Sequence record: NC_054920.1
Origin: Escherichia phage vB_EcoM_G9062
Direction: 5' to 3' (one strand)
DNA: 64,000 nt
Notes under the pieces: model-generated
What the model saw: the letters and a program-made list of their open reading frames with translations, nothing else
Told to the model about the DNA's origin: nothing
Databases searched by the model: none
Part shown: positions 1 through 64,000 of the stretch, piece after piece
Position numbering within the stretch: the first letter of the stretch is position 1
Layout: every line of letters begins with the position of its first letter
Program-made: the position numbers and the translations under genes

Positions 1-50
1 TTCCTTCAATTCAAATGAGATTTAATTTTATAACTAATTTAATAAAGCAA

Positions 51-440
51 TTAACGATTAAAATCAGCCGCAATTGTTTCCGCAACAATTTGAGCAGCAA
101 CAATTAGACGTTCATCTGCATTACCGCAATAATCATCTTCAAGACGTTCACCACATGAAGTCATAATAAATTTAGCACCGGCGTTTAGGGATTCTGTAGT
201 ATGTTTGCGCATTAGTTCAATCCATTTATTACTTACTTCACGATCGATAGCTTCATAATACGCATGACGAGCAGGTGCAGATTTAATTTTGTTCTGAATA
301 ACTTCCATTGCGTTATCAGAAAGAGACAAAACCCATGCTCGACGAATTTTATTTTGGTTTTGTGGATTTGATTCAGAACGCACGTGTTTTGGCTGAATAT
401 CTTTTACATCAACAGTATAATTCACAGTAATTTTAGTCAT
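51..440 (-). CDS. rpbA: RNA polymerase-binding protein RpbA-like (129 aa)
   Basis: 129-aa ORF just upstream of 45.2/46 in T4 order (45-rpbA-45.2-46); length matches T4 RpbA; sequence identity not verified. Confidence 0.4.
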
Positions 441-449
441 AATACACCT

Positions 450-638
450 TTAGTCATAATAATCAGTAACAGTCCAAGCTTCATTTCTATTGGACATTAT
501 TTTTGTATATTCTGCTTTAAATGCATTCCTAAGCATAGATTCAGTAACTATATGCTCTTCATTAGAAAAATTATTTCTCAGAATATATCGTTTTATTTCA
601 GGAATAGTTAATAGATGCTGTCCGGTTGAATATTCCAT
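450..638 (-). CDS. small hypothetical protein (62 aa), position and size of T4 45.2
   Basis: 62-aa ORF between rpbA-like ORF and gene 46; synteny only. Confidence 0.35.
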   Translation of the reverse strand: MEYSTGQHLLTIPEIKRYILRNNFSNEEHIVTESMLRNAFKAEYTKIMSNRNEAWTVTDYYD

Positions 639-693
639 GTTTTTCCTCCATAGAGATTATACTCTAATAAATTAAAGCATAATCTCTTATAAA

Positions 694-2376
694 TTAAACC
701 ATTACAGTAAATCGACCAACTTTCTTCATTTGAAGATGCTGACCGTATGCTTGCGGGTCATGGTCTCTATGTGAAATAACAAAAACGTTAGTATTTTTTA
801 AACTATCTAAAATAGTTGAAATAGCTTTTACACCTTCAACGTCGGTCGCTGAATCAAAAACTTCGTCAAGAATTAACGTGTTTATTTTAACACCTGAAAC
901 TTTTTCAGCAATATCACGCCAAGTAAATAAAAGAGCAATATCAATTCGTGCTTTTTCACCTTGACTGAATGAAGCATAACTAAAATCTTCGCGACCACGG
1001 GATTTAATTGTCTCATTAAATTCTTCATCTAATGTAAACACATAATCCGCTTCCATTATTTTAAGATAATGGTTAATCTGCTTATTAAATAATGGAATGT
1101 ACTTTTTAATAATAGCACCTTTAATACCAGAATCTTTGAGCATATCAGTCAAAATTCCTCGGTGGTATTTTTCCATTACTAAATTAGTTTTTGTCTTAAC
1201 AATTTTATCAAGTTCTTCTTGAAGCAGTGCTATTTCATCAGCATGGTCAATAAACTCAGAAGATGCTTTTTCTATAGCCGCTTTAACCTTTTTAGCTTTA
1301 TCTACTGCTGCGATCAGAGATTGCTTTTTATTGCGAATATCATTTGCTAACGACTGTTGGGTTTTAATATTATCTCGGTATTCATCAACAAGAACTTTTA
1401 AATTATCACGATGTGTTGAAAGCTGTTCAAACGAATGCGTACATTCAGAAACTTTATCTTTAATTTTAGAAACAACTTTATCACCGGAACTCAATTGTGA
1501 CAAACAGGTTGGACATAATCCACCTTCGTGATACATATTAATGACTTTATTATACGAGTCAATTTTTGATTTAATTAAAACTGCTTCTTGACCGATTTTA
1601 TTAAATGCATCAGTCGGGTCTTCATCTAAAACAATATTAACTAATCTTTCATTAGCTTCTTCTATTTCCGATTTTAGCGTTCTAGCTTCTTTTGCCAAAT
1701 CATCATACATATTTTGCAGACGAGTAAGATTGTCACCCGTTAATTTTTTCTGGCGTTCAACGTTATCATTATATATTTTAATTTGTTGGATAATACTATC
1801 TTTTTTAACGTCAAGCACTTGGTTTTGTGAATTTAATTCACGTATTAGTGCTTTATTAAGCTTATCCATTTCAGCTAATGTTCCTACCTCAAGCAGGTCT
1901 TCCACAAGCTTTCTTCGCGCAGGGGTCGACAAACCCATGAAAGGGGTATACCCTGCTGTACCAAGGACAACAATCTGCTTGAAACTGGCATATGACATTC
2001 CGATAAGCTGTTCAAATTCTGCTTGGAAATCTTTACTGCTGGCAGATTCATTAAGACGTGTACCGTTAACGGTGATTTCAAAAACGTTCGGTTTTTGTCC
2101 TCTTTTGATATAGTACTTTTTCTCATCATATTCCATCCACAGTTCAACTAAAAGTTCTTTCTTATTTGTGCTGTTTATTAATTGACCTTTCTTTACATCA
2201 CGAAATGGCTTGCCAAAAAGCCCAAATGTGATGGCTTCTAACATAGTAGACTTACCACCGCCATTTCGTCCAGTAATAAGAGTTTTTTGAACCTTATCTA
2301 ATTGAATGTCAATAGGATTTCCACCTACTGACATTATATTTTGATACCTAACTCGGTTTAGTTTAAAATTCTTCAC
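694..2376 (-). CDS. 46: recombination/repair exonuclease subunit gp46 (Rad50/SbcC-like ATPase)
   Basis: 560 aa as in T4 gp46; Walker A GRNGGGKST; long coiled-coil middle; followed by gene 47. Confidence 0.9.
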   Translation of the reverse strand: MKNFKLNRVRYQNIMSVGGNPIDIQLDKVQKTLITGRNGGGKSTMLEAITFGLFGKPFRDVKKGQLINSTNKKELLVELWMEYDEKKYYIKRGQKPNVFEITVNGTRLNESASSKDFQAEFEQLIGMSYASFKQIVVLGTAGYTPFMGLSTPARRKLVEDLLEVGTLAEMDKLNKALIRELNSQNQVLDVKKDSIIQQIKIYNDNVERQKKLTGDNLTRLQNMYDDLAKEARTLKSEIEEANERLVNIVLDEDPTDAFNKIGQEAVLIKSKIDSYNKVINMYHEGGLCPTCLSQLSSGDKVVSKIKDKVSECTHSFEQLSTHRDNLKVLVDEYRDNIKTQQSLANDIRNKKQSLIAAVDKAKKVKAAIEKASSEFIDHADEIALLQEELDKIVKTKTNLVMEKYHRGILTDMLKDSGIKGAIIKKYIPLFNKQINHYLKIMEADYVFTLDEEFNETIKSRGREDFSYASFSQGEKARIDIALLFTWRDIAEKVSGVKINTLILDEVFDSATDVEGVKAISTILDSLKNTNVFVISHRDHDPQAYGQHLQMKKVGRFTVMV

Positions 2377-2636
2377 AAAAGATTCCTTTTAATGTATCTT
2401 TTAGACCATTCTATCATATCATCATAATCTAAAAAGTATTCATCAAATTCAGCCATGCAAACAACGCCTTGTGCTGTTTTTGATGTAATATAAATTATTC
2501 CAACATATCTAGAATCTTCTTCGGTATAATCAATGTTTGCTATGAATTCATCATTAATGTCAAATGTCGAAAACTTCACAGTATGCATCCTTAATACAAG
2601 ATACGGCCATATCTCGTAATGATTTAGGTGTGTCAT
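2373..2636 (-). CDS. hypothetical protein (87 aa)
   Basis: ORF between genes 46 and 47; start uncertain (internal Met MHTVK possible). Confidence 0.3.
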   Translation of the reverse strand: MTHLNHYEIWPYLVLRMHTVKFSTFDINDEFIANIDYTEEDSRYVGIIYITSKTAQGVVCMAEFDEYFLDYDDMIEWSKRYIKRNLL

Positions 2637-2823
2637 TATCTAAAATGTTGAAGTTAAAAGATACAGCCCAGTCAGTGCAGACTGTAACCTTTTTAATACA
2701 ATTATCTTCAACCTCTAACGGTTCAAACCAATATTCAATAATTTCTTTATGCCCAATATCATCTTTTACTTCGCATTCAAAATGCTGACTCATCATAACA
2801 TTTTTAAATTCATCAAAAGTCAT
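2560..2823 (-). CDS. hypothetical protein (87 aa)
   Basis: ORF abutting gene 47 stop; overlaps the next ORF in another frame. Confidence 0.3.
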   Translation of the reverse strand: MTFDEFKNVMMSQHFECEVKDDIGHKEIIEYWFEPLEVEDNCIKKVTVCTDWAVSFNFNILDNDTPKSLRDMAVSCIKDAYCEVFDI

Positions 2824-3839
2824 TGTGTTGCCTCTACATATAGCTGATTTGCATATTGAATAAGTGCTTCACGGTCAGAATCAGTGATGTCTGGAATTGC
2901 ATTAATATACTCTTCCATTAATGTCTGAAGCGATTGGACTTCAACTTCTTCACTGTCATCTGACTCGACAGAGTTATCAATCTTTGACACAACTCGTAAT
3001 GAATGCACAACTTTCTCTAGTTCAGATTCAAACTTCGTCAGATTTTTGTCTACTTCAGTTACTATAACACGTACTGATAGATTTGTAAAATCTTTATAGT
3101 CAATTTTTCCTTTAAATGGATAATGAATTCTACGATGCCAGGTAGTATTGTTTGGAATAAATTCCATTCGTTCTGTTTCTGTATCAAACATCCAGAACCC
3201 GCGAGGGTCATTCTCGTCACCTGCAGTTAGTGTCCATGGTGTCCCAATATATCTGACGTTAGCAGCCTCAGAGATAGTATGGAAGTGACCAGACCACACT
3301 TCTTTATAAGTCTTAAGGAAATCAGGTTCAAGACCATGAGATTTCATTCCTTTATAAAAATAAAATCCATTCAGTTCCCAGTGACCAACACAAAAAGAAG
3401 CAGATGAAGTTTTGATGTGTTCAAGAATTTCACCAGTATTTTCTTCACACATCCAAGGAATTAAATCAATCAAACATCCGTCAAAATCTACTGTAGTAGG
3501 CTTATCATACACTTTAACATTATGATATTTAGCCAAAAGCTCAGTAGAAGCATTTGGATGCATTACATTTTTGTAGTGGAGATCGTGATTTCCTACAATA
3601 GTATGTAATGTGATTCCAGCGTCATCAAGCATTTGAACTATTTCACGGGCAAACTCCATAGTTTTATGTGTAATTGCTTTTCGCACATCAAAGATATCAC
3701 CATATTGAATCCATACAGTAATTCCATTTTTCTTAGAATATTCTATCGCTTGCTTAATTCCATCAATTTGAATACCGCGAATCCACTCATCATCAGCTTT
3801 AACGCCTAAATGCCAATCACCCAAGTTTAGTATTTTCAT
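2820..3839 (-). CDS. 47: recombination/repair nuclease subunit gp47 (Mre11/SbcD-like)
   Basis: 339 aa as T4 gp47; N-terminal phosphoesterase motifs (LGDWHLG, GNHD). Confidence 0.9.
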   Translation of the reverse strand: MKILNLGDWHLGVKADDEWIRGIQIDGIKQAIEYSKKNGITVWIQYGDIFDVRKAITHKTMEFAREIVQMLDDAGITLHTIVGNHDLHYKNVMHPNASTELLAKYHNVKVYDKPTTVDFDGCLIDLIPWMCEENTGEILEHIKTSSASFCVGHWELNGFYFYKGMKSHGLEPDFLKTYKEVWSGHFHTISEAANVRYIGTPWTLTAGDENDPRGFWMFDTETERMEFIPNNTTWHRRIHYPFKGKIDYKDFTNLSVRVIVTEVDKNLTKFESELEKVVHSLRVVSKIDNSVESDDSEEVEVQSLQTLMEEYINAIPDITDSDREALIQYANQLYVEATQ

Positions 3840-4440
3840 GGTGTCTTTTCCATCCTAATTTAGCTGCTTTTGAAACCAGTTCTTTAATTTTTCCTTTTGT
3901 CCATTCAGGACCAGGAGGTTCATGACATAACATTTGCTTAACTCCGTTATTATACCATTTTTTACCTTTATTATGTGATGAAGCTTTAAATTTATTTGAC
4001 CTTCCTTTTACATAACCTTCTGGAATATAAGGCAAAAAGGCAGATTTTCCTGTTAATGGATCATGTGAATGTATATTTCCTTTACAATTATGAGAACCAT
4101 ATAATGGATGATTTTGTCCTTTATTATCTCTTCCAAATGAACCTTTTGGAGCAGCATATGACATATTAAAGAATAATGGATTTTTAACTGCATCATGCAA
4201 TCGTTGATAATATAACTCGCATTTAATAGCTTCTTCACGCGTATCAAATTCAGCTAAAATGCATGAATCAAATAAGTGAGGATTATCTGAAAGCTCTTTA
4301 TTATAAATTTTCTTATACTTTTTAGATAAAACTGAGCCATGATATCCAGCTAAATGCCTATCTAAAGACGTAGATCCAATATAAAAAGGAGGAAGTTTAT
4401 CTCCGCTATATATTGTTAAATAAGTTATATATTTTTTCAT
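3817..4440 (-). CDS. putative GIY-YIG family endonuclease-like protein (207 aa)
   Basis: N-terminus YITYLTIYSG...FYIGSTS...R..H resembles the GIY-YIG motif; basic His/Lys-rich C-terminus; sits in an intergenic slot between conserved genes 47 and agt. Confidence 0.45.
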   Translation of the reverse strand: MKKYITYLTIYSGDKLPPFYIGSTSLDRHLAGYHGSVLSKKYKKIYNKELSDNPHLFDSCILAEFDTREEAIKCELYYQRLHDAVKNPLFFNMSYAAPKGSFGRDNKGQNHPLYGSHNCKGNIHSHDPLTGKSAFLPYIPEGYVKGRSNKFKASSHNKGKKWYNNGVKQMLCHEPPGPEWTKGKIKELVSKAAKLGWKRHHENTKLG

Positions 4441-4575
4441 ATATCAAGAACCGTCATTGAAATGCAAAATAAAATTATTGAAATAAACCCATCTGGTGTG
4501 CTAAAGAACCCAATCCAACATGCTCTAGTGAATAGATAAAATGCGAGAAAAAGTATCACATATCCAAGAAATATC

Positions 4576-4600
4576 ATTATATCAAACTCCGTATAAAGCT
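4576..4600 (-). promoter_or_regulatory. possible middle/sigma70-type promoter (minus strand AGCTTTA ... TGATATAAT)
   Basis: minus-strand TATAAT with upstream TG and a MotA-box-like GCTTTA about 12 nt upstream, in the 176-bp gap before the GIY-YIG-like ORF. Confidence 0.25.
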
Positions 4601-4616
4601 AAAGGGCCGAAGCCCT
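4601..4616 (-). terminator. UUCG-tetraloop hairpin immediately after agt stop
   Basis: minus-strand AAGGGC-UUCG-GCCCUU directly following the TAA stop; weak U tract. Confidence 0.4.
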
Positions 4617-5819
4617 TTATTTTGTAATAATGTCAAACTGTTCTTTAAAGCAGAAGCTTGAATCTTGATGTTGATACAAAAATTCATATGCTTTTTCTCG
4701 CTCACGGTCATAAAGAGCTCGGTCAGATGACAGTTCTTTAATACGTTCAAACGTTGATTCCATATCATTTTCATCAAACCAAATGATACCGCTATCATGC
4801 GAGGTCAAAGGAGTATTATCAACACGGAATTTTAAATTTTCGCCAGTAGATTTCCAAAATACCGGAATTGTTCCACATGCACCAAGCTCGAGATGAGTAT
4901 ATTCTAAAGAACGTTGTAGATATTTTTTGTCCAACTTACTCAGCTGATAACCAAAACCGGATTTACTCATGCGTTCAAGCATTTCGCTATTTACATAACG
5001 GTCAAGAATTTGCGTTGGCAAATTAGGAGCAATTTTAATTTGGTCTACTTGATGAAGACGATAATACTCGTATGGAATTCCCTTTTCTTTAATAGGAATG
5101 AACGCTGGAGAACGTTCCAGACCTTCCATAATAGTACTTAGTCCTGCAGGTTTAAGATGTTTTTCATGAAAATCAAACATCTGATAAAAACCTTTCCATG
5201 TAGTCGTACGACCAATCCAACGGTTGATATTCATGTTAATTTCAGAAACATCTTTCCAGTAGGTTGACCGAACCTTCGCAATATCCATAGGAGGCTGAAA
5301 GTTATATACTGTCGGTGCTTCTTCAATATCATCAAACAGAGAAACAGTTTCTGGATACCATTCTTTCATCAGAACTTTATTAAAATCACCATTATCAGAA
5401 TGACTAAAAATAACATCAGCTCGACGAACAGTTTCTTCTAATCCCAAATTTCGACGCAAAGAAAGAGAAGAATGGTCATGTTGATAAACTACAACACGAA
5501 CAGAAGGTTTAATGTTATCAATAATTTTTTTATAGTTATTAATAGTGTCTTCTTCAACCGAAGTAGCAGGAACTGAATTGATAATTAGAATATCACAATC
5601 ATTTACTAGCTTAAGTGTTTTATCATATTCTTTTGCCAATAAAACCGGAATTGAAAATGATTTATAATCATGCGCGCAATTACGAGTAAATGATTTATCT
5701 TTAGCATAAACCAAAGTTACTTCATGACCATTTTTAATAAACCAATCACGTTGCTCGAGTGAGAATTTTGTTACACCACAACCTTCAAGACCTCGAGCCA
5801 TAAAAATACATACTTTCAT
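4617..5819 (-). CDS. agt: DNA alpha-glucosyltransferase
   Basis: 400 aa; N-terminus CIFMARGLEGCGVTKFSLEQRDWFIKNGHEVTLVYAKDKSF matches my recollection of T4 AGT. Confidence 0.85.
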   Translation of the reverse strand: MKVCIFMARGLEGCGVTKFSLEQRDWFIKNGHEVTLVYAKDKSFTRNCAHDYKSFSIPVLLAKEYDKTLKLVNDCDILIINSVPATSVEEDTINNYKKIIDNIKPSVRVVVYQHDHSSLSLRRNLGLEETVRRADVIFSHSDNGDFNKVLMKEWYPETVSLFDDIEEAPTVYNFQPPMDIAKVRSTYWKDVSEINMNINRWIGRTTTWKGFYQMFDFHEKHLKPAGLSTIMEGLERSPAFIPIKEKGIPYEYYRLHQVDQIKIAPNLPTQILDRYVNSEMLERMSKSGFGYQLSKLDKKYLQRSLEYTHLELGACGTIPVFWKSTGENLKFRVDNTPLTSHDSGIIWFDENDMESTFERIKELSSDRALYDREREKAYEFLYQHQDSSFCFKEQFDIITK

Positions 5820-5885
5820 TTAATATCCTCTTTGTTTTGGTTTATTTTACCAAAAATTTATAAAGCAATATAGGAGCCGAAGCTC

Positions 5886-6077
5886 CTATCCACATAATAC
5901 GCCATACAGAGGCTCGTTAGAACTTTTAAATTTTATGCGCTTATATTTTATAGTTCCTTCTGCTTTAGCTTTATCATGAGACTCTTTAAAGCGTCTCATC
6001 ATTTCCTCTTGAGAGGAACGAATTTTATTATAATCTATTTCAGAAGTCTGGTGTTCATCTTTCATAACTGCCACCAT
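5886..6077 (-). CDS. hypothetical protein (63 aa)
   Basis: small ORF in compact minus-strand array; stop overlaps a UUCG hairpin (5870-5889). Confidence 0.3.
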   Translation of the reverse strand: MVAVMKDEHQTSEIDYNKIRSSQEEMMRRFKESHDKAKAEGTIKYKRIKFKSSNEPLYGVLCG

Positions 6078-6268
6078 TTTTTGACTTGATAAGAATCAAC
6101 CCACACTTTCATATTGGGGTCTGCTCTTACAATAGGAGGATTAACTTCTTTAATTGAACTATCATGGTATTCTTTTTCAGAAATTTTCACACAAAGATGA
6201 CCATTCAAAGATTCAGTAAATCCTGCATTAATTTTAAGACGCTTGAATTTTACGTGTGTAAGCATCAA
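6062..6268 (-). CDS. hypothetical protein (68 aa)
   Basis: small ORF, compact spacing. Confidence 0.3.
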   Translation of the reverse strand: MMLTHVKFKRLKINAGFTESLNGHLCVKISEKEYHDSSIKEVNPPIVRADPNMKVWVDSYQVKKWWQL

Positions 6269-6551
6269 TCATATCCTCAATCTGCGATCTAGTAGTCTTC
6301 CAAAGAATACTGATGAGTTCATCGTTATATGGCTGTTTCAGAATATCCCGACTTTTCTTGATAGCATATTCGTATTGAGCAAAATTATTGTTTTCAGCTG
6401 CGATCTGAGCGTGCTTATAAAGACGATTCAGTTCGCGTTTGTTTTTAGACAATAACTTATTTGCTTTTCTTTCTGCTTCAAGACGGTTCTTTTCTTCAAT
6501 AGAAGAAATAAGCTTTTCCACTTCATCATTAATTTCGAGTTTATCAGTCAT
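6234..6551 (-). CDS. hypothetical protein (105 aa)
   Basis: ORF with charged coiled-coil-like composition; no motif recognised. Confidence 0.35.
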   Translation of the reverse strand: MTDKLEINDEVEKLISSIEEKNRLEAERKANKLLSKNKRELNRLYKHAQIAAENNNFAQYEYAIKKSRDILKQPYNDELISILWKTTRSQIEDMIDAYTRKIQAS

Positions 6552-6552
6552 A

Positions 6553-6771
6553 TTATTTCTCTAATATAAAATAAAAATCATCATCTGTTAAATGATACCT
6601 GTAATTTAATTTTACACCATTAGATTTAAAAGCGGTATCATACGGATTTTCTGGATCAATATCAATGTCAAGAGCTAAAACTTCCCTGAGATACATTTTA
6701 AGTAAATAGGGAATAGCTTCAACTTCAGGTATTTCTTCCAAGAATCCGGAGAGGTTAATCGTTAGCCTCAT
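6553..6771 (-). CDS. hypothetical protein (72 aa)
   Basis: small ORF immediately downstream of gene 55. Confidence 0.35.
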
Positions 6772-7312
6772 ATAAAAAATCCAAACTAGGAGAATCGTCT
6801 ACAACACTTTTCTTTTCAGCCCCCGGTGTTCTATAGGTTGATTCTTCGTAATGCGTCATTTTATCGTAGATGTCTTGAATAAAAGTTTCATCTACTAACG
6901 CAACCATATCGTCGTCACGGCTGTCATAGACATTGTGAACGAAGTAACTATATTTCTTTGCAACTTCCTTACGTTCTTTTTTAATACGTTGGACGAATGC
7001 ATTAAAACAAGCTTGAGTTATATACGCATGTGGGTTTTTATATTTCGTTTCATCAAAATTATGAAGCCCCTTAATAGAAGCTTCTATACCATCTGCAATC
7101 ATTTCTTGTTTCCAAGACTGGGTGTATCCTGAAAAGTTGAAACGTTTAGATAAGCCTTCTGCAATAAGCATAATGGCTAATCCGATAGTATCGTTCTGAC
7201 GAACTACTTTATTTGGGTCTTTATTATTTGCTAATTCTGTTTTCCAATCAATAATAGCTTGTAAAAGCTCTTTATTGTTTACGTAATTATATTTAGGCTT
7301 AGTTTCTGACAT
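6755..7312 (-). CDS. 55: late-transcription sigma factor gp55
   Basis: starts [23 protein letters not shown]; 185 aa from that Met, as T4 gp55; ORF track has a 2-codon upstream extension. Confidence 0.85.
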
Positions 7313-7390
7313 TTTCACCTCTTAGCTCAATTCATAGATCTATTATATCATAATATTTGAAGATCTATCTTAAAGCATAGAGGATATCAG

Positions 7391-7660
7391 TTATCTAAGT
7401 AAACAGTATGCTTGGAACACTTTTTCCATCATCTTTTTAAATTCATGAATATCTATGTAATGACTAGTTAAATCAGCATGATATAAAAAGTCTAAAAACT
7501 TTTCATGTGTACTAACATATTCACTTTCATTTAATTCAGAAACATGGCTTTCCCAATATCCAACACCAGTCTTATTTGGGAAAAATGAAATTTTCATGTA
7601 TTTGTCAACATAGAAAATGCCATAATTTTCAATAGTAATAGAAATATTAATAAATTTCAT
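7391..7660 (-). CDS. hypothetical protein (89 aa)
   Basis: ORF in minus-strand array. Confidence 0.35.
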   Translation of the reverse strand: MKFINISITIENYGIFYVDKYMKISFFPNKTGVGYWESHVSELNESEYVSTHEKFLDFLYHADLTSHYIDIHEFKKMMEKVFQAYCLLR

Positions 7661-7872
7661 ACATTCATCAACTTAGCCGCTTCAAGAGCTGCATCTAGTG
7701 AATCAAATTGATCAACATATTCAATCAATTCGCCGTAATTAGCATATAACCACCATTGGCTAAATTCATACTCAAGGATGAATCCGTTTCCTTCAATTTG
7801 AGTTAAACCAATGCCATTTGTATTTACTTCATACCCAGCAAGACGTAAATCGTTAATAAGAGCTTCGTTCAT
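7657..7872 (-). CDS. hypothetical protein (71 aa)
   Basis: ORF, stop overlaps downstream start. Confidence 0.35.
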   Translation of the reverse strand: MNEALINDLRLAGYEVNTNGIGLTQIEGNGFILEYEFSQWWLYANYGELIEYVDQFDSLDAALEAAKLMNV

Positions 7873-7874
7873 AA

Positions 7875-8201
7875 TTATACCTTAGTAATTTTCAGGTCTG
7901 CAAATTTTTTCTTGCGTTGATTTTTCATGCGACGAATAGTTTTATCGGAAATTTCATGCTTTTGATAAGCTTTAGATTCTACACCAAAAGCTTTAACATC
8001 AAATTCTGACAAGATATATTGAACCAACAATTCACGGACAGTATTGCGTCCAATCTTCTGATCATTCTGTTTCATCGTCTGATGAAGCTCTTTTTCCCAT
8101 TTATCCAAAATTTGAGGAGTTACAATATCGCCTTTTTCTAGCAAAGAAACTACTTTATCATATGCGTAAGAATTAATGACGTTTTTAATTTGAATAGTCA
8201 T
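7875..8201 (-). CDS. hypothetical protein (108 aa)
   Basis: ORF; no motif recognised. Confidence 0.4.
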   Translation of the reverse strand: MTIQIKNVINSYAYDKVVSLLEKGDIVTPQILDKWEKELHQTMKQNDQKIGRNTVRELLVQYILSEFDVKAFGVESKAYQKHEISDKTIRRMKNQRKKKFADLKITKV

Positions 8202-8232
8202 ACATTATCCTCAATTACGTTAAAATTTTATT

Positions 8233-8254
8233 ATCCAAAAAGGGCCGAAGCCCT
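8233..8254 (-). terminator. intrinsic terminator (GGGC-UUCG-GCCC + U tract)
   Basis: minus-strand hairpin with UUCG tetraloop followed by UUUUUGG, at the stop of ORF 8254..8454. Confidence 0.5.
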
Positions 8255-8454
8255 TAGCTAAACTTTTTGGCACCCTTCCAGCCTTCGTACATCATTGCGA
8301 CTGACAATGACAAAGCTCCTTCACATGCTGCATACTTATTATTCCAGAACCAATTTAGAAAAACTTCATCCTCAATACCATTGTGTTTCATGTTCTGGAA
8401 AAATTTGGCGCGTTCTTCAGCAATTCGCTGCGATAATTTAGATTCAGGATTCAT
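8254..8454 (-). CDS. hypothetical protein (66 aa)
   Basis: small ORF ending at a terminator hairpin. Confidence 0.35.
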   Translation of the reverse strand: MNPESKLSQRIAEERAKFFQNMKHNGIEDEVFLNWFWNNKYAACEGALSLSVAMMYEGWKGAKKFS

Positions 8455-8670
8455 TTAAATTTCCCAATTACCATTTTCATCAATAAATTTAATCCAGTCA
8501 TTTACTGACCACTTAGTTGTATCGCCTTTTGGAGTAGCATTTAAAGTATATAGCCCTTGCTTAAAAAGCATTCGTTTGATATTCATATTTTCCTCAGCTG
8601 TAACGATAGCACTCGTTTGATTTACGTTTAGCAACTCGTTGAGAAATATTATAATCAAAATCATCGTCAA
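8455..8670 (-). CDS. hypothetical protein (71 aa)
   Basis: small ORF. Confidence 0.3.
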   Translation of the reverse strand: MTMILIIIFLNELLNVNQTSAIVTAEENMNIKRMLFKQGLYTLNATPKGDTTKWSVNDWIKFIDENGNWEI

Positions 8671-8932
8671 TGTAAACTGATTTTTTCAACTTTCTTACTT
8701 CACCACGTAATTGACGATTCAATTCATTCTTAACCTCTGAATCAACACCTCGCATACGTCGCCATTTATCTGAGCGAAAAATGTTTTCAACCATATCTTT
8801 ATGACTTACACCGTCTGGAGCTTTACGCTTTCCAAAATAGTCATAATCACGCACTTTTAAGTCTTTACGACGATACGTTTTACCCATGGAGTTTAATTTC
8901 CTTAGCAACTGAACTAAATACAGCACGGTCAC
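8594..8932 (-). CDS. hypothetical basic protein (112 aa)
   Basis: ORF rich in Arg/Lys; overlaps neighbour by 77 nt so start or neighbour is uncertain. Confidence 0.3.
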   Translation of the reverse strand: MTVLYLVQLLRKLNSMGKTYRRKDLKVRDYDYFGKRKAPDGVSHKDMVENIFRSDKWRRMRGVDSEVKNELNRQLRGEVRKLKKSVYIDDDFDYNISQRVAKRKSNECYRYS

Positions 8933-9062
8933 AAATCATGTGTTTATGTAACTTAAGTATAATATAGCAAACTTCAAAACTATTTACATGAGTAACACGA
9001 ACAGCATTACCATTAATGAGATAATACTGTCCCTTTTTAATTTCTTTATCAACCACAACCAT
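8880..9062 (-). CDS. hypothetical protein (60 aa)
   Basis: small ORF directly downstream of a PeSL-like early promoter, with GAGGA RBS. Confidence 0.3.
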   Translation of the reverse strand: MVVVDKEIKKGQYYLINGNAVRVTHVNSFEVCYIILKLHKHMICDRAVFSSVAKEIKLHG

Positions 9063-9092
9063 ATCAATTCCTCAAAGGTAATTCATGTGTTA

Positions 9093-9122
9093 ATAATACC
9101 ATGGTTTGAACTTGTTGTAAAC
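9093..9122 (-). promoter_or_regulatory. T4-type early promoter (minus strand -35 GTTTACA, 17-nt spacer, -10 TATTAT)
   Basis: plus strand shows tgtaaac at 9116-9122 and ataata at 9093-9098; A/T-rich upstream region; member of the repeated promoter cassette. Confidence 0.5.
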
Positions 9123-9193
9123 AACTTTGTGAAAATTATTTTAGGGAATGATAAGAAGGGAACGATAGCTTAGAATGGTAATATACAGAATGC

Positions 9194-9217
9194 GAGAAAG
9201 AAAGGCCCAGAGGGCCC
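9194..9217 (-). terminator. intrinsic terminator after nrdH
   Basis: minus-strand GGCCC-UCU-GGGCC hairpin followed by UUUCUUUCUC, 3 nt after the nrdH stop. Confidence 0.5.
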
Positions 9218-9220
9218 GTC

Positions 9221-9544
9221 TTAATCTTCTATGATATCTCTATCATATCCAAGTGAAATGAGAGTTTCTTTGAAGTGTTTAATGTTCTTTTGTCTGGAAT
9301 CATTAATGAAAATGACTGGATAACGAATGTTAAGAGATGTGAATCCAGCACGTTTAGCAAGAGATACAATCAGTGGACGATCATACTCAATCTTACCATT
9401 ATTTGTAAGAACTTTATAGAAAGTAAAAGGAGCATTGAGCTCCTTTAGAAGTTTTGTAACTGATTGACATCCAGGACAACGACCTACTTCTTCGGGGATG
9501 CCATAGATTTCAATCTTATTCTTTAAGTTCGAGTTTTGTTCCAC
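9221..9544 (-). CDS. nrdH: glutaredoxin-like protein NrdH (probable GTG start)
   Basis: KIEIYGIPEEVGRCPGCQ glutaredoxin fold with CPGC active site; no in-frame ATG precedes the domain, GTG at 9544 with upstream AGGA; adjacent to nrdG/nrdD. Confidence 0.5.
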   Translation of the reverse strand: MEQNSNLKNKIEIYGIPEEVGRCPGCQSVTKLLKELNAPFTFYKVLTNNGKIEYDRPLIVSLAKRAGFTSLNIRYPVIFINDSRQKNIKHFKETLISLGYDRDIIED

Positions 9545-9827
9545 GAGAAATAATTCCTTGATAAGCCCAGTATGGCGGGTTAACAGAATCCTCACCAGAG
9601 TTTTCTTCAGGAAAATAAACCTGGATAACGAAGCCGGATTCATCAAAGGTGAAATAAGTAGTAGGCAGTTCACCTAACAAATCGGCACGAGCGTTGATTT
9701 CTTCGAGGTCTTGTTCACGTCCAGCCCAGAAGCTTGGGTTCAGACTACATTCATAGAAATAATAGTCATTACCGAACATATCAAAACCATTCCAACTCTC
9801 TACTACATACCGCTCAAAACTAATCAT
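9516..9827 (-). CDS. hypothetical acidic protein (103 aa)
   Basis: ORF whose stop overlaps the nrdH start region in another frame. Confidence 0.3.
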   Translation of the reverse strand: MISFERYVVESWNGFDMFGNDYYFYECSLNPSFWAGREQDLEEINARADLLGELPTTYFTFDESGFVIQVYFPEENSGEDSVNPPYWAYQGIISRGTKLELKE

Positions 9828-9829
9828 AA

Positions 9830-10045
9830 TTAAGCCTTTTTATCAAGAACAGCATTCAGCTTGTTAGTAATTTTATCCAGACGCTCATTAAACTCACTAG
9901 AAGATAATCCCTTTTCTGGAGAAATTAAACTAATCACGAAAAATATAGCAATAAAAGGAATAAGGAAAATAGCTCCAACTGCCATAAACAGAAAGAATGT
10001 TACAGTTGTAAGAAAATCAGCTAAACCTTTACGAAATTTATACAT
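9830..10045 (-). CDS. small membrane protein (71 aa)
   Basis: one strongly hydrophobic helix (FLFMAVGAIFLIPFIAIFFVISLI). Confidence 0.4.
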   Translation of the reverse strand: MYKFRKGLADFLTTVTFFLFMAVGAIFLIPFIAIFFVISLISPEKGLSSSEFNERLDKITNKLNAVLDKKA

Positions 10046-10160
10046 ATTTTACCCTTAATTAATTAACCAAGCATTGATAAGCACTAAACTATATTGGGAA
10101 TAAAATTCTGGACCAAAATGAAAAATCATATCATTTATAGTATCCATAATGTAATTCAGT

Positions 10161-10631
10161 TTAATCATGTTTCCACACCCCATCGGTATTTGACCAAAGT
10201 CGCTGATTATCTGATCCTCGCCACAGCTTTTTAGTCGGAAGATTTTTCTCATACTTCCCATCAATAATAACATCAACATATTTAAGCATTTCTAGCTGTT
10301 TAATATCTTCAAACTTATATCCTGTCCACAACCAAATGCTTTTATTGGGATAAAGATTTTTAATAGTTTGAACCACAGAGTGAATCACGTCTCTGTTATC
10401 AGGATAAAGAGGGTCACCTCCGGTTATAGTTAATCCTTCTATATAATCATTATTCAAACATTCAATCAATTGTTCTAGCGTTTCACCAGTGAATGGAATA
10501 CCATTTCTAGCATTCCATGTTGATTTATTATAACACCCTTCACATTTATGCAAACAACCTGTAACGAAAAGAACGACCCTGCAACCAGGGCCATTCACAA
10601 AATCACAAGGATAAAATCTATCATAATTCAT
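10161..10631 (-). CDS. nrdG: anaerobic ribonucleotide reductase activating protein (radical SAM)
   Basis: 156 aa; CLHKCEGC radical-SAM cysteine triad; immediately downstream of nrdD. Confidence 0.9.
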   Translation of the reverse strand: MNYDRFYPCDFVNGPGCRVVLFVTGCLHKCEGCYNKSTWNARNGIPFTGETLEQLIECLNNDYIEGLTITGGDPLYPDNRDVIHSVVQTIKNLYPNKSIWLWTGYKFEDIKQLEMLKYVDVIIDGKYEKNLPTKKLWRGSDNQRLWSNTDGVWKHD

Positions 10632-12445
10632 TGATGCTTAACCCTATGCATGATTTCTTTATTTTTACCGAGATTAAATCCGCGTTCGTTCGGGTTTCCA
10701 AGATATCCGCATGTTCTTCTTATTGTGTTCATCTTTTTAGGATCAGTTTCTCCACAAATAGAACAAACAAATCCGTTTTCAGTAGGAGTCATTTCATGGG
10801 TACTTCCGCATGTAAAACACTTATCTACTGGCATGTTAACACCAAAATAATCTAAATGTTGTACAGCATAATCCCATACAGCCTCAAGACCTTTTAGGTT
10901 ATTTTTCATATCAGGAAGTTCAACATAAGAAATGTGACCACCTGTCGCAATGAAATGATATGGCGCTTCACGAGAAATTTTTTCAAACGGAGTAATATTT
11001 TCTTCTACTGAAACGTGGAAACTATTAGTGTACCAGCCTTTATCGGTAACATCTTTTACACTTCCATATTTTTCTGTATCAAGTTTACAGAAGCGATAAC
11101 AAAGGTTTTCAGCAGGAGTCGAATATAAACTAAAAGCAAATCCAGTTCTTTCAGTCCACTGTTTAAGATGAGCATTCATTTTAGTTAAAATTTCTTGTCC
11201 AATATCACGACCGACAAGAATATTCAATTCGTGAATACCAATGTATCCTAGGGACACTGAACTTCTGCCGTTTTTAAATAACTCAATTATGTCATCATCA
11301 GGTTTAAGACGAACCCCGAATGCACCTTCTTGGTAAAGAATAGGAGCTACAGTTGCTTTAACACCCTTTAAAGAACTAATTCTACGCATCAAGGCTTCAA
11401 AGCACAGATCCATTCGTTCATTAAATAGCTCAACAAATTTCTGTTCATTGAACTGTGTTCCAATATAAGAATCTAATGCGATACGAGGAAGATTCAGTGT
11501 TACAACACCGAGATTATTACGTCCATCAAGAATTTCATTACCAGTCGAATCTTTCCATACGCTCAAGAAACTACGGCAGCCCATCGGAGAAACAGGAATA
11601 GATGAACCAGTGATAGCTTTATTGTTCTTAGCTGAAATAATATCAGGATACATCCTTTTGCTTGCACACTCTAGAGCAAGCTGCTTAATATCATAGTTCG
11701 GATCGTCTTTATAAAGATTAACACCTTCTTCAACGAACATAACAAGCTTAGGGAAAATAGGAGTTATCCCATCACGACCGAGACCTTTAATACGATTTTT
11801 CAGAATTGCTTTCTGAATCATTCGTTCAGTCCAGTCAGTTCCCGTACCAAATGTAATTGTTACAAAAGGTGTTTGCCCGTTTGAACTAAAGAGAGTATTT
11901 ACTTCATATTCATAAGCTTGAAATGCATCGTATACGTCTTTTTCTGTTTTAGATTGAGCATAATTCAACGCATCGGCGATTTGCCATTTTTCTGCATCCT
12001 CAATATGTTTTGCATAGGTGCGTTTAACATAAGGAGAAAGTACTTTATCTACATTCGCAAAAGTCGTTCCGCCGTATTGGTGAGAAGCAACCTGTGCAGT
12101 AATTTGTGCCATAATTGCAGTAGCAACGCCAATTGATTTAGGAGTTTCAATCTGTGCATTACCAAGCTTAAATCCGTTCTCAAGCATTCCTTTTAAATCT
12201 ACTAAACAGCAATTAGTAAATGGAAGAGCAGGGGAATAATCAATATCATGGAAATGAATAATTCCGCTTTCATGCGCTTTCATAATAAAAGACGGGACCA
12301 TATTTTTGGCAATGTGTTTAGACACAATACCAGCCATAAGGTCCCGTTGAGTTGGAAAAACACGAGAATCTTTATTAGCATTCTCGTTTAAAAGGTCTTT
12401 ATTAGTTTTATGAATCAATCCTTCAATTTCTTTTTCAATTGTCAT
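10628..12445 (-). CDS. nrdD: anaerobic ribonucleoside-triphosphate reductase (glycyl radical enzyme), intron-less
   Basis: 605-aa continuous ORF; C-terminal glycyl radical motif RRTCGYLG and CxxC zinc site; length equals spliced T4 NrdD. Confidence 0.9.
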   Translation of the reverse strand: MTIEKEIEGLIHKTNKDLLNENANKDSRVFPTQRDLMAGIVSKHIAKNMVPSFIMKAHESGIIHFHDIDYSPALPFTNCCLVDLKGMLENGFKLGNAQIETPKSIGVATAIMAQITAQVASHQYGGTTFANVDKVLSPYVKRTYAKHIEDAEKWQIADALNYAQSKTEKDVYDAFQAYEYEVNTLFSSNGQTPFVTITFGTGTDWTERMIQKAILKNRIKGLGRDGITPIFPKLVMFVEEGVNLYKDDPNYDIKQLALECASKRMYPDIISAKNNKAITGSSIPVSPMGCRSFLSVWKDSTGNEILDGRNNLGVVTLNLPRIALDSYIGTQFNEQKFVELFNERMDLCFEALMRRISSLKGVKATVAPILYQEGAFGVRLKPDDDIIELFKNGRSSVSLGYIGIHELNILVGRDIGQEILTKMNAHLKQWTERTGFAFSLYSTPAENLCYRFCKLDTEKYGSVKDVTDKGWYTNSFHVSVEENITPFEKISREAPYHFIATGGHISYVELPDMKNNLKGLEAVWDYAVQHLDYFGVNMPVDKCFTCGSTHEMTPTENGFVCSICGETDPKKMNTIRRTCGYLGNPNERGFNLGKNKEIMHRVKHQ

Positions 12446-12915
12446 TTTAAACTCTTTCTAAGCTGCTTCTTAAATGAAGCTATTAACTGTGTTTTGGTGT
12501 CAGATTCATTATATTCAAATCCTCTTTGAAGCATCTCGGCCATCATTTCCTCTTTTCCTAAACGAGAAAATTCCTTTGATTTATCTCCAACAAAGTTAGG
12601 GTGAATATTATTTTGGGTGTAATCGGATTTTAAATAAGTAAGTAAATTTTCTAACCATTCAAGATAATCAACACCTTGTCCCTTTAAGCCAGAACGATTA
12701 AATTTATGCTTCATTTGACCTTCTGCGGCATTGCAGAGATTACAAAGCAATCCACGTATCTTTCCTGCTTTTGGTCCATTTAATTCATGGTCATGATCAA
12801 GATGATTAGCTTGAACATCAGGATTTAGTTCTCGTTGGCAAATTAAACATTTACCGTTTTGTGCATCATAAAATTTCTGTTTTTCTTCTTTATATAATTT
12901 GCCAGTCAATAACAT
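12442..12915 (-). CDS. 49: endonuclease VII (Holliday junction resolvase)
   Basis: 157 aa; MLLTGKLYKEEKQKFYDAQNGKCLICQREL... with His/Cys zinc motif matches my recollection of T4 endo VII. Confidence 0.85.
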   Translation of the reverse strand: MLLTGKLYKEEKQKFYDAQNGKCLICQRELNPDVQANHLDHDHELNGPKAGKIRGLLCNLCNAAEGQMKHKFNRSGLKGQGVDYLEWLENLLTYLKSDYTQNNIHPNFVGDKSKEFSRLGKEEMMAEMLQRGFEYNESDTKTQLIASFKKQLRKSLK

Positions 12916-12956
12916 AATAAACCCTTACCTTAAATAGATAAGGGTATTTATTATTT

Positions 12957-13133
12957 TTAAGTATTGTAAAACATTCGATGCAATCGTTTATACTGTCGAA
13001 TCATCTTTTTAGTAGGACGAGAATAGGTTCCTACGCAAGTGGTCATATGAGGGTCCGTAGAATGTCCTTTAATAAAAAGTTTCCAAACCTTACCGCCATT
13101 TAACTTTTCAGTATAAACCAATTCGGTTTTCAT
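12957..13133 (-). CDS. mini-ORF (58 aa) whose last 15 codons duplicate the 3' end of the upstream gene
   Basis: ATG at 13133 with AUUUUA-rich leader; C-terminus MIRQYKRLHRMFYNT nearly identical to the end of ORF 13170..13673 (MIRQYKRLHQMFYNT). Confidence 0.3.
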   Translation of the reverse strand: MKTELVYTEKLNGGKVWKLFIKGHSTDPHMTTCVGTYSRPTKKMIRQYKRLHRMFYNT

Positions 13134-13243
13134 TAAAATGCCTTGTCAGAAAAAGAATTTTGAGTTTTTTCAAGTATTATAAAACATTTGATGCAATCGC
13201 TTATATTGCCGAATCATTTGGTCAGAAAAAGAATTTTGAGTTT
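12957..13243. repeat. imperfect segmental duplication (about 75-bp unit; one copy carries a 135-bp insert)
   Basis: gtcagaaaaagaattttgagttt occurs at 13145-13167 and 13221-13243; ttcaagtatt(g/a)taaaacatt(c/t)gatgcaatcg(t/c)ttata(c/t)tg(t/c)cgaatcat occurs at 12957-13005 and 13169-13216. Confidence 0.7.
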
Positions 13244-13673
13244 CAAGCCATTCAATATATTCTGCCGCAGCTTGCATCAGGTTACCTTCATAATCATCAA
13301 TATCTTTTTTCAATGCCACTTTAGCTAATGCATATGAAATACGTTCACCTTGAAAAGCGGCTTTAGGCTTCTTAACATCTTGGCTAGTTCTCTCTACAAC
13401 TTCCTCGATTTCACCATTTTCAACGGATTCAGTATTCCACAAACACCAATACGTAATTGGCTTATCATAGATGTTAATAATTTTTCCATCAGAAAGTTCA
13501 ATTTCAATAATTCCAGTGTCAGGCTCTATATCATCTTCACATTCTTTTGCAAGTTCACGAACTTTAAAGACAGTACCTGCACTAAGTTCCGGCCAGTAAT
13601 TACACAGCCCTGTATCAGCACGATTAATTCTAAACCACTTATCTACTGTAATCATGTCCCATCTCCATATCAA
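13170..13673 (-). CDS. hypothetical protein (167 aa), at the position of T4 pin
   Basis: ORF between gene 49 and nrdC; start overlaps the duplicated segment; identity with pin not verifiable. Confidence 0.4.
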   Translation of the reverse strand: MIWRWDMITVDKWFRINRADTGLCNYWPELSAGTVFKVRELAKECEDDIEPDTGIIEIELSDGKIINIYDKPITYWCLWNTESVENGEIEEVVERTSQDVKKPKAAFQGERISYALAKVALKKDIDDYEGNLMQAAAEYIEWLETQNSFSDQMIRQYKRLHQMFYNT

Positions 13674-13777
13674 TTAAGTCATTTATCGTTGGTTCATTAT
13701 ATACTGTTTCTTCATCAGTGTAAACCGGTTCTTCCGGCTCTGGCTCTACAGTTTCCCATCTAGCCGCCCACCAAGGT

Positions 13778-13972
13778 TTAACCCCGAAGCTTATTAAGTT
13801 CTTCATAATCAACCCAGGATTCTAATCCTGATGGCAGGTCACATTCAATTTCCCAAAGAAGTTCTTCAATTTTATGAAGACGATCTAATTCTTCAACAGG
13901 AATAGTAACCATTGATGGAGCTCTTGCTGCACTAATATCGTATATCATATTTACCCCAGTTTGACCATGCAA
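13778..13972 (-). CDS. hypothetical protein (64 aa)
   Basis: small ORF. Confidence 0.3.
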   Translation of the reverse strand: MHGQTGVNMIYDISAARAPSMVTIPVEELDRLHKIEELLWEIECDLPSGLESWVDYEELNKLRG

Positions 13973-14166
13973 TCACCGTATTTCCACTTAGAAATAGACT
14001 TTTCACCATTAGAATAATAAACTTCGAGTTTAGCACGATTATTTTTAATTTGAATAACCTTGGCTGTCATTAAAGTTCCATACCCATAGTAAACTGCAAC
14101 TTCATCACCTACATATACCGCGCTTCCGCGGTAATCATGGATATAATCAGTTCCTTCGAGCATCAT
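13951..14166 (-). CDS. hypothetical protein (71 aa)
   Basis: small ORF abutting nrdC. Confidence 0.35.
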   Translation of the reverse strand: MMLEGTDYIHDYRGSAVYVGDEVAVYYGYGTLMTAKVIQIKNNRAKLEVYYSNGEKSISKWKYGDCMVKLG

Positions 14167-14426
14167 TTAAAGTATTCCCGCAATTGGTCAAATCCACCAA
14201 TATGACTTCCATCAGGAGCAAATACCTGAGGCATTGTTAAGCCGATTTGAGTATCACGACCTAGTTTAGTCAGAAGCTCAGCGATTTTCTCATCATCAAA
14301 AACACCTTTTTCCGGCATAATGTTGATAAATTCAAACGGCTGTTTCTTCACGGTCAAAAGACGTTTTGCATTATCGCAATACACGCATTTGTGGATGTTG
14401 CTATCATAACCATATACTTTAAACAT
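14163..14426 (-). CDS. nrdC: glutaredoxin (T4 thioredoxin)
   Basis: 87 aa; MFKVYGYDSNIHKCVYCDNAKRLL... with CVYC active site matches my recollection of T4 NrdC. Confidence 0.9.
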   Translation of the reverse strand: MFKVYGYDSNIHKCVYCDNAKRLLTVKKQPFEFINIMPEKGVFDDEKIAELLTKLGRDTQIGLTMPQVFAPDGSHIGGFDQLREYFK

Positions 14427-14427
14427 A

Positions 14428-14673
14428 TTATTCCTTAATTCCTAATACTTGTTTAAAAGTCTCGTCGTAATCAAGACTTTGGCCTGTTTGTTCTTTATGT
14501 TTGTATATAATATCACTTACTTCTGATAGCATATTTTTATATGAACGAGTTAAAGCAGATTTAAGCACGCTGTATCTATCAGGAAATTTACCGTGTTCAT
14601 TATAATAAGCTATTGCTAATTCACGGACTGCCTTTTCAGCAGCCTCCATATATTCTTTACGCTTTGTCATTTT
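14428..14673 (-). CDS. hypothetical protein (about 81 aa from internal Met MTKRKEY)
   Basis: ORF track extends to 14811 but that part overlaps the next gene; internal start chosen. Confidence 0.3.
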
Positions 14674-14971
14674 CTTCTCGGTCAAATCGGTGTTTACAAT
14701 GGCGACATTTATAACGAAGATTACTAGTCTGCCAATGGACCAATTGCACCTGTTTAGTTCCACATTCAGGGCAATTAGGAACGTTTTTAGAAGCACGTTC
14801 GCGGCGTTCAACCATGACCATTACAGAATCCCAATTAATAGGGCTGCTATAATCATCACAACCATGAATCTTTCCACGCATTTCCAAATCGTCTTCTTCA
14901 CCGGCCATAATAATTTTAATTAAACTGGAATTACTTGAAGCTGCAATGTCTTCTAATAGACGCTTTTTCAT
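14657..14971 (-). CDS. zinc-ribbon protein (104 aa)
   Basis: CPECG ... CRHCKHRF paired CxxC motifs. Confidence 0.4.
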
Positions 14972-15897
14972 TTCAATACCTCAATAGCATTACGTAAACC
15001 ATTTGCTTTTGCATTAAGAGCTTTTAACAATTTGGTGTGTTCTGCAATTTGGGCTTCAACTTCAATCAAACGAGCATTGAGATATTCGCGTTCTTCACTC
15101 AGATTATCAATCTTTTCTACTTTAGGCTCTTTTACAACTGTCTTATATGTATTAGGGTTCTTCAGTTTAATTAGAATGCGTGAACTGTATAACATTGAAC
15201 CATTATCTTCGGTTTCGTCATACATTTCTACTACGTCCATGATTTTTAACATCATGCGGAGTTTATAAGACAACGAACGAATAGTTTTGTTGTGCTTATT
15301 AATTTCTTTAGCTGTCATGGTGCCAAGATTACGTGAGTAATAATAAGGAACCTGGATATTAATTAATACTGATGAACCACCTGGCTTGTGTGTTACTTCA
15401 TCAGCAATAACCCAGTCCTTAACATGAACTGTATTTGTACGGTCATCGCCCGCGGTAAATAGTTTGCGAGCATGCTTAAAAAGCATATTCACTTGGTCAT
15501 TGAATTGACAAGCAAATTTATCAGCAAATTTAGTTTCAGGAATGGTAGAAAACCAATCAGCCAAATGAGTCTTTTTAACATCATTAACAATAGTAAATTC
15601 AACCAAATCGGTTATAGATGTCTCAGATTTAATGAAGCTCGGCTTCATAAAGTTTTTAATGTTCTCATGAGCTACAGTAGAAGATAACATACGAGAACGT
15701 TTAAACCATTCAAGCAAATTGCCTAACGAATGAGAATAAGCGTTTTGAGTATCTTTACAGATATGATTTTCCTGACCAACATATTGAAGGAAATCACGAA
15801 GAATATTATTGATTACTGCTCTGTGCCCGATCTGATAATTACGGTGTTTAGTAATAAGACTGTCAAAATAATCAATATAATGTTTACGAGTTTTCAT
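14968..15897 (-). CDS. hypothetical protein (309 aa), member of tandem paralogue family with C-terminal coiled coil
   Basis: C-terminus [44 protein letters not shown] is heptad-like; same architecture as the two downstream ORFs. Confidence 0.5.
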   Translation of the reverse strand: MKTRKHYIDYFDSLITKHRNYQIGHRAVINNILRDFLQYVGQENHICKDTQNAYSHSLGNLLEWFKRSRMLSSTVAHENIKNFMKPSFIKSETSITDLVEFTIVNDVKKTHLADWFSTIPETKFADKFACQFNDQVNMLFKHARKLFTAGDDRTNTVHVKDWVIADEVTHKPGGSSVLINIQVPYYYSRNLGTMTAKEINKHNKTIRSLSYKLRMMLKIMDVVEMYDETEDNGSMLYSSRILIKLKNPNTYKTVVKEPKVEKIDNLSEEREYLNARLIEVEAQIAEHTKLLKALNAKANGLRNAIEVLK

Positions 15898-15949
15898 ATT
15901 CTTCTCACTTGGTTAATGGTTTATACTCCGAGCCATCCTTGGCTTTAAA

Positions 15950-16951
15950 TTACTTAATTAACTGTAAAGCTTGTTCAAGACGATCAAGACGATTAACGGA
16001 TTCTTCCCAAATCTTTTTAGCCTGCTCATATTCTTTCTGCGCTTTATTAGAAATTTCTAGAACTTCTTTATAAGCTTTTTCTAGTGCAATAACTTCTGGA
16101 CGAATTTCTACTGGTTCAGGCGAATCGTCAAGACATTCCATTAGTTCCTCAAGGGTAGTTTCTTCTTTAGGAGTATTCACAATTTCATCACATTTTTGTT
16201 GGTAAATTTCTTTATCAGTCGGTGAGTACGCACACTTTACTTCACGGAGACTAACTACAATTTTATATCCTTCCCAACCGCATATATTCTTAAAAGGATA
16301 AGTATGAATATTTTCTACTGTTTCCATACAAAGTAATGCGGTCTCTAACTGACGAGTTATATCGCTAGCAATTGAGAAAAATTTATTAATGTTCTTTTGA
16401 TTAGCTTCTGGTGTAAAAAATTCATAATTCACAAAAATAGCTGCTTTATTTTTATCAAGCTCATATTCTTTTATGATAATCATATCAGAAGCCCAAGGAT
16501 GGATTTGACGATAATCACCATAGCATAATTTAGAAGCTGATTTTAGAATTTGCTTCTTGAAAAGTCTAAAATTACTAATCCAACGACGAGTAAAAATATT
16601 CTCAGGGTCTTCTTTATTATTAAGATGATAAGAATTAACATCACCGAACCAACTGTATCCTACTACATCTTTAGTTCGTTTAATTTCTTTCCCAAATTTA
16701 CCAAGAATATCTTGATTAACTAAATATGAAAGAAGACGAGAACCTTTAAAAGTTTCCTTAATATCATCTTTATATTCGCGACTAGAAATTTTATGAACTT
16801 CATGAATAAATTTGCTTGAAGAAACAATACTTGCATCAATATTATTGAGCCATTGATTGATAATGGAAATAACACTATTCTGACTAAACACAGGTTTAAC
16901 TTTATCATCAATAACGCTATTGAATGATTTGATATATTCGTTACGAGTCAT
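15950..16951 (-). CDS. hypothetical protein (334 aa), paralogue family member
   Basis: true start MTRNEYIK preceded by GAGGAG RBS (ORF track extension reads through the promoter); FRLFKKQILKSASKLCYGDY aligns with FIALFRKQLKQILSTASRLKGSD in ORF 17009..18028. Confidence 0.5.
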   Translation of the reverse strand: MTRNEYIKSFNSVIDDKVKPVFSQNSVISIINQWLNNIDASIVSSSKFIHEVHKISSREYKDDIKETFKGSRLLSYLVNQDILGKFGKEIKRTKDVVGYSWFGDVNSYHLNNKEDPENIFTRRWISNFRLFKKQILKSASKLCYGDYRQIHPWASDMIIIKEYELDKNKAAIFVNYEFFTPEANQKNINKFFSIASDITRQLETALLCMETVENIHTYPFKNICGWEGYKIVVSLREVKCAYSPTDKEIYQQKCDEIVNTPKEETTLEELMECLDDSPEPVEIRPEVIALEKAYKEVLEISNKAQKEYEQAKKIWEESVNRLDRLEQALQLIK

Positions 16952-16979
16952 ATTAATCTCCTCAGTAGAAAGTAAGAAC

Positions 16980-17009
16980 ATTATACCACATCCTTGTGGC
17001 AAAGTAAAC
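16980..17009 (-). promoter_or_regulatory. T4-type early promoter (minus strand -35 GTTTAC, -10 TATAAT) with inverted repeat in spacer
   Basis: plus gtaaac 17004-17009 and attata 16980-16985; spacer contains ccaca...tgtgg inverted repeat. Confidence 0.45.
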
Positions 17010-18028
17010 TAGTTTAGTGCATTTAGTGCATTGTTCAGTTTAGAACGTTGCTTCGTAAGATTTTTGACTTTTTCTTGAGCTTTTTCTAGCATCTTTTCAG
17101 CTTCTAACACTTCATTAGTTGCTTTAACGAGTTCATCATCTACTGCCTTGATAGACTTCTCAATCGCATCCGCGTGCCATTTTTCAACAGGTTTAAGACT
17201 CGGATTTTCAACAGGAAGAAAATTCACTTTGTTGAATTTCCATGTATCTTTATTACCTGAACTATACATCCAAAATTTAGGATCGTTTGATGAGTAATTG
17301 GATAAATTTAAGATATCTTGCACTTCCTGCTTTTTCTCTTGCGGGACTTCGTCCTTTCTCAAAAAATCGTATTTAAATGAAACGATCATATCAAGTTCAT
17401 ACGTTGTTGTATGTTCCCAATTTCGCTCAAAATGAGGTAAAATCTTAGACTGAACCGCGGCAACTACATCCATATACTTAAATGCTTCTGTCAACTGTGA
17501 TTTAAGGCATTCACAAATTGAAAGAGAATTTTTTGTATTAGGTTTAAAGCTAATTCGTGCAGTTCTGTTATTTTCTTTTAATGGTCTTACTTCCATCTGA
17601 AGAGTATAACCATCAAATTTCAGATTCTTTAAGTTAATATCAGAACCTTTTAATCGACTAGCCGTCGACAAAATTTGCTTTAATTGTTTACGGAATAGAG
17701 CAATAAATCTCCACTCAATACGATAATGATTTGGATTAAAAAATCCTGTTGATAAATCAACCTTACTCTGACCAACGCCTTGAACAAATAGAGGATTTTT
17801 ATAATCAATAGTTTTACAGAAATCGGTGAGCTGCTCACGAGCCGTCATTTGTGTAATATACCCCGCTTTACTAAAATGACGTAACCATTCACTGCTATTC
17901 ATATATTTAAAGTGAATATCACGATTAACTTTATCAGGGTCTAAATTATTTTGGCACAAAAATGTCATAACATCACGAGTATAACTGGCATTACGAACCA
18001 TATCTTCAATTTGAGAACGAGTTTTCAT
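17009..18028 (-). CDS. hypothetical protein (339 aa), paralogue family member
   Basis: shared internal motif with ORF 15950..16951 and C-terminal coiled coil VKATNEVLEAEKMLEKAQEKVKNLTKQRSKL. Confidence 0.5.
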   Translation of the reverse strand: MKTRSQIEDMVRNASYTRDVMTFLCQNNLDPDKVNRDIHFKYMNSSEWLRHFSKAGYITQMTAREQLTDFCKTIDYKNPLFVQGVGQSKVDLSTGFFNPNHYRIEWRFIALFRKQLKQILSTASRLKGSDINLKNLKFDGYTLQMEVRPLKENNRTARISFKPNTKNSLSICECLKSQLTEAFKYMDVVAAVQSKILPHFERNWEHTTTYELDMIVSFKYDFLRKDEVPQEKKQEVQDILNLSNYSSNDPKFWMYSSGNKDTWKFNKVNFLPVENPSLKPVEKWHADAIEKSIKAVDDELVKATNEVLEAEKMLEKAQEKVKNLTKQRSKLNNALNALN

Positions 18029-18036
18029 GGTGTTCC

Positions 18037-18939
18037 TTAAAATTTAAGTAAATCAACGATTTTAATTAATTTTTCACGCTCAGATTTAGCTTTACTACTC
18101 AATCCAGATAGTCTGAAAATTTCATCATCATATTGCTGAATAGAAATATTTAGCTCTTCAATCTGTTTATTAAAATAATCAATTTGTTCAGAATGTTTTT
18201 CGTTACTACGAACTGGTACAGGTTTTGTAGGCAATTTAGTTGAACTGGATTCATCCGGGCGATAAATTAAAATACAACTTGAACCAATAGGGCATTTTGC
18301 ACCAGATGAATATTCTAATGTTCCGGCTTCTTTTAAAACTTCAAAAGCTAAACAGAGATGATGCCCCATATTGACATAATCTGTAGAGTGAGCTCTGATG
18401 TAATAATCATCTCCACGAGTACTAAATTTAAAGCATTTAAGGTCTTCTGTATTATTGGTCTTAAAAATCATTTGTTTATCTAGACCCTTAGCTAATCGAG
18501 CGCCTAATGCTAATAATCGTCGTTGATTTTCCCACAAATCCTCAATCATTTGATCGAATGATAATTTTGGCATTAGTCGACCATAAAGGTCATATCCTTT
18601 ATTATAATTACGAAGGATTTCACTCGCGTTAATACGAGACAACGCTCCAATTTTATTAAGGGCTTTCATAATGCGATTAGATAAACCCATTCCAGACCCG
18701 TTTGTTCGTTGTAAATGTTTTTCTAATCCAAACCCAATATCAACTTTAAATTTATCTAAAATTTCAGCATGAACGTCTCTGTCAATAACATTCAAATCCA
18801 AAGTTGGGTTAAATCTATGAAAAAATTTATCTGGCTCTCCACGACGAAGTACAGTCCATTCATTCAATTTTTTATTAACTAAAGATTTAATTACTGCATT
18901 GACATTATTAATTACTACTGACATATTTTCCTCACTCAA
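18037..18939 (-). CDS. hypothetical protein (300 aa) with C-terminal coiled coil
   Basis: C-terminus FNKQIEELNISIQQYDDEIFRLSGLSSKAKSEREKLIKIVDLL; possible fourth family member. Confidence 0.45.
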   Translation of the reverse strand: MSEENMSVVINNVNAVIKSLVNKKLNEWTVLRRGEPDKFFHRFNPTLDLNVIDRDVHAEILDKFKVDIGFGLEKHLQRTNGSGMGLSNRIMKALNKIGALSRINASEILRNYNKGYDLYGRLMPKLSFDQMIEDLWENQRRLLALGARLAKGLDKQMIFKTNNTEDLKCFKFSTRGDDYYIRAHSTDYVNMGHHLCLAFEVLKEAGTLEYSSGAKCPIGSSCILIYRPDESSSTKLPTKPVPVRSNEKHSEQIDYFNKQIEELNISIQQYDDEIFRLSGLSSKAKSEREKLIKIVDLLKF

Positions 18940-19340
18940 TTTTCAATTTTACTAAATACACAGAATATGATGGAACAGACTATATAAGCACCACACACAG
19001 ATTGAACTAATACCATTCCAAAGAACCAAACAATATTATCAAACAATGTCTGTTTTACGTCGAAAGGACGTAAACTTACAGTAATATTATCGCCTTTTTC
19101 TATTGATGAATACATCTCTGGTGAAATATATTCGCTAAATCTATAACCGTCTTTGAGTTCATATACGGCAATAAACGATAAACTAGACCCCTTTCCTTGA
19201 GTTCCTGTAAGGGTATTAACTACAGTAACATCATAATCTTTATAATGCATATAATCATTAATAGCATAATAACCATATGCAACTACTACACATAAACAAC
19301 ATATCAATAAATTCAATCTTTTAATTATCAACTGTTTCAT
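18936..19340 (-). CDS. membrane protein (134 aa)
   Basis: hydrophobic N-terminal (LLICCLCVVVAYGYYAI) and C-terminal (VWFFGMVLVQSVCGAYIVCSIIFCVF) helices. Confidence 0.45.
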   Translation of the reverse strand: MKQLIIKRLNLLICCLCVVVAYGYYAINDYMHYKDYDVTVVNTLTGTQGKGSSLSFIAVYELKDGYRFSEYISPEMYSSIEKGDNITVSLRPFDVKQTLFDNIVWFFGMVLVQSVCGAYIVCSIIFCVFSKIEN

Positions 19341-19395
19341 AATAATCTCAATTAAAAGGGCTTAGAACCATTATACCATCCTTGGTATAAAGCGG

Positions 19396-19923
19396 TTATG
19401 CGAGTACCGTCTTTAACCGTTCTTCAAACTTCCGAAGAGTATTCTGGCGTTCAGCTCTTTGCTTTTTGTAAGTTTCAATACGCTCTGAAATGAGAGTGTA
19501 TCGTTCATTTACTGATTCTTTCATAAAATCAGGAATTTCACGAGAAGCTTTAATCTCGTCAAATTTATCAATAACTGCTTGCTCTTCAGCAATTAAGTTA
19601 TCATACATCAAAATATCTTTCTTGATGAACTCAATATCTTCTTGAGTTACACGAGATAATTTAGATGCTTTATCCTTTTTGTACTGTTCGTTAGTATCAC
19701 GAGACCAGTGTAATGTACGATTTTTATTCGTATTCTTGTAAATTTCTACAATACCAATCTCATCGATAATAACGATCCAATTCCAACGAGATTTGTAAAT
19801 TTGTCCTCCGTCAACCGTGATTTCACCTCCGATTGAGATGTCATTAAAGAACTTGCTTTGTGCTTCAGATTTAAATTTACCATCGTTGTAATTTACCAGG
19901 TTGAAAATATCTTTAGCGTTCAT
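19396..19923 (-). CDS. hypothetical protein (175 aa)
   Basis: ORF with GGAGGA RBS, downstream of PeSL-like promoter; charged C-terminus. Confidence 0.45.
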   Translation of the reverse strand: MNAKDIFNLVNYNDGKFKSEAQSKFFNDISIGGEITVDGGQIYKSRWNWIVIIDEIGIVEIYKNTNKNRTLHWSRDTNEQYKKDKASKLSRVTQEDIEFIKKDILMYDNLIAEEQAVIDKFDEIKASREIPDFMKESVNERYTLISERIETYKKQRAERQNTLRKFEERLKTVLA

Positions 19924-19951
19924 TTTGTGTTCCTCCGTAGTTGATAGTTGT

Positions 19952-19981
19952 ATAGTACCACAGAGGAACAGTCTTGTAAAC
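19952..19981 (-). promoter_or_regulatory. T4-type early promoter cassette (minus strand GTTTACA ... TACTATAC)
   Basis: plus tgtaaac 19975-19981, atagta 19952-19957; shares gttgatagttgtatagtacca core with the elements at 21874, 25470 and 36138. Confidence 0.5.
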
Positions 19982-19983
19982 CA

Positions 19984-20298
19984 CTAAAAGAAACTTCTTT
20001 CACAATTTTTTCCACTGAACCATGCGCTTACCGCTTTCTTAGTCTCAGGAGCAGTGTTATCCATAAACCATTCAAAGGCAGCCTTTTTATGATTCTGGAG
20101 GGCTTCTCGGGCTTTAATCTGCTCACGGTCTATTAACACTAACATATGAGCCTTTCTTGTCACCATGGGCTTCTTATGATTTTTTGAATACTCCCAGTCA
20201 TTTGTCCATCGCATTGTCGTTGCGAACTTAAATACTGCTTCTTTAATTTTAGTTTCGTAAATTTCACGAGCCTTTGAGTATAACATCATTACCTCCAT
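19984..20298 (-). CDS. hypothetical protein (104 aa)
   Basis: ORF; no motif recognised. Confidence 0.35.
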   Translation of the reverse strand: MEVMMLYSKAREIYETKIKEAVFKFATTMRWTNDWEYSKNHKKPMVTRKAHMLVLIDREQIKAREALQNHKKAAFEWFMDNTAPETKKAVSAWFSGKNCERSFF

Positions 20299-20388
20299 TC
20301 ACCAGTTTAATTCTAGTCATCTTTTTAATGGCAGTCCATATAATCTATTTCTGAACTGCCTTTTTGTCATAGAAGTCCTCTTATGAAT

Positions 20389-21375
20389 TTATTTCAGAAG
20401 AGTAACCTCAGCGATTTCTTCCCAACCGTTTTTGTCGGTCATAATAAAGTCAGCAAGATAAAGAGCAGTACGCAGTGAAACATTGCGTAAACGATTAACA
20501 TTAACTTTCATCCATGATAATGCTTTATAAGTTTCTTCATCAGAAAGACCGCGCTTTTGCATCATGTCGGTTGAAAGAATAACATCTTCAACCCTGACCA
20601 TAATTTCTTCATTAGTGTGAACACCCAAATCTAAATAAACTGAGCGGGACACTAATGCTTGTAAATGTGGAGCAAGTTTAGTACCGCGGTCTAATTCGCG
20701 GTCAATGTCAACGTTTGTGATAAAAACAATCGTTCCTTTAAATTCAAACTCACGGTCAATGCCTTTTTCTTCTAAGTAAGAAGATGCAGTGCTCCAGCAG
20801 ACTTTACGGGTCTCTCCAGTGTCCAGAGCAGCTTTTAGAAGATTAAGAATGTCCATATCAGAGAAAACATCCACATCATCAATCAAAAGGACAGAGTTCT
20901 CTTCACGATTATACCAAAGCTGCTCATAAAGACCAATACCAGAGATTTTACCATTAATGCTTTTATATTCAATGTATCCAATATCGTTTGCTTTATTTAA
21001 AGCTTTATCTAAAGAATACGTTTTACCAATACCTGCTGCGCCAGAGATAATTAATGAACGAATATTTCCATTAATAATACCATTCGTCATCATTCCCATA
21101 ACATTAAATCTTTTATTAATGCGGGTTTTCATATCTTCATATGATTCTTTAACTTCTTCAACTTTTACACCATCATATGAAATATCTGATTTGTAAACCC
21201 AAACACCACGACGTTTACCGTCAATTTCAACAAAAACTTTACCATCTCCTTGTGCATCTACCGGAGCATTATCTGGGAACCATTCGCCTAAGAGCTCAAA
21301 AGTTCCAGAGATTTCTTTACCGAAGTAGATACCCTTATTGATAGTTACAGTTTTCATTTTATTCTCCAATCTCAC
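20389..21375 (-). CDS. P-loop NTPase (AAA-like ATPase), 328 aa
   Basis: Walker A GAAGIGKTYSL and Walker B-like VLLIDDVDVF. Confidence 0.55.
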   Translation of the reverse strand: MRLENKMKTVTINKGIYFGKEISGTFELLGEWFPDNAPVDAQGDGKVFVEIDGKRRGVWVYKSDISYDGVKVEEVKESYEDMKTRINKRFNVMGMMTNGIINGNIRSLIISGAAGIGKTYSLDKALNKANDIGYIEYKSINGKISGIGLYEQLWYNREENSVLLIDDVDVFSDMDILNLLKAALDTGETRKVCWSTASSYLEEKGIDREFEFKGTIVFITNVDIDRELDRGTKLAPHLQALVSRSVYLDLGVHTNEEIMVRVEDVILSTDMMQKRGLSDEETYKALSWMKVNVNRLRNVSLRTALYLADFIMTDKNGWEEIAEVTLLK

Positions 21376-21393
21376 ATTTGTTTTGATAGGGTA

Positions 21394-21423
21394 ATAGTAT
21401 CACACTACTACCCTTTTGTAAAC
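21394..21423 (-). promoter_or_regulatory. T4-type early promoter with stem-loop (PeSL-like)
   Basis: plus tgtaaac 21417-21423, atagta 21394-21399, flanked by agggta ... taccct inverted repeat. Confidence 0.5.
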
Positions 21424-21426
21424 AAT

Positions 21427-21690
21427 TTATTTTAACGTTCGCCAAATTTTTACTGCTTCACGGCGAGATACTTCTACAGCTCCAAGTTCTACAGCTTTTT
21501 GGCGTCGGCGAGCGTGTAAGTCATAATGTTTAATGCGTTTATCTTGAAACCAAGAACGTTTCATTCCTATTGCTTCTGCCATTTCATGAAGCTCTTCAAT
21601 ATCTCCATCAGTGAACATATGACAATTTTTAGTTGGATGACCGCGAAGTTTCCATCCATGATTCATTAAAACATCTACGTAAACTGTCAT
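21427..21690 (-). CDS. hypothetical protein (87 aa)
   Basis: ORF; no motif recognised. Confidence 0.35.
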   Translation of the reverse strand: MTVYVDVLMNHGWKLRGHPTKNCHMFTDGDIEELHEMAEAIGMKRSWFQDKRIKHYDLHARRRQKAVELGAVEVSRREAVKIWRTLK

Positions 21691-21836
21691 TGATTCTTCT
21701 CCAAATAAGTTTCGATAATTTTCTGAGCGAGATAAACTGCATTATCTTCAGTTGCATCTTCTAAGAAACTTTCAAAACACTCTGAAATTTCTTCTGTATC
21801 AATCAACTTTTTTACTTCAATTGGTGTAATTTTCAT
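21687..21836 (-). CDS. small hypothetical protein (49 aa from MKITPIEV)
   Basis: ORF track's upstream part is a read-through translation of the promoter; GGAAAA RBS before the internal ATG. Confidence 0.3.
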   Translation of the reverse strand: MKITPIEVKKLIDTEEISECFESFLEDATEDNAVYLAQKIIETYLEKNQ

Positions 21837-21873
21837 TTTGTTTTTCCGTTTAAGTGTTTGTTTTGATAGTTGT

Positions 21874-21903
21874 ATAGTACCATAAAGCTTTATGCTTGTA
21901 AAC
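21874..21903 (-). promoter_or_regulatory. T4-type early promoter cassette (GTTTACA ... TACTATAC)
   Basis: plus tgtaaac 21897-21903, atagta 21874-21879; upstream A/T tract ttttgtgaaaaattttt. Confidence 0.5.
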
Positions 21904-21926
21904 AATTTTGTGAAAAATTTTTGAAA

Positions 21927-21953
21927 TAAAAAAAGGGAGCCCGAAGGCTCCCT
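21927..21953 (-). terminator. intrinsic terminator (GGGAGCC-UUCG-GGCUCCC + U7)
   Basis: minus-strand perfect 7-bp stem, UUCG loop and UUUUUUUA tail, 2 nt after the stop of ORF 21955..22941. Confidence 0.65.
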
Positions 21954-21954
21954 A

Positions 21955-22941
21955 TCATTTATAATAACTTCGGTGGTTTTCAAGATAAACCCTCTCAAGG
22001 AAGTCATCCCAAAAACCCATGTCTACTTTTTGCTGCATACCGTTCTTAGAAGCTTCAGTAGATGCTGCTTCTACTTGATCGACCACATCTTCCAAAAACT
22101 CTTGAACCGTTTTAAATGGATGTTTACCCAACTTCACGTCGAGAATAAATGGAGCATCTTGGAGTGGATAAACCAAGTCACCAGTTTTGTAAATTTCCAA
22201 TAGTTGGAGTCCACCACGGCAAGCATGGCTCAGAGCTTTCCAGTCAATACCTTCATTGGCTTCGGCCTTACGAGCACGTTCACCGTATTCAGCATCTAAT
22301 TTGTTCAGTGACTGCTTAAGCTCAATAAGAGAAAGCGTTGTCTGATATTTACGACCCAACACTGTGTAGAACGTCTGTGGGCCTGTTTTCTCATGATTAT
22401 GGAACACCCATTCACAGAATTCGTTTTCTGGAAGACGATGCTTAATATCTTCAACTTTAGTACGACGCTGCTTAATAGAACCATCTTCTTGGTAATCAAC
22501 CCATTGCTCAGGGATTTGATTAACTACTTTCAATACATCACGTAATGCAGCCAAACGAGAACCCTTAACGCCGTATTTAGAAGCTTGCTTACGGACATAT
22601 CCTAAATAGGATTTCATGTTAGTCGTATAAAAACGAGAACGGTTGTCTTGAATAAACTTCCACACATCAGGCAAATCAGATTTAACCACTAGTTCAGGTG
22701 GAGTGTGAAGCATATCTAACGCTACAGTTTCACCATCTGCTGCTAATTTAAAGAAATATTTAAGACTGTATAGTTCATGGTCAATATCATCTTTAGTGTT
22801 TTTAGATGATGTGTTGTTAGTGTTTTTACTCATGTGCTCTTTAACATTTCCGATAAGAATATCACGAGCAGGAGGAACAAAGATTTCTTTAAAATCTACA
22901 TCAGATTCTGGGGGTAGAAGTTCCATAAAGATGACTACCAA
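21955..22941 (-). CDS. hypothetical protein (328 aa)
   Basis: large ORF in hypervariable block; start uncertain; no motif recognised. Confidence 0.45.
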   Translation of the reverse strand: MVVIFMELLPPESDVDFKEIFVPPARDILIGNVKEHMSKNTNNTSSKNTKDDIDHELYSLKYFFKLAADGETVALDMLHTPPELVVKSDLPDVWKFIQDNRSRFYTTNMKSYLGYVRKQASKYGVKGSRLAALRDVLKVVNQIPEQWVDYQEDGSIKQRRTKVEDIKHRLPENEFCEWVFHNHEKTGPQTFYTVLGRKYQTTLSLIELKQSLNKLDAEYGERARKAEANEGIDWKALSHACRGGLQLLEIYKTGDLVYPLQDAPFILDVKLGKHPFKTVQEFLEDVVDQVEAASTEASKNGMQQKVDMGFWDDFLERVYLENHRSYYK

Positions 22942-22965
22942 AATAGCTTTTCATTACTGTTTTCA

Positions 22966-23427
22966 TCATTCAGCCTTATATTCAATAACAGGACATACTT
23001 TAGCTTTACGAGCTTTTAAAAATTCAACGATAATCGATTTCTTGGGTTGAATAGGAGGTAAACCTTTATACGCCCTATCAATATTTTCTACGTGTAAAGC
23101 ATAATCCTTTTTCCATTTATAATCTTTATATTTTTCACGCAGTTGTGCAGGAATAACAAATGAACCGATAATAAGTAAAACAAGCAAAATGGCAAGTATA
23201 AATGCTGATGGAATAAGAGTCCATAAACTACCAAAAATAAGCCATTTCTGTATGATTTCTGCGCAGATGATAGTTAGACCTACGAGTATAGTACATCCGA
23301 AAAAAGAAACGAAAAATGTAGGAATAACAATAGACCAAAAATACGCGCACAGTGTCTTAGGTCGTTTCCATTCATCATTAAACATTTTGAATAATTTATA
23401 ATGCCAAGAGTTTTCATTAATAATCAT
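22966..23427 (-). CDS. polytopic membrane protein (153 aa)
   Basis: three or more hydrophobic helices. Confidence 0.45.
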   Translation of the reverse strand: MIINENSWHYKLFKMFNDEWKRPKTLCAYFWSIVIPTFFVSFFGCTILVGLTIICAEIIQKWLIFGSLWTLIPSAFILAILLVLLIIGSFVIPAQLREKYKDYKWKKDYALHVENIDRAYKGLPPIQPKKSIIVEFLKARKAKVCPVIEYKAE

Positions 23428-23429
23428 AA

Positions 23430-23951
23430 TTATCCTTTCATTGAAGGTGTAACAGTTGTTAAATACTTAATCATAGCTTCAGCTTCTGATTTTGATAATG
23501 AAATTTCTCCATTGTTTTGACGAATAGAAATAAAATCCGGATGACGGTCACCACCAGCTTTTAAAACACACATATAAGTATCAGTTTCATCTTCAATATT
23601 TGAAATGATTGAAGCAGTTCCACATGAATGTGGTTTTTGATAAATCAATACAGCTTTTCTTCCACCGTTTGACTGTTCATAAACTTTTAACACATCAAAC
23701 AAATCACTTCTTTTATCAATAGCTAAGATGTTGTTTTCATCTTCAATGTTAAATCCTTCGGATACTTCATAAAGCGTTACCCATAAATCACCTATATCGA
23801 TAGTAGCATTTTCCTTTCCATGACTTTCAAGAGCATGACAAATTTTCTTGATTTCATCATAACTCATTTTAATAATATCATCTCCTTGAATAAGGAAGAT
23901 GTCATTTTTAAATTCAACACGAATTAAACCGCTTCCACTTGAAATAAACAT
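23430..23951 (-). CDS. hypothetical protein (173 aa), paralogue of upstream ORF
   Basis: C-terminus SKSEAEAMIKYLTTVTPSM resembles TKDEAIALKTYLDSAIPTM of ORF 23958..24524. Confidence 0.45.
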   Translation of the reverse strand: MFISSGSGLIRVEFKNDIFLIQGDDIIKMSYDEIKKICHALESHGKENATIDIGDLWVTLYEVSEGFNIEDENNILAIDKRSDLFDVLKVYEQSNGGRKAVLIYQKPHSCGTASIISNIEDETDTYMCVLKAGGDRHPDFISIRQNNGEISLSKSEAEAMIKYLTTVTPSMKG

Positions 23952-23957
23952 ATTTCC

Positions 23958-24524
23958 TCACTTTGAAATCATAGTTGGAATGGCAGAATCAAGATAAGTC
24001 TTTAGCGCAATAGCTTCGTCTTTTGTAAATGTAACAATATGTGCTCGAAAATCGTCAATTTGGCGAATAGTTAAGACATCTCCTTCTTCATAACATTTTG
24101 ATACATTTAAAACAGTTTCATCATTCTGATCGCACTGATCGCAAGCGTTAGTAATAATAGCATTGCAATTTTTGAGCCATTTTAAACTATGTTTTCTTTC
24201 ATTAGAATAATAAAAATATTTAATCTTAGCTATAAAACTATCCCAATGGATAACTGATAAACACATTGACTCACTTTTAATATTAAATCCTGGGCATGAA
24301 GAATAAAAATGAATTTTGTGCTCATCATTGATGCTTACTATTTTATCAGTATAAGGATATTCAATTTGGATTAAATGAACGATTTCACTAGGCGTAAAAT
24401 ATAGCATATCGTCTTCTTGCGTCAAACGATACATGTTATTTACTTTTTCTATAGCCAATTCACCAAAAAGCGGACTAACTTCTAATACTAATCGTTTCAT
24501 ATTGATTCTCTTCGACTCACTCAC
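23958..24524 (-). CDS. hypothetical protein (188 aa), paralogue pair member
   Basis: shared C-terminal motif with ORF 23430..23951. Confidence 0.45.
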   Translation of the reverse strand: MSESKRINMKRLVLEVSPLFGELAIEKVNNMYRLTQEDDMLYFTPSEIVHLIQIEYPYTDKIVSINDEHKIHFYSSCPGFNIKSESMCLSVIHWDSFIAKIKYFYYSNERKHSLKWLKNCNAIITNACDQCDQNDETVLNVSKCYEEGDVLTIRQIDDFRAHIVTFTKDEAIALKTYLDSAIPTMISK

Positions 24525-24659
24525 AATTACATACTCCTTTGAATAATATCAATAATGTTGTTCACCAGATTATAAGTAAACATTGGGTAATTATATTGAA
24601 TCATCACATACACAACAAACAAAACTTTCATTCTCTTCTCCTTGACCGTTGACAAGATT

Positions 24660-24689
24660 ACTATACCATAACCTTGTCAACTTGTAAAC
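24660..24689 (-). promoter_or_regulatory. T4-type early promoter with stem-loop (GTTTACA ... TATAGT)
   Basis: plus tgtaaac 24683-24689; inverted repeats gttgacaag (24652-24660) and cttgtcaac (24676-24684) bracket the -10. Confidence 0.45.
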
Positions 24690-24854
24690 CATTAAATGAC
24701 GTTTTCAATAAAATTCTGAAGCTTTGTGTGAGCATCAACCATAATTTTCATTTCTTCCTTTGCGAAAGCTGTACCTCTTTCCCGAGCAGAATACTCATAG
24801 TCAGAAACTGCATTAGCATATTCTTCAATTAGCTTCATTAAAAACATTTGCTTT

Positions 24855-25085
24855 TCAGTTTTCATTATTCCACCTAATCATTTCAAGATATTGAACTAAC
24901 TTAGCTTTGGATTTATCCAAATCCTTTTTAGCTGCTTCTATACCGTCGTATGAATATCCTTCACAGTGCTCAACTGCCAATTGATATGAATCTATTTCAA
25001 TATCACGTGCTAATTTAATGATTTTTTCAAACTGTTCACGTGTTAGCATACTAAACTCTCGTATTATGATCAATAATTTCATCAA
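24855..25085 (-). CDS. hypothetical protein (76 aa)
   Basis: small ORF. Confidence 0.35.
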   Translation of the reverse strand: MMKLLIIIREFSMLTREQFEKIIKLARDIEIDSYQLAVEHCEGYSYDGIEAAKKDLDKSKAKLVQYLEMIRWNNEN

Positions 25086-25290
25086 GAAACATATCTAACG
25101 CTTCTAAAGCATTATCAACTTTAGCTTCAAATTTTTCAATACCTTTATTTGCAATGCCTGCCGAAAACCAAGCAAAGTCACTAAGTTCCTCATCTGCTTT
25201 GCGAATTAAAGCTACCAATTCTTTAATTTTATCTGCTTGTTCAATTCTAGTCATTATTCCACCACATATGAAAGAGAGAATATTGCACAC
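25051..25290 (-). CDS. hypothetical protein (79 aa)
   Basis: small ORF. Confidence 0.35.
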
Positions 25291-25442
25291 GCCATATGAG
25301 TTGCAGCTTCATCACACATATCATAACGTTTCTTAAGAAGTTCTACAAGTTCTTCACTAGTAACTTCATCCATGTCGACGAAAAAATCACCATTAATGAT
25401 GACGTAGATATTTCCTTCTTGATTGAGTGCTTCAATTTTCAT
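25254..25442 (-). CDS. hypothetical protein (62 aa from [10 protein letters not shown])
   Basis: AAGAGGAGAA RBS precedes the internal ATG; ORF track's first 15 codons translate the promoter. Confidence 0.35.
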
Positions 25443-25469
25443 GATGTTCTCCTCTTTATCCGATAGTTG

Positions 25470-25500
25470 TATAGTACCACAGCTCAAACGGAAAGTAAAC
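25470..25500 (-). promoter_or_regulatory. T4-type early promoter cassette (GTTTAC ... TACTATAC)
   Basis: plus gtaaac 25495-25500 and gatagttgtatagtaccacag core. Confidence 0.5.
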
Positions 25501-25510
25501 CGGCAAAATG

Positions 25511-25532
25511 AAAAAAGTCTCCCGAAGGAGAC
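25511..25532 (-). terminator. intrinsic terminator (GUCUCC-UUCG-GGAGAC + U6)
   Basis: minus-strand hairpin with UUCG loop and UUUUUUC tail, after the stop of ORF 25538..25924. Confidence 0.6.
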
Positions 25533-25537
25533 TAATG

Positions 25538-25924
25538 TTATTCGAGGGAAAGAAGATACTTACTCTGGTAAAACATTCCAGTAATATCATCTATCGTGCT
25601 TTGAATGGCTGGAGGCATTTCTTTATAAATGCTGTTAGATTGATCTAGTATGCGATCAATCATTTTAATTGTGTCGGTAGGAAGTTTACTGGCATCTGGA
25701 ATTGAAGGCGTGTATTTTCTACCAGAATACCCCAAATATTGCTCACCAAATTTATCAATCAAATCTGGCAACTCGGAGAAAATAAAATCGTATGCTTTGT
25801 GTCTAGCATAACTTTTAGTTTCAAAATGTGCAGAATGAAAATAAGCTTGTGCAGCCATTAATAAACCTAAGTATTCATCTGCCTTTGAAGGTTTTCCACT
25901 TTGTGAAAAGTCGCTGAATTTCAT
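25538..25924 (-). CDS. hypothetical protein (128 aa), position of T4 rI.-1
   Basis: ORF immediately downstream of rI; synteny only. Confidence 0.4.
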
Positions 25925-26214
25925 TCAGTCTCCAATTTAATGTTCATAATTCTAGCGTATGATTGTGCCATCTCCGCGCCTCGCTCTATACATTCAAAAT
26001 CGGAAGAGCACGGGTCATTTTTATAAGTCGTTCGCATAAAACTATAGAACTGTTCAGATGATTCTACGCTTTTGTTTTCAAAAAGCATATAAACGTGTCT
26101 AATACCAGATTCCATAAATTTATCAAAATGAGAATCGACATTCGCTTCAATTGGTGGAGATAAAGCAAATGCTAATCCTAGCATGGCAAATAGTGCCGTT
26201 GCTTTTAAGGCCAT
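25921..26214 (-). CDS. rI: lysis inhibition regulator RI (membrane-anchored antiholin)
   Basis: 97 aa; MALKATALFAMLGLAFALSPPIEANVD... signal-anchor N-terminus matches my recollection of T4 RI. Confidence 0.8.
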   Translation of the reverse strand: MALKATALFAMLGLAFALSPPIEANVDSHFDKFMESGIRHVYMLFENKSVESSEQFYSFMRTTYKNDPCSSDFECIERGAEMAQSYARIMNIKLETE

Positions 26215-26226
26215 AAAGGCCTCCTA

Positions 26227-26439
26227 TCATTTTTGTCCTGTATTTACTTTATGCCGATGCACGGCCTTAACTTTATCAAGGTATTTTTCAAAATTTCGCA
26301 ATCTAGTATAGTCTGCCGGAGATTGGTTGAGTGATACTTCTCGACGCAAAGCTGAAATGATATTTCCAACTTCCCTACGAATTTCATCTAATTGAAGAAC
26401 AGTAAGATTGCGAAGTTGCTTTTCAGTTAATTGTAGCAT
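26227..26439 (-). CDS. hypothetical protein (70 aa)
   Basis: small ORF between tk and rI, preceded by a late-promoter motif. Confidence 0.4.
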
Positions 26440-26464
26440 ATATACCCCTTTAGTTAGATAAACC

Positions 26465-26472
26465 TATTTATA
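26465..26472 (-). promoter_or_regulatory. late promoter motif TATAAATA (minus strand)
   Basis: plus tatttata at 26465-26472, about 25 nt upstream of the ORF 26227..26439 start. Confidence 0.4.
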
Positions 26473-26481
26473 ACTTTTGCA

Positions 26482-27063
26482 CTAACCGAGCTTTTTAGTT
26501 AATTCATTCCAATGTTTTCTACACAAAGAAACATAAATTTCATCACCAATACAGATTTGATTACCTTCTTTAACTGGTGTTCCATCTTCCATTAATCGAG
26601 CTGTTATAATAGCTTTTTTACCACAATGACAAACTGCCTTTAGTTCAATAAGTTTATCTGCAATCGCCAAAAGTTCTTTAGAACCTTCAAATAATTTTCC
26701 AGCGAAATCAGTCCTTAGCCCATAAGCCATAACAGGAACATTATATGTATCAACAATTCGACTTAATTGATGCACCTGTTCAGTTTTTAAAAACTGAGCT
26801 TCATCTACAAATACACAATGAATATCTTTTTGTGCTTCAGCCCATTTATAGAACTCAAAAATATCCATATCATCCGTAATAATATTCGCTTCCTGCTTAA
26901 TTCCAATGCGAGAAACGACTTCACAGACAGAATCGCGAGTATCAATAGCAGGCTTAAGAACTAATACACCCATTCCGCGTTCTTTATAATTATGTGCAGC
27001 AGTCAAAAGAGAAGCAGATTTTCCAGCATTCATTGCTGCGTAAGTAAAAATTAAACTCGCCAT
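26482..27063 (-). CDS. tk: thymidine kinase
   Basis: 193 aa; P-loop NAGKSASLL; C-terminal zinc-ribbon cysteines; matches T4 Tk length and N-terminus. Confidence 0.9.
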   Translation of the reverse strand: MASLIFTYAAMNAGKSASLLTAAHNYKERGMGVLVLKPAIDTRDSVCEVVSRIGIKQEANIITDDMDIFEFYKWAEAQKDIHCVFVDEAQFLKTEQVHQLSRIVDTYNVPVMAYGLRTDFAGKLFEGSKELLAIADKLIELKAVCHCGKKAIITARLMEDGTPVKEGNQICIGDEIYVSLCRKHWNELTKKLG

Positions 27064-27072
27064 ATCACCTTC

Positions 27073-27258
27073 TTAAAGCATATTCACATAAGCTATTAAT
27101 TCGTTTTCTTTCTTATCAAACCGATCAGCAAATTCTTCTTGCTGTTCGGGAGATAGCGGGCCGTATTCATCATAAAAGGTGTTTGCTTCTGTATGCTCAT
27201 CTAGAAGTTCATGGATAAGCTCAAACAATTTATCTTTTTGTTCTTTACTCAGACTCAT
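27073..27258 (-). CDS. hypothetical acidic protein (61 aa)
   Basis: small ORF upstream of tk. Confidence 0.35.
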   Translation of the reverse strand: MSLSKEQKDKLFELIHELLDEHTEANTFYDEYGPLSPEQQEEFADRFDKKENELIAYVNML

Positions 27259-27424
27259 ATATTAATTTCCAGGAGTTTTAAAATAATTCGCTTTTGCTTA
27301 AATATTTCCATAGTTAAATGACCAGTATCTTTTTGACCGATTCCAATGGCAAAACCTTTATTGACAGCGAGTTCAATTAAATTATCAAGCTCACGTAACA
27401 CTTCATACTGTAACTCAAAACTAT

Positions 27425-27637
27425 TCATTTCGGTTTACCTTCTTTAACGAAATCTGGATAAGGATAAAATCCCGAATAAAATCCTTCACCTTTATGATTG
27501 ATGCATCCTTTATTAGAACAATAGCACCAATAATCGAAATCACAAGCCATTTCATCGTTGCATAAAGCAAAAACAACTGGCCATTTACACTTTTCACAAT
27601 GGGCATTTTTAAGAATACTAGTTTGGCTCATAACCAT
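27425..27637 (-). CDS. cysteine-rich small protein (70 aa)
   Basis: eight Cys including HCEKCKW and CYCSNKGC, suggesting a metal-binding fold. Confidence 0.35.
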   Translation of the reverse strand: MVMSQTSILKNAHCEKCKWPVVFALCNDEMACDFDYWCYCSNKGCINHKGEGFYSGFYPYPDFVKEGKPK

Positions 27638-27855
27638 GTAACCTTTAAGCAGTATTCTTCTACATGCTGTTTACGACCTTTCTTATCAATAAAGGTATAT
27701 TCAACGAATGTTCCAATGTAGTCTTTATCTACATCATGCGGACTATTAATTGGACATTTAGTACGGCAAATGCGTTCCCATTGACGAATAATTACTGCCT
27801 TATTCTTTGGGTCATATGGATGTGGATAATGTATATTCATAATAACGGTTCCCAA
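27628..27855 (-). CDS. hypothetical protein (75 aa)
   Basis: small ORF. Confidence 0.3.
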   Translation of the reverse strand: MGTVIMNIHYPHPYDPKNKAVIIRQWERICRTKCPINSPHDVDKDYIGTFVEYTFIDKKGRKQHVEEYCLKVTWL

Positions 27856-28304
27856 TCAACAATCACAATTTCTAATTTAGAGGAATATGTATCTAAAATC
27901 CCCTCAATAATATCCCAGTTCCCTTTACCTATGCCTGCACCAATCCTAGGCATATAGATTGTAGGTTTAATCAGTTTATTTTCACCAAACTCATTTAATT
28001 CTAACATACAATTCATTAAAGCGGAATACTCAAAATTTGGCCCTGGTTGAAATTGAGTATAAAGGTTGAAGCAATACGCTTTATGAGTCCTAAAATATTT
28101 TTCATAGACTGAGTAAGAACCGAGTTTAGTTACATCACCCCATTCAGTCTGTAATTTATCAGCTTCCAAAATTTTAGGGAAAGCTTTGGTTAATTGACCC
28201 GCTACGCCTGAACCCATAGTATGAAAACAATTGCATCCATGCGCAATATTTTTACCTTCAGCGAAAAGGGCGACAATATCGCCCTTGATATATTTTACAA
28301 TCAT
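27837..28304 (-). CDS. macro-domain-like protein (ADP-ribose binding/processing), 155 aa
   Basis: KGDIV...IAHGCNCFHTMGSGVAGQL and PRIGAGIGKGNW resemble the two conserved glycine-rich loops of macro domains. Confidence 0.45.
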   Translation of the reverse strand: MIVKYIKGDIVALFAEGKNIAHGCNCFHTMGSGVAGQLTKAFPKILEADKLQTEWGDVTKLGSYSVYEKYFRTHKAYCFNLYTQFQPGPNFEYSALMNCMLELNEFGENKLIKPTIYMPRIGAGIGKGNWDIIEGILDTYSSKLEIVIVDWEPLL

Positions 28305-28642
28305 CTAGTACTCAATCCTCGATTATAAGAATCTACCAAACGGTCAACCATTGAATGACAAGCGGCTTTATCTTTCTCCTCCGCAACTGAACATTCTAAG
28401 GTATTCCACTTTTTAGCATATCGTTTTAATAATGTATCGTTTTTGTATCTGCTTGATTTATCTCTTTCTCCGTCTTTATATGCATATATTAATTTCTGCG
28501 CAAATTCAGCTTGGCATGCTTTATTTTTCCCACAATAATCTGCCGCAGTGCGATTTACATATTCTCTAATTTCAGTATATGATGTATCTGCTAACGCAGA
28601 AAATGAAATTAATCCTATACATAAAACCAAAATTTTAGTCAT
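28301..28642 (-). CDS. secreted/periplasmic small protein (113 aa)
   Basis: N-terminal signal peptide MTKILVLCIGLISFSALA; four Cys. Confidence 0.4.
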   Translation of the reverse strand: MTKILVLCIGLISFSALADTSYTEIREYVNRTAADYCGKNKACQAEFAQKLIYAYKDGERDKSSRYKNDTLLKRYAKKWNTLECSVAEEKDKAACHSMVDRLVDSYNRGLSTR

Positions 28643-29180
28643 TTACTATTTCCAAAAGTTTATTATTTTTAAGGTAATTAGCCTTTTCTAGGACTTCAGA
28701 AGCATATTTAGAACCTGCTTTAACATTCCATCCCGAATTATAAGATGATATTGCTTTTCTTATATCGCCCTTATGTATATTTAACCAATAAGAAAGTTCA
28801 ATGTACGCCCAGGAAGCTGAATTGGATCGTTTATTCAACATTCTTTTTATTTCAGCATCGGTCATATTATAACCAAGTTCCTTAACTCTTGCTCGCATAG
28901 TAGGCAAATAATTTTGGAACATTCCATAAGCGTGATGCTTTGGTTTAGATTTTAAATTAACTCCGCCAGAGCTTTCTTGCCATAAAATAGCAGCCATTAT
29001 ATGACCTAATCCGCTCTTGTGGATATTTTTGTGTGTTTTATATTTTCCATCCTTAGAAAATTGTTCCCCGAATTGATACGCGTAACGCATGTTATCGAGT
29101 TGGACATTACTGAAAGTATGCTCGGAGCTATGTGCCATCATTGAAATGGCCAATAGACCAGCGAGTAGTGCTTTTCTCAT
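28635..29180 (-). CDS. secreted lytic transglycosylase-like protein (SLT domain), 181 aa
   Basis: signal peptide MRKALLAGLLAISMMAHS; catalytic-type motif WQESSGG, then YGMFQ and SSYNSGW. Confidence 0.5.
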   Translation of the reverse strand: MRKALLAGLLAISMMAHSSEHTFSNVQLDNMRYAYQFGEQFSKDGKYKTHKNIHKSGLGHIMAAILWQESSGGVNLKSKPKHHAYGMFQNYLPTMRARVKELGYNMTDAEIKRMLNKRSNSASWAYIELSYWLNIHKGDIRKAISSYNSGWNVKAGSKYASEVLEKANYLKNNKLLEIVND

Positions 29181-29187
29181 GCTTACC

Positions 29188-29649
29188 TCATTGAGTTTTA
29201 ATTACTGCTTTAGAAGCCTTTCCTGGTAAACGACGACTGTTGATAATTGCCATCCTGCATTGAAGTGACGGGTTTTTGAACTTCTCATTAGGCTTACAAA
29301 CCGTAAATCCAAGCCAAAGATTTCCATCTGTGATTTCTAAACGTCCAGGACGATATTCAACCCCATCAATAAAATCCTCGTCAATGTCAGGACGCGGAGG
29401 CATACTCAGGAATTCATTAACTTCTAAAACATGGTCTTTTATTTTATGGAATAATTCAAAAACATATGTCTCATCAATCTCCCGTTGAATTGCACGATCA
29501 AGAAGATGTTGAGAATATTTTAGATGAAACGATGAGACTCCTGCTGCTTTTGATGCCTCACGAATCTCATTGTTAATTTGACGAAACTCCGACTCAAAAT
29601 GACGACGAAGCTTATTTCTACGGATAAAAACTTCTGTATTGATAGTCAT
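29188..29649 (-). CDS. regB: sequence-specific endoribonuclease RegB
   Basis: 153 aa; MTINTEVFIRRNKLRRHFESEFRQ... matches my recollection of T4 RegB; preceded by an early promoter. Confidence 0.8.
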   Translation of the reverse strand: MTINTEVFIRRNKLRRHFESEFRQINNEIREASKAAGVSSFHLKYSQHLLDRAIQREIDETYVFELFHKIKDHVLEVNEFLSMPPRPDIDEDFIDGVEYRPGRLEITDGNLWLGFTVCKPNEKFKNPSLQCRMAIINSRRLPGKASKAVIKTQ

Positions 29650-29676
29650 GTTATTCTCCTCTTAACTGATAGAAAA

Positions 29677-29706
29677 ATTATACCACAGTCAAGAGGAAAA
29701 GTAAAC
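29677..29706 (-). promoter_or_regulatory. early promoter of regB (minus strand GTTTAC, 18-nt spacer, TATAAT)
   Basis: plus gtaaac 29701-29706, attata 29677-29682; AGAGGAGA RBS then ATG. Confidence 0.55.
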
Positions 29707-29708
29707 AG

Positions 29709-30029
29709 TTATTCTTTAAATCTAATCAATTTATTCATAGACTTTGTAACTTCTGCACGAACCTCATGTAAGTTTTTAAGCTGTTCAAGACTTTGCTCAT
29801 AGTAAGCAATTTCATCTTCTTCGAGGCAGTCCTGTGAATCTTCTTTAAGATAACGTGCATAGTCCTGGAAAGCTTTACGGACTACTTCCTGGAAGTCATC
29901 AAGACTTTGAATTTTCTTAGGAGCAACAGATACACGACGAGGGGCAGTATAATACTCATAACCAAACCCTGCGCTTAATTGAGCCATTAGTATTTTTCCT
30001 CTGGTTGGAACACTGCGCGACAAGCCCAC
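29709..30029 (-). CDS. hypothetical protein (106 aa)
   Basis: ORF upstream of regB. Confidence 0.35.
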
Positions 30030-30253
30030 ATACTGGCTTCTTTGAGTTTCATTTTAGCAATAGTTAACTGATCGAGGCTTTCGGCGTAATTCTTCGCGAG
30101 TTCATCATCTTCACAGCTATCAAATGCTTCCCAGAATTCATCATATAAAGCATCAAAGATAAGCCCTAAACGAACTTCAGCATCTTTGATAGCATTCACT
30201 TTACTGATTTTATCGTCAGTATGTGGTTTATAACCTTTAATGTCTTCAATCAT
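29987..30253 (-). CDS. hypothetical acidic protein (88 aa)
   Basis: small ORF. Confidence 0.35.
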
Positions 30254-30467
30254 ATTTTACTTCCTCACCTGTTCCCAAATCATATTCAACTAAACGAATA
30301 GGTTCATGAATGCCATATCCTTGAACAGAAATTTCTGTCGTAGGATAAATTCCATTAATATCACCCATGTTCCATGCTTCGTTAAATTGCTGTTCGCCTG
30401 AATTACTAAACCACTCGGCGAAAGCATTTAGCACATCTTCAGAACCTTCAATAATTATCTTTGCCAT
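30246..30467 (-). CDS. hypothetical protein (73 aa)
   Basis: small ORF. Confidence 0.35.
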   Translation of the reverse strand: MAKIIIEGSEDVLNAFAEWFSNSGEQQFNEAWNMGDINGIYPTTEISVQGYGIHEPIRLVEYDLGTGEEVKYD

Positions 30468-30829
30468 TACAAACTCTCGGTGAAGGTACGAGCGATAACG
30501 TCGCGCTGCTGTTCCGGAGTCAGAGAGTTAAAGCGAACTGCATAACCGGATACACGGATGGTCAGCTGCGGATATTTTTCCGGATGCTTAACTGCATCTT
30601 CCAGAGTTTCACGACGCAGAACGTTAACGTTCAGGTGTTGACCACCTTCAATTTTAACTGTAGGCTGTTGCTCAATTTCAATTTCACGGGCATGCAAACC
30701 ATAGAAAATTTCTGGGTCTACAAAAGAGTCCTCTTTAAAGGTTTTAGAGACAATAATTCGTGCTTGAATACCATCTTCAAAATAAATAGTACCTTTATGT
30801 GTGCCTTCAAGAATTTGATATGCTTTCAT
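30467..30829 (-). CDS. autonomous glycyl radical cofactor (GrcA/YfiD-like; T4 Y06I-type)
   Basis: C-terminal [60 protein letters not shown] carries the glycyl-radical RVSGY motif and matches E. coli GrcA as I recall it. Confidence 0.8.
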
Positions 30830-30835
30830 ATAACC

Positions 30836-31216
30836 TCAATTAGAAAATAAATTTATCCAAGATTGTTCTTTAATTAAAAATGGCTCAGAATCATATGCCA
30901 TTAAACTCTGTGTGATTAGTCCTTTAAAAGGCCCATCAATAAATTCCATGGTAAAATATGGAATTTTATTCATTAGCCGTGCATTAGGAGCCGTGCACAA
31001 AACTCTGCATCCTTTGAATACGCCTTTTTGTAATTTGTATTGCTTGGGATAAAATTCGCTCAAAATGTTATTTTTTGCCAAAATTTCAAAATGATTCACC
31101 AATTTATTTTTAATAGTTTTTGGCGAAAAATAAAGATATTCGAAAAGCTGAGTGTCTGTCATCATTGCATTCCGATTACGAAAAACTGTGGACGAGTAAT
31201 ACCACCAATGCAACAT
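30836..31216 (-). CDS. hypothetical protein (126 aa)
   Basis: ORF; start uncertain. Confidence 0.35.
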   Translation of the reverse strand: MLHWWYYSSTVFRNRNAMMTDTQLFEYLYFSPKTIKNKLVNHFEILAKNNILSEFYPKQYKLQKGVFKGCRVLCTAPNARLMNKIPYFTMEFIDGPFKGLITQSLMAYDSEPFLIKEQSWINLFSN

Positions 31217-31749
31217 TTAATATTACAGCAGCAGTGTACAGTGTCAATATGGACACTATAAATCTTATCCATATCAGGAGATTTGACAGGCTCATCAATT
31301 ATATACAAAATTCGCGAAAGCGATAAACCTCTGAACTTGCTTCCTTTATTACCAATAAAACTGCGCACAGAATCAGTAAATAAACGAAAACGTATATCAT
31401 CATTAGAATAACGCGAAAATTCCTTTTTAATATTATCTGCGGAAATTTTAGCGTAAGCTGAAGTATTAGAAAGAACAATAACTGTTCCACCGTCATACAA
31501 CCAATTAGCGGCAAAATTAGTTACTGCAGTTGATTTACCAGATTGACGCCCACCATCTAGTCGAAGTGTACAATACTGTTTAAGTAAGTCTTCAAATGGC
31601 GGGATATATTCGTTTTTACAAATTTCTTCTACTCTAGCATCAGAATGGTGTGTAAAAGCATTCATCAGGGATAGATAAGGACCAGTTAAAAATGTTCTCA
31701 TTTTGTTCTCTCTAGGTTTGGGCCATTCCATGGCGCATGAATTGTCCAT
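31162..31749 (-). CDS. hypothetical P-loop-containing protein (up to 195 aa)
   Basis: Walker A-like GGRQSGKST and IIDEP; true start may be MRTFLTG at about 31701. Confidence 0.35.
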   Translation of the reverse strand: MDNSCAMEWPKPRENKMRTFLTGPYLSLMNAFTHHSDARVEEICKNEYIPPFEDLLKQYCTLRLDGGRQSGKSTAVTNFAANWLYDGGTVIVLSNTSAYAKISADNIKKEFSRYSNDDIRFRLFTDSVRSFIGNKGSKFRGLSLSRILYIIDEPVKSPDMDKIYSVHIDTVHCCCNIKCCIGGITRPQFFVIGMQ

Positions 31750-31846
31750 TTCTGTATTTACCCATTACCGCACTTGGGCTCGACCTTATTACAGGTTGGC
31801 GGGAATCCCTCACAGAATCATGAGGTCCAGGTTATTCCCATGTTAT

Positions 31847-32263
31847 TTAAATGTAAATATTTTTGCCGTAATACTTATACCAGTGTGGCTTCATTAAAAT
31901 TTTTTCATCGAGTCGTTGTTGACTCAACTTAATAGCTGATTTGCATGGATTATAATCATTTTTCCATTCTACTGGAATATCGCTGATGTCAGGAACTTCA
32001 GTATCTTTTATACTGAACCCGCGTTTTAAGCATTCCGTTATAATGTCCGATTGACGCTTTCGCAAAAATTCTAACTTATCGTAAAAGAAAGTAACATGAC
32101 CAGAACCTAAAATAAATTTAGAAGATATTTTAAAATCTTTAACGCGCTTACCGTTTGCCACATGCTTACGAACTATACCAAAAACACGCGGCAATTCACG
32201 GTATTCTGCGATTAAATGTTGATCAGCAAGTTCAGATACTAAAGTCAAATTAATACGAGTCAT
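31847..32263 (-). CDS. denV: endonuclease V (pyrimidine dimer DNA glycosylase)
   Basis: 138 aa; [28 protein letters not shown] matches my recollection of T4 endo V. Confidence 0.85.
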
Positions 32264-32287
32264 TTTATCCCTCCAAGTAACTGTGAA

Positions 32288-32318
32288 TATACTATCACAA
32301 TTCTAGGAGAAAGTAAAC
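32288..32318 (-). promoter_or_regulatory. early promoter upstream of denV (GTTTAC ... TAGTAT)
   Basis: plus gtaaac 32313-32318; -10-like tagtat; GGAG RBS follows. Confidence 0.4.
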
Positions 32319-32322
32319 AACT

Positions 32323-32853
<531 letters not shown>

Positions 32854-33309
32854 TTAAAAGAGGCTGTTCATTATTCGGTAAAGTGAAGGACCCATCACAT
32901 ATTGCCACTGAGTACGAGGAATAAGAGCAAAAGCATCCATCTCTGGAATCATAACGCCATCTTTATTTTCAAAATAAGACTCGCAATGGCAATTTCTAAA
33001 CATCTCATGCTCTACTGGAATCGTATAATAAAATAACTGTAAGTCTTTATTACTAGAATATTTAAATACACCTAAGTCTTCTAGAAGGTCTGGATTATAA
33101 TCGATAAAACCAGTCTCTTCTGAGCATTCTCTTTTTGCAGCTTCCAGTGCATTCAAATCAGAACTTTCTACGCGGCCCTTTGGAATATCCCAGCGATGTG
33201 CCATCATTCCAGGCTTACGAGAACCAGTAACCCGACCCATAAATAAATCTTTATCTTCTGTCATAAAGATAATACCAGCTGATAGTGTTTTCATTTTAAT
33301 TTCCTGCAT
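32854..33309 (-). CDS. nudE: Nudix hydrolase
   Basis: 151 aa; Nudix box GRVESSDLNALEAAKRECSEETGF; adjacent to e as in T4. Confidence 0.7.
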   Translation of the reverse strand: MQEIKMKTLSAGIIFMTEDKDLFMGRVTGSRKPGMMAHRWDIPKGRVESSDLNALEAAKRECSEETGFIDYNPDLLEDLGVFKYSSNKDLQLFYYTIPVEHEMFRNCHCESYFENKDGVMIPEMDAFALIPRTQWQYVMGPSLYRIMNSLF

Positions 33310-33482
33310 TCAGTGATAAAGTTATTTAAATTTTGAGTATATTTCTTTTCATCAAAAATCTTTTGTTGTCTGCGTAAACGCCATGGCATTTCAATGAACA
33401 TACGCCATATTCCTGATAATACTGCTGCTGTAAAAATATTAACAAGTATAGTTAAAAGAACCCAATCTCCTATTCTGTCCAT
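33291..33482 (-). CDS. small membrane protein (63 aa)
   Basis: hydrophobic N-terminal helix. Confidence 0.3.
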   Translation of the reverse strand: MDRIGDWVLLTILVNIFTAAVLSGIWRMFIEMPWRLRRQQKIFDEKKYTQNLNNFITECRKLK

Positions 33483-33490
33483 TGGATTTT

Positions 33491-33778
33491 TTATAAAAAG
33501 TAAAATACGAACGATGATATAGGAAGACTAATGATATACCACAGAAGAACCTTCTTATCTGTGAACCAATCAGCATTCGTTAACTTAGCGCGACCGTTTT
33601 GAATACATACGAACTTATCATCTGTTACAGTAAATGGCTTAGCTGCTTGATATCCCATTCTAAACTCCCTAATCAACAAATTTTTCATATCTTCGGAACA
33701 ACCATTCCAGTCAACTCTATCAACTGAAATGCCATCATCCCCATCATCTAAATCATACCAGCGAGTTTTTAAAATCAT
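33491..33778 (-). CDS. hypothetical protein (95 aa)
   Basis: ORF with C-terminal hydrophobic helix. Confidence 0.35.
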   Translation of the reverse strand: MILKTRWYDLDDGDDGISVDRVDWNGCSEDMKNLLIREFRMGYQAAKPFTVTDDKFVCIQNGRAKLTNADWFTDKKVLLWYIISLPISSFVFYFL

Positions 33779-34137
33779 TTAATTTTCCTACAATCACTCA
33801 CAAACTCTTTCATTGACTCATTTTCAATATAAGACATGTAGCTATTATATTCTTTTAATTGTATTTTGTAATCCTTTTTTCTTTGCCAATTTATTTTAAA
33901 ATTATCATAATGAAAATATAACATGGTACCAAAGAATGAAAATAATGAAATCGCTATAGTAAAACGAAGTTCACTCCAAACCTCTGTTATAATTACTGTG
34001 CCGTCGATATTTAAAATAAAACAGTCAATTAACAATCCAATAAGACTACCCGCAAGAGCTGTAAATACTGATACAGCAAGAATTAATAGTGCCTCAGGAA
34101 ACGAATATTTGACTTTATTTAGTTTTGGCTTTTGCAT
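33775..34137 (-). CDS. membrane protein (120 aa)
   Basis: two or three predicted TM helices. Confidence 0.4.
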   Translation of the reverse strand: MQKPKLNKVKYSFPEALLILAVSVFTALAGSLIGLLIDCFILNIDGTVIITEVWSELRFTIAISLFSFFGTMLYFHYDNFKINWQRKKDYKIQLKEYNSYMSYIENESMKEFVSDCRKIK

Positions 34138-34532
34138 CGTGATTCCTTAACAAATTTCATAATTTCATCAAATTCATACATATCTAGCTTAAGCTGGTGT
34201 TCCTTTTTAATCTTTTTACACTGAGCTTTCCAATCACGTACACGTTTACGATAATGTCTTCCTTGATACCAGTATCCTACCCAATTTACGGGTACTAATA
34301 AAAGTGGAACTATTAATGGAAGAATTAGCATTAACACAAGTATTTCGCCAGAATCAATATCAGTCATAACATCTAAAACACCTCCAATAATCAATAGAAT
34401 TACAAATGATATGAGTATAACAGGACCTATTAACACATCAGTAGAAATTATCTGACGCTTTGGTTCATACTTCACAGGTTTACTTGGAAGGTATAGTGAT
34501 GGTTTTGACATATTCTCTACATTCCTTAACAA
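34119..34532 (-). CDS. membrane protein (137 aa)
   Basis: two TM helices, basic C-terminus. Confidence 0.4.
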   Translation of the reverse strand: MLRNVENMSKPSLYLPSKPVKYEPKRQIISTDVLIGPVILISFVILLIIGGVLDVMTDIDSGEILVLMLILPLIVPLLLVPVNWVGYWYQGRHYRKRVRDWKAQCKKIKKEHQLKLDMYEFDEIMKFVKESRCKSQN

Positions 34533-35094
34533 ATTTTTCTAGTAATAAATCACTTTCAAAATTGGGATTTTCTACAAATTTATCAAAAAGATCATCAACA
34601 ATAGTTAAGATATTCTTTTTACTAAGAATACGTTTATTTTCATGCTTCGTTTCAGAATCAACTATAAGAGTAAAGAAATATTTCTTGCCCTGAAATTTTA
34701 CAGTAGTATCAATATAAAATAAATTTGACTTTTGTAAATTACGTTTAAACCATGCGTCACTTAAACTATAAACACCGAGATAATCAAAATCGTCGTTTAA
34801 ATAACAAACCGTCCATTCAGGAGAAATGAAATCAGTAAATTCAACATCAAAATCACACGTCAATGAATGAATTGATTCAATACTGTTAATGAGTATTCCA
34901 GGACGTATTAAAGACTTTTTACCTCTAGAAAATCTTCCGGAAAGGCTTTCATCAGTTTCATATGAAGACCCCCAATAGTAATTACGTCCTTCTGCCATGC
35001 GTTTAAGAGCATTTAGTAATTGGTCTGGAACATCAACCTGTCTTTGGAACTCTTCAAACATTGAATTGAAATCACTTTGCATTTTCATTTTCAT
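34480..35094 (-). CDS. hypothetical protein (204 aa)
   Basis: ORF; no motif recognised. Confidence 0.45.
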   Translation of the reverse strand: MKMKMQSDFNSMFEEFQRQVDVPDQLLNALKRMAEGRNYYWGSSYETDESLSGRFSRGKKSLIRPGILINSIESIHSLTCDFDVEFTDFISPEWTVCYLNDDFDYLGVYSLSDAWFKRNLQKSNLFYIDTTVKFQGKKYFFTLIVDSETKHENKRILSKKNILTIVDDLFDKFVENPNFESDLLLEKFVKECREYVKTITIPSK

Positions 35095-35118
35095 TCCTAT
35101 TTACTCCAAGTATAAGGG

Positions 35119-35140
35119 GCCGAAGCCCCTTATCATTATT
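35119..35140 (-). other. intercistronic UUCG-tetraloop hairpin (AAGGGGC-UUCG-GCCCCUU)
   Basis: perfect 7-bp stem right after the upstream stop codon; no U tract, so more likely an RNA stability/processing element than a terminator. Confidence 0.45.
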
Positions 35141-35729
35141 TCAGAGAATTAATGTATTCCTGAACATCGGCAGAGGTAGTTTCAACCCCAGAAATATTAC
35201 CGTTAAAGGTTTCAACTCGAGCAAGGGTATCTTCAATATCAACCTTAGTCAGTGCTGCAATTTCAACTACATCATCAGCAGTACTAATTCCAAGGGCATT
35301 TGCTGCACGAGTTTCACGGATATATTCCAATTTAACCGCAAGTTCTTGACGAGCATCATCTAACTCAACTACTTTCTTGGCGATTTCAATTCGCATTTCA
35401 GCATAACCGTCAGCCTTAGTAGTCAACTGCTCAGCTGTTCGACGATATAGTAAACCGAGTTTAGCATGCATTGTTACATCTTGGCCTTCGGAAAGAAGTT
35501 TACGAATTTCACGCTCTTTTGATTCGGCCTGTCGATTCTTTTCGATAACAAGTTCACGAATACGTTTTTCTTCGTTAATAGATTTAACAGAAGCAGTTTT
35601 TAGATCTTTAATTTTATCAAGTAGTTTTGCTGCTGCAGCAGTATACTGTTCTTCGACAGATAGATTTTTAGCCATAGCAGAACCAAGTTTAGTGCGAATA
35701 AACTCAACAATTTTCTTCAGTGTGTTCAT
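35136..35729 (-). CDS. coiled-coil protein (197 aa), possibly PspA/IM30-like
   Basis: long heptad-like helical sequence resembling PspA-family architecture; weak call. Confidence 0.35.
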
Positions 35730-35800
35730 AGTATTTCCTTAGGTTAATTGAGATTTAAAATCCGTAGGAGTATAATACTCTATCGTCAAATTATAGGCTC

Positions 35801-35830
35801 ATAATATCTCAATCATGAGCCTGCGTAAAC
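35801..35830 (-). promoter_or_regulatory. early promoter with stem-loop (GTTTAC ... TATTAT)
   Basis: plus gtaaac 35825-35830; ggctcat...atgagcc inverted repeat around the -10. Confidence 0.4.
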
Positions 35831-36094
35831 TTATTTCATATTATTGAAATATTCTTCTGCGATTTCGTCGTTATCATGGTAAACTTTAGAAGACAGTTTA
35901 ACATAACCTTCTGCTGTGAACATATTAATCACAACTTTTACAGTATACCACTGACCGTCTTCATTACCCATTACTGCGTAAGTTTCAAACATCGGATGAT
36001 CAGGACCGATAACTTTAATATCATTCACTGTACGACCGAAATCTTCTGAAACGCATTTCATAAAGAAGTTGAACAGTTCGCCGTAATTATCCAT
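35831..36094 (-). CDS. hypothetical protein (87 aa from MDNYGELF)
   Basis: internal ATG with GGAGAA RBS; ORF track's N-terminal 40 codons translate the promoter (FFTKLFTS motif). Confidence 0.4.
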   Translation of the reverse strand: MDNYGELFNFFMKCVSEDFGRTVNDIKVIGPDHPMFETYAVMGNEDGQWYTVKVVINMFTAEGYVKLSSKVYHDNDEIAEEYFNNMK

Positions 36095-36137
36095 TTCATT
36101 CTCCAAGTTGTTTTCTGTATCAGTAGTTGATAGTTGT

Positions 36138-36167
36138 ATAGTACCATGGAAGAACAGAGATGTAAAC
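36138..36167 (-). promoter_or_regulatory. T4-type early promoter cassette (GTTTACA ... TACTATAC)
   Basis: plus tgtaaac 36161-36167, atagta 36138-36143, gttgatagttgtatagtacca core. Confidence 0.5.
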
Positions 36168-36289
36168 AGTTTTGTGAAAAAATTTTTAGGGAATTCTAGG
36201 GCAGGGATGGGCAATTAAAGGATAGGTAATATATTATAAAGGGTATAAACTAAATGATGCCTAGAGAGGTCCAGAAAGGCCTAGATACC

Positions 36290-36314
36290 AAAAAGCCCTA
36301 TCATTTAGATAGGG
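36290..36314 (-). terminator. intrinsic terminator (CCCUAUC loop GAUAGGG + U5)
   Basis: minus-strand hairpin followed by CUUUUU, 8 nt after the stop of ORF 36323..36886. Confidence 0.5.
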
Positions 36315-36322
36315 ATTTAAAA

Positions 36323-36886
36323 TTATTTACCTAGTTTACTTATTATAGCTTCTGCAGCAGCTTTTAGCTTAGATGCAGTGTTAATACGATTTTTAATTTC
36401 AGTATACGCATCGCCAAGAACATCAAGGCTATCAGAATAAACACTTACACTATTGCGTTCGCTATTTGAAATAGAACCTTTAGTTTTGCGGTCAAAATCG
36501 GTGTACACGTCTTGAAGATCGCGGGCTGCCTTCTTTGCATCATCCAATGCATCAAGAGCTTTATTCAAAGCATTAACGTATTTTTTAGTGTCGAACATAT
36601 TCTTAGAAATTTTAACAGGTGCGCGTTCAGGAGTAGCTAACACAGATTTAGGAACCTGAGCGCCAGATGCCAATTTCTTAGAAATTTTGAAAAATGCTTT
36701 ATTGAATTTATTTTCTTGACTCATTGTAAAAGAACTATTATCGATGTTGTACATTTCAATAGCTTTAGCTTTCCACTTAAGAAAATCGCCGCGGTCTTTT
36801 GGGTCCAATTGGAAGAATACTTTAGTAAGATCTGCTTCAGATGGTAATTTTGCTGCTTCGGTTAAAAATTCGGCATAGGTTTTCAT
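36323..36886 (-). CDS. internal-protein-like capsid-targeted protein (187 aa)
   Basis: N-terminus MKTYAEFLTEAAKL resembles the T4 IP capsid-targeting sequence (MKTYQEFIAEA) with prohead-protease-type LxE site. Confidence 0.5.
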   Translation of the reverse strand: MKTYAEFLTEAAKLPSEADLTKVFFQLDPKDRGDFLKWKAKAIEMYNIDNSSFTMSQENKFNKAFFKISKKLASGAQVPKSVLATPERAPVKISKNMFDTKKYVNALNKALDALDDAKKAARDLQDVYTDFDRKTKGSISNSERNSVSVYSDSLDVLGDAYTEIKNRINTASKLKAAAEAIISKLGK

Positions 36887-36974
36887 TTAAAATCCTTGAA
36901 ATAATTTATCGGTTGGTTATTAATTATTTATTACTTTGTTACTATCCGTAACAGCGTTATCCGAGTGATTCAAA

Positions 36975-37004
36975 CTAAAAAGCCCCAACCTTTCGGTCGG
37001 GGCT
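36975..37004 (-). terminator. intrinsic terminator, copy 2 of a repeated 33-bp element
   Basis: minus-strand AGCCCCGACC-GAAA-GGUUGGGGCU + UUUUUAG; identical to the element at 37531-37559. Confidence 0.65.
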
Positions 37005-37011
37005 AAGAATG

Positions 37012-37485
37012 TCATTTGATTTGTTTAGCAGACCAAATGCGGTCTTTAATAATTTTTTGGATGTCTTCAACATACTCAAGAGAGTGAACATGTGGATTAT
37101 CTTTGAAACTATAAGCACGGGCTAACTTTTGGCCTTCGGTTTTGATTACTAAAAGCTCTTTAAGGATAGCTTCATATTTGGAGATAATTCCTTTAACAAT
37201 ATTTTTCTCTTGTGTGACTTTAGGATCTTCTTTAGGAGCAGGTTTACCTGAAGCCTTTGCAAAAGCAGCTCCAGTAGCAACTAAACTTTTCCAAGCCATA
37301 CTAACTGCATTCCCTGTAAATCCTTCGGCTTTCATATCACGAGCAAATTGGAATCGTGATTCATCGGAAGCATCTTTATAGGAATATTTACCCGCGGCAA
37401 TGGCAGCTTTTGCAACAGCTTGAATTTCAGTGCTAGATGCTTCATTTAACACCGCTTCATTTAAAAATTGAGTATATGATTTCAT
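37012..37485 (-). CDS. internal-protein-like capsid-targeted protein (157 aa)
   Basis: N-terminus MKSYTQFLNEAVLNEA is CTS-like; Ala/Lys-rich body. Confidence 0.5.
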   Translation of the reverse strand: MKSYTQFLNEAVLNEASSTEIQAVAKAAIAAGKYSYKDASDESRFQFARDMKAEGFTGNAVSMAWKSLVATGAAFAKASGKPAPKEDPKVTQEKNIVKGIISKYEAILKELLVIKTEGQKLARAYSFKDNPHVHSLEYVEDIQKIIKDRIWSAKQIK

Positions 37486-37530
37486 CTTATTTCCTGTTTT
37501 AATTCGGGGTTTTAATATACTTATTTATAC

Positions 37531-37559
37531 TAAAAAGCCCCAACCTTTCGGTCGGGGCT
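37531..37559 (-). terminator. intrinsic terminator at the 3' end of the tRNA/stable-RNA operon, copy 1
   Basis: same hairpin + U tract as 36975-37004. Confidence 0.65.
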
Positions 37560-37564
37560 AAGCC

Positions 37565-37876
37565 TTGCGGCAACCTTGTCGGGGTTCCACCTGCTAAGGC
37601 AAGTGTTTGTACGAAACGCCGGGATTCGAACCCGGTTATTAAGCAGTTGACGCTACTCAATATTTTTTAAAAGGCCATATCTCGACCATATCCGAACGTT
37701 CCGTCAAAAACGCTACTCGGCTTACGGCAAAGATATTTCCTCGAATCGATAATTCGGTGCGCCGTTTCTGCTGTGATATAAGGGGACATTAACAAAACAT
37801 AAAGATTTATTAATACCAGTCCTTAAACAGGGAACATCAGTCCGACGACTTGCCGGTAGCGACCCGGCTTCTTGTC
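37565..37876 (-). ncRNA. candidate stable RNAs downstream of tRNA-Arg (position of T4 RNA species 1/2)
   Basis: about 310 nt non-coding between tRNA-Arg and the terminator; contains a tRNA T-arm-like CCGGGTTCGAATCCCGG (37618-37640 rc); synteny with T4 rnaC/rnaD. Confidence 0.35.
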
Positions 37877-37952
37877 TGGTCGAGGCAGTAGGGATCGAAC
37901 CTACGACCCAGGACTTAGAAGGTCCTTGCTCTTCCTTCTGAGCTATGCCTCG
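37877..37952 (-). tRNA. tRNA-Arg (anticodon TCT)
   Basis: cloverleaf with acceptor CGAGGCA/TGCCTCG, anticodon loop CTTCTAA, T-loop GGTTCGATCC, encoded CCA. Confidence 0.85.
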
Positions 37953-37956
37953 TATT

Positions 37957-38031
37957 TGGCGGACGTGATAGGATTCGAACCTATAACCAATCGCTTAACA
38001 GGCGATCGCTCTGCCATTGAGCTACACATCC
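37957..38031 (-). tRNA. tRNA-Asn (anticodon GTT)
   Basis: acceptor GGATGTG/CACGTCC, anticodon loop CTGTTAA, T-loop GGTTCGAATCC, encoded CCA. Confidence 0.8.
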
Positions 38032-38035
38032 AAAT

Positions 38036-38122
38036 TGGTGGGGAGTGGTGGAGTCGAACCACCCGAGTCGCAATGACAATGAATTTACAGTCCACACCGC
38101 TACCTCTACGGGATAACTCCCC
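38036..38122 (-). tRNA. tRNA-Tyr (anticodon GTA), type II with long variable arm
   Basis: acceptor GGGGAGT/ACTCCCC, anticodon loop CTGTAAA, T-loop GGTTCGACTCC, 87 nt with CCA. Confidence 0.75.
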
Positions 38123-38131
38123 AAATTAATT

Positions 38132-38206
38132 TGGTGGCCCTGGGTGGAATTGAACCACCATCTGGCGATTATGAGTCGCTTGCTTGAACCTTCCAGCTAC
38201 AGGGCC
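38132..38206 (-). tRNA. tRNA with CAT anticodon (probably tRNA-Ile, lysidine type; alternatively Met)
   Basis: acceptor GGCCCTG/CAGGGCC, anticodon loop CTCATAA, T-loop GGTTCAATTCC; sits where T4 has tRNA-Ile. Confidence 0.6.
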
Positions 38207-38207
38207 T

Positions 38208-38283
38208 TGGTGCTGATTGACGGAATCGAACCGCCGATCTTCTCATTACAAGTGAGTTGCTCTACCTACTGAGCTAAATCAGC
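38208..38283 (-). tRNA. tRNA-Thr (anticodon TGT)
   Basis: acceptor GCTGATT/AATCAGC, anticodon loop CTTGTAA, encoded CCA. Confidence 0.85.
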
Positions 38284-38288
38284 AAAAC

Positions 38289-38378
38289 TGGCGGAGGCGA
38301 TAGGATTTGAACCTATGAGTCGCCGGAGCGACTGCCGGTTTTCAAGACCGGTGCATTAAACCACTCTGCCACGCCTCC
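38289..38378 (-). tRNA. tRNA-Ser (anticodon TGA), type II
   Basis: acceptor GGAGGCG/CGCCTCC, anticodon loop CTTGAAA, long variable arm, encoded CCA. Confidence 0.85.
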
Positions 38379-38380
38379 AG

Positions 38381-38454
38381 TCTCCGTGGCAGGATTTGAA
38401 CCTACGACATTCTGCTCCCAAAGCAGACGCTCTACCAAACTGGGCTACACGGAG
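38381..38454 (-). tRNA. tRNA-Pro (anticodon TGG)
   Basis: acceptor CTCCGTG/CACGGAG, anticodon loop TTTGGGA, T-loop GGTTCAAATCC; CCA not encoded. Confidence 0.8.
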
Positions 38455-38463
38455 TAAATTAAA

Positions 38464-38538
<75 letters not shown>

Positions 38539-38543
38539 AAATT

Positions 38544-38630
38544 TGGTGCGAGAAGTGGGACTCGAACCCACAAGGAAATCATTCCGCAGCATTTTAAGTG
38601 CTGTGCCTTTACCAATTTGGCCATTCTCGC
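38544..38630 (-). tRNA. tRNA-Leu (anticodon TAA), type II
   Basis: GCGAGAATGGCCAAATTGGTAAAGGCACAGCACTTAAAATGCTG... matches my recollection of T4 tRNA-Leu. Confidence 0.85.
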
Positions 38631-38631
38631 G

Positions 38632-38704
38632 CTGGGAATAAAGGACTCGAACCTTTGCATCCTGGAATCAAAATCCAGTGCCTTACCAACTTGGCTAATT
38701 CCCA
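38632..38704 (-). tRNA. tRNA-Gln (anticodon TTG)
   Basis: acceptor TGGGAAT/ATTCCCA, anticodon loop TTTTGAT, T-loop GGTTCGAGTCC; 1-nt spacer to tRNA-Leu. Confidence 0.8.
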
Positions 38705-38801
38705 ATTATTAACAAAGGCTCTTAAGCAAGAACCCTTGATGATAGAGGGTATTAATCAGTGCGATATGAGTTAATAATAACAAATAATTCTTAAAGCATA
38801 T

Positions 38802-39089
38802 TTACCATTTATAATAATACATATTTACGATGCATTCAAGACCCAAAGGATTCTTGAAAATATCATATTCAAGAGGACCTTTTTCTGTTTCAATAAAGAA
38901 ATCAAAATTTACTGTATTAAATTTACGTTCTTCCTTCACTAATTTAACTTGAGAAGATGAACGGTCAATGTAAACCTTTTCAACTTCAAAACATGTTAAA
39001 ATGCCATAATCATCAATCAAAGCTTTAGCCGCGTCTTGATCATATTTATATCCATTTTCAATGGATGATACTTTCGCATAAAGAATCAT
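38802..39089 (-). CDS. hypothetical protein (95 aa)
   Basis: ORF upstream of the tRNA cluster. Confidence 0.4.
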   Translation of the reverse strand: MILYAKVSSIENGYKYDQDAAKALIDDYGILTCFEVEKVYIDRSSSQVKLVKEERKFNTVNFDFFIETEKGPLEYDIFKNPLGLECIVNMYYYKW

Positions 39090-39091
39090 TA

Positions 39092-39490
39092 TCAGCCTTC
39101 ATCAACAATAGTGTGAGTATTAGCATTTACGATTTGCCACCAATCAAAGCGATTAGAATCCATCGGTTTGTTTTCATTTTCTTTGATAATGTCACGGAGT
39201 TCATCTTCAGAGAATGCTTTAGCAATTAAATCGGTATACCCACCACGGGGATAATAATTATCACCTGCAAACAAAAGGAAATTTACCTTCCCGGAAGCAA
39301 CATATGCTTCCTTAGGATACTTGTTTCCTGCGTGGTCAACCACTTCAATATAACGGTAAGGAATATCGGTTCTTTCAACCCATTGCCATGCCGCCGCAGG
39401 GGAATCGAAAGCATCTACACCTAAACGATTATCTTCATCTTTAGACGGATTATTTTCGTAATCCGCATATACATAATATTCAACGTTCAT
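39092..39490 (-). CDS. hypothetical protein (132 aa)
   Basis: ORF; no motif recognised. Confidence 0.4.
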   Translation of the reverse strand: MNVEYYVYADYENNPSKDEDNRLGVDAFDSPAAAWQWVERTDIPYRYIEVVDHAGNKYPKEAYVASGKVNFLLFAGDNYYPRGGYTDLIAKAFSEDELRDIIKENENKPMDSNRFDWWQIVNANTHTIVDEG

Positions 39491-39675
39491 TATTCACCTT
39501 TAGAAATTTTATCCATAACAATAGCAATTAAACCAATTAAAAATGCTACTACAAGTGAAAACACATTTTCTGCTGTAGTCAATAATCCACATATAAATCC
39601 AACAAACATTGAAAAACTAAAAGCGGAAGCAGAAATTGCAATAGCAACATTTCGAATTAATTCACAACGTTTCAT
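39490..39675 (-). CDS. small membrane protein (61 aa)
   Basis: two hydrophobic segments; GAGGAG RBS; PeSL promoter upstream. Confidence 0.35.
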   Translation of the reverse strand: MKRCELIRNVAIAISASAFSFSMFVGFICGLLTTAENVFSLVVAFLIGLIAIVMDKISKGE

Positions 39676-39703
39676 TTTATTCTCCTCAGTAGTAGATAGG
39701 GTA

Positions 39704-39733
39704 ATAGTATCACTACCCTATCTAAAAGTAAAC
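39704..39733 (-). promoter_or_regulatory. PeSL-like early promoter (GTTTAC ... TACTAT inside a 9-bp inverted repeat)
   Basis: plus agataggg-ta ATAGTATCAC ta-ccctatct then gtaaac 39728-39733. Confidence 0.55.
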
Positions 39734-39967
39734 TTATTTTTTACGAAAAATTGATTTATTTTCTGCTGCCCATTTTTCAATAACTGCAGCAGGACCAGTA
39801 ACAACAATTTTATCACCGTAATCTTCTGCGGCGAGTTGACCGAAATTATCTAATGCATCACGAAGAACTCCATGAGGCATTTCACCCATTTTATCTTTCT
39901 TGCCAGTGTAAATAAACTCAACTTTTACATCAGCAGTTTCAGCAATAAATTCTTGGTAAGTTTTCAT
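39734..39967 (-). CDS. internal-protein-like capsid-targeted protein (77 aa from MKTYQEFIAE)
   Basis: N-terminus MKTYQEFIAE is identical to the T4 IP capsid-targeting consensus; ORF track has a 4-codon upstream extension. Confidence 0.55.
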   Translation of the reverse strand: MKTYQEFIAETADVKVEFIYTGKKDKMGEMPHGVLRDALDNFGQLAAEDYGDKIVVTGPAAVIEKWAAENKSIFRKK

Positions 39968-40001
39968 TTTGATTTCCATTTGGTTTTGTTTTGATAGGGT
40001 A

Positions 40002-40031
40002 ATAGTATCACAACTAAAACCCTATGTAAAC
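40002..40031 (-). promoter_or_regulatory. PeSL-like early promoter (GTTTACA ... TACTAT)
   Basis: plus tgtaaac 40025-40031, atagta 40002-40007, gatagggta...accctat inverted repeat; upstream caactttgtgaaattattttaaat is shared with the element at 40333. Confidence 0.55.
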
Positions 40032-40043
40032 AACTTTGTGAAA

Positions 40044-40301
40044 TTATTTTAAATCTTCTAATCGTTTCTTCATCTTAGAACCATTTTTAGCAATTTCTCC
40101 TGCATCGGAGCATAATGCTAAAAGTGCTTTAACTTTAGTTTGGTCTCCTTTAAAAGATGAAGGATCGACCGCAGCAGCAAGTTCTTTAATACGAGAGAAA
40201 AGACGCTCAGCTTCAGCTAAAGCCATTCCAAGCTTTACTTCCATACCGTGGGAAGATTCAGTGATAGTAGTTTTTGTAGCAAACTCTTTGAAAGTTTTCA
40301 T
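40044..40301 (-). CDS. internal-protein-like protein (85 aa)
   Basis: N-terminus MKTFKEFATKTTITE is CTS-like with a candidate I/L-x-E cleavage site. Confidence 0.45.
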   Translation of the reverse strand: MKTFKEFATKTTITESSHGMEVKLGMALAEAERLFSRIKELAAAVDPSSFKGDQTKVKALLALCSDAGEIAKNGSKMKKRLEDLK

Positions 40302-40332
40302 TTTTATTTTCCTAATTAATTTTGATGAGGTA

Positions 40333-40361
40333 ATAGTATCACTACCTCATCAGTATGTAAA
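40333..40361 (-). promoter_or_regulatory. PeSL-like early promoter (GTTTACA ... TACTAT within a perfect 10-bp inverted repeat)
   Basis: plus tgatgaggta ATAGTATCAC tacctcatca then tgtaaac 40355-40361. Confidence 0.55.
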
Positions 40362-40374
40362 CAACTTTGTGAAA

Positions 40375-41059
<685 letters not shown>

Positions 41060-41060
<1 letters not shown>

Positions 41061-41785
41061 TATAGTACCTTTAGTGTATTTTTAATTTTAGAAAAAAGTT
41101 CTTCAAGAGAACCATCGTTTGTAATTACTAAATCGCCATCACGAATTGGCAATCCAGCTTCTGTAATATGTGTATCATTGGATTTTTGACCAGGACGAAC
41201 TACATGAATTACTGTAGCACCCATCGCCCTAGCCGCATCCATTTCATGATCTTGACGGGTATCAGGAACGATATAATAATCATAACCTGAGTTAAATTTA
41301 TCAAGATAATCTAAAGCAAATAATTTTACCCAGTACATGCGGTCGAAGTTATTAACAATCAAATCCGTACCTAGGGCTTGCATCAGACGACGGACTGACC
41401 ATTGATCTTCAATATTATTTATAACGTCAATAATCTTGTTAAATGCTACGGAATTAACTGATTCTTGTCCTTCGTCATCAAAAACAAACACACCTTTAAT
41501 TGGGCTTTTACCATTAAGATAGCAAAATGCTTGTTCCATAATCGTGATTACTTCTAATTTAGTTAGATTTAAATTAGTCTCACGATCATAGTCAATTCCT
41601 TCAAACTCTTTACGAGTTAAGCAAGGATAGTCGGTATTTGCTGCAAATACTCCCCATGCATAAGCCAATGCATCCTTAATAGGACCAGCAAGTTGGTATT
41701 TAACTGCAGAATAATTGCTCATGATAAAATCAGCAGTAGTATCTTTTCCACTACGCTTTACACCGCTTAAAAAGATTAGTTTCAT
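41060..41785 (-). CDS. 1: deoxynucleoside monophosphate kinase
   Basis: 241 aa; MKLIFLSGVKRSGKDT P-loop as T4 gp1. Confidence 0.9.
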
Positions 41786-41834
41786 ATGTTTCTCCTCAAA
41801 TTTAGTTAAGATTATAACACATGAAACTGAAGCA

Positions 41835-42365
41835 TTAAACTTCCGCTATAATTTTTCCATCTTTTTCTACTTGAAAATACGTATAAGGAATCGTTGCTGT
41901 ACATACTAAAGCCGGGTCTGAATCTTCTGTGTAGCTAAATTCTACTTCAGATAGGTCAGAAACCCAAGGCTTATAAAAATTTATTGACATCACGATTTCA
42001 GTTTTGCTATTATCTAAAATGTAAAGCGTAATGTATTCAGGACCTGTTTTTTGGGCAGTATTTTCACCTGTAAGATAGTTGCTAGTTCCTAGCATCCATT
42101 CATACATTCCTATCCATGACTTAAGTTCTTCATCAACTATAAATCTCACGATGAGTGGATCGTACTCAAATGTAGCACCTGGACGTTGTGCTCGGCCCAG
42201 TCCAAACGGCCCAGTCACGGTATCAGTAACAGGTATTCTAATTCCTGGAATAGGAACTGACTGAGCATTTAAAGTAAAAGCAGATGTAGTATTACTATGT
42301 GGTATTGATACTACAAAGTTAGTTGTATTTGCTTGGTTAAAAATTTGTTGCAGTGCTTGCGACAT
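41835..42365 (-). CDS. 3: tail completion/sheath stabiliser gp3
   Basis: 176 aa from internal Met MSQALQQIF (T4 gp3 length); ORF track extends 27 codons upstream. Confidence 0.75.
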   Translation of the reverse strand: MSQALQQIFNQANTTNFVVSIPHSNTTSAFTLNAQSVPIPGIRIPVTDTVTGPFGLGRAQRPGATFEYDPLIVRFIVDEELKSWIGMYEWMLGTSNYLTGENTAQKTGPEYITLYILDNSKTEIVMSINFYKPWVSDLSEVEFSYTEDSDPALVCTATIPYTYFQVEKDGKIIAEV

Positions 42366-42471
42366 ATATTCCTCATAATGCTTTATAACTGTTGGTGGTA
42401 TAATGGGTCTAAGTCCCTTCCATTCAATTCCATTTAGAACAAACAACAGAAAAGAATGGAAGATAATAGAA

Positions 42472-43296
42472 TTAGATATTTGACCAGACTTTGTTTGCAG
42501 AGAAACGTTTTCCTTTTGAAACGAACTGCTGAAGTGGCATTAACACAACGTTCGCCCAGTCTTTCGGGGCGATTTCAACAAGGCTACCCATAATATTACC
42601 AGGTATATATGCCTTAATCATTTGGTCTGCACCCCTAAATCCTTTCACTTGACTCCAATCAATTTTTAATTTCGTTTTATTAGTAATAGTAGGTGTATTT
42701 GAATATTGCTTTAAAAGCTCTTCTAGGAATTGCTGGCGAGCTTTAGGTGGAATATAGTGCAAGTTCAATCCGTACATTAAATTATGCTTACCTAAACCAA
42801 GGTAAATTATCAAAGGAAATTTATCCCAGTAAGGAAGAGTTTCCTTGTGTTTAGCATCATAAGCAAAAGCATATATTCGTCCCGGCTGCGGGCGAACAAC
42901 TTTATGTCCTTTTACTTGCTTAATAGTTTCAGCAAACCACTTTCTGGTTTTATTATTAATTGCTGCGCCTTCATTACGAATTTTATCGCGCAATGTTTGT
43001 CTGAATGAATTTATCATAAGCAGTTGTCTTTCTTGCTTATTGAGTTTATTCATTGGTTTTGATTCAAGCTTTTGAATCTTTTCAGCCGTTTTAATTCCTG
43101 AAGCATATTTTGACATTGCTGAAGTAAACGTAGAGTATTTGATTCCTCTTTCTTCAGCAAATTGCTTTCCTGTCATTCCTTTTGCTTTGGCCTTTTTATA
43201 TTCAAGACCTATCTGAATCCATTTCTTTTCGTTTAATGATTGCTTAACCTTTGGAACTTGGGGTGTGCTTTCATTAATTATTTGAAAAATAGCCAT
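42472..43296 (-). CDS. 2: DNA end-protector protein gp2
   Basis: 274 aa as T4 gp2; start overlaps gene 4 stop. Confidence 0.8.
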
Positions 43297-43748
43297 TATG
43301 CCCCCTTAAAGCCAAGAGCTCGTAATCCATCTTCTGTTAAAATTCTAAATTTTATTCCACGCTTTTCAGCTAAAGATTGTGCTGCTTTCCATTTGTCGGT
43401 GTTAACAGACCAGGTATAAATTTCATTCATAAATCTTTTCTTCGCTGCGGTTGTTAGATGCGCCGGTTTAACTGGTGGTTGTGTTTCTTTTTTAGGTTTT
43501 ATTTCAATAAAAAATTCTTGTCCAGAAGAATCTTTCATCCAAATATCCATGAAGTATCTACGTTTTTTCCCTTCTGCATTACAAAAATAAGGAATTACTG
43601 CTGTTTCACTACCCCATGCAATAATTTCTGGATTTTTATCTAACCATTCAAAAAAGAATTTTTCCCAATTTGATCTATACGTAATTTTTTTAGGGTCACC
43701 TCTATACTTTGATATATTTTTAGGAACCCATTTTCCAGAATATGCCAT
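43296..43748 (-). CDS. 4: head completion protein gp4
   Basis: 150 aa as T4 gp4; TAAGGAGA RBS and late promoter upstream. Confidence 0.8.
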
Positions 43749-43759
43749 TGGATTCTCCT

Positions 43760-43767
43760 TATAAATA
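43760..43767 (+). promoter_or_regulatory. late promoter TATAAATA for gene 53
   Basis: exact TATAAATA 28 nt upstream of the gene 53 ATG, followed by AGGAGG RBS. Confidence 0.65.
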
Positions 43768-43775
43768 GATAATAT

Positions 43776-43783
43776 ATTTATAA
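43776..43783 (-). promoter_or_regulatory. late promoter TATAAATA for gene 4 (divergent)
   Basis: plus tatttata; minus strand reads TATAAATA 27 nt upstream of the gene 4 ATG. Confidence 0.65.
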
Positions 43784-43795
43784 ACAGGAGGGCCC

Positions 43796-44386
43796 ATGCT
43801 CTTTACATTTTTTGATCCGATTGAATATGCGGCCAAAACGGTGAATAAAAACGCGCCGACTATTCCTATGACAGATATTTTTAGAAACTATAAAGACTAT
43901 TTTAAACGCGCTCTTGCGGGATACCGCTTACGTACTTATTATATCAAAGGTTCACCACGCCCGGAAGAATTAGCAAATACTATATATGGAAATCCACAGT
44001 TGTATTGGGTTTTATTGATGTGTAATGATAATTATGACCCGTATTATGGATGGATTACTTCACAAGAAGCAGCTTATCAAGCATCTATACAAAAATACAA
44101 AAATGTAGGTGGAGACCAAATAGTATATCATGTGAATGAGAACGGTGAAAAATTTTATAATTTAATATCATACGATGATAATCCATATGTTTGGTATGAT
44201 AAAGGTGATAAAGCTAGAAAATATCCTCAATATGAAGGAGCACTTGCTGCTGTTAATACGTATGAAGATGCTGTTCTTGAAAATGAAAAACTTCGTCAAA
44301 TAAAAATAATAGCAAAATCAGACATTAATTCATTTATGAACGACCTTATACGTATAATGGAGAAATCTTATGGAAATGATAAGTAA
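43796..44386 (+). CDS. 53: baseplate wedge protein gp53
   Basis: 196 aa as T4 gp53; first plus-strand late gene. Confidence 0.85.
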   Translation: MLFTFFDPIEYAAKTVNKNAPTIPMTDIFRNYKDYFKRALAGYRLRTYYIKGSPRPEELANTIYGNPQLYWVLLMCNDNYDPYYGWITSQEAAYQASIQKYKNVGGDQIVYHVNENGEKFYNLISYDDNPYVWYDKGDKARKYPQYEGALAAVNTYEDAVLENEKLRQIKIIAKSDINSFMNDLIRIMEKSYGNDK

Positions 44387-46097
44387 TAACCTTAATTGGT
44401 TTGTTGGTGTTGTTGAAGATAGAATGGACCCATTAAAATTAGGTCGTGTTCGTGTTCGTGTGGTTGGTCTGCATCCACCTCAAAGAGCACAAGGCGATGT
44501 AATGGGTATTCCAACTGAAAAATTACCATGGATGTCAGTTATTCAACCTATAACTTCTGCAGCAATGTCTGGAATTGGAGGTTCTGTTACTGGACCGGTA
44601 GAAGGAACTAGAGTTTATGGTCATTTTTTAGACAAATGGAAAACTAACGGAATTGTCCTTGGCACGTATGGTGGAATAGTTCGCGAAAAACCGAATAGAC
44701 TTGAAGGATTTTCTGACCCAACTGGGCAATATCCTAGACGTTTAGGAAATGATACTAATGTATTAAACCAAGGCGGAGAAGTAGGATATGATTCGTCTTC
44801 TAACATTATCCAAGATAGTAACTTAGACACTGCAATAAATCCCGATGATAGACCACTATCAGAGATTCCAACCGATGATAATCCAAATATGTCAATGGCT
44901 GACATGCTTCGCCGTGATGAAGGATTAAGACTAAAAGTTTATTGGGATACTGAAGGATATCCGACAATTGGTATTGGTCATCTTATCATGAAGCAGCCAG
45001 TTCGTGATATGGCTCAAATTAATAAAGTTTTATCAAAACAAGTTGGTCGTGAAATTACTGGAAACCCAGGTTCTATTACGATGGAAGAGGCGACGACTTT
45101 ATTTGAACGTGATTTGGCTGATATGCAACGGGACATTAAATCACATTCTAAAGTAGGACCAGTCTGGCAAGCTGTCAACCGTTCTCGTCAAATGGCGTTA
45201 GAAAATATGGCATTTCAAATGGGTGTTGGCGGTGTAGCTAAATTTAACACAATGTTAACTGCTATGTTAGCCGGAGATTGGGAAAAAGCATATAAAGCCG
45301 GTCGTGATTCATTGTGGTATCAACAAACAAAAGGCCGTGCATCCCGTGTTACCATGATTATTCTTACGGGGAATTTGGAATCATATGGTGTTGAAGTGAA
45401 AACCCCAGCTAGGTCTCTATCAGCAATGGCTGCTACTGTAGCTAAATCTTCTGACCCGGCTGACCCTCCTATTCCAAATGACTCGAGAATTTTATTCAAA
45501 GAACCAGTTTCTTCATATAAAGGTGAATATCCTTATGTGCATACAATGGAAACTGAAAGCGGACATATTCAGGAATTTGATGATACTCCTGGGCAAGAAC
45601 GATACAGATTAGTTCATCCGACTGGAACTTATGAAGAAGTATCACCGTCAGGAAGAAGAACAAGAAAAACTGTCGATAATTTGTATGATATAACCAACGC
45701 TGATGGTAATTTTTTGGTAGCCGGTGATAAAAAGACTAACGTCGGTGGATCAGAAATTTATTACAACATGGATAATCGTCTTCACCAAATAGATGGAAGC
45801 AATACAATATTTGTACGTGGCGATGAAACTAAGACAGTTGAAGGCAATGGAACTATCCTAGTTAAAGGTAATGTTACTATTGTAGTTGAAGGTAATGCTG
45901 ACATTACAGTTAAAGGAGATGCTACCACTTTAGTTGAAGGAAATCAAACTAACACAGTAAATGGAAATCTTTCTTGGAAAGTTGCTGGGACAGTTGATTG
46001 GGACGTTGGTGGTGATTGGACAGAAAAAATGGCATCTATGAGTTCTATTTCATCTGGTCAATACACAATTGATGGATCGAGGATTGACATTGGCTAA
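44370..46097 (+). CDS. 5: baseplate hub subunit and tail lysozyme gp5
   Basis: 575 aa; internal lysozyme domain DEGLRLKVYWDTEGYPTIGIGHL (paralogous to gene e); C-terminal VxGxxxxx beta-helix repeats. Confidence 0.9.
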   Translation: MEMISNNLNWFVGVVEDRMDPLKLGRVRVRVVGLHPPQRAQGDVMGIPTEKLPWMSVIQPITSAAMSGIGGSVTGPVEGTRVYGHFLDKWKTNGIVLGTYGGIVREKPNRLEGFSDPTGQYPRRLGNDTNVLNQGGEVGYDSSSNIIQDSNLDTAINPDDRPLSEIPTDDNPNMSMADMLRRDEGLRLKVYWDTEGYPTIGIGHLIMKQPVRDMAQINKVLSKQVGREITGNPGSITMEEATTLFERDLADMQRDIKSHSKVGPVWQAVNRSRQMALENMAFQMGVGGVAKFNTMLTAMLAGDWEKAYKAGRDSLWYQQTKGRASRVTMIILTGNLESYGVEVKTPARSLSAMAATVAKSSDPADPPIPNDSRILFKEPVSSYKGEYPYVHTMETESGHIQEFDDTPGQERYRLVHPTGTYEEVSPSGRRTRKTVDNLYDITNADGNFLVAGDKKTNVGGSEIYYNMDNRLHQIDGSNTIFVRGDETKTVEGNGTILVKGNVTIVVEGNADITVKGDATTLVEGNQTNTVNGNLSWKVAGTVDWDVGGDWTEKMASMSSISSGQYTIDGSRIDIG

Positions 46098-46131
46098 TAT
46101 ACTTCCAATGAGCGCTGATTTAGGAGAATCC

Positions 46132-46626
46132 ATGGAAGGTTCTTCTATCGACGTCACCTTTACCGCTCAATTAGAAACAGGTGAAACGTTAGTATCTATA
46201 AATATAACTAGTTACGAAGAAACTCCTGGGGTTTTAGTAGAAGAAAATCGCTTATACGGAACATATGAATCTGTGTTTGGATTTGGAAATGACGCGTTGA
46301 AATATCGTTTAGGCGATGAATTTAAAACTGCTGCTTCATGGGAAGAACTTCCTACTGATTCTGATACTCAGTTGTATTTATGGAAAGCTCCTCAAAACCT
46401 CCAGAAGACATTCACTTACGAAGTAACATTAATATATGACTACCAAGAACAAAGTGAATCTGGAGGTTCTGGCAGTAATTCTAGGTCATCTTCTGATACT
46501 ACTGAACCGACAGATCCTCCTGCTCCAGTAAGAAAAACTCTCGTTAAAAATTATACTAAAACTATAGTTGGAAATTGGAGTCGTTGGGCTAATAAATTAA
46601 GAAGCTATGTGTATGAGAGGTCATAG
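46132..46626 (+). CDS. hypothetical protein in the 5.1 position (164 aa from MEGSSIDV)
   Basis: GGAG RBS 5 nt before ATG at 46132; ORF track start 46069 overlaps gene 5; alternative start at 46108. Confidence 0.5.
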
Positions 46627-46920
46627 ATGTCAGGATTAAGTTATGATAAATGTGTTACTGCTGGTCATGAAGCATGGCCTCCAACAGTTGTGAATGCTAC
46701 ACAAAGTAAAGTATTCACTGGAGGAATTGCTGTTCTCGTAGCAGGTGATCCAATTACAGAACATACAGAAATTAAAAAGCCATATGAAACACATGGCGGA
46801 GTGACACAACCCAGAACTTCTAAGGTATATGTCACTGGAAAGAAAGCTGTTCAAATGGCTGATCCAATATCATGCGGTGATACTGTGGCTCAGGCATCAT
46901 CTAAAGTATTCATTAAATAG
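46627..46920 (+). CDS. 5.4: baseplate spike tip protein gp5.4 (PAAR-like)
   Basis: 97 aa as T4 gp5.4; His/Cys metal-site residues. Confidence 0.75.
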
Positions 46921-46928
46921 GATTTAAA

Positions 46929-48911
46929 ATGGCAAATACCCCTGTAAATTATCAATTAACAAGAACAGCAAATGCTATTCCCGAGATATTCGTCGGGGGT
47001 ACGTTTGCTGAAATAAAACAAAACCTCATTGAATGGCTTAATGGCCAAAATGAATTTTTGGATTATGATTTTGAAGGCTCAAGATTAAACGTTCTGTGTG
47101 ACCTTTTAGCTTATAATACATTGTACATTCAACAGTTTGGTAATGCTGCTGTGTATGAAAGCTTTATGCGTACTGCTAACTTACGAAGTTCAGTTGTTCA
47201 AGCTGCACAAGATAACGGATATTTACCTACTTCAAAATCCGCTGCGCAGACCGAAATTATGTTAACATGCACCGACGCATTGAATAGGAATTACATTACT
47301 ATTCCTCGCGGAACTCGCTTTTTAGCATATGCAAAAGATACTTCTGTTAATCCATATAACTTCGTTTCTACCGAAGACGTTATTGCTATTCGTGATAAAA
47401 ATAACCAATATTTTCCGCGTTTAAAATTGGCCCAGGGACGTATAGTAAGAACTGAAATCATTTATGATAAATTAACACCTATTATCATTTATGATAAAAA
47501 TATTGATAGAAACCAGGTTAAATTATACGTTGATGGAGCAGAATGGATTAACTGGACAAGAAAGTCAATGGTTCATGCTGGTTCTACATCGACAATTTAC
47601 TACATGCGTGAAACTATTGATGGAAATACTGAATTCTATTTTGGTGAAGGTGAAATTTCTGTTAATGCTTCTGAAGGAGCTTTGACCGCTAATTATATCG
47701 GAGGTCTTAAACCTACTCAGAACTCTACGATTGTTATTGAGTACATCAGTACTAATGGTGCTGACGCGAACGGAGCAGTCGGATTTTCATACGCAGATAC
47801 ATTAACAAATATAACTGTCATCAATATTAATGAAAATCCAAACGATGACCCAGATTTTGTTGGGGCAGATGGCGGCGGTGATCCAGAAGATATTGAGCGT
47901 ATCCGCGAATTGGGTACTATTAAACGCGAAACCCAGCAACGCTGCGTAACTGCGACTGACTATGATACATTCGTTTCAGAGAGATTTGGTTCTATTATTC
48001 AAGCAGTTCAGACTTTCACTGATTCTACTAAACCTGGTTATGCATTTATTGCTGCTAAACCTAAATCAGGTCTGTATTTAACTACTGTACAGCGTGAAGA
48101 TATTAAAAATTATCTCAAAGACTATAATTTAGCTCCTATTACGCCATCAATTATTTCTCCTAATTATCTTTTTATTAAGACTAATTTAAAAGTCACATAT
48201 GCTTTAAATAAGCTGCAAGAATCCGAACAGTGGCTCGAAGGTCAAATAATTGATAAAATTGATCGTTATTATACCGAAGACGTAGAAATTTTTAATTCAT
48301 CTTTCGCTAAATCTAAGATGTTGACATATGTAGATGATGCAGATCATTCTATCATTGGCTCATCAGCGACAATTCAAATTGTTCGTGAAGTACAAAACTT
48401 CTATAAAACGCCTGAAGCAGGTATTAAATACAATAATCAAATAAAAGATCGTTCTATGGAATCTAATACGTTTTCATTTAATTCTGGACGAAAGGTTGTA
48501 AATCCTGATACTGGTTTAGAAGAAGATGTATTATATGACGTTCGCATAGTATCAACAGACCGAGATTCTAAAGGAATTGGTAAAGTTATTATTGGTCCAT
48601 TTGCTTCTGGCGATGTTACAGAAAATGAAAACATTCAGCCATATACAGGCAACGATTTTAACAAATTAGCAAATTCTGATGGACGCGACAAATACTATGT
48701 TATCGGTGAAATAAATTATCCAGCTGATGTGATTTATTGGAATATCGCTAAAATTAATTTAACATCTGAAAAATTTGAAGTTCAGACCATCGAATTATAT
48801 TCTGACCCAACCGATGATGTTATCTTTACTCGCGACGGTTCACTGATTGTATTTGAAAATGACTTACGTCCACAATACTTAACTATCGATTTGGAGCCTA
48901 TATCACAATGA
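46929..48911 (+). CDS. 6: baseplate wedge protein gp6
   Basis: 660 aa as T4 gp6; synteny. Confidence 0.9.
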   Translation: MANTPVNYQLTRTANAIPEIFVGGTFAEIKQNLIEWLNGQNEFLDYDFEGSRLNVLCDLLAYNTLYIQQFGNAAVYESFMRTANLRSSVVQAAQDNGYLPTSKSAAQTEIMLTCTDALNRNYITIPRGTRFLAYAKDTSVNPYNFVSTEDVIAIRDKNNQYFPRLKLAQGRIVRTEIIYDKLTPIIIYDKNIDRNQVKLYVDGAEWINWTRKSMVHAGSTSTIYYMRETIDGNTEFYFGEGEISVNASEGALTANYIGGLKPTQNSTIVIEYISTNGADANGAVGFSYADTLTNITVININENPNDDPDFVGADGGGDPEDIERIRELGTIKRETQQRCVTATDYDTFVSERFGSIIQAVQTFTDSTKPGYAFIAAKPKSGLYLTTVQREDIKNYLKDYNLAPITPSIISPNYLFIKTNLKVTYALNKLQESEQWLEGQIIDKIDRYYTEDVEIFNSSFAKSKMLTYVDDADHSIIGSSATIQIVREVQNFYKTPEAGIKYNNQIKDRSMESNTFSFNSGRKVVNPDTGLEEDVLYDVRIVSTDRDSKGIGKVIIGPFASGDVTENENIQPYTGNDFNKLANSDGRDKYYVIGEINYPADVIYWNIAKINLTSEKFEVQTIELYSDPTDDVIFTRDGSLIVFENDLRPQYLTIDLEPISQ

Positions 48912-51900
48912 CAGTAAAAGCACCTTCAGTCACTAGTCTCAGAATTTCCAAGTTATCCGCAAATCAGGTGCAAGTACGCTGGGATGACGTTGGTGCTAAT
49001 TTCTACTATTTTGTAGAAATCGCTGAGACAAAAACGAACTCGGGGGAAAATCTCCCGAGTAATCAATACAGATGGATTAACTTAGGATATACTGCAAATA
49101 ACAGCTTCTTTTTTGATGATGCTGACCCATTGACATCATACATTATCAGAGTAGCTACAGCTGCGCAAGATTTTGAGCAGTCTGATTGGATTTATACCGA
49201 AGAGTTTGAAACTTTTGCTACAAATGCTTATACATTTCAAAACATGATTGAAATGCAATTAGCCAATAAATTCATTCAGGAAAAATTTACTCTTAATAAT
49301 TCTGATTATGTTAATTTTAACAATGACACTATAATGGCTGCATTGATGAATGAATCATTTCAATTCAGCCCATCGTATGTTGATGTTTCATCAATAAGTA
49401 ATTTTATTATTGGTGAAAATGAGTATCATGAAATACAAGGTTCTATTCAGCAAGTATGTAAGGATATTAACCGAGTTTATTTGATGGAATCAGAAGGAAT
49501 TCTATATCTTTTTGAGCGCTATCAACCTGTAGTTAAAGTATCCAATGATAAAGGACAAACCTGGAAAGCCGTAAAGCTCTTCAATGACCGTGTAGGATAT
49601 CCTTTATCTAAGACAGTATATTACCAATCTGCGAACACAACATACGTTCTAGGATACGACAAGATTTTCTATGGCCGTAAATCGACTGACGTTAGATGGT
49701 CAGCAGATGATGTCAGATTCAGTTCGCAGGATATAACATTTGCTAAACTTGGCGACCAGTTACATTTAGGATTTGATGTAGAAATCTTTGGTACTTATGC
49801 GACTTTACCAGCGAATGTATATCGTATAGCTGAAGCCATTACTTGTACGGATGATTATATCTATGTTGTTGCCAGAGATAAAGTTAGATATATAAAAACG
49901 AGCAATGCACCTATAGATTCTGATCCATTATCTCCAACATATTCGGAAAGGCTATTTGAATCTGATACAATGACTATAACTGGAAATCCTAAAGCAGTAT
50001 GCTATAAAATGGATTCTATTGGTGATAAAGTTTTTGCTCTTATTATCGGTGAAGTTGAAACATTAAATGCTAATCCTAGAACGTCAAAAATAATTGATTC
50101 TACTGATAAAGGAATATATGTTTTAAATCATGACACAAAAACGTGGAAAAGAGTTTTTGGCAACACTGAAGAAGAAAGAAGACGTATTCAACCTGGGTAT
50201 GCGAATATGTCAACTGATGGTAAATTAGTTTCTCTATCTTCGAGTAATTTTAAATTTTTAAATGATAACGTTGTTAATGACCCTGAAACTGTAGCAAAAT
50301 ATCAGTTAATCGGTGCCGTTAAATATGAATTTCCTCGTGAATGGTTAGCTGATAAGCATTATCATATGATGGCATTTATAGCAGATGAAAAGTCTGATTG
50401 GGAAACTTTTACGCCTCAGCCAATGAAATACTACGCAGAACCGTTCTTTAATTGGTCTAAAAAATCTAACACACGCTGTTGGATAAACAACTCTAATAGA
50501 GCTGTAGTAGTTTATGCTGATTTAAAATACACTAAAGTTATAGAAAATATTCCGGAAACATCACCAGATAGATTAGTTCATGAATACTGGGATGATGGTG
50601 ATTGTACGATAGTAATGCCAAATGTTAAATTCACGGGATTTAAAAAATATGCGTCTGGGATGCTTTTTTATAAATCTTCTGGTGAAATAATTTCTTATTA
50701 TGATTTTAACTATCGTGTGAGAGATACAGTAGAAATTATTTGGAAGCCGACTGGAGTATTTTTAAAAGCATTTTTACAAAACCAAGAGCATGAGACTCCT
50801 TGGTCGCCAGAAGAAGAGCATGGATTAGCTGACCCTGATTTAAGACCATTAATTGGCACAATGATGCCTGATTCTTATTTGTTGCAGGATTCGAATTTTG
50901 AGGCATTTTGCGAAGCATATATTCAGTATCTTTCTGATGGATATGGAACTCAGTATAACAATTTACGAAATTTAATTCGTAATCAGTATCCACGAGAAGA
51001 GCATGCGTGGGAATATTTGTGGTCAGAGATATATAAAAGAAACATTTATTTAAATGCTGACAAACGTGATGCTGTTGCAAGATTTTTTGAATCACGTAGT
51101 TATGATTTTTATTCTACTAAAGGAATTGAAGCATCATACAAGTTTCTTTTTAAAGTTCTTTATAATGAAGAAGTTGAAATTGAAATTGAATCTGGGGCCG
51201 GTACTGAATATGACATAATCGTTCAATCTGATTCTTTGACTGAAGATTTAGTAGGACAAACGATTTATACGGCAACAGGAAGATGTAATGTTACTTATAT
51301 AGAAAGAAGTTATTCTAATGGTAAATTGCAATGGACCGTAACTATTCATAATCTTTTGGGAAGATTAATTGCTGGTCAAGAAGTTAAAGCAGAAAGACTC
51401 CCTAGTTTTGAAGGCGAAATTATTCGTGGAGTTAAAGGAAAGGATTTGCTTCAAAACAATATAGACTATATTAATAGAAGTAGATCATACTATGTAATGA
51501 AAATTAAATCCAATTTACCTTCTTCCCGCTGGAAATCTGACGTTATTCGTTTTGTTCATCCAGTAGGATTTGGATTTATAGCAATTACCCTTTTAACGAT
51601 GTTTATTAATGTTGGTTTAACTCTTAAACACACAGAGACAATAATTAATAAATATAAAAACTATAAATGGGATTCTGGATTGCCTACTGAATATGCTGAT
51701 AGAGTAGCTAAATTAACTCCAACCGGTGAAATTGAGCATGATTCAGTAACAGGCGAAGCAATTTATGAGCCTGGCCCAATGGCTGGTGTAGAATATCCTC
51801 TTCCTGATGACTATAATGCTGAAAATAATAATTCAATATTTCAAGGTCAATTGCCGTCTGAACGACGTAAATTAATGAGTCCCCTATTTGATGCTTCTGG

Positions 51901-52006
51901 AACAACATTTGCGCAATTTAGGGATTTAGTTAATAAACGTCTAAAAGATAATATAGGAAATCCAAGAGACCCTGAAAATCCAACACAGGTTAAAATAGAT
52001 GAATGA
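48908..52006 (+). CDS. 7: baseplate wedge initiator gp7
   Basis: 1032 aa as T4 gp7. Confidence 0.9.
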   Translation: MTVKAPSVTSLRISKLSANQVQVRWDDVGANFYYFVEIAETKTNSGENLPSNQYRWINLGYTANNSFFFDDADPLTSYIIRVATAAQDFEQSDWIYTEEFETFATNAYTFQNMIEMQLANKFIQEKFTLNNSDYVNFNNDTIMAALMNESFQFSPSYVDVSSISNFIIGENEYHEIQGSIQQVCKDINRVYLMESEGILYLFERYQPVVKVSNDKGQTWKAVKLFNDRVGYPLSKTVYYQSANTTYVLGYDKIFYGRKSTDVRWSADDVRFSSQDITFAKLGDQLHLGFDVEIFGTYATLPANVYRIAEAITCTDDYIYVVARDKVRYIKTSNAPIDSDPLSPTYSERLFESDTMTITGNPKAVCYKMDSIGDKVFALIIGEVETLNANPRTSKIIDSTDKGIYVLNHDTKTWKRVFGNTEEERRRIQPGYANMSTDGKLVSLSSSNFKFLNDNVVNDPETVAKYQLIGAVKYEFPREWLADKHYHMMAFIADEKSDWETFTPQPMKYYAEPFFNWSKKSNTRCWINNSNRAVVVYADLKYTKVIENIPETSPDRLVHEYWDDGDCTIVMPNVKFTGFKKYASGMLFYKSSGEIISYYDFNYRVRDTVEIIWKPTGVFLKAFLQNQEHETPWSPEEEHGLADPDLRPLIGTMMPDSYLLQDSNFEAFCEAYIQYLSDGYGTQYNNLRNLIRNQYPREEHAWEYLWSEIYKRNIYLNADKRDAVARFFESRSYDFYSTKGIEASYKFLFKVLYNEEVEIEIESGAGTEYDIIVQSDSLTEDLVGQTIYTATGRCNVTYIERSYSNGKLQWTVTIHNLLGRLIAGQEVKAERLPSFEGEIIRGVKGKDLLQNNIDYINRSRSYYVMKIKSNLPSSRWKSDVIRFVHPVGFGFIAITLLTMFINVGLTLKHTETIINKYKNYKWDSGLPTEYADRVAKLTPTGEIEHDSVTGEAIYEPGPMAGVEYPLPDDYNAENNNSIFQGQLPSERRKLMSPLFDASGTTFAQFRDLVNKRLKDNIGNPRDPENPTQVKIDE

Positions 52007-53003
52007 TTCAAGTGTTATCTATCGTGCGATAGTTACTTCAAAATTTAGAACAGAAAAAATGTTGAATTTTTATAATTCAATTGGAAGTGGTCCGGATAAA
52101 AACACTATCTTTATCACATTTGGAAGATCAGAACCGTGGTCATCAAATGAAAATGAGGTGGGCTTTGCCCCACCTTATCCAACCGATTCTGTATTAGGCG
52201 TAACTGACATGTGGACGCATATGATGGGAACAGTAAAGGTTCTTCCATCAATGCTTGACGCAGTTATTCCTCGTCGAGATTGGGGAGATACTAGATATCC
52301 GGATCCATACACATTTAGAATTAACGATATTGTAGTGTGTAACTCAGCTCCTTACAACGCTACTGAATCAGGCGCAGGCTGGTTAGTATATCGTTGTTTA
52401 GATGTTCCTGATACTGGAATGTGTTCAATTGCATCTTTAACTGATAAGGATGAATGCCTTAAATTAGGCGGAAAATGGACTCCTTCTGTTAGGTCAATGA
52501 CTCCTCCTGAAGGTCGAGGAGATGCGGAAGGAACAATCGAACCTGGAGACGGATATGTTTGGGAATATCTTTTTGAGATTCCGCCTGATGTATCTATAAA
52601 TAGATGCACAAATGAATATATCGTAGTTCCTTGGCCTGAGGAATTAAAAGAAGATCCAACTAGATGGGGGTATGAAGATAATCTCACTTGGCAGCAAGAT
52701 GATTTTGGATTAATTTACCGGGTTAAGGCAAATACTATCCGTTTTAAAGCATATTTAGATTCAGTTTATTTTCCTGATGCTGCATTGCCAGGAAATAAAG
52801 GATTTAGACAAATATCAATAATCACGAATCCTCTTGAAGCTAAAGCTCATCCAAATGACCCAAACGTTAAAGCTGAAAAGGATTATTATGACCCAGAAGA
52901 TTTAATGAGGCATTCGGGCGAAATGATTTATATGGAAAATAGGCCACCTATTATCATGGCAATGGATCAGACAGAAGAAATCAATATTCTGTTTACATTT
53001 TAA
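51999..53003 (+). CDS. 8: baseplate wedge protein gp8
   Basis: 334 aa as T4 gp8. Confidence 0.9.
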   Translation: MNDSSVIYRAIVTSKFRTEKMLNFYNSIGSGPDKNTIFITFGRSEPWSSNENEVGFAPPYPTDSVLGVTDMWTHMMGTVKVLPSMLDAVIPRRDWGDTRYPDPYTFRINDIVVCNSAPYNATESGAGWLVYRCLDVPDTGMCSIASLTDKDECLKLGGKWTPSVRSMTPPEGRGDAEGTIEPGDGYVWEYLFEIPPDVSINRCTNEYIVVPWPEELKEDPTRWGYEDNLTWQQDDFGLIYRVKANTIRFKAYLDSVYFPDAALPGNKGFRQISIITNPLEAKAHPNDPNVKAEKDYYDPEDLMRHSGEMIYMENRPPIIMAMDQTEEINILFTF

Positions 53004-53008
53004 ATTAA

Positions 53009-53034
53009 GGGAGCCCATGGGCTCCCTTTTTCTT
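53009..53034 (+). terminator. intrinsic terminator after gene 8
   Basis: GGGAGCCC-AUG-GGCUCCC hairpin followed by UUUUUCUUU. Confidence 0.65.
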
Positions 53035-53042
53035 TATAAATA
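53035..53042 (+). promoter_or_regulatory. late promoter TATAAATA for gene 9
   Basis: exact TATAAATA 24 nt upstream of the gene 9 ATG, directly after the terminator. Confidence 0.65.
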
Positions 53043-53066
53043 CTATAAACTCATAAGGAAACCGCT

Positions 53067-53933
53067 ATGTTCATTCAAGAACCAAAGAAATTGATTGATA
53101 CCGGCGAAATTGGTAACGCTTCTACTGGTGATATCTTATTCGACGGTGGTAATAAAATTAATAGTGATTTTAACGCAATTTATAATGCGTTTGGCGATCA
53201 GCGTAAAATGGCAGTAGCAAATGGCACTGGAGCAGATGGTCAAATTATCCATGCTACTGGGTATTATCAAAAACACTCTATTACAGAGTACGCAACTCCA
53301 GTGAAAGTTGGCACTAGACATGATATTGATACCTCTACTGTAGGTGTTAAAGTTATTATTGAAAGAGGCGAACTCGGCGATTGTGTTGAATTCATTAACT
53401 CTAATGGATCAATATCAGTTACTAATCCTTTAACGATTCAAGCTATTGATTCAATTAAAGGTGTTTCAGGTAATTTAGTAGTAACTAGCCCATATAGTAA
53501 AGTAACTTTACGCTGTATTTCATCTGATAATTCTACATCGGTTTGGAATTATTCTATTGAAAGTATGTTTGGACAAAAGGAATCACCAGCTGAAGGTACA
53601 TGGAATATTTCTACATCCGGATCAGTTGATATTCCACTATTTCATCGCACTGAATACAATATGGCTAAATTGCTAGTTACGTGCCAATCAGTAGATGGAA
53701 GAAAAATTAAAACAGCAGAAATAAATATTCTTGTGGATACTGTTAATTCAGAAGTTATTTCTTCTGAGTATGCTGTCATGAGAGTTGGAAATGAAACAGA
53801 AGAAGACGAGATTGCTAATATTGCATTTAGTATTAAAACCAACTATGTAACGGCGACTATAAGTTCTTCTACCGTTGGCATGAGAGCAGCAGTTAAAGTT
53901 ATCGCTACGCAGAAAATCGGGGTGGCTCAATAA
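53067..53933 (+). CDS. 9: baseplate wedge protein gp9 (long tail fibre socket)
   Basis: 288 aa as T4 gp9. Confidence 0.9.
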   Translation: MFIQEPKKLIDTGEIGNASTGDILFDGGNKINSDFNAIYNAFGDQRKMAVANGTGADGQIIHATGYYQKHSITEYATPVKVGTRHDIDTSTVGVKVIIERGELGDCVEFINSNGSISVTNPLTIQAIDSIKGVSGNLVVTSPYSKVTLRCISSDNSTSVWNYSIESMFGQKESPAEGTWNISTSGSVDIPLFHRTEYNMAKLLVTCQSVDGRKIKTAEINILVDTVNSEVISSEYAVMRVGNETEEDEIANIAFSIKTNYVTATISSSTVGMRAAVKVIATQKIGVAQ

Positions 53934-55738
53934 TGAAACAAAATATTAATATCGGTAATGTTGTTGATGATGGTACCGGTGACTACCTGCGTAAAGGTGG
54001 TATAAAAATAAATGAAAACTTTGATGAACTTTATTATGAACTTGGCGATGGAGATGTTCCATATTCAGCCGGTGCCTGGAAAACTTATAATGCTTCATCC
54101 GGTCAAACATTAAAAGCTAAGTGGGGAAAATCATACGCTATTAATACCTCTTCTGGAAGAGTAACTTTACAACTTCCTAAAGGAACTGTTAATGATTATA
54201 ATAAAGTAATTAGAGCTAGGGATGTATTTGCAACATGGAACATTAATCCAGTTACTTTAGTAGCTGCTTCTGGGGATACAATTAAAGGGTCGTCATCGTC
54301 AGTTGAAATTAATATTCAATTTAGTGATTTAGAGCTCGTTTATTGCGCTCCAGGACGTTGGGAATATGTCAAAAACAAACAAATTGACAAAATTATTAGT
54401 TCAGATATTAGTAATGTAGCACGTAAAGAATTTTTAGTCGAAGTTCAAGGACAAACAGACTTTTTAGATGTTTTCCGCGGAACTAGCTATAATGTTAATA
54501 ACATCCGAGTAAAACACCGTGGTAATGAATTATATTACGGCGATGTATTTAGTGAAAACAGTGACTTTGGCTCTCCCGGAGAAAATGAAGGAGAATTGAT
54601 TCCTCTTGATGGATTTAATATTAGGTTAAGACAGCCTTGTAATATTGGTGACACTGTTCAAATTGAAACATTTATGGATGGTGTATCACAATGGAGAAGT
54701 TCATATACAAGACGCCAAATAAAAGTACTGGATTCAAAACTAACGTCAAAAACGTCTTTAGAAGGAAGTATTTACGTTACTGATTTATCAACAATGAAAT
54801 CAATTCCATTTTCTGCATTTGGATTAATTCCTGGAGAACCTATTAATCCTAATTCTCTTGAAGTTCGTTTTAATGGAATTTTACAACAACAAGCTGGAAC
54901 AGCAGGATATCCTCTGTTTTTGTGTGAAGGTGCTAACTCAGATACGCAAGCAGGATGTATATCTCTTGGTGGTGAATGGAAAGAATCGAACACAGATTAT
55001 TCTATAGAATATGAAGATGGAAAACCTGTCAGTCTTTTATTTGATAGAAAATTTGAATCAGGTGATATAATCGTTATAACATGGTTTAATAATGATTTAG
55101 GAACTCTTTTAGAAAAAGATGACATTATTGAATTAACTGATGACCGTTATGTTAGTAAAGGATCATCTACTGAAGTTACTGGGGATGTAGCCTTAACAGA
55201 TTTTGATAAAATCGGTTGGCCAAATGTTGAAAAAGTTGATTCTTATACTAGAACGTATAATTCAATATCATCTATTTTCGACAGCATTTATCCTGTTGGT
55301 TCAATTTATGAAAATGCTATAAACCCAAATAATCCGGTGACTTATATGGGATTTGGTTCATGGAAATTATTTGGTAAAGGACAAGTTTTAGTAGGATGGA
55401 ATGATGATGTTACGGATCCAAACTTTGCTTTAAACAATAATGATTTAGATTCTAGCGGAAATCCTTCACATACTGCCGGTGGAACAGTTGGTACAACATC
55501 AGTAACGCTTGAAAACGCAAATCTTCCTGCGACTAAAACTGATGAAAGAGTTTTAATTGAAGACGAAAATGGATCAGTTATTATTGGAGGATGTCAATAT
55601 GACCCAGACGAAACTGGTCCTATATATACAAAATATCGTGAAGACTACGCAACAACAAACTCTTCACATACTCCTCCTACTAATATTAGTAATATTCAAC
55701 CGTCTATTACTGTATACCGTTGGATAAGGATTGCATAA
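53933..55738 (+). CDS. 10: baseplate wedge protein gp10
   Basis: 601 aa (T4 gp10 about 602). Confidence 0.9.
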
Positions 55739-56397
55739 TGAGTTTACTTAATAATAAAGCGGGAGTTATTTCCCGCTTAGCAGATTTTCTTGGTTTTAGA
55801 ACTAAGAAAAATGATATTTCGGTTATGAATAATCAGCCAGTAGGCGCTGTAACAATTTCACAAATATCAAAAGGTTTTTATGATTCAAATGTAGAATCTG
55901 CTATCAATGACGTTAGAAATATGGCAGAGCAACCAGTTGGAGCTGTATTAGTTAATATAAGCGGCGTATCTCCTACTGGCGTGCAACAGACCGACTATTG
56001 GTCATTTGAAGGAACTGTTACTGATACTTCAGTCAAATCAGGTGACCCAGTTATTGTTAACATGTTTGGTATTCCAGTTAAAGCTACTAATGGAATGACT
56101 TCAATTGAATTTACTAGTGCCGTTAGAATAGCTCTACAGGAAATGGTTGTAAAATTTATTGCAATTGATTCATTTGAAGACCATCCTACCATAGGAAATA
56201 AAATACAAGTTAAGTATTTAGATAACCAAGAACATATCTTAGAACAATACTCTGATAAAGGAATTACTTTCAAACAGGAAATAATTTCTCCTTCTAAACC
56301 TGGGTATGGAACTTGGCAATTATTAGGTGCGCAAACTGTTACGCTAGATAGTCACACACAACCTACAGTATTTTATTATTTTGAGAGAGTAGCATGA
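55738..56397 (+). CDS. 11: baseplate wedge protein gp11 (short tail fibre attachment)
   Basis: 219 aa from [21 protein letters not shown]; ORF track has a 6-codon upstream extension. Confidence 0.9.
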
Positions 56398-57944
56398 GTA
56401 ACAATACATATCAGCACGTATCAAATGAATCAAAATATGTTAAATTCGATCCTACTGGATCGAATTTTCCTGGCACTGTTACGACAGTACAGTCTGCATT
56501 ATCAAAAATAAGTAATATCGGCGTAAATGGTATTCCTGATGCAACTATGGAAGTTAAAGGAATAGCAATGATTGCGTCAGAACAAGAGGTTTTAGATGGA
56601 ACTAATAATTCTAAAATCGTTACACCAGCTACATTAGCAACAAGATTATTATATCCAAATGCTACTGAAACTAAATATGGTTTAACGCGTTATTCAACAA
56701 ATGAAGAAACATTAAAAGGCTCAGATAATAATTCATCAATAACACCACAAAAACTGAAATACCACACTGACGATGTGTTCAAAAATAGATATTCGTCTGA
56801 GTCATCAAACGGGGTTATTAAAATATCATCTACACCTGCAGCTTTGGCTGGAGTTGATGATACTACTGCGATGACTCCGCTAAAAACCCAAAAACTTGCA
56901 ATAAAATTAATTTCGCAAATAGCTCCTTCAGAAGACACTGCAACAGAATCGGTGAGAGGAGTAGTTCAATTATCTACTGTTGCACAAATTCGTCAAGGAA
57001 CTCTCCGCGAAGGATATGCAATTTCCCCGTATACCTTTATGAATTCTGTTGCAACACATGAATATAAGGGTGTTATACGCCTAGGAACGCAGACTGAAAT
57101 TAATAATAATTTGGGTGGTGTTGCAGTAACAGGTGAAACACTAAATGGTCGAGGAGCTACCGGTTCTATGCGTGGAGTAGTTAAATTAACGACGCAAGCC
57201 GGTATTGCCCCTGAAGGTGATAGCTCTGGAGCATTAGCATGGAACGCAGATGTAATTAATACTCGTGGTGGACAAACTATTAATGGTTCTTTAAATTTAG
57301 ACCATCTTACAGCAAATGGAATTTGGTCACGCGGTGGAATGTGGAAAAATGGCGATCAACCTGTTGCCACTGAAAGATATGCGTCCGAACGAGTTCCGGT
57401 TGGAACTATTATGATGTTTGCGGGTGATTCAGCACCTCCAGGTTGGATTATGTGTCATGGTGGAACCGTGTCAGGTGACCAATTTCCTGATTATAGAAAC
57501 GTAGTTGGAACAAGATTTGGTGGCGATTGGAATAATCCTGGCGTTCCTGATATGCGAGGTCTTTTCGTCAGAGGAGCCGGCACAGGCGGTCATATTTTAA
57601 ATCAACGAGGACAAGATGGTTATGGAAAGGATAGACTTGGCGTAGGATGTGACGGAATGCATGTTGGTGGTGTTCAAGCACAACAAATGTCATACCATAA
57701 ACACGCCGGTGGTTGGGGGGAATATAACAGAAGTGAAGGCCCATTTGGCGCGTCTGTTTATCAAGGATATCTTGGAACTAGAAAATATTCCGACTGGGAT
57801 AATGCTTCATACTTCACTAATGATGGATTTGAATTAGGCGGACCGAGAGATGCCCTTGGTACACTTAATCGTGAAGGATTAATTGGTTATGAAACTAGAC
57901 CATGGAATATATCATTAAACTATATTATTAAAGTTCATTACTAA
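56394..57944 (+). CDS. 12: short tail fibre protein gp12
   Basis: 516 aa (T4 527); repetitive N-terminal region and C-terminal receptor-binding domain. Confidence 0.9.
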
Positions 57945-57953
57945 GGATTACAA

Positions 57954-59399
57954 ATGATTGAATTAAAAGATTTACCTTTTGTTGATAGCGTTCCTGACGA
58001 AGGTCAGGAACGTATTTCATGGATTAAAAATGGTGAAGAAATACTAGGAGCTAGCACTAAGTATGGAAACGATGGATCAATGAATAGACCAATTGTTTCC
58101 GTGTTTAAAAACGTCGAGGTTCTTGATGAAAATGTGGGAATTCTTAAAACTGCCATTGAAACATCGCAGAAAGATATTAAAACAATTCAAGGAGTTTTAG
58201 ATGTATCAGGAGATATAGAAGCACTATCGCAGATCAGTGTTAATAAAAATGACATATCAAATTTAAAGACACTTACTAATGAACACACTGATATATTAAC
58301 TGGAGTTGACAAAATTATTGCTGATATAGGTCCATTTAATGATGAAGAAAACTCTGTTTATAGAACAATTAGAAATGATTTATTGTGGATTAAACAAGAA
58401 CTAGGGCAATATTCTGGCCAAGACATTAACGGTCTTCCTGTTGTTGGTAATGCTAGCACAGGAATGAAACATAGAATAATAACAAATAGTACATTATTAT
58501 CTTCACAAGGCATTCGTTTAAGTGAATTAGAAAATAAATTTACTGAATCTGACGTAGGATCATTGACGGTTGAAGTTGGTAAATTACGCGATGAACTTGG
58601 TAATAAACCAGTAGATTTTGGACCAAATATTTATAATAGATTAAACACTATAGATGATAAACAAACTTTAATAAATTCTGATATAGCAGAAATTAAATCT
58701 TCTATTGGATACCCAGAAAATGTTTCTATAATAACAGAAATTAATAATAACAAAAGTAGCATTGAATCTATTAATAATGAATTAAATCAGAGTGAAGGTG
58801 TTAAACAGCGCTTAACGGCTATTGAAACTTCTATAGGTTCAGATGATATTCCTTCTAGTATTAAAGGAAAAATTAAAAATCACACAACTTCTATTGAGTC
58901 TTTAAACGGAATTGTTGGTGAAAACACTTCGTCTGGTTTAAGAGCGAATGTTTCGTGGTTAAATCAAATTGTTGGAACTGACTCCAGCGGAGGACAACCG
59001 TCTCCTTCTGGATCTCTATTAAATAAAGTTTCAGTGCTTGAAGGAGAAGTTTCAGTTTTAAACAATAATGTTCAAAATATACAAGTTGAAATAGGAAATA
59101 ATAGAACAGGAATTAAAGGTCAAGTTATTGAACTTACTTCACTTATAAATGGAAATAATCCTGACGGATCAACTGTTGAAGAACGAGGATTAACTAATTC
59201 TATAAAAACGAATGAAACTAACATTGCGGCAGTCACGCATGAAGTAAATACAGCTAAAGACAATATATCCTCTTTACAGAGCAGCGTTCAAGCTCTACAA
59301 GAAGCGGGTTATATTCCTGAAGCTCCAAAAGATGGCCAAGCTTACGTTCGTAAAGACGGCGAATGGGTACTACTTTCTACCTTTTTATCACCAGCATAA
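57954..59399 (+). CDS. wac: fibritin (whisker antigen control)
   Basis: 481 aa coiled coil ending in foldon [27 protein letters not shown]. Confidence 0.9.
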
Positions 59400-59403
59400 C
59401 ATG

Positions 59404-59419
59404 GGGCCGCAAGGCCCCA
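59404..59419 (+). other. GNRA-loop hairpin after wac (GGGGCC-GCAA-GGCCCC)
   Basis: perfect 6-bp GC stem; no U tract, so a weak terminator or RNA stability element. Confidence 0.35.
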
Positions 59420-59430
59420 AAGGATTTTAA

Positions 59431-61996
<2,566 letters not shown>

Positions 61997-62037
61997 TAAA
62001 TATTATAAACTAATTAAAGCCCAGATTAGGAGAAATC

Positions 62038-64000
<1,963 letters not shown>

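Follow-up and report, generated by a model that had tools for sequence, protein, structure and literature searches.

Vs.1 and Vs of T4-type phages: a coupled gene pair predicted to encode an exported SLT-type enzyme and a second exported protein

INTRODUCTION

Do T4-type phages direct a further murein-modifying activity to the periplasm, in addition to the cytoplasmic endolysin e and the gp5 tail lysozyme, and what might be the role of the small protein encoded beside it? The question is raised by two adjacent ORFs in the 64,000-nt stretch of Escherichia phage vB_EcoM_G9062 (NC_054920.1) analysed here (the window). An original prediction, made from the letters, had assigned signal peptides to both products, SLT-type motifs to the longer one and four cysteines to the 113-aa one. 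[quoted passage not shown] Muller and Marchin (1975, 1977), as cited by other papers, are the source for this modification, and the original sequence record names the 113-aa ORF ‘ORF 60.9’ only. The SLT finding itself is not new, since Nolan et al. (2006) already published the similarity of vs.1 to Pfam SLT (E 0.012–0.74, in 6/6 genomes). Gene identities and SLT similarity being known, what is added here is the strict vs.1-vs coupling and the predicted export of Vs.

RESULTS

The vs.1-vs locus

The window belongs to a T4-type phage (Tequatrovirus), and both ORFs were found at the positions first given for them, on the minus strand, which the original prediction had not specified (Table 1). Vs.1 of T4 (ORF 61.4 of X04567), which has orthologues in Straboviridae, represents the same gene, also located between regB and vs. 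Vs of the window differs from that of T4 solely in the c-region of the signal peptide, where SFSASASA in T4 is replaced by SFSALA through one substitution and the loss of two residues. The two known muralytic genes of the prediction were likewise located: gene e at about 32.7–32.8 kb on the minus strand, and the lysozyme motif of gene 5 at 44946 on the plus strand. Neither protein was matched by NCBIfam, and an Rfam search of positions 26000–31000 gave no match. Plus-strand ORFs of the vs.1/vs region reach 47 aa at most.

Table 1. Features of the vs.1-vs locus, in positions of the window
Feature	Position	Strand	Basis or remark
T4 early-type promoter, GTTTACT ... TGGTATAAT	29677..29705	-	promoter scan and sequence; upstream of regB
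vs.1 CDS, 181 aa	28635..29180	-	100% identical to T4 Vs.1, NP_049725
Vs.1 predicted signal peptide, residues 1-18, MRKALLAGLLAISMMAHS	29127..29180	-	rule-based; predicted cleavage after A-H-S
Glu69 codon, predicted catalytic acid/base, E-S motif I	28974..28976	-	invariant in both alignments
Motif II, Y-G-M-F-Q, residues 85-89	28914..28928	-	counterpart of family 1 G-L-M-Q
Motif III, S-S-Y-N-S-G-W, residues 145-151	28728..28748	-	counterpart of A-Y-N-x-G
Overlap of vs start and vs.1 stop, 8 nt, ATGACTAA	28635..28642	-	sequence
vs CDS, 113 aa	28301..28642	-	97% identical to T4 Vs, NP_049724
Vs predicted signal peptide, residues 1-18, MTKILVLCIGLISFSALA	28589..28642	-	rule-based; A-L-A cleavage site

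Vs.1 carries an SLT domain with the family 1 motifs

The profile proposed as a check, PF01464, matched Vs.1 with 25.1 bits (E 1.4e-5), above its curated gathering cut-off of 21.3, over residues 61–154 (profile positions 16–101 of 117). The same SLT match was obtained for 27 out of 30 diverse relatives (E <= 0.01; best 1.3e-7) with no further Pfam family, and Vs.1 falls into phrog_600, with PHROG matches including the SLT regions of a lytic tail protein and an endolysin. WQESSGG, at residues 67–73, and the YGMFQ and SSYNSGW motifs are present as noted earlier. We aligned Vs.1 in two ways, with 30 relatives and across three myovirus groups. E69 was invariant in both alignments and S70 nearly so; G86, F88 and Q89 were invariant among the 30 relatives, G86 and Q89 also across the three groups; and Y147, N148 and G150 were invariant in both. 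E69, G86/Q89 and Y147-N148-x-G150 are kept down to ~30% identity, Ackermannviridae and Felixounavirus homologues included. Invariance of all three family 1 motifs, E-S dyad included, argues for a working active site.

Local hhalign placed E69 of Vs.1 on E505 of the Slt70 precursor (E 0.33) and on E64 of MltE (E 0.17), neither alignment being significant; E505 is presumably E478 of mature Slt70, given a 27-aa signal peptide. The AF2 model of Vs.1 (pLDDT 88.2, pTM 0.82) retrieved by Foldseek, as best PDB matches, lytic transglycosylases (MltD, Slt, LtgA), a GH23 chitinase and the phi6 P5 lysin. The first 21 matches were all lytic transglycosylases or GH23 chitinase, with probability 0.69–1.0, and weak (best E 7.5e-3, TM 0.43–0.54). 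Mature Vs.1 would count 163 aa, with a mass of 18.8 kDa and a pI of 9.65. From its sequence, Vs.1 is predicted to be an exported lytic transglycosylase of the GH23/SLT type.

Both proteins have Sec-type N-termini

Signal peptides were called by a rule-based heuristic combined with hydropathy, asking for a positive n-region, an h-region of 8–15 residues and small residues at -3/-1. The N-terminus of Vs.1, MRKALLAGLLAISMMAHS/SEH, combines a positive n-region with a hydrophobic core of 13 residues and the site A-H-S, and is parsed by the rule into MRK, ALLAGLLAISMMA and AHS followed by S. Similarly, that of Vs, MTKILVLCIGLISFSALA/DTSY, is parsed into MTK, ILVLCIGLISFS and ALA followed by D. A hydrophobic N-terminus was common to all 30 aligned Vs.1 relatives, and the AF2 model of Vs.1 shows the signal segment at low pLDDT, apart from the fold. 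The rule was passed by 72/77 Vs.1 relatives and 64/70 Vs relatives despite divergent N-terminal sequence, and those failing it mostly have truncated N-termini. Of the 139 ATG-ORFs in the window with 60 aa or more, 10 passed the rule, the known periplasmic protein RI among them; several others, whose h-regions are very short, are probably false positives. By inspection, a lipobox is absent from Vs.1 and Vs.

The signal peptides claimed for both ORFs are thereby retained as predicted, conserved Sec-type N-termini. With the SLT match and the AF2 model added, the best-supported prediction for this locus is a murein-modifying activity directed to the periplasm, in addition to those of e and gp5.

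vs follows vs.1 strictly

The overlap of the vs start with the vs.1 stop suggests translational coupling, and the same -8 overlap is seen at T4-type loci. In 51/51 related viral loci of IMG/VR, a Vs-family ORF comes after vs.1. Its start lies -8 to +3 nt from the vs.1 stop in 50 of them; the remaining ORF is truncated and lies 141 nt downstream. Adjacency is less regular for regB (43/51 of these loci) and tk.4 (27/51), and the vs.1-vs pairing persists where both are missing. The pair is also present in Acinetobacter, Klebsiella and Krischvirus phages; in Pseudotevenvirus the two genes are separated by one ORF. Adjacency inside one virus family is partly due to shared ancestry. Vs.1-like genes are conserved in Straboviridae, Ackermannviridae and Felixounavirus, and Vs was not detected beside those of Aeromonas phage 31, Det7 and Felixounavirus.

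Expression and fitness

The early-type promoter upstream of regB likely drives regB-vs.1-vs-tk.4. In published work vs and vs.1 are both classed as early by RNA and middle by protein, and proteomics detects both proteins. By HIDEN-SEQ the two genes are non-essential. In liquid LB the reads per site were 26.6 for vs and 22.6 for vs.1 versus 178.6 for regB, 289.6 for tk.4 and 652 for vs.3, so that insertions are rarer in the pair than in its neighbours by a factor of 7 to 25. The comparison of LB versus M9 gave log2FC -2.19 (padj 0) for vs and -0.87 (p 0.0055, padj 0.155) for vs.1; in the clinical strain CFE299, vs.1 was significantly depleted (log2FC -1.20, padj 0.015). A polar effect on vs is possible for transposon insertions in vs.1. 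A vs knockout has a plaque defect specific to minimal medium, explained by the authors of that study via the ValRS function.

Vs: four conserved cysteines and a label in tension with the predicted topology

Vs falls into phrog_1256 (E 5e-40), and all its relatives carry precomputed PF26829. The predicted mature protein has 95 aa (pI 8.9). The precursor has five cysteines, C8, C37, C43, C84 and C95, and the count of four given at the outset holds for mature Vs because C8 sits in the signal peptide. The other four are invariant in the alignment of the family. Exactly four cysteines were counted in the mature part of 61/64 Vs sequences, and none in mature Vs.1 for 69/72. The AF2 model of Vs (pLDDT 79) has four helices; with it, Foldseek gave no fold match in PDB outside the own family (best E 1.6), and a search of BFVD returned Vs-family members only.

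Several distant matches were examined and discarded. A match of the family to CHMP4B (profile search of PDB sequences, E 0.2) was spurious, and one of Vs to Pfam Cauli_AT (E 0.076), below the cut-off, was judged to be chance. A relation to the DUF1311/LprI lysozyme inhibitors (PF07007), prompted by a Foldseek match to 3gi7 with probability 0.03–0.05 and TM of only 0.19–0.27, was dropped: 11 Vs-family members gave no such Pfam match at E <= 10, and the TM stayed under 0.3.

The database label supposes that Vs is a cytoplasmic ‘tau’ factor acting on host ValRS; adjacency to vs.1 would then be mere synteny, and Vs.1 would act alone. We regard this as unlikely, and equally so its corollary that the hydrophobic N-terminus of Vs is no working export signal, or that the pool is only partly exported. 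The predicted masses of Vs (12.9 kDa precursor, 11.0 kDa mature) are compatible with the size of the factor of Muller and Marchin, reportedly roughly 10 kDa. Also, the minimal-medium plaque defect of the vs knockout would be plausible for a translation-related factor, and the annotations are unanimous. However, 64 of the 70 Vs members retain a canonical n-h-c signal ending in an A-x-A site while the sequence drifts, exactly four conserved cysteines are found in the mature part, and no start codon able to give a signal-less form lies inside Vs before M98. These three features speak, as predictions, against a cytoplasmic location. Moreover, the gene is strictly coupled to that of a predicted exported enzyme, even in loci without regB and tk.4, and the literature searched yielded no experiment tying the genetic vs locus to ORF 60.9. 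Full-length Vs with an N-terminal His tag has been found insoluble, which we count in favour of export. The label of Vs as a cytoplasmic ValRS modifier is in tension with the topology predicted from its sequence.

DISCUSSION

We consider it probable, with moderate confidence, that vs.1 and vs form a conserved and coupled early module for murein modification, both products of which are exported by Sec to the periplasm. Gene identity, the SLT profile match, the conservation of motifs and signals, the coupling of the genes and, from published work, early expression and the detection of both proteins are shown; what we infer for this module concerns export, disulfides, lytic-transglycosylase chemistry, a partnership of Vs.1 and Vs and a biological role, and can be outlined as follows. 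The two genes would be translated in coupled fashion early, and both products would reach the host periplasm during infection. Vs.1 would lose its 18-residue signal peptide to give a small, basic, single-domain GH23/SLT enzyme with Glu69 as the single acid/base, by analogy with family 1 lytic transglycosylases, and would cut the MurNAc-beta-1,4-GlcNAc bond of murein non-hydrolytically, leaving 1,6-anhydroMurNAc ends. The four helices of mature Vs would be arranged as two helical hairpins carrying the C-x5-C and C-x10-C pairs, which probably form disulfide staples once in the periplasm. Vs would most likely act with or on Vs.1, whether by regulating or inhibiting it or as its targeting subunit. 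The module would serve accessory murein remodelling, distinct from entry (gp5 lysozyme) and lysis (endolysin e), and would be dispensable in the laboratory yet relevant to fitness.

Taken further, ‘vs’ may really encode an exported, disulfide-stapled partner of Vs.1, and the pair a murein-remodelling module found across Straboviridae, a proposal that we see as possible rather than probable. If it were true, the minimal-medium defect of vs mutants would be an envelope phenotype, caused for example by unrestrained or mis-targeted Vs.1, and the ValRS-modifying activity would come from another ORF or from binding that takes place only after cell breakage. The textbook function of Vs, cytoplasmic ValRS binding, contradicts a periplasmic partnership.

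The sequence cannot separate hydrolase chemistry, as in goose-type lysozyme, from transglycosylase chemistry for Vs.1. Vs.1 could be a degenerate, non-catalytic SLT-like murein binder, or a true hydrolase of goose-type lysozyme or chitinase-like GH23 kind. The best TM scores of Foldseek (0.49–0.54) indeed belong to GH23 chitinase, fungal muramidases were also matched, and the Vs.1-family profile gave nothing significant against PDB sequences, its sole match being the C-terminal segment of a goose-type lysozyme (E 0.33). Vs.1 also has a second invariant acidic residue, E128. On the other side, the three family 1 transglycosylase motifs are invariant with their E-S dyad, and SLT is the only family that Pfam assigns, so that both variants appear to us rather improbable.

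Very unlikely, finally, is an auxiliary secretory or SAR endolysin, exported early, held inactive or tethered and freed at holin triggering to help e: a hydrophobic N-terminal segment does precede the muralytic domain of Vs.1, RI, a known SAR protein, has its gene ~2.4 kb away in the window, and Felixounavirus homologues, ~1.2 kb from spanin genes, are annotated ‘putative lysin’, but the h-region of Vs.1, of ~13 residues, leads into a small-x-small site as in cleaved signals, its promoter and RNA are early and not late, and the gene is non-essential. SAR anchors have about 17–20 residues, are rich in Gly/Ala and stay uncleaved, and the proteins are expressed late and needed for lysis. T4 e mutants fail to lyse; therefore Vs.1 cannot replace e. 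Felix O1 already has a Phage_lysozyme endolysin, gp35, and the Vs.1-like ‘putative lysin’ of Felixounavirus was ruled out as main endolysin.

Rediscovery of an annotated T4 gene pair and of a published domain prediction would by itself change little. Under the coupled, exported module that we prefer, a small and predictedly exported SLT enzyme, extra to the entry lysozyme and the endolysin, would be present in at least three myovirus groups, and in Straboviridae it would be locked to a second predicted exported protein, at odds with the textbook synthetase role. Depending on the outcome, a gene assignment that has stood for 50 years in the best-studied phage would be corrected, or Vs would turn out to be a protein with two locations, which is unusual; the dependence on medium of the fitness defect recently reported for vs mutants may also become accessible to a mechanistic explanation.

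Vs.1 resembles the family 1 lytic transglycosylases of Gram-negative bacteria (Slt70, MltE/EmtA, MltC, MltD; GH23) in its E-S, G-x-x-Q and Y-N-x-G motifs, its predicted lysozyme-like helical fold and its predicted periplasmic location. Unlike them, it is encoded by a phage, is expressed at an early stage of infection, consists of a single domain without lipobox, LysM or superhelical domain, and is very distant, with 14–17% identity in structural alignments. A similar format is seen in R1 P19/F Orf169, VirB1, IagB, IpgF and EtgA, specialised lytic transglycosylases that are small and exported and belong to secretion or conjugation machines. They measure about 150–200 aa, pair one SLT domain with a Sec signal, are dispensable accessory enzymes and probably open the murein locally. 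Vs.1 is like them in size, predicted Sec signal, single SLT domain and dispensability. We know of no envelope-spanning machine associated with Vs.1, and tblastn of Vs.1 against 72,556 plasmids, in search of P19/VirB1-type relatives, gave no match at E <= 0.1.

The Spackle structure was absent among the best 50 of the 75 PDB matches to the Vs model. Spackle (gp61.3) is a small, early, Sec-exported, helical and disulfide-containing T4 protein that inhibits the gp5 tail lysozyme in the periplasm and whose gene is not adjacent to that of its target. It may serve as a conceptual model for Vs, for which an inhibitory role would be hypothetical.

Setting of vs.1 and vs

Many Tequatrovirus (T4-type) genomes match the 1.9-kb stretch around vs.1 and vs at 99.8% identity, and the T4 reference carries tk.4, vs, vs.1 and regB at the equivalent positions on one common strand. 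At ATGACTAA the start codon of vs and the stop codon of vs.1 overlap. Vs here departs from T4 Vs only within the c-region of its N-terminal signal (SFSALA here, SFSASASA in T4), and both forms, in 113-aa and 115-aa versions respectively, were found in close relatives. Since rI is located near the pair, both here and in Acinetobacter phage Mokit, where it lies just three genes past vs.1, genes for periplasmic proteins appear to cluster in this region. Downstream of vs, tk.4 was renamed AdfM in a 2025 preprint, which shows its protection of T4 against the DarTG2 defence system.

Positions of the features discussed in the window and in related phages
Feature	Sequence	Position	Strand	Description
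vs.1 ORF	window	28635..29180	minus	181 aa; 100% identical to T4 Vs.1
vs ORF	window	28301..28642	minus	113 aa; corresponds to T4 Vs
Difference in Vs signal c-region	window	28589..28600	minus	Vs residues 15-18
tk.4	window	27837..28304	minus	next gene downstream of vs; macro-domain protein (Pfam Macro, 27.7 bits); 4-nt overlap with vs stop
rI antiholin ORF	window	25921..26214	minus	~2.4 kb downstream of vs.1-vs; passes signal-peptide rule (MALKATALFAMLGLAFALSPPIEA)
regB leader	window	29650..29705	minus	
Third signal-peptide ORF	Klebsiella phage Roth51 (L005)	2863-3255		
Third signal-peptide ORF	Acinetobacter phage Mokit (L004)	2824-3249		
ORFs in place of Vs	Aeromonas phage 31 (L003)	2605-3296		
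gp70	Det7 (L057)	1953-2570		
gp58	Felixounavirus garuso (L002)	4001-4549		
vs.1	phage T6 (AP018814.1)	59938-60481		two pieces; 544 nt rather than 543

Vs.1 as a predicted SLT-type enzyme

Vs.1 is best supported as a predicted Sec-exported murein glycosidase of the GH23/SLT type, separate from both gp5, the entry lysozyme, and the endolysin e, and is most likely a lytic transglycosylase with Glu69 as predicted catalytic residue. The SLT-type motifs quoted for this ORF in the original prediction are present, and the profile search proposed there (PF01464) gave a match of 25.1 bits against a curated cut-off of 21.3; in line with that prediction, the window also contains gene e for the endolysin and the lysozyme motif of gene 5. 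The SLT similarity of vs.1 was already reported by Nolan et al. 2006, citing earlier PSI-BLAST results, and many orthologues bear the UniRef name 'Transglycosylase SLT domain-containing protein', so that the original finding, as written, was known. What we infer below on the strict linkage of vs.1 and vs, on the extent of the Vs family and on the clash between the predicted topology of Vs and its annotation was not found in the searchable literature.

Of 30 diverse relatives, 27 matched SLT, and no other family was matched. PHROGs assigns Vs.1 to phrog_600 (unknown function), with weaker matches to lytic tail proteins and endolysins that contain SLT. The family comprises 77 clusters at 90% identity, with tblastn matches in 2044 phage records; it spans Straboviridae of many hosts and, at ~30% identity, Ackermannviridae (Det7 gp70) and Felixounavirus, whose members are labelled 'putative lysin'. 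Across these three groups E69, G86, Q89, E128, W132, S146-Y147-N148-x-G150 and Y159 are invariant, residues which correspond to the family 1 lytic transglycosylase motifs E-S, G-L-M-Q and A-Y-N-x-G. In local hhalign alignments, not significant alone, E69-S70 was aligned with E505-S506 of the Slt70 precursor (presumably mature E478, given a 27-aa signal peptide) and with E64-S65 of MltE. The AF2 model (pLDDT 88.2, pTM 0.82) is confident except for the detached signal peptide. Its first 21 PDB matches were the lytic transglycosylases MltD, Slt, LtgA and Slt70 together with a GH23 chitinase; the phi6 P5 lysin came next. Scores were modest (E from 7.5e-3, TM 0.43-0.54). The predicted mature protein has 163 aa, 18.8 kDa, a pI of 9.65 and zero Cys.

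A SAR or auxiliary endolysin was rejected in view of the short h-region followed by a cleavage-type site, the early expression and the non-essential gene. Felix O1 carries a Vs.1-like gene plus a separate Phage_lysozyme endolysin. Vs.1 could serve in local murein opening, in remodelling during a long infected or lysis-inhibited state, or in a superinfection effect.

Det7 gp70 and garuso gp58 are distant Vs.1-like predicted-exported SLT proteins which, unlike Straboviridae Vs.1, have 3-4 Cys of their own; gp70 also has a C-terminal extension, and the gp58 gene lies just past rIIA-rIIB, ~1.2 kb before the spanin genes. In phage T6 the Vs.1 match (99.4% identity) suggests a frameshift or sequencing error, and the features under it are annotated 'rI antiholin' and 'hypothetical protein'.

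Predicted export signals of both proteins

Both proteins share an N-terminal layout of basic n-region, uncharged hydrophobic core and small-x-small site, with predicted cleavage at MRKALLAGLLAISMMAHS|S in Vs.1 and MTKILVLCIGLISFSALA|D in Vs. Signal peptides were called by a simple rule-based check rather than by SignalP; both proteins passed this rule, as originally predicted, together with 72/77 Vs.1 and 64/70 Vs relatives, and failures were mostly truncated N-termini. Among the window ORFs 10 of 139 passed, including the known periplasmic RI. Between relatives the sequence of both signals drifts while their character is retained, which argues for selection on export.

Coupling of vs.1 and vs

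A Vs-family ORF came next after vs.1 in all 51 IMG/VR loci retrieved by conserved Vs.1 peptide patterns, a count to which shared ancestry contributes since a single virus family supplied all the loci. Relative to the vs.1 stop, it started at -8 to +3 nt in 50 of them; the exception was a truncated 61-aa ORF 141 nt downstream. The outer neighbours were less constant: regB was adjacent upstream in 43/51 and tk.4 downstream in only 27/51, and the seven most divergent loci kept the pair with neither gene nearby. A Krischvirus likewise has the two genes side by side, and in a Pseudotevenvirus one ORF lies between them. No Vs was detected beside the Vs.1 homologues at the Aeromonas phage 31, Det7 and Felixounavirus loci. 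Aeromonas phage 31 has in its place a 75-aa ORF without signal peptide, then a 146-aa putative membrane lipoprotein ORF.

In many relatives a third signal-peptide ORF of ~130-141 aa, whose product has 2-4 Cys and, at the C-terminus, the conserved motif N-E-Y-x-T-Y-K, sits between vs and tk.4, so that the periplasmic cluster would be larger in other T4-like phages; it is absent from the window and from T4. The vs-tk.4 gap measures ~380-650 nt in ~18 of the 51 loci.

Vs family and topology

A single-sequence search with Vs gave six clusters only, and HMMER run over the full 1.84 billion representatives gave eight. The ORFs directly 3′ of vs.1 in Mokit and Roth51 are remote homologues, sharing with Vs four Cys, N40, G58, L71 and a Y-x-x-G-L C-terminus; a profile including them recovered 72 clusters, every one with precomputed PF26829. 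Structure and profile searches found no relatives outside the family. Of the five cysteines in the Vs precursor one lies in the signal peptide, leaving in the mature part (95 aa, 11.0 kDa) the four noted originally, and exactly four were found in the predicted mature part of 61/64 family sequences. The AF2 model (pLDDT 79) has four helices, with C37/C43 flanking the first hairpin turn and C84/C95 the second; Vs is probably disulfide-stapled.

Every annotation labels Vs a modifier of the host valyl-tRNA synthetase, a cytoplasmic enzyme. The original sequence record lists the ORF only as ORF 60.9. A purely cytoplasmic Vs is a rather unlikely but serious alternative. Several observations point to the periplasm: a predicted cleavable signal peptide and four Cys are conserved, no internal start codon occurs ahead of M98, and vs is strictly coupled to the gene of a predicted exported enzyme. 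Vs is best supported as a predicted co-exported small helical protein, made early together with Vs.1; that it acts as the exported partner of Vs.1 we propose tentatively. N-terminally His-tagged full-length Vs was insoluble (Zhang et al. 2021), as would be expected of a protein kept in the cytoplasm with its signal peptide uncleaved and its Cys unpaired.

Expression and mutant phenotypes

Upstream of regB there is an early-type T4 promoter (GTTTACT ... TGGTATAAT), and no obvious terminator was seen on the coding strand before tk.4. The regB leader combines a strong early promoter with a GGAG Shine-Dalgarno (aagaGGAGaataacATG), the motif at which RegB cleaves; at vs.1 the Shine-Dalgarno is GAGG rather than GGAG. 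Both genes were classed as early RNA and middle protein (Wolfram-Schauerte et al. 2022), hence both proteins are made.

The mutant data fit a shared pathway and are compatible with polarity, partnership or antagonism. Both genes proved non-essential in a transposon study by HIDEN-SEQ (bioRxiv 10.1101/2025.11.20.689424). Competition in liquid LB left 26.6 reads per site in vs and 22.6 in vs.1, whereas insertions were far commoner in the flanking non-essential regB (178.6), tk.4 (289.6) and vs.3 (652). In M9-glucose no gene was depleted more than vs (log2FC -2.19, padj 0), and the effect on vs.1 was weaker (log2FC -0.87, p 0.0055, padj 0.155). A clean vs knockout formed poor plaques on M9. In the clinical strain CFE299, vs.1 was significantly depleted (log2FC -1.20, padj 0.015).

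Follow-up and report, generated by a model that had tools for sequence, protein, structure and literature searches.

We found that vs.6 of Escherichia phage vB_EcoM_G9062 encodes a GrcA-type glycyl radical protein and that a 169-nt stretch of the gene is identical to E. coli grcA, and we propose that this stretch of an old phage gene was recently overwritten with host DNA. The gene lies in a 64-kb stretch of the phage genome (NC_054920.1) that was analysed as a whole and is referred to here as the window. Our main explanation combines orthology with vs.6 of phage T4, a role as a spare part for pyruvate formate-lyase (PFL), and recent patching from the host, and we hold these three parts jointly with high confidence. 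The gene is divided as follows.

30467 to 30829, minus strand: vs.6 coding sequence, an ATG-start open reading frame of 120 aa, assigned as the ortholog of T4 vs.6/Y06I, a GrcA-type autonomous glycyl radical cofactor
30652 to 30829, minus strand: phage-specific N-terminal half (aa 1-59), AT-rich, with distant GrcA homology and 43% nucleotide identity to E. coli
30483 to 30651, minus strand: putative host-derived patch (gene nt 179-347, aa 61-115, including the glycyl radical loop), 169 nt identical to E. coli grcA
30542 to 30556, minus strand: RVSGY glycyl-radical motif, aa 92-96, from sequence and translation
30467 to 30482, minus strand: phage-type 3' end, ACC GAG AGT TTG TAA, downstream of the 3' junction of the patch

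The product, Vs.6, is a small stand-alone glycyl radical protein of about 14 kDa with no second domain. Its sole Pfam domain is Gly_radical (E=2.5e-18, aa 60-101). In a PDB search the RVSGY motif aligned with RVSGY of GrcA and with that of PflB around G734, and the predicted radical glycine, G95, can be read from the sequence as a GGT codon at 30545-30547. Residues 61-120 are identical to residues 68-127 of E. coli GrcA (YfiD, PDB 6owr) at 60/60 aligned positions, whereas residues 22-57 are about 38% identical to GrcA 28-64 (phmmer and alignment) and the first 20 residues can barely be aligned. Homology to GrcA does reach the N-terminal region: phmmer aligned residues 22-120 with GrcA 28-127 in one stretch, and MAFFT aligned the N-terminal motifs ARxIVxK, F.ED, and RE..E..P.V of the two proteins. 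The N-terminal half has a dN/dS of 0.10-0.24 among phage genera, which indicates that it is under purifying selection. The phage and bacterial proteins thus share a small stand-alone radical domain and the C-terminal 60 residues with RVSGY, in addition to the exact 169-nt DNA match. They differ in that the phage protein is 7 aa shorter, with short alignment gaps in the N-terminal region, and in that E. coli grcA sits between ung and eamB, whereas vs.6 sits in a phage gene cluster.

The best-scoring NCBIfam model for Vs.6, by far, was TIGR04365 (GrcA). The score of 154.9 bits, obtained over aa 20-120 only, lies below the curated cut-off of 170 bits, whereas E. coli GrcA scores 233.9, and the shortfall arises because the N-terminus of Vs.6 is divergent. 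Because the score is under the cut-off, we filed Vs.6 as the phage Vs.6/Y06I branch of the GrcA family and not as a strict equivalog. With the Pfam domain, the RVSGY motif, and the best-scoring family all in agreement, these results bear out the initial annotation, which had read the gene as a GrcA-like spare glycyl-radical protein whose last 60 residues match E. coli GrcA and whose N-terminal half is divergent. The initial annotation had also suggested a comparison with the C-terminus of PflB. The PDB search aligned Vs.6 with residues 697-759 of PflB (5e-26), and 49 of 63 residues, counted from the alignment, were identical (78%). These residues form the C-terminal radical domain of PflB (PDB 1h16, 2pfl), with its RVSGY loop around G734, and are the part that the spare protein replaces. 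Unlike PflB, the phage protein is free-standing at 14 kDa and is without the ~700-residue catalytic barrel. The C-terminal half of Vs.6 also matched phrog_21327, a 760-position profile, at positions 698-759, and this match suggests that some phages may encode a full-length PFL-like glycyl radical enzyme.

Judged from its sequence and its neighbours, the window gene is vs.6 of a T4-like phage of the genus Tequatrovirus. Its product is identical to T4 Vs.6 (NP_049730) at 118/120 residues (98%), and neither of the two substitutions between window and T4 (Q54 -> P and R73 -> H) lies in the RVSGY loop. T4 vs.6 is also 363 nt long, carries the RefSeq label 'autonomous glycyl radical cofactor GrcA', and encodes a protein that we take to be Swiss-Prot Y06I, an identification that fits its size and the place of its gene between regB and denV. 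The order vs.5-vs.6-vs.7-vs.8-denV is common to the window and T4, with a 138-aa open reading frame at the position of denV, and the 22 kb around vs.6 are 98.8% identical to Tequatrovirus genomes such as those of Shigella phage vB_SsoM_JK08 and Yersinia phage PYps35T. The immediate neighbours are these.

30246 to 30467, minus strand: vs.5 homolog of 73 aa, directly downstream (PHROG 1986; T4 synteny)
30836 to 31165, minus strand: vs.7 homolog, directly upstream, with a likely start 17 codons into a 126-aa open reading frame, giving 109 aa as in T4

The full reading frame at vs.7 spans 30836-31216, PHROG 2049 covers its aa 18-126, and T4 vs.7 is 330 nt long. A Pfam search with the product of the vs.5 homolog gave no match, and the stop codon of vs.6 overlaps the start codon of vs.5 at 30467 (TAATG). 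A scan for promoters and terminators around vs.6 gave no excess, with 14 found against 17 expected in shuffled sequence. PHROG 1209 matches Vs.6 over its whole length (aa 1-120, 5.7e-63); the function of this group is still listed as unknown in PHROGs. Homologs of vs.6 occur in 1,505 phage records, many of them labelled GrcA or, loosely, pyruvate formate-lyase, and vs.6 is among the open reading frames conserved in all T4-like genomes compared by Nolan et al. (2006). The window gene resembles T4 vs.6/Y06I in its 120 codons, in its position between vs.5 and vs.7 upstream of denV, and in the sharp change, at gene nt 179, to DNA identical with that of E. coli, and differs in that the 3' junction of the host patch is ~9 nt further upstream than in T4. 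The gene is therefore not new and is already known from T4. The initial annotation had named an equally similar gene, already described in T4, as something that would refute its idea, and T4 vs.6 is such a gene: its rear half matches the host in the same way, with 98.3% identity to E. coli grcA in the last 180 nt.

The likeness to E. coli is confined to one part of the gene and extends to the DNA itself. Compared with E. coli grcA, 78/180 coding positions are identical upstream of the EGGQ motif and 175/180 downstream of it (Fisher p = 9e-33), and GC is 0.51 in the last 180 nt versus 0.33 in the remainder of vs.6. Gene nt 179-363 matched grcA at 97.3% in every complete E. coli genome searched (5426/5426), and gene nt 1-178 had no match in these 5426 genomes. 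When the whole window was compared by megablast, in three pieces, with the 5,426 genomes, the vs.6 patch again matched in every one. No other protein-coding DNA in the 64 kb was E. coli-like, no match fell in the first 22 kb or the last 20 kb of the window, and the one other match was a tRNA gene. That gene, at about 38033-38125, encodes tRNA-Tyr and shares 88% identity with genes annotated as tRNA-Tyr on plasmid records of E. coli. It lies in a tRNA cluster at 37609-38704 on the minus strand, where 10 genes (Arg, Asn, Tyr, Met/Ile-CAU, Thr, Ser, Pro, Gly, Leu, and Gln) were called with confidence, alongside one odd ARAGORN call. T4 has 8 tRNA genes, and tRNA-Asn and tRNA-Tyr look like extras relative to T4.

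A conserved protein could in principle account for such a match. If the C-terminal half had simply been strongly conserved since one ancient acquisition, its identity to the host would reflect selection on protein and codon usage, with no recent exchange, and the C-terminal 60 residues are indeed nearly invariant over Enterobacterales and the phage homologs. The DNA does not follow this expectation. Salmonella, Klebsiella, and Citrobacter encode nearly the same peptide, yet 7-16% of their last 180 nt differ from E. coli, and nucleotide identity of the phage C-terminal half to grcA falls from 97-98% for E. coli to 90-91% for Citrobacter amalonaticus, 85-87% for Klebsiella, and 81-82% for Salmonella. 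(Over the last 180 nt the window gene itself is 97.2% identical to E. coli.) In the patch core, third codon positions differ at 0/55 between phage and E. coli, compared with 26/55 between E. coli and Salmonella and 17/55 between E. coli and K. pneumoniae; the K. aerogenes grcA record was omitted from these codon counts owing to a frameshift in the deposited sequence. Other phage genera keep the peptide at only 74-84% nucleotide identity to bacterial grcA, and in Klebsiella phages the match is to K. pneumoniae instead of E. coli. Because other hosts encode almost the same peptide in diverged DNA, a shared peptide cannot account for the DNA identity, and we consider conservation without recent exchange extremely improbable. 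We conclude from these comparisons that the patch DNA came recently from E. coli or a very close relative, and so the recent host acquisition for which the initial annotation had proposed a protein and nucleotide comparison is supported, at the nucleotide level, for the C-terminal half.

The age of the patch can also be placed relative to other phages. Between the window gene and that of RB69 (Mosigvirus), third positions differ at 13/60 in the N-terminal half versus 1/55 in the patch (binomial p = 2e-5). From this contrast, the patch is younger than the split between the genera of the two phages.

Near-identity by itself has no direction, and E. coli and K. pneumoniae could each have taken the C-terminal half of grcA from T4-like phages. 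We regard this reversal as scarcely credible for several reasons. The host-like patch has a GC of 0.48-0.56 within phage DNA of 0.33-0.37, while a C-terminal half long resident in phages looks otherwise, for example in Karamvirus, where its GC is 0.39. The sequence is present in all 5,426 E. coli genomes. Further, the two halves of host grcA are about equally diverged between host species (identities of 0.85/0.84 for E. coli and Salmonella and 0.84/0.88 for E. coli and K. pneumoniae), which argues that the mosaic gene is not the host one. By composition and divergence, then, the direction of transfer is from host to phage.

Both junctions of the patch lie inside the vs.6 coding sequence. E. 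coli identity begins at TTGAAGG (codon 60/61) and is lost 6-21 nt short of the stop codon; beyond the vs.6 stop, none of the four phages compared shows any similarity to E. coli. Internal junctions imply homologous replacement of part of an existing phage homolog and not capture of a host fragment. At the 3' end, five differences from E. coli grcA fall in the last 16 nt of the window gene. Four of them are in the phage-type 3' end, the fifth is TTC versus TTT at about 30483-30485, and the codons GAG and AGT recur at this end in other phage homologs. The last five sense codons read as follows.

E. coli grcA: TTT ACT GAA AGC CTG
Window vs.6: TTC ACC GAG AGT TTG
T4: TTT ACT GAA AGT TTG
RB69: TTT ACT GAG AGT CTA
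OES_C-2: TTT ACT GAG AGC CTG

The four phages thus have four different 3' junction patterns, with more E. coli-like sequence at the 3' end of vs.6 in T4 and OES_C-2. The phage-type end contains GAGAG about 8 nt upstream of the vs.5 ATG, which may be the ribosome-binding site of vs.5. A need for ribosome binding at vs.5 could account for the patch usually ending before the stop codon.

The patch is widespread, and it varies with the host. Phage records matching nt 200-384 of E. coli grcA at 95% or more numbered 637, and 106 records, all of Klebsiella phages, matched nt 202-369/374 of K. pneumoniae grcA at 95-99%. Salmonella grcA searched against all phages gave no match above 90%, and with this negative search host-matched patches are shown for E. 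coli and Klebsiella only. The Jiaodavirus-type vs.6 genes (KP1, Nispero) have the same mosaic architecture as the window gene, with the 5' junction at the same codon (EGGQ), and differ in that the patch is 95-97% identical to K. pneumoniae grcA and encodes LLDAVE instead of the E. coli LEDAVK. In Klebsiella phage KP1, the C-terminal half of vs.6 shares 95.4% identity with grcA of K. pneumoniae and only 87% with that of E. coli.

Homologs in Karamvirus, Slopekvirus, Pseudotevenvirus, Krischvirus, and the T5-like Tequintavirus belong to the same protein family and have the same size and RVSGY domain, and the 120-aa proteins of the first three genera also have the N-terminal motif of the window protein, which includes a run of 13 residues. 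The C-terminal halves of all five groups differ from that of the window gene in having 74-84% DNA identity to any of 81 bacterial grcA sequences. In Karamvirus the figure is at most 77%, GC is 0.39 in the C-terminal half versus 0.38 in the remainder, and the gene is evenly 73-74% identical to the window vs.6 in both halves. These homologs represent the unconverted state, without a recent host patch. The Krischvirus gene of Escherichia phage W115 (138 aa, locus 167-583) lies beside nrdC.11, outside the vs cluster, and the T5-like Demerecviridae gene of phage NBSal003 (122 aa, locus 320-688) lies beside tRNA genes; the N-terminal halves of both differ from the T4 type, and neither carries a recent host patch. 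As far as these homologs indicate, a grcA-like gene is kept, or was acquired, in several phage families. Some public records with grcA look mislabelled. They include Klebsiella sp. WOUb02 'plasmid unnamed4' and K. pneumoniae CP125156 'plasmid unnamed2', the latter a 'plasmid' of 5.37 Mb that is evidently a chromosome. The assembly of 'Vagococcus sp. WN89Y' (Firmicutes) contains an enterobacterial grcA, 91% identical to E. coli GrcA, and is probably contaminated.

Taken together, the sequence comparisons make at least two host-specific conversions certain, with E. coli as donor in one and Klebsiella in the other, and further conversions within the coliphages likely, this count being based on a small number of aligned genomes and on BLAST counts. 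The coliphage pattern could in part reflect recombination between phages that spread one converted allele. We propose that vs.6 is an old full-length phage homolog of grcA whose N-terminal half diverged to an AT-rich phage form and whose codons 61-115 were recently overwritten by homologous recombination (gene conversion) with chromosomal E. coli grcA. A separate replacement of the same kind occurred in Klebsiella phages from K. pneumoniae grcA, and the event was probably repeated several times in coliphages. The conserved peptide may have kept DNA similarity high enough to seed a first recombination with host DNA fragments; once a host-identical patch was in place, later conversions would be easy, and the phage and host copies could evolve in concert. 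Recurrent host-to-phage gene conversion at vs.6 is well supported by the comparisons above. A stronger form of this proposal is that the rear half of vs.6 is in continuing concerted evolution with the grcA of the current host, favoured by matching to the local PflA and PflB (LEDAVK in E. coli versus LLDAVE in Klebsiella), which we put forward tentatively and consider possible but doubtful. The conversion may be selected for such matching or may be a neutral by-product of recombination. No description of the mosaic or of gene conversion at vs.6 was found in the full-text literature searched, which covered the key T4 papers in part, and a prior report is possible.

The initial annotation had proposed that a spare glycyl-radical domain could repair oxygen-damaged host PFL or phage NrdD. 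Published work on the T4 ortholog speaks for the first of these targets. As described in PMC8683613, T4 Y06I and E. coli YfiD, both about 14 kDa, are the only two validated 'spare part' proteins; PFL-AE installs a glycyl radical on each, and the activated proteins form a complex with oxygen-cleaved PFL and restore its activity in vitro (Wagner et al. 2001, cited there). The N-terminal region of YfiD is disordered and dispensable for catalysis, and its removal lowers radical installation (2026 glycyl radical enzyme review). These properties fit the N-terminal half of vs.6, which is free to diverge yet still constrained.

As the initial annotation stated, the window does encode NrdD and NrdG.

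10628 to 12445, minus strand: NrdD, anaerobic ribonucleotide reductase, 605 aa (Pfam NRDD 1e-170, Gly_radical 4e-25)
10161 to 10631, minus strand: NrdG, the radical-SAM activase of NrdD (Pfam Fer4_12 7e-49 and Radical_SAM)

The nrdD gene is a single unbroken frame of 605 codons, and Rfam detected no group I intron in the window. In T4, a group I intron that carries I-TevIII interrupts nrdD (sunY), and G9062 nrdD appears to be without this intron.

The presence of nrdD and nrdG in the same window makes it conceivable that Vs.6 serves as a spare radical domain for phage NrdD, activated by phage NrdG. Vs.6 and NrdD both have the Pfam Gly_radical domain, a role for vs.6 in nucleotide metabolism was suggested from a Pfam match alone (Nolan et al. 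2006), and the 2026 review leaves it open whether any glycyl radical enzyme besides PFL has a spare part. Several results speak against it. BLASTP of Vs.6 against the NrdD of the window showed no similarity (best E=4), and the PDB search with Vs.6 returned GrcA (6owr, 9e-42), PflB, and then more distant PFL-like enzymes, with no NrdD chain among the matches at E<=0.001. The radical domain of Vs.6 is 100% identical to that of GrcA and 78% to that of PflB, the patch follows host grcA and not nrdD, and vs.6 lies ~18 kb away from nrdD and nrdG. We therefore consider this assignment very unlikely, and NrdD is not a likely partner of Vs.6. The PDB search, the BLASTP comparison, and the published T4 biochemistry together favour host PFL over phage NrdD as the probable partner. 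Of the two repair targets first proposed, host PFL is supported and NrdD is not.

A protein that joins the host radical domain, copied exactly, to an N-terminal half of its own could also compete with host proteins. Vs.6 might then act as a decoy that mimics GrcA and the radical domain of PflB and titrates PflA or blocks PflB, so that PFL is shut down and pyruvate or SAM redirected during infection. How well PFL-AE installs the radical is influenced by the N-terminal region of YfiD (2026 review), and it is there that the phage protein differs. The T4 ortholog was reported to restore oxygen-cleaved PFL and not to inhibit it, according to PMC8683613, and we see little prospect that Vs.6 is such a decoy. 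We favour a PFL spare-part role that would run in three steps, the first two of which are published for the T4 ortholog. Host PflA would place a radical on G95; activated Vs.6 would dock on PflB that oxygen has cut at G734 and restore PFL activity; and anaerobic or microaerobic infected cells would go on producing acetyl-CoA, formate, and ATP. Once infected, the host would presumably no longer be able to induce its own grcA.

The gene itself brings no novelty: its T4 counterpart vs.6/Y06I has served since 2001 as a textbook case of a GrcA-type spare part, and vs.6 already carries the GrcA-type annotation in hundreds of phage genomes. What the patch adds is modest and evolutionary, a side note to a protein that was known before. 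Host DNA is degraded by T-even phages, which are generally regarded as poor recipients of host genes. The 169-nt host patch is present in more than 600 coliphage genomes, and in more than 100 genomes of Klebsiella phages a K. pneumoniae-type patch takes its place. The gene is a convenient natural system in which to measure recombination between host and lytic phage, and it also allows one to ask whether an auxiliary protein of a phage must match the partner enzymes of its host. If concerted evolution is true, vs.6 would be a rare, naturally recurring case of a T-even phage gene converted by host DNA, and one could read the recent host species of a phage from its patch.

Follow-up and report, generated by a model that had tools for sequence, protein, structure and literature searches.

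Four minus-strand genes of a T4-like phage, here called A to D, carry the N-terminal capsid-targeting sequence (leader) of the T-even internal proteins, followed by an L/I-x-E site. We take A–D to be packaged, gp21-processed and injected internal proteins (probability about 0.8), with C and D acting as anti-restriction effectors and A and B probably effectors as well. Names exist already for D (Ip5) and C (Ip6), and Ip6 is the published McrBC inhibitor. As far as the sequence goes, the finding is real yet mostly ordinary: the class is known, and A and B are newly recognised as candidates. The window (the whole 64,000-nt stretch of DNA that was analysed) comes from a Tequatrovirus and has 99.9% identity to phages PYps35T, JK08 and a15.

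Four leader-bearing genes flank the tRNA cluster

The original prediction, made from the letters of the window, proposed four open reading frames as candidate internal proteins. All four are present as described, with the quoted N-termini, on the minus strand (a slash marks the predicted cut):

36323..36886, minus strand: gene A, ORF of 187 aa, unannotated candidate internal protein
37012..37485, minus strand: gene B, ORF of 157 aa, unannotated candidate internal protein
39734..39967, minus strand: gene C, 77 aa, 'ip6'; leader MKTYQEFIAE, cut IAE/TA after residue 10
40044..40301, minus strand: gene D, 85 aa, Ip5; IPI-type 15-aa leader MKTFKEFATKTTITE/SS

The genes flank the tRNA cluster, as had been claimed, and homologues of trna.2–4 stand between C/D and the tRNAs.

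The T4-type leader is peculiar to these genes within the window. The strict pattern MK[TS][YF]x[EQ]F matches A, B, C and D only in all six frames, and looser patterns applied to 1175 candidate starts found 0 further ORFs. Composition-preserving shuffles give 0.0015 matches per window expected by chance, against 4 observed. In all four, residue 4 is aromatic and residue 7 is Phe (Y4/F7 in A, B and C; F4/F7 in D). The leaders of A, B and C also have L/I8 and E10; D has instead the IPI-type ITE at residues 13–15. In the T4 IPIII leader, targeting depends on residues 4 and 7, and processing on residues 8 and 10 (PMC9026906). The leader codons differ at synonymous positions, and conservation is therefore at the protein level. 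An [LI]xE site lies within the first 15 residues of each protein, so that in 4 of 4 ORFs the leader similarity extends to a putative gp21 site. The site of D (ITE/SS after residue 15) falls beyond the 11 residues quoted originally, and it parallels ITE/AT after residue 19 of T4 IPI. The gp21 protease and the gp22/gp67/gp68 core module are outside the window, 6–8 kb past its end in the 99.9%-identical JK08.

BLASTP among the four proteins showed similarity confined to the leaders. The claim that the bodies are unrelated stands at the sequence level (BLASTP, hhalign), but A and B both fall into PHROG 2280 and have a predicted architecture in common. Mature A, B and D are Lys-rich (14–15%) with a pI of 9.2–9.5, like IPI*, IPII* and IPIII*; C is off-trend in charge, being near-neutral with a pI of 6.5. 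Sequence searches of Pfam, NCBIfam and the PDB returned nothing for A, B, C or D. There are two internal [LI]xE motifs in D, one in B and none in A, where the processing site is the sole [LI]xE. Avoidance of internal gp21 sites was rejected as a mark of A–D (3 observed vs 3.6 expected, n=4 proteins). Among approximately 100 leader-bearing IMG/VR ORFs, [LI]xE is depleted in the bodies, with 42 observed vs 73 +/- 8 expected.

Genes C and D

Each of these two genes has its own promoter:

40002..40030, minus strand: early-type T4 promoter preceding C, within a 71-nt promoter cassette that occurs in three copies
40333..40361, minus strand: early-type T4 promoter preceding D; the 5' region matches that of T4 ipI exactly

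C goes under the annotation 'ip6' and under 'internal head/virion protein' names. It is 100% identical to Bas37_0260 and lies at the same locus, with no difference at the sequence level. Bas37 lacking 0260 turns McrBC-sensitive, and the packaging of Bas37_0260 was deduced in that work from its leader (bioRxiv 10.1101/2025.11.20.689424). T4 Ip1, Ip2 and Ip3 inhibit one GmrSD each, a different one in every case (PMC12373910). This makes the anti-restriction theme of the original prediction stronger.

D is identical to bas37_0261 and to the Ip5 of T6, and 96% identical to the Ip5 of RB51, at the same locus; Ip5 occurs in T6, T2, RB15, RB70 and RB51 (UniProt Q38630). On sequence grounds, D is Ip5. 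It occupies the same 57B–trna.4 slot as T4 IPI (Ip1, directed against GmrSD of E. coli CT596), with an identical promoter and ribosome-binding region. The long leader type of IPI (MKTFKEF...ITE/) is also found in D, and the mature proteins are alike in size (70 aa for D vs 76 aa) and charge, but their bodies have no detectable similarity. The early-promoter type of ipI and D is also that of T4 ipII and ipIII. Insertions in D are approximately 4-fold depleted on UPEC CFT073 (supplementary table). CFT073 was considered as the carrier of the IPI*-insensitive 'UT' GmrSD and rejected; that enzyme comes from UTI89 (PMC4437046).

Genes A and B at the rnaC–e.8 site

A and B lie together in a cassette with the following features:

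36296..36314, minus strand: weaker terminator-like hairpin after A; T4 homology restarts here
36315..37527, minus strand: A/B insertion of approximately 1.2 kb, in the order late promoter and B, hairpin, A; absent from T4 by blastn against the window
36857..36886, minus strand: leader codons of A, capsid-targeting sequence of 10 aa, MKTYAEFLTE/AA
36981..37004, minus strand: second, identical copy of the rnaC hairpin, between B and A
37441..37485, minus strand: leader of B with two tandem sites, MKSYTQFLNE/AVLNE/AS
37522..37529, minus strand: late promoter of B, perfect T4 motif TATAAATA
37536..37559, minus strand: rnaC terminator hairpin (10-bp stem, GAAA loop, U-run, -20.3 kcal/mol), the left edge of the insertion in the comparison with T4

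The cassette follows the rnaC terminator hairpin and lies immediately upstream of e.8, at a position that is unoccupied in T4. The recognised Ip loci, 57B–trna.4 and denV–e, are typical of the class and not strictly defining; C and D lie inside them, and A and B outside, between rnaC and e.8. This site holds 3 of the 56 leader ORFs from IMG/VR loci with T4 markers, and it is used again in L036, a distant phage. A direct repeat lies on either side of B, recorded by the RB51 curators as a '34 bp imperfect direct repeat'. We infer that A and B belong to the Ip class, and we propose them as candidate new members, hitherto unannotated, at a rarely used third site.

The two tandem sites in B are LNE/AV after residue 10 and LNE/AS after residue 15. 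If cut after E15, mature B is predicted to have 142 aa, a mass of 15.6 kDa and a pI of 9.5. Across the aligned family, E15 never varies and A16 hardly does, while the leaders differ in length; relatives of B from Klebsiella and Yersinia phages retain F-x-x-F-L-x-E/AS. The motif TATAAATA runs from 44 nt to 36 nt before the ATG of B. The equivalents of B are RB32ORF132c and bas37_0244. B was found in 510 phage records and is 'hypothetical' in every annotated record listed. RB51/T2 Ip4 (vs.8–denV) matches B in leader class and in length (157 aa), but its body is unrelated to that of B, and the vs.8–denV locus is empty in the window.

A is identical to bas37_0243 and RB14ORF136. It is present in 163 phage records, is 'hypothetical' in 40 of the 40 listed, and is so called in cluster names too. 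With a cut after residue 10 (LTE/AA), mature A is predicted to have 177 aa, 19.6 kDa, a pI of 9.5 and 14.7% Lys. The gene is without a canonical promoter, and only the late-like motifs AATAAATA (7/8) and GATAAATT (6/8) were seen. In a word-indexed search all relatives of A were at least 88% identical, and an exhaustive search with HMMER brought in a single remote homologue, P0026. Both P0026 and L036:8145 are 29% identical to A and keep a leader, which in these distant members of the A family is doubled as in B. The L036 copy still adjoins e.8.

Structure prediction had been suggested as a check, and AlphaFold models were obtained for A and B. The model of B, from a 10-sequence alignment, has a pLDDT of 75, and the leader, at about 50, is consistent with a flexible propeptide. 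The model of A, from the single sequence, has a pLDDT of 63 and a long C-terminal helical hairpin at low confidence. Foldseek against BFVD returned only the protein's own family for each model, and the folds therefore gave no function. A and B share a predicted architecture, in which a small helical domain is followed by a linker rich in Pro and Lys and then by a long helical hairpin. Both have full-length matches to PHROG 2280 (2e-53 for A and 2.8e-60 for B). A paralogous relationship, which this family suggests, was not supported by hhalign without the leaders (E = 0.24). Because the comparison of the A and B body profiles is not significant, PHROG 2280 seems to pool two groups with a common leader and architecture.

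The denV–e locus

The locus that holds ipII and ipIII in T4 is reduced here to a spacer:

32264..32322, no strand: denV–e spacer, 59 bp, empty; site of ipII and ipIII in T4

denV (31847–32263) and e (32323–32817) are adjacent, and ipII and ipIII are therefore absent. The 59-bp gap agrees with the earlier statement that no internal-protein gene lies in this interval. The exact 10-residue leader of T4 IPII/IPIII (Ip2/Ip3, directed against GmrSD of ECOR21/ECOR17) is present in C, and close variants of it in A and B. The size, Lys content and pI of IPIII* are matched by mature A. However, the bodies of IPII and IPIII are unrelated to those found here, and A and B adjoin e.8 after the tRNA/rnaC cluster and not denV–e. 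A and B may in part make up for the lack of ipII and ipIII. A one-for-one replacement is weakened as an explanation by phage ZN18, where A coexists with an internal protein at denV–e, and by RB51, which has B and Ip4.

Proposed mechanism and alternative readings

In the proposed mechanism, the capsid-targeting sequence of 10–15 N-terminal residues would bind the newly made protein to the prohead scaffolding core of gp22, and the gp21 prohead protease would then cut behind L/I-x-E. The basic mature protein would be retained alongside the DNA inside the head, its copy number being probably in the tens to hundreds. It would be ejected into the next host ahead of or together with the DNA, and there block the 'first-response' nucleases that attack modified T-even DNA. 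For this phage we infer both packaging and cleavage, and likewise any target of A, B and D.

It is possible, though we think it rather unlikely, that A and B are packaged and act beyond type IV restriction, either on another early defence or as a basic DNA-condensing aid to packaging or ejection. Both proteins are Lys-rich with a predicted helical hairpin, and solid-state NMR has placed internal-protein lysines in contact with DNA phosphates (PMC3012670). In Bas37, insertions in B were without phenotype, both on K-12 and in such comparisons as were seen. Against this, all five internal proteins with assigned targets hit type IV enzymes (Ip1, Ip2, Ip3 and Bas37_0260 directly, and Ip5 by locus).

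Another reading makes A a mainly morphogenetic head-core protein of the IPIII kind, not an injected effector, and indispensable for head assembly or DNA packaging where ipII and ipIII are missing, as they are from this window. In the published Bas37 transposon screen, bas37_0243 was hit at 1 of 48 TA sites and scored 'Essential'. Loss of IPIII in T4 halves the rate of head assembly and gives more polyheads (PMC9026906). In size and charge, mature A (177 aa, net +9, pI 9.5) is close to IPIII* (183 aa, net +10, pI 9.65), and the hairpin in the low-confidence model of A is scaffold-like. However, hoc, inh, wac, uvsW, segC and segE, all known to be dispensable, are wrongly called essential in that screen, and T4 ipI, ipII and ipIII, unlike A, were not essential in this assay. 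T4 is entirely without A, as are most B-bearing phages (510 vs 163 records), and ZN18 has A alongside its denV–e internal protein. By BLASTP, the similarity of A to IPIII ends at the leader. We consider this reading unlikely, and we doubt for the same gene that A is both capsid-targeted and indispensable, which would make it the first such internal protein. If that were true, A might have taken over a head-core assembly role where phages lost ipII and ipIII, or might neutralise a factor that even laboratory K-12 has, and rnaC–e.8 would be a third internal-protein locus with different biology. The 'essential' score of A is the sole element able to change the view of the internal-protein class.

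Lastly, the N-termini of A and B could be by-products of cassette recombination that copied promoter, ribosome-binding site and first codons onto unpackaged cytoplasmic accessory proteins; repeated promoter, leader and terminator DNA around A–D and the repeat flanking B fit this, and our literature search found no virion proteomics or N-terminal sequencing for A, B or this phage that would support packaging, but it is improbable, since the leaders of A/B differ from those of C/D at synonymous sites and in flanking DNA with the mapped functional residues kept, relatives with bodies just 29–50% identical keep the leader, ten leader residues are enough to package foreign proteins in T4, and a late promoter precedes B.

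Wider meaning of the internal-protein families

Under the preferred reading, in which A–D are injected internal proteins, they would be among the first phage molecules to meet host defences. Internal proteins whose targets are known each block a different modification-dependent nuclease; new families are therefore candidate inhibitors of unmatched defence variants, and they are possible host-range determinants for therapeutic T4-like phages. No listed annotation among the 163 records of A or the 510 of B flags either as a leader-bearing candidate.

The leader outlasts the body, and a D-like body also occurs with the other leader type at the denV–e locus: the body of D is 54% identical to that of a standard-leader internal protein at this locus in phage ZN18.

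Four leader-bearing genes around the tRNA cluster

Four ORFs, A–D, begin with a T4-type capsid-targeting leader of 10–15 residues, which ends at the L/I-x-E site of the prohead protease gp21 (slashes mark the predicted cuts):

36323–36886, minus strand, A, 187 aa, MKTYAEFLTE/AA
37012–37485, minus strand, B, 157 aa, MKSYTQFLNE/AVLNE/AS
39734–39967, minus strand, C, 77 aa, MKTYQEFIAE/TA
40044–40301, minus strand, D, 85 aa, MKTFKEFATKTTITE/SS

All four ORFs are real, with the coordinates and N-termini of the original prediction, and the likeness to the T4 internal proteins extends to the gp21 site in each of them. The leader of C is exactly that of T4 IPII and IPIII, and the leader of D parallels that of IPI (MKTFKEFTSTTTPVSTITE/AT). 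In T4 IPIII, targeting depends on residues 4 and 7, and processing on residues 8 and 10; gp21 makes its cut behind L/I-x-E (PMC9026906). A, B and C conform at all four positions; D conforms at positions 4 and 7, and its ITE site, at residues 13–15, is of the IPI kind. The leaders use different synonymous codons, and the conservation is thus at the protein level. The chance expectation for leader matches is 0.0015 per window, and strict and loose leader patterns revealed no fifth ORF in the 64-kb window.

Region 36000–41000 shares 99.9% identity with Yersinia phage PYps35T, Shigella phage JK08 and Escherichia phage a15. It matches more than 1100 T4-like records, which places the window in Tequatrovirus. 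The gene order is that of T4, all on the minus strand: vs genes, denV, e, nudE, e.2–e.8, A and B, the rnaC/rnaD homologues, ten tRNAs, trna.2–4, C and D, 57B, 57A, gene 1 and gene 3. The four genes flank the tRNA cluster as proposed, A and B on one side and C and D on the other. Only 59 bp separate denV (31847–32263) from e (32323–32817), so ipII and ipIII are indeed absent. The gp21/22/67/68 module was found in the near-identical JK08 genome, just beyond the position of the window end.

C and D in the ipI slot

C and D occupy the T4 ipI slot, from 57B to trna.4. In front of D, 120 nt are the same, base for base, as in front of T4 ipI. A 71-nt early-promoter cassette is present in one copy each at C, D and trna.4; T4 ipII and ipIII have this promoter type. 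D is identical in sequence to T6 Ip5 (UniProt Q38630; common to 43 Tequatrovirus entries) and shows 96% identity to the curated RB51 Ip5. C is annotated as ip6, "internal head protein" or "internal virion protein", and is 100% identical to bas37_0260 of phage KarlGJung/Bas37. In a transposon-sequencing preprint, loss of bas37_0260 is reported to sensitise Bas37 specifically to McrBC from E. coli K-12, and the authors describe the gene as a new type IV restriction inhibitor with an internal-protein leader (bioRxiv 10.1101/2025.11.20.689424). The internal-protein reading of the four ORFs holds, with two of them already named and one of these characterised.

The tables of the same preprint (bioRxiv 10.1101/2025.11.20.689424) show that insertions in bas37_0261, which is identical to D, fall about 4-fold (log2FC −2.09, adjusted p about 0; first resampling sheet, with K-12 versus UPEC CFT073 assigned by sheet order). 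The authors do not comment on this depletion there. Between denV and e, phage ZN18 has a 93-aa "internal head protein" with the other leader type, MKTYSEFLSE/SILNE/A; the body of D aligns with it at 54% identity (E = 4e-17). Thus, a single body family can exchange both its leader type and its locus.

An in-frame ATG upstream of C (39968–39979, minus strand; MEIK-MKTY...) is taken as the start in some records. The MEIK extension recurs in another phage (contig L036, 4721–4732), ahead of an internal-protein gene other than C. The MKTY start is preferred because the extension overlaps the ribosome-binding site.

A and B form a cassette beside e.8

Relative to T4, about 1.2 kb of extra DNA runs from 37527 down to 36315. 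T4 homology ends directly after the rnaC terminator hairpin and returns at a weaker hairpin upstream of e.8. The insert consists of a late promoter (TATAAATA, 37522–37529), B, a hairpin copy and A. The hairpin between B and A repeats the 33-nt region of the rnaC hairpin exactly (−20.3 kcal/mol). The RB51 curators recorded B as "flanked by 34 bp imperfect direct repeat" and kept the gene hypothetical. Upstream of A there are only near-consensus late motifs, AATAAATA and GATAAATT.

Among phage records, 163 contain A and 510 contain B. Among the annotations and cluster names listed, both are "hypothetical" throughout, apart from one spurious IMG label, and PHROG 2280, which holds both, has no assigned function. 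The predicted mature A (177 aa, pI 9.5, 14.7% Lys, net charge +9) resembles processed T4 IPIII* (183 aa, pI 9.65, net charge +10); mature B is predicted to have 142 aa and a pI of 9.5. A and B as unannotated members of the class, with the anatomy of their cassette at a third locus, are new here.

The bodies had been predicted to be unrelated; for A and B without the leader, BLASTP and hhalign agreed, finding no relationship (E = 0.24 by hhalign). AlphaFold models of both (pLDDT 63 for A, 75 for B) consist of the leader, a three-helix domain, a Pro/Lys-rich disordered linker and a long helical hairpin. Foldseek against viral models matched each only with its own family. On these models, A and B are possibly distant homologues.

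Exhaustive HMMER searching yielded one remote A homologue (29% identity, E = 2e-5) with the N-terminus MITFNEFLNE/SEMINE/A. An IMG/VR scan for leader-coding DNA added a 205-aa relative, MKTYNEFLNE/SVLNE/A (L036, a different 170-kb T4-like contig, 8145–8762). It again lies after the tRNAs, immediately upstream of e.8, and the ipI slot of this contig holds three other leader genes. Relatives of B in Klebsiella and Yersinia phages have only the N-terminal domain in common and keep F-x-x-F-L-x-E/AS. The leader thus outlasts the body, as expected if it has a function of its own.

A 116-aa metagenomic protein, P0010, is a chimeric ORF. Its N-terminus is like that of the gene beside e.8 in L036 (9207–9605), and its C-terminal half corresponds to A residues 112–176 at 97% identity, a sign of recombination inside A.

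The leader class in IMG/VR

Counted from the 120 loci listed, IMG/VR holds at least about 125 different leader ORFs, most of which encode basic proteins. In the bodies, [LI]xE is rarer than in shuffles (42 observed versus 73 ± 8), a deficit that would fit selection against gp21 cuts inside the protein. The window's own proteins number only four, too few to show depletion (3 sites versus 3.6 expected). Of the leader ORFs, 56 lie at loci with T4 markers, among them 19 within the ipI slot, 31 in the surroundings of denV/e/vs.8 and 3 beside e.8. Where the current literature counts "two Ip loci" (PMC12373910), the e.8 site adds a third one, minor but recurrent.

RB51 has a further leader-gene site between vs.8 and denV, where the window is empty (31750–31846). 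It holds Ip4 (locus L127, 1022–1495; 157 aa), with a standard leader and a body unrelated to B. In Yersinia phage ZN18, a 54-aa ORF near primase and spackle (MKTYKEFIKEDMVAGDSGG...; locus L074) has a leader-like N-terminus. It lies far from any Ip locus and has an acidic body (pI 5.0).

Proposed packaging, ejection and counter-defence

In T4, the leader-bearing proteins enter the scaffolding core and lose the leader to gp21; about 300 copies then stay with the DNA until ejection (PMC9026906, PMC3012670). From this precedent and the gp21/22/67/68 module in JK08, we infer that A–D would follow the same route: entry into the scaffolding core, trimming by gp21, retention with the DNA and ejection. 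Our confidence in this route is about 0.9 for C and D; for A and B it is about 0.7. Internal proteins have been known as a class since 1994 (Repoila et al., as cited in a later paper). Ip1, Ip2 and Ip3 each inhibit one GmrSD variant, without cross-protection (PMC12373910), and IPIII is required on ECOR17. A and B may likewise have an anti-defence role, which we hold with less confidence than the route.

The essential score of A in Bas37

The puzzle of whether A is essential is part of what is added beyond the known class. In the supplementary table of HIDEN-SEQ, the Bas37 transposon screen, bas37_0243 (identical to A) was hit at 1 of 48 TA sites and scored "Essential"; the authors do not mention it in the preprint (bioRxiv 10.1101/2025.11.20.689424). 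The counterparts of B (29/34), C (15/15) and D (18/18) are non-essential, as are T4 ipI, ipII and ipIII in the same assay. The score may be technical: transposons in a doubly terminated, late-only unit such as A may fail selection. The anti-CRISPR marker of the transposon relied on read-through transcription, and the methods text describes no promoter for it (bioRxiv 10.1101/2025.11.20.689424). The assay also scored the dispensable hoc, inh, wac, uvsW, segC and segE as essential. A true requirement for A is unlikely, even though loss of IPIII already halves head assembly in T4 (PMC9026906).

Other features of the region

The ten tRNA genes (37877–38704, minus strand) lack the segB homing endonuclease; T4 has eight tRNAs and segB, and Bas37 and RB51 have other combinations. 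tRNA-Met(CAT) at 38132–38206 is the counterpart of tRNA-Ile(CAU) in T4 and RB51. An ARAGORN 'tRNA-???' (37609–37704, minus strand) falls inside the rnaC and rnaD homologues (about 37527–37876, minus strand), which are 89% identical to the T4 stable RNAs; no Rfam family covers this interval.

The 57B homologue (40375–40833, minus strand) matches Pfam Acb1, an anti-CBASS cyclic-nucleotide phosphodiesterase (E = 2.7e-60), so Acb1, Ip5 and Ip6 make up a small cluster of counter-defence genes. In the Bas37 comparison, insertions in the 57B/Acb1 gene, next to bas37_0261, are depleted as well (−1.56). Several GenBank records still label the 57B homologue 'RNA ligase' or hypothetical.
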